Source: Dehalococcoidia bacterium (GTDB lineage: Bacteria; Chloroflexota; Dehalococcoidia; Bin125). Taken from it: a DNA stretch of 13,758 bases. This document shows positions 1 to 13,758 of the stretch, piece after piece; position 1 is the stretch's first letter, and every line of letters begins with the position of its first letter. The notes beneath the pieces were generated by a model. It did no database searches. It had not been told where the DNA came from and saw nothing but the letters and a program-made list of their open reading frames with translations. The stretch spans positions 1 to 13,758 of the forward strand of contig CAXXNO010000010.1 in the NCBI GenBank assembly GCA_963663235.2. Reading direction: 5' to 3'. A program made the translations under genes and the position numbers.

Positions 1-31
1 ACATGAGGACGATCGCGCAGCGCGATTGCAT
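1..31 (-). CDS. Possible 5' end of a CDS running off the left edge (MQSRCAIVLM...)
   Basis: ATG at 31 on the minus strand lies just downstream of a candidate sigma70 promoter (42-71); only 10 codons are visible. Confidence 0.25.
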   Translation of the reverse strand, partial: MQSRCAIVLM

Positions 32-41
32 AACGCCCCCG

Positions 42-71
42 AGCGTGCCACGCAGCCGCCAGTCCTGTCAA
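42..71 (-). promoter_or_regulatory. Candidate sigma70-type promoter pointing off the left edge
   Basis: Minus strand reads TTGACA (71-66), 18-nt spacer ending TGG, then CACGCT (47-42): a perfect -35 with a weak TG-extended -10. Confidence 0.4.
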
Positions 72-118
72 TCTTCGAAAAGGGAGGCAGGGCAAGAGCG
101 GAGAGAGCGTGTGGAATC

Positions 119-415
119 CTAGATCGTAATGCGCTCCTGGGCCAGGCCGTCCATGGCGAGCACCGTGCCGACACCCATGCACTGGAGTCCGAACTCCAGG
201 GCGGCCTGGAGAAGGGGGTCCGGAATGGCGGACCGTGGATCCGCCGCCAGAGCGGACTGGAGGAACATCTGGCTGAGGAGCACCTCCCAGATCTCCGCCT
301 CCGTGGCGGCCTCTAGGCGCAGCTTCTCGATCTGCGTCGCATACTTATCCGCCAGCTCGTTGTGGCGATCCACTCGCTGCTGCACCGCGCGCAACGTGAT
401 CTCGCGCTCTTCCAC
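119..415 (-). CDS. Small hypothetical protein, 98 aa, helical/coiled-coil-like (MEEREITLRAVQQRVDRHNELADKYATQIEKLRLEAATEAEIWEVLLSQMFLQ...)
   Basis: This is the protein-like tail of track ORF 119..1039, whose upstream part is an off-frame shadow of the aldolase gene. GTG at 415 follows GGGGGTG (SD-like); TAG stop at 119-121. Confidence 0.6.
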   Translation of the reverse strand: MEEREITLRAVQQRVDRHNELADKYATQIEKLRLEAATEAEIWEVLLSQMFLQSALAADPRSAIPDPLLQAALEFGLQCMGVGTVLAMDGLAQERITI

Positions 416-493
416 TTTGGCACCCCCAGATCCGTGACGGCCCGCGCCCGGAGCACGATGGCGGGTCGCGTCTAATGAATCGACGCGAGGGCG

Positions 494-529
494 CGCCTTC
501 GCATGGGGGTTTCCCCGAGCGCGGAGGCG
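494..529 (-). terminator. Stem-loop downstream of the aldolase/SDR stop (possible terminator or mRNA-stability hairpin)
   Basis: Minus strand CGCCTCCGCG-CTC-GGG-GAAA-CCC-CCA-TGCGAAGGCG forms an interrupted stem with a GAAA tetraloop; there is no U-tract. Confidence 0.3.
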
Positions 530-555
530 GAACGCACGCCAAATTGGGCGGCATA

Positions 556-2604
556 TCAGCGCGGGAAGGCCGCGGGCACGCCGCCATCGACGGTCAGCGT
601 GCAGCCCGTGATCTTGGCGGCGGCATCCGAGATGAGAAAGGCGACCGCGTCCGCCACATCCTCCGGGCTGATGGGCAGGCCCAGCAGGTTGCGCTTGGCA
701 TAGAACGCCTCGAGCGCATCTTCCGAGACGCCGTGGGCTTGCGCGCGACCCCGACGCACCTCCGGCGACCACAGGCGTGAGCCGCCGAAGACGGCGTCCG
801 GGTTGACCATGTTCACGCGGATGCCGGCATCGCCGCTTTCGAGGGCGAGCACCTTGGCGAGTTGCGTCTCGGCCGCCTTGGCGGCGCTGTAGGCGCCGAA
901 GTCGCCGCCGGGGGCGAAGGCGTTCTTGGAGGAGATGAAGACGACGCTCCCACCACGTCCCTGCCGGCGGAGGAGGCGCGCGGCGGCGCGCGCCGCGAGG
1001 AAGTGGCCTCTGGCGTTCACGGCGAAGCTGCGCTCCCAATCGGCCAGCGAGAGCGCGTCGATGCGAGAGACCACCGCGACCCCGGCGTTGGAGACGAGGA
1101 TATCCAGGCCGCCGTACTCCACCGCGAGAGCGGTCAGGCCTTCCTGGACCGAGCCCTCCTCGGTGACGTCCATAGCGATGGCCATGGCGGCGCGGGGGTG
1201 GGGCGCGCGATCCGAGATGGCGGCCGCGACCGCCTGCGCGCCCTCGGCATCGACATCGGCCACACCGACAACGGCACCGTCGCCGGCGAGCCGCTCCGCG
1301 ATGGCGCGGCCGATGCCGCCGGCCGCGCCGGTGACGAGCGCGATCTTGCCCTGGAGCGGCCGCGGCGGGGGCGCAAGCGTCAGCTTGTAGAGTTCCAGCG
1401 GCCAGTACTCGACGTCGAACAGGTCCGGCTCGGCGACGGGACGGTAATCGCCGACGGCGGTGGCATTGGCTTGCACCACGATGGTCCGGCGATAGACGTC
1501 TTGGGCGATGCGAGCGTCCTTCGTGCCGCGCGCGGCGGAGAACGCGCCCAGTCCGGGTACCAGGATGACGCGCGGATATGGATCCAGGCGGGGCGTGTCG
1601 GGAGCCGCGTAGCGGTCCACGTACTCCTCATAGCGCTGCGCGTAGAGGGCGACGGCATCGCGCACGTGTTGGTCAAGGGCGTCGGCGTCGGCGTCGGCGT
1701 GCGGGGGAAGGTCCACGAAGGCGGGCCAGCCCTTGGTGCGCAAGGCGTGATCGGGCGTCGCGGGGCCGCGCTGGGTCACCGTCGCCGCGAGCGGATCGGC
1801 GAGGAAGGCGAGCATCTCAGGCGAGCCGTCGTGGTCGATCACGACAGGGAAAGGGATGGCGCCGCGAATGGCGACGGCCGCGCGGGCGACGCGCTCGGGG
1901 TCGGGGGATGGTGGGGCCACCGCGGCGAAGTGTCGCGCGTCGGCGCGCGCCTCGGCGATGAACTGCTCCGCCTCCGTCACGAGGGCGATAGTGCGCTCGT
2001 AGGACGCGCGGGCGTCGTCGTCGAAGGTGAGGAGGCCGTGGTTGACGAAGGCCACGCCCTGGGCGGAGGGGTCCGCCTCCCAGGCCTGCGCCACCGCGCG
2101 CGAGAGGGCGAAGCCGGGCCGGACCCAAAGAACCACCGCCAAACGATTGCCGAACAGGCGCCGAAGCGTGGCGGGTCCGTCGGGCTGATTGGTGAGGGCC
2201 ACGATGGCATCGGCGTGGGTGTGATCGACAAAGCGGTGGGGTAGGAAGCCGTGCAGCAGCGTCTCGATGGAGGGGCGGGGGTCATCGGGATCGAAGAGGG
2301 CATGAGCGAGGTAGGCGACCATCTCGTCGTCGGACATCGAGGGCACATCGCGGAGGCGGCGGACATCGGCGAGGCGGACGCCGGCGAAGTGGCGGCGCTC
2401 GATGGTCTTGAGGTCGGAGCCGCTGCCTTTGACGCGGAGGACATCCACCCGATCGCCGCGGTAGTCGGTCTGGGTGAGTTTGACGGAGGTATTGCCGCCG
2501 CCCCAGAGAACGAGCGATTCCTCAGCGCCGATGAGACGGGAGGTGTAGACGCGGAGATCGAGGAGGTCGGTGGGGGCGTCGGCGTGGGACCAGCGGGAGC
2601 GCAT
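556..2604 (-). CDS. rhaD: Bifunctional rhamnulose-1-phosphate aldolase / short-chain dehydrogenase (RhaD/RhaEW-type), 682 aa
   Basis: Class II aldolase motifs GGGNTSVK, VKGSG, PSIETLLH, HTHAD, NHG; family linker EYWPLELYKL; SDR motifs TGAAGGIG, NAG, YSAAK, TVDGG. True start is ATG 2604 (MRSRWS); the track extension to 3279 is not protein-like. Confidence 0.93.
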   Translation of the reverse strand: MRSRWSHADAPTDLLDLRVYTSRLIGAEESLVLWGGGNTSVKLTQTDYRGDRVDVLRVKGSGSDLKTIERRHFAGVRLADVRRLRDVPSMSDDEMVAYLAHALFDPDDPRPSIETLLHGFLPHRFVDHTHADAIVALTNQPDGPATLRRLFGNRLAVVLWVRPGFALSRAVAQAWEADPSAQGVAFVNHGLLTFDDDARASYERTIALVTEAEQFIAEARADARHFAAVAPPSPDPERVARAAVAIRGAIPFPVVIDHDGSPEMLAFLADPLAATVTQRGPATPDHALRTKGWPAFVDLPPHADADADALDQHVRDAVALYAQRYEEYVDRYAAPDTPRLDPYPRVILVPGLGAFSAARGTKDARIAQDVYRRTIVVQANATAVGDYRPVAEPDLFDVEYWPLELYKLTLAPPPRPLQGKIALVTGAAGGIGRAIAERLAGDGAVVGVADVDAEGAQAVAAAISDRAPHPRAAMAIAMDVTEEGSVQEGLTALAVEYGGLDILVSNAGVAVVSRIDALSLADWERSFAVNARGHFLAARAAARLLRRQGRGGSVVFISSKNAFAPGGDFGAYSAAKAAETQLAKVLALESGDAGIRVNMVNPDAVFGGSRLWSPEVRRGRAQAHGVSEDALEAFYAKRNLLGLPISPEDVADAVAFLISDAAAKITGCTLTVDGGVPAAFPR

Positions 2605-2610
2605 GGGCGC

Positions 2611-2616
2611 ATGGTA
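2611..2616 (-). promoter_or_regulatory. -10 box for a leaderless aldolase/SDR transcript
   Basis: Minus strand TACCAT-gcgccc-ATG: a TAnnnT hexamer 6 nt before the start codon, with no SD sequence. Confidence 0.55.
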
Positions 2617-2732
2617 GCGAGCGCGCCGCGGCGCGGCGCACGGCGGCATCGAGCGGTGGCGCCTGCTGATCGTTGACGATGCCTTCGAGTTGCTGGGCCT
2701 GCCGCTCGCCGACGGGTGAGTTGCGGGGCACT

Positions 2733-2813
2733 TTTCTGTCACCCCCTTCGCGCCGCTCACCAGATGGGAAGGCGGCCAGCCGTGCGCCGCCAGCGGCCAG
2801 GGGGCGACAGAAA
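2733..2813. repeat. Imperfect inverted repeat resembling IS termini (MITE-like or two abutting IS ends)
   Basis: The reverse complement of 2733-2747 (AGGGGGTGACAGAAA) matches 2799-2813 (AGGGGGCGACAGAAA) at 14/15, with a 51-nt spacer. Confidence 0.6.
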
Positions 2814-3021
2814 GGGACGCCGGTCGAGCGGGCCTGGACAGGCCTCGGTCAGGCCGGCGGCAGGCGGCGGCCAGGGGTCGGACAGGCGGGGTGGCGGCGC
2901 GGGGGCAGTGGGGGCCGATGGTTGCTGGGATGGGGGAAGCAGACGGCGGCGCACGCATCCACAGGGAAGTGCGAAACGCCGCATCCCCCGCATCTCGCCG
3001 CGGCGGCCGCCACCGCACGGC

Positions 3022-3231
3022 TACACCGAGAGCCTCTACGCGACCCGCCAGTCGATTGAGCGGTGCTTCTCTCGGTTGAAGGGCCATCGGACGCTCGATA
3101 CCCATTGTCGGCGCGGGCTGCGGAGAGTGCGGCTGCATGTGCTGATGTCGGTGCTGGCCCTGCAAGCGGGGACGGTGGTGGCCCTCGACCGGGGTGAGAA
3201 CGTGCGTGCCTGCACCCGCAAGGTGGCCTGA
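3022..3231 (+). pseudogene. C-terminal fragment of an IS1182/IS5-like DDE transposase
   Basis: LYATRQSIERCFSRLKGHRTLDTHCRRGLRRVRLHVLMSVLALQA has the Y-x2-R-x3-E-x6-K (YREK) signature and the RGL..V..H tail. The upstream part of track ORF 2716..3231 is not transposase-like, so the 5' boundary is approximate. Confidence 0.75.
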
Positions 3232-3237
3232 CTCATT

Positions 3238-3260
3238 CCCGCTCCAGATGACTGAGCGGG
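3238..3260. terminator. Hairpin between two convergent ORF ends
   Basis: CCCGCTC (3238-3244) pairs with GAGCGGG (3254-3260); it lies between the stops at 3231 (+) and 3276 (-). Confidence 0.35.
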
Positions 3261-3275
3261 CGTAGGAGGAGCTCA

Positions 3276-3696
3276 TCACGAACGAGGCTCCCCTTCATCC
3301 TCCGTCGCAGGGTCAGCCTCAAACGCAACCTCGCGCGCTCCCCCCGAAGGAACCTGCACGGGATTGACTCCGATGCGGATCAGGCCGCTCCACGCCTTGC
3401 AGCACCGCAATTTGACAGTGAGAGGGATTCGGTCGCCTTTCTTCTTTCGCACGTCAGGGAACCGCAACCCGGTAGTCCGTTGGGGGGTATATGAAGAGCC
3501 TCCATCGGCCTTCAGGTCAGTAATCTGAATGATGCTGCTGTCGGGCGTTCCGATCCCGTCACTCTCAACAAGGGAAACGATAATCAGATGGAGCGCGATG
3601 GTGCGGGTGAATTGCACCGTAAGCGATGCCTCACTACCCGTGACTGAAACTGGACCGACGAGCTTGAATGCGATTCGAGCAGCGCGCCATCGGAGG
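3276..3696 (-). pseudogene. 3' portion (~139 codons) of a hypothetical beta-rich protein gene with its 5' end lost at the IS3 boundary
   Basis: Open frame LRWRAARIAFKLVGPVSV...EGEPRS runs up to the IS end; the track start at 3770 lies inside the IS. GC is about 57% over 3361-3660 by hand count. Confidence 0.5.
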
Positions 3697-3763
3697 TGAC
3701 CTGCCCCCCCAGAACCGGTCCAGATCCTGTGCGAGGATTCGGGCCGGTGCGAAGGGAGTCGGC

Positions 3764-4042
3764 ATGGCACGCAAGCGGTACGCGGCCGAGGAGATCATCG
3801 GCCACCTGCGGGAGGCGGAGGTGGTGCTCGCGCAGGGGGAATCGGTCGCGCCGGTCGCGCGCCGCCTCGGCGTGGCCGAGCCAATGTATTACCGCTGGCG
3901 GCGGGAGGACGGGGGGCTGCGGGTCGACCAGGCCAAGCGGCTGAAAGAACGGGAGCGCGAGAACAGTCGGCTGAAGCGGGTGGTGGCCGATCAGGCGCTG
4001 GCCAACGCGATGGTGCGGGACGGCGCAGCGGGAAACTTCTGC
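3764..4042 (+). pseudogene. IS3 transposase OrfA (HTH), degenerate; ancestral stop codon apparently lost
   Basis: MARKRY..EEII..LREAEV.LAQG...YYRWRRE.GGLRVDQAKRLKE.ERENSRLKRVVADQAL...GNF with SD AAGGGAG upstream. The usual GNF-stop reads TGC at 4040-4042, so the frame runs on to 4183. Confidence 0.88.
4030..4036 (+). other. Programmed -1 ribosomal frameshift site G_GGA_AAC
   Basis: X XXY YYZ heptamer at the OrfA/OrfB overlap; the -1 frame continues KLLRPAKRRRA...VSERRAC, typical of IS3 OrfB. Confidence 0.8.
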
Positions 4043-4908
4043 GCCCGGCCAAGCGGCGCCGGGCGACATCCTACCGCACGGACCCGTACGCGGTGTCGGA
4101 GCGGCGGGCCTGCCCGGTCACCGGCCAGGCGCGGGCGACCCAGCGCGACGTGCCCCGGCCGTCCCCGGATGAGCCGGCGCTGATCGCGCGCAGCGTCGCG
4201 CTGGCCACCCGCTTCGGCCACTACGGCTCCCGTCGCATCACGGCCCGGCTGCGCCAGGCGGGCTGGCGGGTGAACCCCAAGCGGGTCGAGCGGCTCTGGC
4301 GTCAGGAAGGCTGGCGGGTCCCCGGGAAGCACCCCCAACGGGGCCGCCGCTGGCTCGCGGCCGGCTCGCTGGTGCGGCGGCGGGCCGAGCGGCCGGCCCA
4401 CGTCTGGTCCGACGCCTTCGTCTTCGACCGCACCGCCGAGGGGCGCCCGGTGCGGATCCTCGCCATCGTGGATGCGTACACCCGCGAGGGCCTGCGTCTC
4501 GACGTCGCCCGCCGACGGCGCCGCGACGACGGCCTGGCGCGGTTGGCCCAGCTGTTCGTCGAGCGCGGGCCGCCGACGTTTCTGCGGTCCGCCAACGGCC
4601 CGGCGTGCACCGCCACCGCGGTGCGGGACTGGCTGCACCGGGTCGGGGGCACGCCCCTCTTCATCGAACCGGGCAGGCCTTGGGAGAACGGCTCTGGGGA
4701 ATCGTTCAACGGCAAGCTGCGCGACGCGTGCCTCAATCGCGAGCGCTTCGACACCCTGCTGGAAGCCCAGATCCTCATCGAGGGCTGGCGGCGGGAGGAC
4801 AACCCGATCCGCCCCCACCGTGCCCTCGGCTACCGCCCCCCCGCCCCGGAAACGCAGCAACCCCGGGAACGTCCCATGACGCGCGTCCCGGCGATCGGAC
4901 TAACTTAA
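4030..4908 (+). pseudogene. IS3 transposase OrfB (rve/DDE integrase core), catalytically dead
   Basis: Recognisable VSERRAC, KRVERLWRQEG, PWENG.GESFNGKLRD and RPH.ALGYRPP. The first two catalytic Asp are Ala (WSDAF, GCC 4414; RSANG, GCC 4591); the Glu at 4699 is kept. Confidence 0.9.
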
Positions 4909-4937
4909 CGACTGGTACAACGATCGGGGGCAGGTCA

Positions 4938-5860
4938 CTGCCCCATGCGTCGCGGTCGTAGTCGTCGCCCGTGCAAGGGGCGGCGGTGAGCACGGAATCC
5001 GGCGCAGGCTCCAGCGGGATCGTCTGCGCGCGCGGGGAGACGACCCAGAGGAAGTCGTCCGCTTCCAGATCGAAGGATGGACTGATTCCCGGGATGTAGG
5101 AGTGCGACCAAGCGCGGCCATCCCAGCGCCAGACGATCGTCACGTCGTGGAAGACCGTCGCCACAGGCGTCGCTGGACTGTGCCAGTGAAGGAACTGGCC
5201 GCCCTCCTTGAGCTGGATGGTCTGTGGGGCAGGGGGATCGTGGGCGGTTGCGGGGAGGAACTCGATGGTGGCGACGCCGTCGTTGGTGGTGAGTAGGAAT
5301 TCGCGCCCCACCAGATTCACCGCATCGAGGGCGTCGTTCACGCCATCGGCGACGGCATCCTCCATCGCGCTGGTGAGAAAGCCGGGGAGGCTGCCGGCAT
5401 CGACGTCGGTGATGGTGACGACGGGATGTTCGCCGCTGAAGTCGATGGCGCCGGTGAGGCGGACGTTGATGTCGGGGAGGATCGCGATCGCCAGTTTCCC
5501 CGTGGCCTCGATCTCATCGCCGGAGAGGCAGATGGTCACGTCGCGAATCTCCTGGACGTCTTCGGCGCGCAGGAAGTCCCGCGCGCGAGCGGTTAGGTCA
5601 CTTTCGTCGAACGAAACCGAGGTGGAGCGCCCACGAGCGTCGATGCGGACGTTGAAGTTCTCCCAGCGATCGTCGAAGTGAACCAGCGTAGCCGGGTCGC
5701 GGTCGATCGGCCGGTCGTCGCAGGCATCGGCGAGGCCGGGGCCGCCGATGAAGAGGAGGGCCAGCATCACGACGATGAAGATCGCGATGGCGGCGAGCAC
5801 GGCACCGATCAGCGCCACCAGCGTGACGACGCTGTAGAGGACTTCCCAACGAACGTCCAT
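4938..5860 (-). pseudogene. Membrane-anchored extracellular protein, 3'-truncated by IS3 (about 307 native codons)
   Basis: N-terminal hydrophobic helix (VVTLVALIGAVLAAIAIFIVVMLALLFIGG), acidic alpha/beta domain, Trp-rich small domain. Native sequence ends at YDRDAWGS and reads into the IS to a stop at 4775. ATG 5860 is preferred over GTG 5890. Confidence 0.75.
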
Positions 5861-6008
5861 CTGCGGCCGTTCCCCGCCGGACGCCGCCACACGCCGCGGA
5901 GCGGCCTCGTCGCGGTCTCAGCGTTCATCCAGCGCTTTGCCGTACGATACGGGGGAAGTCGCCGACGGGCTAGGCGGGCGCGATCGACCGTGGCGAGGGC
6001 GCGCAGAC

Positions 6009-6026
6009 GGCCCCCAGTCCGGGGCC
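6009..6026 (-). terminator. GC hairpin downstream of the zinc-finger ORF
   Basis: GGCCCC (6009-6014) pairs with GGGGCC (6021-6026), 25 nt past the stop at 6052; no U-tract. Confidence 0.25.
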
Positions 6027-6051
6027 TCGCCCCCCCGCTACGGGTCGCGGG

Positions 6052-6261
6052 TCAGAAGTAGGGGCGGTAGAGATACTCGCGAATCTCTGCGCCGCATTTC
6101 CTGCAGATCCGAACGACGGCAGGCTCCGAGATCTCCGCTCCTTCGAGCGCCAGAAAGCAGTTGCCGCAGTAGTGCGCGCTGCATCGCGGGCATGTCCGCC
6201 AGCCAGCGAACAGCCGGACGAACCACCCACGCTCGGTTCCGCACCCACCGCATGTCGCCAT
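6052..6261 (-). CDS. Small 8-Cys double zinc-finger protein with FYVE-like spacing, 69 aa (81 aa if the start is 6297)
   Basis: MAT-CGGC-x16-CPRC-x4-CGNC-x17-CRKC-GAEIREYLYRPYF; four CxxC pairs in an otherwise free intergenic slot. Confidence 0.75.
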   Translation of the reverse strand: MATCGGCGTERGWFVRLFAGWRTCPRCSAHYCGNCFLALEGAEISEPAVVRICRKCGAEIREYLYRPYF

Positions 6262-6464
6262 GGTGGCCTGCACAACTGGGAGAGCAGAGAGCCACATTCT
6301 CCCGCCCCGGATGTCGCACAGAGTAGCCGAATTCTTGCCCGAAATGGCCCGCCGGTGGCGCGTGGCGGGGCCAGACCGGACTTCGGGCGGCGGCTGAAAT
6401 CCAGAGGCGGCGACGACGATGGCTCACCACCGACGCGGTAAGCGCTGCGGCGCCGGCACAGCCG

Positions 6465-6470
6465 TATGAT
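6465..6470 (+). promoter_or_regulatory. -10 box for a leaderless or very short-leader addB-addA transcript
   Basis: TATGAT lies 9 nt upstream of ATG 6480, with no SD sequence. Confidence 0.5.
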
Positions 6471-6479
6471 GCCGATACG

Positions 6480-9400
6480 ATGCCCCTCGTCGTCGAACGG
6501 CTGCCGACCCTGGAAGCGGCGGAGGAATGCCTGAGCGCATTCGTGGGCTCCGTGCAGACGGAGCCCATAGCGCGGGTCAACGTGCTCACGGGGTCCAACG
6601 CGCAGCGGATCTACTTTCGGCGTACGTTGGGCCGCCACCTGGGGGCGACCGCGAACGTCCGCTTCTCCACCCCGATCGACCTAGCGAGCGAGGTCCGTCG
6701 CGCGGCCGCTCCGCCCGCGCGGCTGCCCCTGCCGGACGGGGGCGACATCCTGGTGCTAGCCGGCCTGATGCGCGAGCTGCGGGAGTCGCGGCGCCTGACG
6801 CGGCTGGACCCCGAGATCCAGGGCGTGCCGGAAGCCGTGCTGGGATCGATCACCGACCTGCGCGAAGGGGGCGTGAGCGCCCAAGAGTTCGCCGGTGCGC
6901 TGCGGCGGCAGGACGAGCGGAAACTGCACGAGTTGAGCGCGATCTACCGCGCGCTGGAAGAAGGCACGCCGTTCCTGGACCGGCCCGGCATCTACCAGGA
7001 CGCGCTGGACCCGCGTGTGAGCGACGAGGCCGTGCGCGAAGCGCTGGGGAGCGGGCCGCTGGCGGTCATCGGGCTGTACGACGCGACGCCGGTGCAGGTC
7101 GCCCTCATCCAGCGCTGCGCGCAGGTGACGCCGGTGCGCGCGCTGGTGGTCGCGCCCGCAGCGCCGGAGTTCGCGTTTGCCCAGCGGTTCGCGGAAACGC
7201 TGGAGGCCGCAGGCACGGCCCCGGCGTCGAGCGAGGAGGCGGGGGATCAGTTGTCGGGGGAGTTCGATGGGCGGCTAAGCCTGGCGCACTTCAGCGCGCC
7301 GACGCGGCAAGCGGAGGCGGAGGCGATCGCGCGTCGGATCCTGGCGCTGGCGCGGGAGCAGGGTGTTGCGTTCGACGAGATGGCCGTGCTGCACCGCCTG
7401 GATCACGGGTACGACGACCTGCTCACGGCAGTGCTGGAGCGGGCGGGCGTGCCGGTCTATCGAGGGGGCGGGCTCCCGGTGCGGCACTCCGCGGCGGGGC
7501 GCGCGGTCCTGGTCCTGCTGGACCTGCTCCTGGAGACGCCGACGCGGCACCGCCTGCTGGAGTTCCTGGCCAGCCCCGCCCTGCGTCCAGCGATACCGCC
7601 TGGCGTCACGCCCCAGCCCGTGCGCTGGGAGCGGGTGTCCAAGAAAGCGGGGATGGTGCGGGAGTGGGAGCGGTTCGGTGGCCAAGTCGAGGCGCACATC
7701 GAGTCGCTGGAAAAGGCGGAAACCAGCAGCGGCGAAGCGGAGGCCGCCCGCGGGCTGCGGGACGTCGTGCGAGGGCTGCACACCGCCGCGGCCGCGTGCG
7801 ACGGACTGGCGACATGGGCCGACTACAGCGCGTGGTTCGTGGAGACGATGGACGCATACCTCGCGAGCGGTGAGGGCGAGGCAGAGTCGCTCGCGGCCGC
7901 CCGGGGGCGGATTGAGGCGCTGGCGCAGCTGGACCGCGCAGAGCTGGGCGTGGACGCATCGCGCTTCCGGCAGACGGCGGCGCGCGCCGTGCGCCGGGCG
8001 CTGCTGTCCGGCGGCTACTTCCAGCGAGACGGCGTCTTTGTGGGGAACGTCGTGGCCGCGCGGTCGTTGCGGTTTCAAGCGGTGTTCCTGGCGGAGTGCG
8101 CCGAGCGGATCTTTCCGCCGCTGATCCGGCAGGACCCGCTGCTGCTGGACGGAGAGCGGGAGCAGATCAACCGACGACTGGGGCATGTAGCGTTGCCGCT
8201 GAAACGCGAGCGTCAGCAAGAAGAGGAGATGCTCTTCGCGCTGGTGCAGCAGAGTGCGAGGCGCTTCCTGACCCTGTCCTGGGCCCGGCGCACCAGCGCC
8301 AGCGGTGCACCGCGGCTGCCCTCGACGTACCTGCTGGAATCGGTGCCAGGCGATTTCGACGAGCTGGCGCGAGTCGACGACCTGGTGGAGCAGGGACGGA
8401 TCCAGCGCCTGCCCGCGCGCCTGGCGGGGGCAGCGCCCAGCACAGAGGCGATCGCAGCGGGCGACTGGAGCGCCACGGCGCAGGCGCTGGACGAGTCTGA
8501 CTTCAGACTGGCGGTGCTGGCAGCCGCACCGCACGTCGCGCCGCGGCTGCTGCGGGAGTTGTGGGCCGGGTACGAACGGTACGAACGGGCGCGGGCGAGC
8601 CGGAACGAGGCGCGATTCGGCGAGTACGACGGCGTGTTCGACGCGGAAGCGGCGCCCGGGGACCTGCTGAAGCAAGCGACAACGCCCACAGAGCTGGAGA
8701 CGTACGCCACCTGCCCGTACCGCTACTTCATGAAGCGTGTGTTGAACGTCGCGGCGGTCCCGGAGCCGGGCGAGGCGCTGGAGATGACCCCGCTGGACCG
8801 AGGGACGCTGGTGCACGCGATCCTGGAGCGCTGGGTGCGGGACGCCATCGACGAGCAGGCCGACTGGCCCACCTACCTGCGCAACCACGAGCAGCTGATG
8901 CAGATTGCGCAGGAGGAGTTCGCGCGGGCCGACTTGAGGGGGCTGGCGGGCCACGCGGCATCGTGGAACGTGATGCGCGAGGAGATCCTGGGCGACTTGG
9001 AGCGCGTGCTGAAAGCGGAGCGGCAGCGAGCAGAGGCGGGCTACCGGCCGGAGCGGGTCGAGATGCGCTTCCAAGACGTGGACATCCCCCTTCCCGACGG
9101 CACCAGCCTGCGCTTCAGCGGCCGGATCGACCGGGTGGACCGGGGCCCCGAAGGGCTGGTGGCGACGGACTACAAGACGGGGAGCGTGCGCAAGCAGGCG
9201 GCGGACTATGTGAGCGGAGCGGCGTTGCAGCTGCCGATCTACCTGCGGGCCGCGGCCCACGAGTTCGGCGTGGAGGCATCGACGGTGCGGGCCGAGTACT
9301 GGTACGCCACCCGGAAAGGCAACTTCACACGCAGCGGCCTCTCCGGGGCCGACATCGAGCGGGACGACGCCCTGGGGACCGTGCTGGCGACCATCAGCGA

Positions 9401-9584
9401 AGGGATCCGCGCCGGGCGCTTCTTTCCTTATCCCGGGCGCGGCAGCCGGCGACGGCCCAACTGCACCTACTGCGACTATCTGCCCGTCTGCGCCACCGAC
9501 GTGGACCGTCGGTTTGACGCAAAACAGCGGCAGGACCAAGCGACGGTGCGCGACTTCCTGACCCTCCAGGCGCGGCGGCCATGA
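6480..9584 (+). CDS. addB: AddB/RexB-like subunit: inactive helicase-like scaffold plus C-terminal PD-(D/E)XK nuclease with Fe-S cluster, 1034 aa
   Basis: Nuclease motifs RGTLVHAILE, GRIDRVD, TDYKTG, LQLPIY; four Fe-S cysteines in CPYRYF and CTYCDYLPVC; helicase remnants (AEAEAIARRI, MAVLHR, EEMLFALV); no Walker A; overlaps the next gene by ATGA. Confidence 0.88.
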   Translation: MPLVVERLPTLEAAEECLSAFVGSVQTEPIARVNVLTGSNAQRIYFRRTLGRHLGATANVRFSTPIDLASEVRRAAAPPARLPLPDGGDILVLAGLMRELRESRRLTRLDPEIQGVPEAVLGSITDLREGGVSAQEFAGALRRQDERKLHELSAIYRALEEGTPFLDRPGIYQDALDPRVSDEAVREALGSGPLAVIGLYDATPVQVALIQRCAQVTPVRALVVAPAAPEFAFAQRFAETLEAAGTAPASSEEAGDQLSGEFDGRLSLAHFSAPTRQAEAEAIARRILALAREQGVAFDEMAVLHRLDHGYDDLLTAVLERAGVPVYRGGGLPVRHSAAGRAVLVLLDLLLETPTRHRLLEFLASPALRPAIPPGVTPQPVRWERVSKKAGMVREWERFGGQVEAHIESLEKAETSSGEAEAARGLRDVVRGLHTAAAACDGLATWADYSAWFVETMDAYLASGEGEAESLAAARGRIEALAQLDRAELGVDASRFRQTAARAVRRALLSGGYFQRDGVFVGNVVAARSLRFQAVFLAECAERIFPPLIRQDPLLLDGEREQINRRLGHVALPLKRERQQEEEMLFALVQQSARRFLTLSWARRTSASGAPRLPSTYLLESVPGDFDELARVDDLVEQGRIQRLPARLAGAAPSTEAIAAGDWSATAQALDESDFRLAVLAAAPHVAPRLLRELWAGYERYERARASRNEARFGEYDGVFDAEAAPGDLLKQATTPTELETYATCPYRYFMKRVLNVAAVPEPGEALEMTPLDRGTLVHAILERWVRDAIDEQADWPTYLRNHEQLMQIAQEEFARADLRGLAGHAASWNVMREEILGDLERVLKAERQRAEAGYRPERVEMRFQDVDIPLPDGTSLRFSGRIDRVDRGPEGLVATDYKTGSVRKQAADYVSGAALQLPIYLRAAAHEFGVEASTVRAEYWYATRKGNFTRSGLSGADIERDDALGTVLATISEGIRAGRFFPYPGRGSRRRPNCTYCDYLPVCATDVDRRFDAKQRQDQATVRDFLTLQARRP

Positions 9585-12500
9585 CCGGCGTCGCGCCCAG
9601 CGACCAGGCGCCCAGCGACCAGGCGCCCAGCGACCAGGCGGTGCGCGAGGCCGCGATGCGCGACCTGGACACGTCGATCTTCCTGCGGGCGGGCGCGGGC
9701 ACAGGCAAGACATCGGTGCTGGTGGGGCGGGTGGTGGAAGCGGTGCGCCGGGGCCGGGCGGAGCTGCGGGAGATCGTCGCGATCACGTTCACAGAGAAGG
9801 CGGCGGGTGACCTGCGCGACCGCGTGCGGCGGGAGCTGTACGAGGCGTTGCGGTCCGCGGACGCGGTGGAAGCGGAGCGGCTGCGTCGCGCCCTGCAACA
9901 GGTCGACGGCGCGCACATCGAGACGATCCACGCGTTCGCATCGAGCCTGCTGCGGGAGCGGCCGCTGGAGGCAGCGCTGGACCCGAACTTCACCGTGCTG
10001 GACGCCGTGGGCGCGCAGCTGACGTTCGAACAGGCGTGGCAGGACTGGCTCTGGTCCGAGGAGGAGGCGGAGGCGCGCCCCCGCATCGAGCGGTGCCTGC
10101 GCCTGGGGCTGCCGCTGGAGACGCTGCGCACGCTGGTCTCGCGGATGGCGGAGACGCGCGACGTGAACCCGCAGCAGACGGTGACGGAACCGGAGGCAGC
10201 GGCTTCGGTTCACACAGCGCTGCGAGCGGAGGCGAAGTCGCTGCGCGAGCGGGCCGAGGACCTGGGGCCGACGGTGGTGGAGCAGGCGCAGCAGGTGCTG
10301 GAGCGGCTGGAGGCGATGTCGGGGCTGCCCGAGGCCGCACTGGAGGCGGAGCTGAGCACCCTGGTACTCCCGCGGGCGCGCCTGGGCCGGCGGAAGGGCG
10401 AGGCGCGACTGCGCTACGAAGAGGTGTGGGAGCGGCTGGAGGAGCGGTTGCGGCGCTTCGCGGAGGGGACGCGGACGGCGGCGCTGGCGGCATTTATCGA
10501 GGTGGCGTACCAGTTCGTCCAGCGGAATGCGGTGGAGCGTCGCCGGCAGGGGAAGCTGACGTTCGAGGATCTGCTCATCAACGCGCGCGACCTCCTGGCC
10601 GGCGAGGCGCGGGTGCGGGGCTACTTCCGCGAGCGCTACAAGTTCCTGCTGATCGACGAGTTCCAGGACACCGATCCGCTGCAGACGGAGATCGTGCTGC
10701 TGCTGGCCGCGCAGACCAGGAGCATCGAGCGGGGGGAGATCACGCTGACGCCGGGGCGGCTGTTCGTCGTGGGCGATCCGAAGCAATCGATCTACCGGTT
10801 CCGGCGCGCGGACATCGACAGTTACGCCGAATTGGAGGAGATCTTCCGACGGCAAGAGGCGAGCGAGGCAAAAAGCGCACGGGTCGACGAACTGGAAGTG
10901 AACTTTCGCTCGCGGCCGGAGATGGTGGCCTGGCACAACCAGGTCTTCCAGACACTGATCCAGCGCACGCCGGACTTTCCCCACGCGCAGCCGGACTACC
11001 AGCCGCTCACACCGCACCGCCGGGACGAAGGCTTCGGCGTGATTCACCTGCTGCCCAATACCGGCGTGGACTGGCGGACCATCGGCGAGGCGCGGGCGGA
11101 CGAAGCGCGGGCGATCGTGCGGTTCATCGAAACGGTGGTGGGGACGGATGAGCTATCGATCGCGATCCCCGATGCGGACGCGCCGGGTGGCAGCCGGCCC
11201 CCCCGGTATCGGGACATTTGCCTGCTCGTGCGCAACCGGACCGCAATCGAGATCTACACCGAAGCGCTCGAGGCGGCCGCGATCCCCTACCACCTGGACA
11301 GCGGCCGGAGCTTCTTCCTCCAGCAAGAAACGCGCGACGCCGCCGCGATCCTCACGGCGCTGGACGATCCATCGGACGAAGTGGCGGTCGTGGCGACGCT
11401 GAAGAGCGCGCCGTTCGCCGCGTCCGACGCAGAGCTGCTGGCCTACGCGCGGGCCGGGGGCCGCTTCCGGCTGAGCGAGGAGGCGATCCCGCGCGAATAC
11501 CAAGGACCGCTGCGCGAGGTCTTGCAGTCGCTGCTGGACCTGAAAGAGCGCAAGGGGAGCATGTCGCTGCCGGCGTATGTGGACTACGTGCTGCGTGCCA
11601 CCCACATGCTGGAGATCCAGCTGGCGCGGAAGAGCGCGCAGCGGGCCGCCAATCTGCAGATGATCGTCCAGCGGGCGGCCGACTTCGCCGGGAATGAAGT
11701 CGACTCCCTGCGGCCGTTCGTGCGCTGGCTGGGGACGCAAACGCGCACAGACCTAGGCGAAGCGGAATGGCCGGTGACCGAAGTGGAAGAGGACGTGGTG
11801 CGGATGCTCACCATCCACCAAGCCAAGGGGCTGGAGTTCCCCATAGTGGTGCTGACGAAAGTGGCCGCCGCGAACGCGCCGGACCGCAGCGTGGCCGTAG
11901 TCAACCGGGAGAGCGCGACGATCGACTTCCAGGTGGGGCGGGCCGGGCAGCGGTTCCAAACGCCGGGCTATGGGGCGGCCCAGGCGCGGCAGAAGCGCTA
12001 CGAAGCGTCGGAGGAACGGCGGTTGCTGTACGTGGCGGCGACACGAGCGCGCGACTACCTGGTGGTGCCAGCCTTCTATACCGATCGCGTGCTCGGATAC
12101 CACGCCGACCTGGAAGAGGCGCTCCCAGGCTGGCTGAACCGGGATTATGAAGTGGACGCGCCGGGCGCCGTGAACCTGCGCGTAGAACAGCTAGTGCAAG
12201 CGCGGCGCGTCAGCGAGCGGCCGGCCGCCCCGGACCTGCCGGCGCTGCGCCAGGACTGGGCCGCAAGCCGGGAGGCCGGGCTGGCAGCAGGCGCATCGCA
12301 GCGGCGGTACGTCACGCCCTCGCGGCTGGGACACGACCGAAGCAAGGAGCCGCGGGAGTCGGAGCCGAGGGACCGGTCGATCGAGGAGGTGGACCGCAGC
12401 ATCGCCAGCGCGCAGGGCGGACCGCTGGAAGGCGCGGAGGTGGCCGACGGCCCGCCGGTCGCCGGGGGAGCGGGGGACGGGCGTGACCTGGGGACGGCGA

Positions 12501-12931
12501 TCCACGACGCGCTCCAGATCGCGGAGTTGCACGACGTCGAAGCGTCGGTGTGGCGGGCGCGGAACCTGTGCATCGAACGGGGGAGCGAGAGCCTGGCGGA
12601 CGACGTAGAGCAGAACCTGCGCACGACGCTCAGCAGCGAGCTGTTCGGCCGGGTGCGGGCCGCCGAGCGGATCGAGCGCGAGTTGCCGCTGGTGCGGGTG
12701 GATGCGGACGAAGTGATTGAAGGGTACGTGGACCTGGTCTTTCGAGAGGCGGAGGGCTGGGTGCTGGTGGACTACAAGAGCGACCGGGAGCCGTCGCCGC
12801 AGACCATTGAAGGATACGAAGCGCAGATTCGCGCCTATGTCGAGGCGTTCCGGGGCACGGGCGAGCCGGTGACAGGCGCGTACCTGCTGTTCACCGGCAG
12901 CGGCGCGGCGCGGGCGGTGGCGGTGGAGTAG
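9581..12931 (+). CDS. addA: AddA-like SF1A (UvrD-family) helicase with C-terminal RecB-type nuclease, 1116 aa
   Basis: AGAGTGKT, ITFTEKAA, TIHAF, LIDEFQDT, VGDPKQSIYRFRRAD, NFRS, LTIHQAKGLEFPIV, EERRLLYVAATRA; nuclease GTAIH, EGYVDL, VDYKS, QIRAY. Confidence 0.92.
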   Translation: MTGVAPSDQAPSDQAPSDQAVREAAMRDLDTSIFLRAGAGTGKTSVLVGRVVEAVRRGRAELREIVAITFTEKAAGDLRDRVRRELYEALRSADAVEAERLRRALQQVDGAHIETIHAFASSLLRERPLEAALDPNFTVLDAVGAQLTFEQAWQDWLWSEEEAEARPRIERCLRLGLPLETLRTLVSRMAETRDVNPQQTVTEPEAAASVHTALRAEAKSLRERAEDLGPTVVEQAQQVLERLEAMSGLPEAALEAELSTLVLPRARLGRRKGEARLRYEEVWERLEERLRRFAEGTRTAALAAFIEVAYQFVQRNAVERRRQGKLTFEDLLINARDLLAGEARVRGYFRERYKFLLIDEFQDTDPLQTEIVLLLAAQTRSIERGEITLTPGRLFVVGDPKQSIYRFRRADIDSYAELEEIFRRQEASEAKSARVDELEVNFRSRPEMVAWHNQVFQTLIQRTPDFPHAQPDYQPLTPHRRDEGFGVIHLLPNTGVDWRTIGEARADEARAIVRFIETVVGTDELSIAIPDADAPGGSRPPRYRDICLLVRNRTAIEIYTEALEAAAIPYHLDSGRSFFLQQETRDAAAILTALDDPSDEVAVVATLKSAPFAASDAELLAYARAGGRFRLSEEAIPREYQGPLREVLQSLLDLKERKGSMSLPAYVDYVLRATHMLEIQLARKSAQRAANLQMIVQRAADFAGNEVDSLRPFVRWLGTQTRTDLGEAEWPVTEVEEDVVRMLTIHQAKGLEFPIVVLTKVAAANAPDRSVAVVNRESATIDFQVGRAGQRFQTPGYGAAQARQKRYEASEERRLLYVAATRARDYLVVPAFYTDRVLGYHADLEEALPGWLNRDYEVDAPGAVNLRVEQLVQARRVSERPAAPDLPALRQDWAASREAGLAAGASQRRYVTPSRLGHDRSKEPRESEPRDRSIEEVDRSIASAQGGPLEGAEVADGPPVAGGAGDGRDLGTAIHDALQIAELHDVEASVWRARNLCIERGSESLADDVEQNLRTTLSSELFGRVRAAERIERELPLVRVDADEVIEGYVDLVFREAEGWVLVDYKSDREPSPQTIEGYEAQIRAYVEAFRGTGEPVTGAYLLFTGSGAARAVAVE
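9593..9640 (+). repeat. Perfect 15-bp tandem repeat, 3.2 copies (GCGCCCAGCGACCAG), encoding (APSDQ)3
   Basis: Three identical copies at 9593, 9608 and 9623, plus GCG. Confidence 0.95.
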
Positions 12932-13009
12932 CGCCGAGGGGTCGGGCCCGGCCTGCGTAGCCTTCGCTGGGCGGTCGATGATCGTGCTGAGTAGTCCGGA
13001 GGACGCTGC

Positions 13010-13758
13010 GTGCGCATCCTTGTTGCCGCCGCCGACAACGCACTTCGCGAAGTGCTGGAACGCCAACTGTGGGAGGCGCGGCACGAGGCCGTCGGCGTCA
13101 GTGACGGCCTGGCGGCCCAGCGCGCGATCGCACAGGAGCGGTGGGATCTGGTGCTGACGGAGCTGGAGCTGCCCGGCGCCGGGGGGCTGGAAGTGCTTCG
13201 CGCCCTGAAGGCAACGGAGCCCCAGGCCGCGTGCGCCGTCATGAGCGACGGCGAGTCCATGGAGGCGGCCGTCGAAGTGATGCGCAGCGGAGCGGTGGAC
13301 TGCCTGAAGTGGCCGCCGGACGCCGCGCGATTGGAGCGGCTCCTAGCGGAAGTGCAAGCGCGTCGTGAGCGCACCGGCGGGCGCGCGGTGGCCGACGAGC
13401 CGTGGCCGGCGGACCCGCTCACCGGGATCGCCACCTACCAGAAGTTGCATCAAGCGCTGGACGAATTGTTGGGCGACGGGGGGCCGTCGCAGACCGCGGT
13501 GGCGGTGGTGGACCTGGACAACTTCCAGCTCCTGAACGACACGGTGGGTCCGCCGCGGTGCGACGAACTGCTGAGGACGGTCGCCGGAGTGACCGCCGCA
13601 GCGGTGGATCCGGGGGACGTGGTGGGGCGGCTGAGCGGCGACGAGTTCATGATCATCATGCCCGGCGCCGACGTGGCGCGCGCACAAGCGACGGTGGAGC
13701 GAGTGCAGCAGCGGATCGGCAGGATCCATTTCGAGAGCCCAGGGGGCGTGGCGCTGCC
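13010..13758 (+). CDS. Atypical receiver + GGDEF-domain protein, partial (runs off the right edge)
   Basis: Not in the ORF track because it has no stop. GGAGG SD at 12998-13002, GTG 13010. MRILVAAAD...WDLVLTELELPGAGGLEVL...GAVDCLKWP (REC), then DPLTG, VVDLDNFQLLNDTVG, GRLSGDEF (13634-13648). Confidence 0.9.
   Translation, partial: MRILVAAADNALREVLERQLWEARHEAVGVSDGLAAQRAIAQERWDLVLTELELPGAGGLEVLRALKATEPQAACAVMSDGESMEAAVEVMRSGAVDCLKWPPDAARLERLLAEVQARRERTGGRAVADEPWPADPLTGIATYQKLHQALDELLGDGGPSQTAVAVVDLDNFQLLNDTVGPPRCDELLRTVAGVTAAAVDPGDVVGRLSGDEFMIIMPGADVARAQATVERVQQRIGRIHFESPGGVAL

Follow-up and report, generated by a model that had tools for sequence, protein, structure and literature searches.

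Bacterial insertion sequences (IS) are held to be controlled by deletion, selection and regulation of transposition, and not by targeted point mutation. Repeat-induced point mutation (RIP) of fungi, the work of a cytosine methyltransferase-like enzyme, introduces C:G to T:A transitions at CpA in any duplicated sequence and over the whole repeat. In diversity-generating retroelements (DGRs), A is replaced by any base, on a single strand of a variable repeat of ~100 bp, the template being copied by reverse transcriptase. A strict A:T>C:G spectrum is the signature of mutT loss and 8-oxo-dGTP, which pairs opposite A and is turned into a fixed change through MutY. One study describes Pol IV-dependent A>C changes that arise via misincorporated oxidised guanine nucleotides, favour a 5'G and/or 3'C context and lead to Ala and Gly (PMC12318082), and another gives 5'-A*A as the preferred context in E. 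coli mutT (bioRxiv 10.1101/2022.10.21.513255). Full-text literature searches yielded no report of transversion-specific hypermutation in any bacterial IS.

The window, i.e. the whole stretch of 13,758 nucleotides analysed here, carries an IS3-family element inserted in a host gene. The features of the locus, with the basis of each in brackets, are as follows.

3276..3696, minus strand: C-terminal part of the IS-interrupted host gene (ORFs)
3539..3696, no strand assigned: 158-bp host segment adjoining the left IS end (haplotype comparison)
3697..4937, plus strand: hypermutated non-autonomous IS3-family (IS407-like) element (copy search, Pfam, comparison with the inferred ancestor)
3697..3708, plus strand: left terminal inverted repeat TGACCTGCCCCC (same in 12/12 full copies)
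3764..4042, plus strand: orfA (HTH_Tnp_1), stop TGA changed to TGC via A>C at 4042
4030..4036, plus strand: GGGAAAC heptamer, shortly 5' of the orfA stop (sequence; frames in intact isoforms)
4045..4908, plus strand: orfB with HTH_21, rve and rve_3 (open frame, Pfam)
4926..4937, plus strand: right terminal inverted repeat GGGGGCAGGTCA (ends of full copies)
4938..5890, minus strand: N-terminal part of the IS-interrupted host gene, without Pfam family (ORFs, Pfam)

The element has the architecture expected of the IS3 family. Pfam assigned HTH_Tnp_1 to orfA (2.2e-16) and HTH_21, rve and rve_3 to orfB (7.5e-21), i.e. a helix-turn-helix orfA and an RNase-H-like DDE orfB; orfB lies in the -1 frame and overlaps the end of orfA, both in the window and in the intact isoforms L120 and C14, and the terminal inverted repeats read 5'-TG...CA-3' in 12/12 full copies. 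From its end sequence, the element probably belongs to the IS407 group. Because orfB is in the -1 frame, the GGGAAAC heptamer is likely the slippery site of a programmed frameshift. With the orfA stop lost (TGC, 4040-4042; C at 4042 in 5/15 own copies), the orfA frame reads through to 4183, and the orfB frame is stop-free from 3700 up to the TAA at 4906-4908. The first and second catalytic Asp codons of orfB have become GCC (Ala) at 4414-4416 and 4591-4593, through D>A changes at 4415 and 4592, and the catalytic Glu is kept within GESFNG. Judged by its broken DDE triad, the window copy is a dead derivative of the IS3 family. An intact isoform with matching terminal repeats is present in the same genome (C14:~9760-10955) and could mobilise the dead element in trans.

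An earlier sequence-only reading of this DNA had described intact ends, open frames and no indel, and for the window copy this was borne out. The window copy is atypical in being without a frameshift, since 14/15 own copies spanning the site, plus most relatives, do carry a +C frameshift (GAGGACCAC vs GCGTA-CAC). Open frames are nearly automatic under hypermutation, as A>C/T>G changes make stops only from TAT or TTA. Matching flanks of the kind left by a 3-5 bp target-site duplication were found in 0/12 full hypermutated copies, whereas an 85% isoform does have such a duplication, GACTC. When crossovers were considered as the cause of the missing duplications by a flank-swapping test, left-right 4-mer matches numbered 3 vs 1.1 expected.

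Exact removal of the IS would leave the host gene in frame (953 + 421 nt = 1374 nt, by coordinate arithmetic). The 158-bp segment beside the left IS end occurs once in the genome, and the allelic haplotype, as seen at the end of contig C12 and in contigs from runs X1 and X2, lacks it. Pfam shows the flanking AddA, AddB and aldolase-SDR genes to be intact, as the sequence-only reading had it; the transposase fragment that it placed nearby was not found, and 8 further window ORFs, within the subset of ORFs scanned, had no Pfam match. The RNA runs X19 and X20 contained just 5-6% of the sampled words.

The own genome (G000) holds 12 full and 5 partial copies of the IS at 97-98% identity. Among 65 family genomes, the >90% type occurs only in G000 and in G003, which belongs to another genus and carries the nearest less-mutated relative, copy G3a, 95.6% identical to the window copy. 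A third genome, G005, bears the same signature in an independent lineage, G5_80, which is a single copy today. A homologue search with the mutated OrfB returned distant named relatives only, the best being a Dehalococcoidia MAG with 77% over half the protein, and a right-end word search of metagenome contigs returned 26 loci, of which only 4 were close relatives (85-88%), with ordinary spectra.

The substitution spectrum of this family is nearly pure. From G3a to the consensus of the 17 own copies, 55/55 differences were A<>C/T<>G, 48 of them A>C or T>G. From G3a to the window copy there were also 55 differences (T>G 24, A>C 20, C>A 6, G>T 3, C>T 1, G>A 1), i.e. 44 A>C/T>G, 9 in the reverse class and 2 transitions; for 53/55 in the A<>C/T<>G class and a background of 17%, binomial p=1.7e-38. 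The near-pure A:T>C:G pattern proposed by the sequence-only reading holds against a true relative and is stronger than first described. Its individual changes were checked against G3a, the 85% isoforms and the intact isoforms, and those at 3908 (TAC>GAC), 3951 (CTG>CGG), 4002 (GAC>GCC), 4042 (TGA>TGC), WSYD>WSDA (4411, 4415), SDNGPEF>SANGPAC (4592/4604/4607), ENGYV>ENGSG (4694/4697) and RDE>RDA (4727) are real A>C/T>G changes. CAA>CCA at 3881 did not arise in this lineage, since less-mutated relatives also encode Pro there. The one exception that had been noted, ACG>ATG, is a private C>T at 3885, but it is not the only one: the window copy has a second private transition, G>A at 4220.

Against the inferred ancestor, the window copy has 40 A>C/T>G and 9 other changes, with 11% of A/T sites affected. 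The 117 polarised events comprise 42 A>C and 39 T>G (81 together), with 9 in the reverse class, and the two strands are affected alike (42/193 A sites vs 39/169 T sites); the family thus shows the one-directional A:T to C:G change on both strands that is typical of MutT loss. At conserved A/T sites of G5_80, 53/62 changes of A were to C. The burden per copy was 40-52 changed sites in the own genome with its 17 copies vs 7-15 in the genome with 5 copies, a copy-number trend that comprises two genomes only.

This spectrum is confined to the element. The A<>C/T<>G class made up 1989/2378 mismatches (84%) among own IS copies vs 243/1458 (17%) in other repeats of the same genome at >=93% identity, and 17-25% when haplotype bubbles were considered together with other repeats. 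A 955-bp element with about 6 copies at 99.6-100% identity in the same genome had no such bias; hence homology between copies is not sufficient by itself. Two 85% isoform copies in the own genome are dead and have an ordinary spectrum. The window copy and the C12 copy form an allelic pair that has the right junction and a 3.5-kb flank in common: 461 bp of IS differed at 7 A<>C/T<>G sites and 1 transition, whereas 0/11 substitutions in the flank fell in this class (Fisher p=1.6e-4). Fourfold sites retain 8-13% A+T, intergenic DNA has 59-69% GC and the genome 68-70% GC. In 4 public runs, each from a different study, assembled contigs repeated these polymorphic sites with changes of the same class at 19/21, 17/19, 27/30 and 25/29 places, and include stretches that match the window exactly across derived sites, e.g. 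4479-4648 at depth 96; the comparison covers contigs and not raw reads, and studies from one campaign may lack full independence. Based on the repeats, flanks, composition and multi-study contigs, we reject both a global mutation bias and an assembly artefact, and we regard element-restricted A:T-to-C:G hypermutation as almost certainly real.

Within the element the changes are unevenly spread. In the first 100 bp, 0/32 A/T sites were mutated in any copy, and in the non-coding ends 1/37, while the centre had 60/189 mutated sites vs 21/173 in the outer thirds (p=8e-6). The density falls off gradually toward both ends, and the same dome shape is repeated in the independent lineage G5_80. At mutated A, 5'T and 3'G were favoured and 5'A and 3'T avoided (i.e. 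AA and AT contexts); beyond -1/+1, no motif within +/-6 nt and no local GC effect were found. Third codon positions were mutated at 3/34 sites vs 77/291 for first and second positions (p=0.02). By context, 25% of GAC, 38% of GAG and 44% of TAC sites were mutated. The same site recurred across independent lineages (25/72 vs 28/212 sites), and the catalytic-motif positions 4415, 4604, 4607 and 4727 were mutated in parallel. Such recurrence in independent lineages shows real hot spots.

Alleles are exchanged or re-created in place among the IS copies and assort almost freely. After one sister copy was dropped, linkage was raised within 30 bp and at the shuffled level past 30 bp. A<>C/T<>G alleles were mostly shared (44/50), whereas other changes were mostly singletons (13/19; p=1e-5), and all 7 alleles of the allelic pair also segregate among other IS copies. 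A +C/T>G patch is common to copies and the 85% isoform and is missing in the window copy and G3c. Given the hot spots, parallel mutation, and not conversion, may account for part of this pattern. In one composite, a truncated hypermutated IS and the G3_75-type copy nested in it were mobilised together, after which 3 class changes arose in its 820-bp hypermutated part vs 0 in the 1241-bp nested IS (p about 0.06).

The mechanism that we tentatively favour is patchy resynthesis during copy interactions, with oxidised dGTP placed opposite A and short-tract conversion. Homologous copies would interact in ectopic gene conversion or in heteroduplex repair, and their interiors would be resynthesised repeatedly in short patches, in which a low-fidelity polymerase would put 8-oxo-dGTP opposite A. 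A MutY-type adenine glycosylase would then excise the A and fix a C:G pair, and very short conversion tracts, possibly C:G-biased, would carry the alleles between copies. The ends might be preserved because a patch requires homology to its left and to its right, and because only copies whose ends are sound stay mobilised. Judged by the spectrum, 8-oxo-dGTP is a reasonable candidate for the chemistry of the changes. Genes for a DinB-like polymerase (C6:243629-244066), Fpg, MutS and a MutY-like catalytic domain of 248 aa (C12:439751-440377) are present in the genome, together with 6 Nudix matches, none of which lies above the TIGR00586 (MutT) cut-off, which only 3/14 control genomes pass. Against resynthesis in patches stand the signature of G5_80 despite its single copy and a neighbour preference unlike published contexts.

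Several candidate sources of the context were tried and set aside. Sites with the 5'G and/or 3'C of the Pol IV GXC context were mutated at 55/232 vs 26/128 for other sites (odds ratio 1.2, p=0.51). For T>G after G runs, as reported in bioRxiv 10.1101/2022.10.28.514265, 3'C in the A orientation was not enriched (30/130), and SBS17-like T>G at CTT is the opposite of the pattern here, where T before T is depleted. An imuB-dnaE2 cassette adjoins one IS copy. As a common cause it was discarded, since the search for ImuB across the 64 other genomes of the family gave no close orthologue (best 33-40% identity); with none in G003 or G005, the cassette cannot account for all three genomes.

Changes could instead be coupled to transposition, by error-prone copy-out replication with oxidised dGTP and transposase supplied in trans, altering the donor or the new copy, with the IS ends retained via selection for mobility. 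Such coupling would fit changes that end exactly at the IS borders and are equal on both strands, their restriction to this IS group in three genomes, the perfectly conserved ends of 12/12 full copies and the presence of an intact isoform with identical terminal repeats. We nevertheless hold it to be unlikely. In G003, four G3_75 isoform copies, of the same IS group and with conserved catalytic motifs, are 100% identical, implying at least 3 transpositions without change in 1241 bp; the moved composite gained class changes in its hypermutated part only (3 vs 0; p about 0.06); the allelic pair diverged in place without transposing; and the density declines gradually to both ends instead of dropping in the repeats alone.

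It is also possible, although we doubt it, that a family-wide pathway singles out the transposon group and disables its copies where they stand, through interior A:T-to-C:G changes; if true, this would be a prokaryotic counterpart of RIP/APOBEC-type genome defence with new chemistry. A dedicated host system would recognise the IS group by sequence, guide or transposition intermediates and mutate it to kill the transposase, playing in bacteria the part of RIP or APOBEC editing. Compatible with this are the limitation of the signature, across three genomes from a single bacterial family, to one IS group, the parallel loss of catalytic residues (4415, 4604, 4607, 4727) in independent lineages, the sparing of flanks and of the nested foreign IS, and a rate >50 times the ordinary substitution rate of the same DNA (0/55 non-class changes). 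We consider a dedicated system decidedly unlikely: no candidate enzyme or guide was identified, the two closely related dead 85% copies in the same genome are not hypermutated, the G003 G3_75 copies with conserved catalytic motifs are untouched, and context by itself predicts parallel changes in catalytic codons (sites mutated: GAC 25%, GAG 38%, TAC 44%). We know of no enzyme chemistry for direct A:T to C:G conversion. Three CRISPR spacers are present at C4:37333-37600. The sequence-only reading had suggested a RIP-like process aimed at repeated or mobile DNA; confinement to one IS group, up to its borders and in three genomes, stands, but the process does not behave like RIP. Targeting of the IS is supported as a description, compatible both with a defence and with a by-product of repair or recombination, so that the sequence-only interpretation is partly supported as a whole.

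Repeated entry of variants from a MutT-deficient donor or mobile replicon, followed by recombination, is very unlikely. The IS word depth in metagenomes is 20-150 times the flank depth, which exceeds 17 copies per genome and hence indicates that other carriers exist, and G000 and G003 have polymorphic sites in common (15/26 vs 51/292). Yet a donor in which 11-14% of neutral A/T sites had been altered would be crippled throughout its genome, as many as 17 independent entries are implausible, and a genome-wide mutator leaves the spared ends and clean flanks unexplained. No donor was seen among the 65 family genomes, in which the >90% type is limited to G000 and G003, and one exact 33-nt left-end word had no match in JGI metagenome contigs.

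The other suggestion of the sequence-only reading, an extreme GC-driving spectrum of the whole genome, which weak MutT function might cause and which would be visible only without selection, as in a dead IS, was unsupported, and we judge it extremely improbable. No Nudix match reaches the MutT cut-off (0/6, yet only 3/14 control genomes do so), the genome has 68-70% GC, and changes fall mostly at first and second codon positions, as if released from selection. However, the class accounts for 0/11 substitutions in the 3.5-kb flank vs 7/8 in the adjacent IS, and for 17% of mismatches in other repeats (17-25% with haplotype bubbles) vs 84% among IS copies. A 95% A:T>C:G spectrum would push fourfold and intergenic GC above 95%, where 8-13% A+T and 59-69% GC were observed, and the dead 85% copies have an ordinary spectrum and the IS ends are spared.

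The chance of a sequencing, assembly or polishing artefact in the repeat is negligible: some platforms are prone to T>G and A>C errors, and the assembly is metagenome-like, with haplotype bubbles and contigs ending inside IS copies, but the same sites and class appear in the contigs (not raw reads) of the 4 public runs, the signature occurs in two other genomes, and the changes are consistent by codon with known conserved residues.

What is new is a transposon family changed at 11-14% of A/T sites by one transversion class in three genomes, next to adjacent DNA and other repeats with an ordinary spectrum. This implies either an unknown element-directed mutator or DNA synthesis during repeat interaction that is far more mutagenic and specific than assumed. 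It bears on mobile-DNA decay, on local GC enrichment and on how metagenomic mutational signatures are interpreted. It may also bear on natural chemistry for A-to-C or T-to-G editing; to our knowledge, there is no natural enzyme for such editing.

Compared with known systems, the element resembles the IS407-like group in its HTH orfA, its DDE orfB in the -1 frame past GGGAAAC and its TG...CA ends with TGACCTGCCCCC, and differs in that two catalytic Asp are gone, as is the stop of orfA, and that 12/12 full copies lack a target-site duplication. Like MutT deficiency, the changes are strictly A:T to C:G and equal on both strands, and they resemble Pol IV-dependent A>C changes in leading to Ala and Gly (PMC12318082). 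MutT deficiency acts genome-wide, whereas the changes here are confined to one IS group and end at its borders, with flanks, other repeats and base composition unaffected; the neighbour preference also differs from the 5'-A*A of E. coli mutT and from the 5'G/3'C that P. aeruginosa Pol IV prefers. GC-biased gene conversion shares the non-tree-like distribution of alleles among dispersed copies and the high frequency of C/G alleles, but a class-specific mutational input is needed as well, because biased conversion of ordinary mutations cannot give 55/55 in one transversion class. DGRs likewise direct mutation at adenines within a defined segment; unlike them, the IS is changed from A to C only (53/62 in G5_80) and not to any base, on both strands, over 1 kb and in many dispersed copies. 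Unlike RIP, the changes are A:T to C:G transversions and not C:G to T:A transitions, leave other long similar repeats untouched (17% vs 84%, >=93% identity) and spare the repeat edges (0/32 in the first 100 bp; 1/37 in the non-coding ends). What the element does share with fungal RIP is that dense point mutation of a single class kills repeated mobile DNA while unique flanks are spared.

Judged from its sequence, the window element has the anatomy of the IS3 family, of which it is an ordinary dead member; its end sequence provisionally places it as IS407-like. Its parts and host locus are:

3697-4937: insertion sequence (IS), both ends perfect (TGACCTGCCCCC left, GGGGGCAGGTCA right)
start 3764: orfA, matching HTH_Tnp_1 (Pfam)
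-1 frame, behind a GGGAAAC heptamer: orfB, matching HTH_21, rve and rve_3 (Pfam)
4938-5890 and 3276-3696, minus strand: host gene split by the IS

The flanking genes (an aldolase-SDR fusion, AddB, AddA and also REC-GGDEF) are intact by Pfam, as the sequence-only reading had held for addA, addB and rhaD motifs. The transposase fragment it placed nearby was not found among the part of the window ORFs scanned for Pfam. The GC content of the IS is 74-77%, compared with ~60-75% in the window outside it. GC skew was positive over most of the window, and fourfold sites of the window genes (556-3279 and 6480-12931) were strongly asymmetric between strands: plus-strand genes had ~60% G and 30% C, mirrored in minus-strand genes.

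Changes were checked against real relatives in place of the consensus first used. The source genome, G000, assembled as 14 contigs (2.75 Mb), has 12 full and five partial copies with 97-98% identity. An 85% isoform occurs there twice and an intact 75% isoform once. At none of the 12 full copies was a target-site duplication seen, in contrast to the 85% isoform with its GACTC. On contig C6, two copies in opposite orientation have 165 bp of flank in common (94.5% identity), which hints at IS-mediated rearrangement, and a small CRISPR-like array (C4:37333-37600, four 37-nt repeats and three spacers) lies near an 85% copy. The nearest less-mutated copies, among them G3a and G3c, were in G003, a genome of the same family but another genus, and were 95.6% identical with 71% GC. 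G003 also carries a 75% isoform, G3_75, at C1:2186-3426 and in three further copies, 100% identical; its orfA and orfB lie in one frame with a lone TGA between them (GNF*ARRQ) and no -1 frameshift.

From G3a to the window copy we counted 55 differing sites, mostly T>G (24) and A>C (20), then C>A (6), G>T (3) and a single C>T and G>A each, and the consensus of the G000 copies also differed from G3a at 55 sites, 55/55 being A<>C or T<>G (hereafter, the class). The codon changes first listed from the sequence, including both catalytic Asp to Ala replacements and loss of the orfA stop, were borne out by the relatives, except that CAA>CCA at 3881 is no change of the window lineage. The open frames are uninformative, because A>C and T>G changes can hardly make stops. 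A +C frameshift was present in 14 of 15 G000 copies; within the group, the window copy and one other alone lack it. A two-change patch at 4475-4479 and equivalents (a T>G change with insertion of a C, GAGGACCAC) occurs in the 85% isoform as well as in the hypermutated family, and is missing from the window copy and G3c; it reflects either very short conversion or recurrent templated mutation. At 4411-4412, nine full copies have GA and three have TC in place of the ancestral TA; neither TA nor GC occurs. One change at a TpA step seems to preclude the other. Codon positions differing between G3a and the window copy were mainly first and second, whereas distant isoforms showed ordinary changes, mostly at the third.

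Polarised with a few outgroups over two genomes that are kin and not independent, 81 of 117 events in G000 and G003 were A>C or T>G (42/193 A sites, 39/169 T sites). The G000 copies carried 40-52 class changes each, or 11-14% of A/T sites, and the G003 copies 7-15. The ends were spared, with 0/32 sites changed in the first 100 bp and 21/173 in the outer parts versus 60/189 in the centre, and third codon positions changed less often (3/34 versus 77/291 at the others). Linkage between sites, with one sister copy dropped, was raised below 30 bp and at the shuffled level beyond. Class alleles were mostly common to several copies (44/50), while other changes were mostly singletons (13/19).

A separate hypermutated lineage, G5_80, occurs as a single copy (80% identical, 74% GC) in a third genome, G005. 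It is the second of two isoforms in tandem, 4 bp apart (C1:578532-581016); the first is ordinary. At conserved A/T sites G5_80 showed 53 A>C or T>G versus nine other changes, again with spared ends. In the wider set including it, 73% of sites with 5'T, 47% with 3'G, 20% with 5'A and 12% with 3'T were changed, and only immediate neighbours had an effect. Its changed sites overlap those of G000 and G003 (25/72 versus 28/212, odds ratio 3.5), hence moderate hot spots exist. These would be too weak for the dearth of singletons in G000, which would require ~400-fold differences between sites, and copy exchange would also be needed.

The stretch was present in 20 public runs from 11 studies. In contigs from four runs of four studies, class polymorphisms fell at the same sites in 19/21, 17/19, 27/30 and 25/29 places, and some pieces were identical to the window through derived sites; this evidence consists of contigs, not raw reads, from studies that may belong to one campaign. 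Such same-site, same-class polymorphisms led us to reject an artefact. The four-run contigs comprise two haplotypes of one insertion, with the right junction 4937|4938 in common, parted at left by a 158-bp segment (3539-3696) unique in G000; in the assembly, one is represented by the window contig and the other by the terminal part of C12. Window 1-3696 and C12:467335-471332 are 99.6% identical alternative haplotypes, with the 158-bp indel falling precisely against the left end of the IS; the tetranucleotide CTGC stands at 3535-3538 and again immediately after the IS at 4938-4941. The 3538 bp of common flank differed by nine transitions and two C<>G changes, with no class change, and the IS, over its first 461 bp, by seven class sites and one transition (IS versus flank, p=1.6e-4). 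All seven class alleles occur in other copies too, so either conversion brought them in or they arose anew at hot spots. A composite in G003, a truncated hypermutated copy with a nested IS, lies at two unrelated loci; its three differing sites were all in the class and within the 820-bp hypermutated part, with 0 in the nested 1241-bp IS.

A genome-wide A:T>C:G spectrum, the first explanation offered from the sequence, is excluded by the ordinary state of other DNA. The class made up 1989/2378 mismatches in 143 alignments among G000 copies at 95% identity or more, and 243/1458 in all other G000 repeats of at least 93% identity, where transitions and C<>G dominate; distant isoforms were ordinary, fourfold sites of neighbouring genes kept 8-13% A+T, and intergenic DNA had 59-69% GC.

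The chemistry is most simply fitted by 8-oxo-dGTP opposite A, fixed by MutY-type processing, a route established in mutT strains. Pol IV makes A>C changes from misinsertion of oxidised guanine nucleotides (PMC12318082). We tentatively favour patchy resynthesis, since the changes affect the interior of one repeat family only, arise in place, are linked at short range and rise with copy number in the two genomes compared. Copies would interact and their interiors be resynthesised in patches, during which 8-oxo-dGTP would enter opposite A before MutY-type processing fixed the change. Against this, other multi-copy repeats are untouched, G5_80 is now single-copy, and the neighbour context fits neither the published Pol IV nor the published mutT context. 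Mutation during copy-out replication in transposition is less likely, given that the four G3_75 copies are identical and the nested IS of the G003 composite is unchanged. Also less likely is a dedicated host defence against this IS group, for which no candidate factor was found and which would have spared the related dead 85% isoform.

The sole MutY-like gene of G000 (C12:439751-440377) codes for a catalytic domain of 248 aa, with a score of 206.6 bits against a cut-off of 286.5 and apparently without the C-terminal 8-oxoG-recognition domain. A 9.3-kb segment, present twice with 99.6% identity (C12:54196-63477 and C9:139293-148579, locus L101), directly adjoins an IS copy. It encodes a tyrosine integrase, an ImuB-like Y-family polymerase of divergent sequence (440 aa) and a DnaE2-like Pol III alpha of 1085 aa, and resembles a mobile mutasome cassette. 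No close orthologue of the ImuB turned up in 64 other genomes of the family.

No counterpart to element-restricted hypermutation was found in the literature searched. On the defining tests of RIP and of the mutT signature the hypermutated IS departs from each, although its outcome is like that of RIP and its chemistry like that of mutT.
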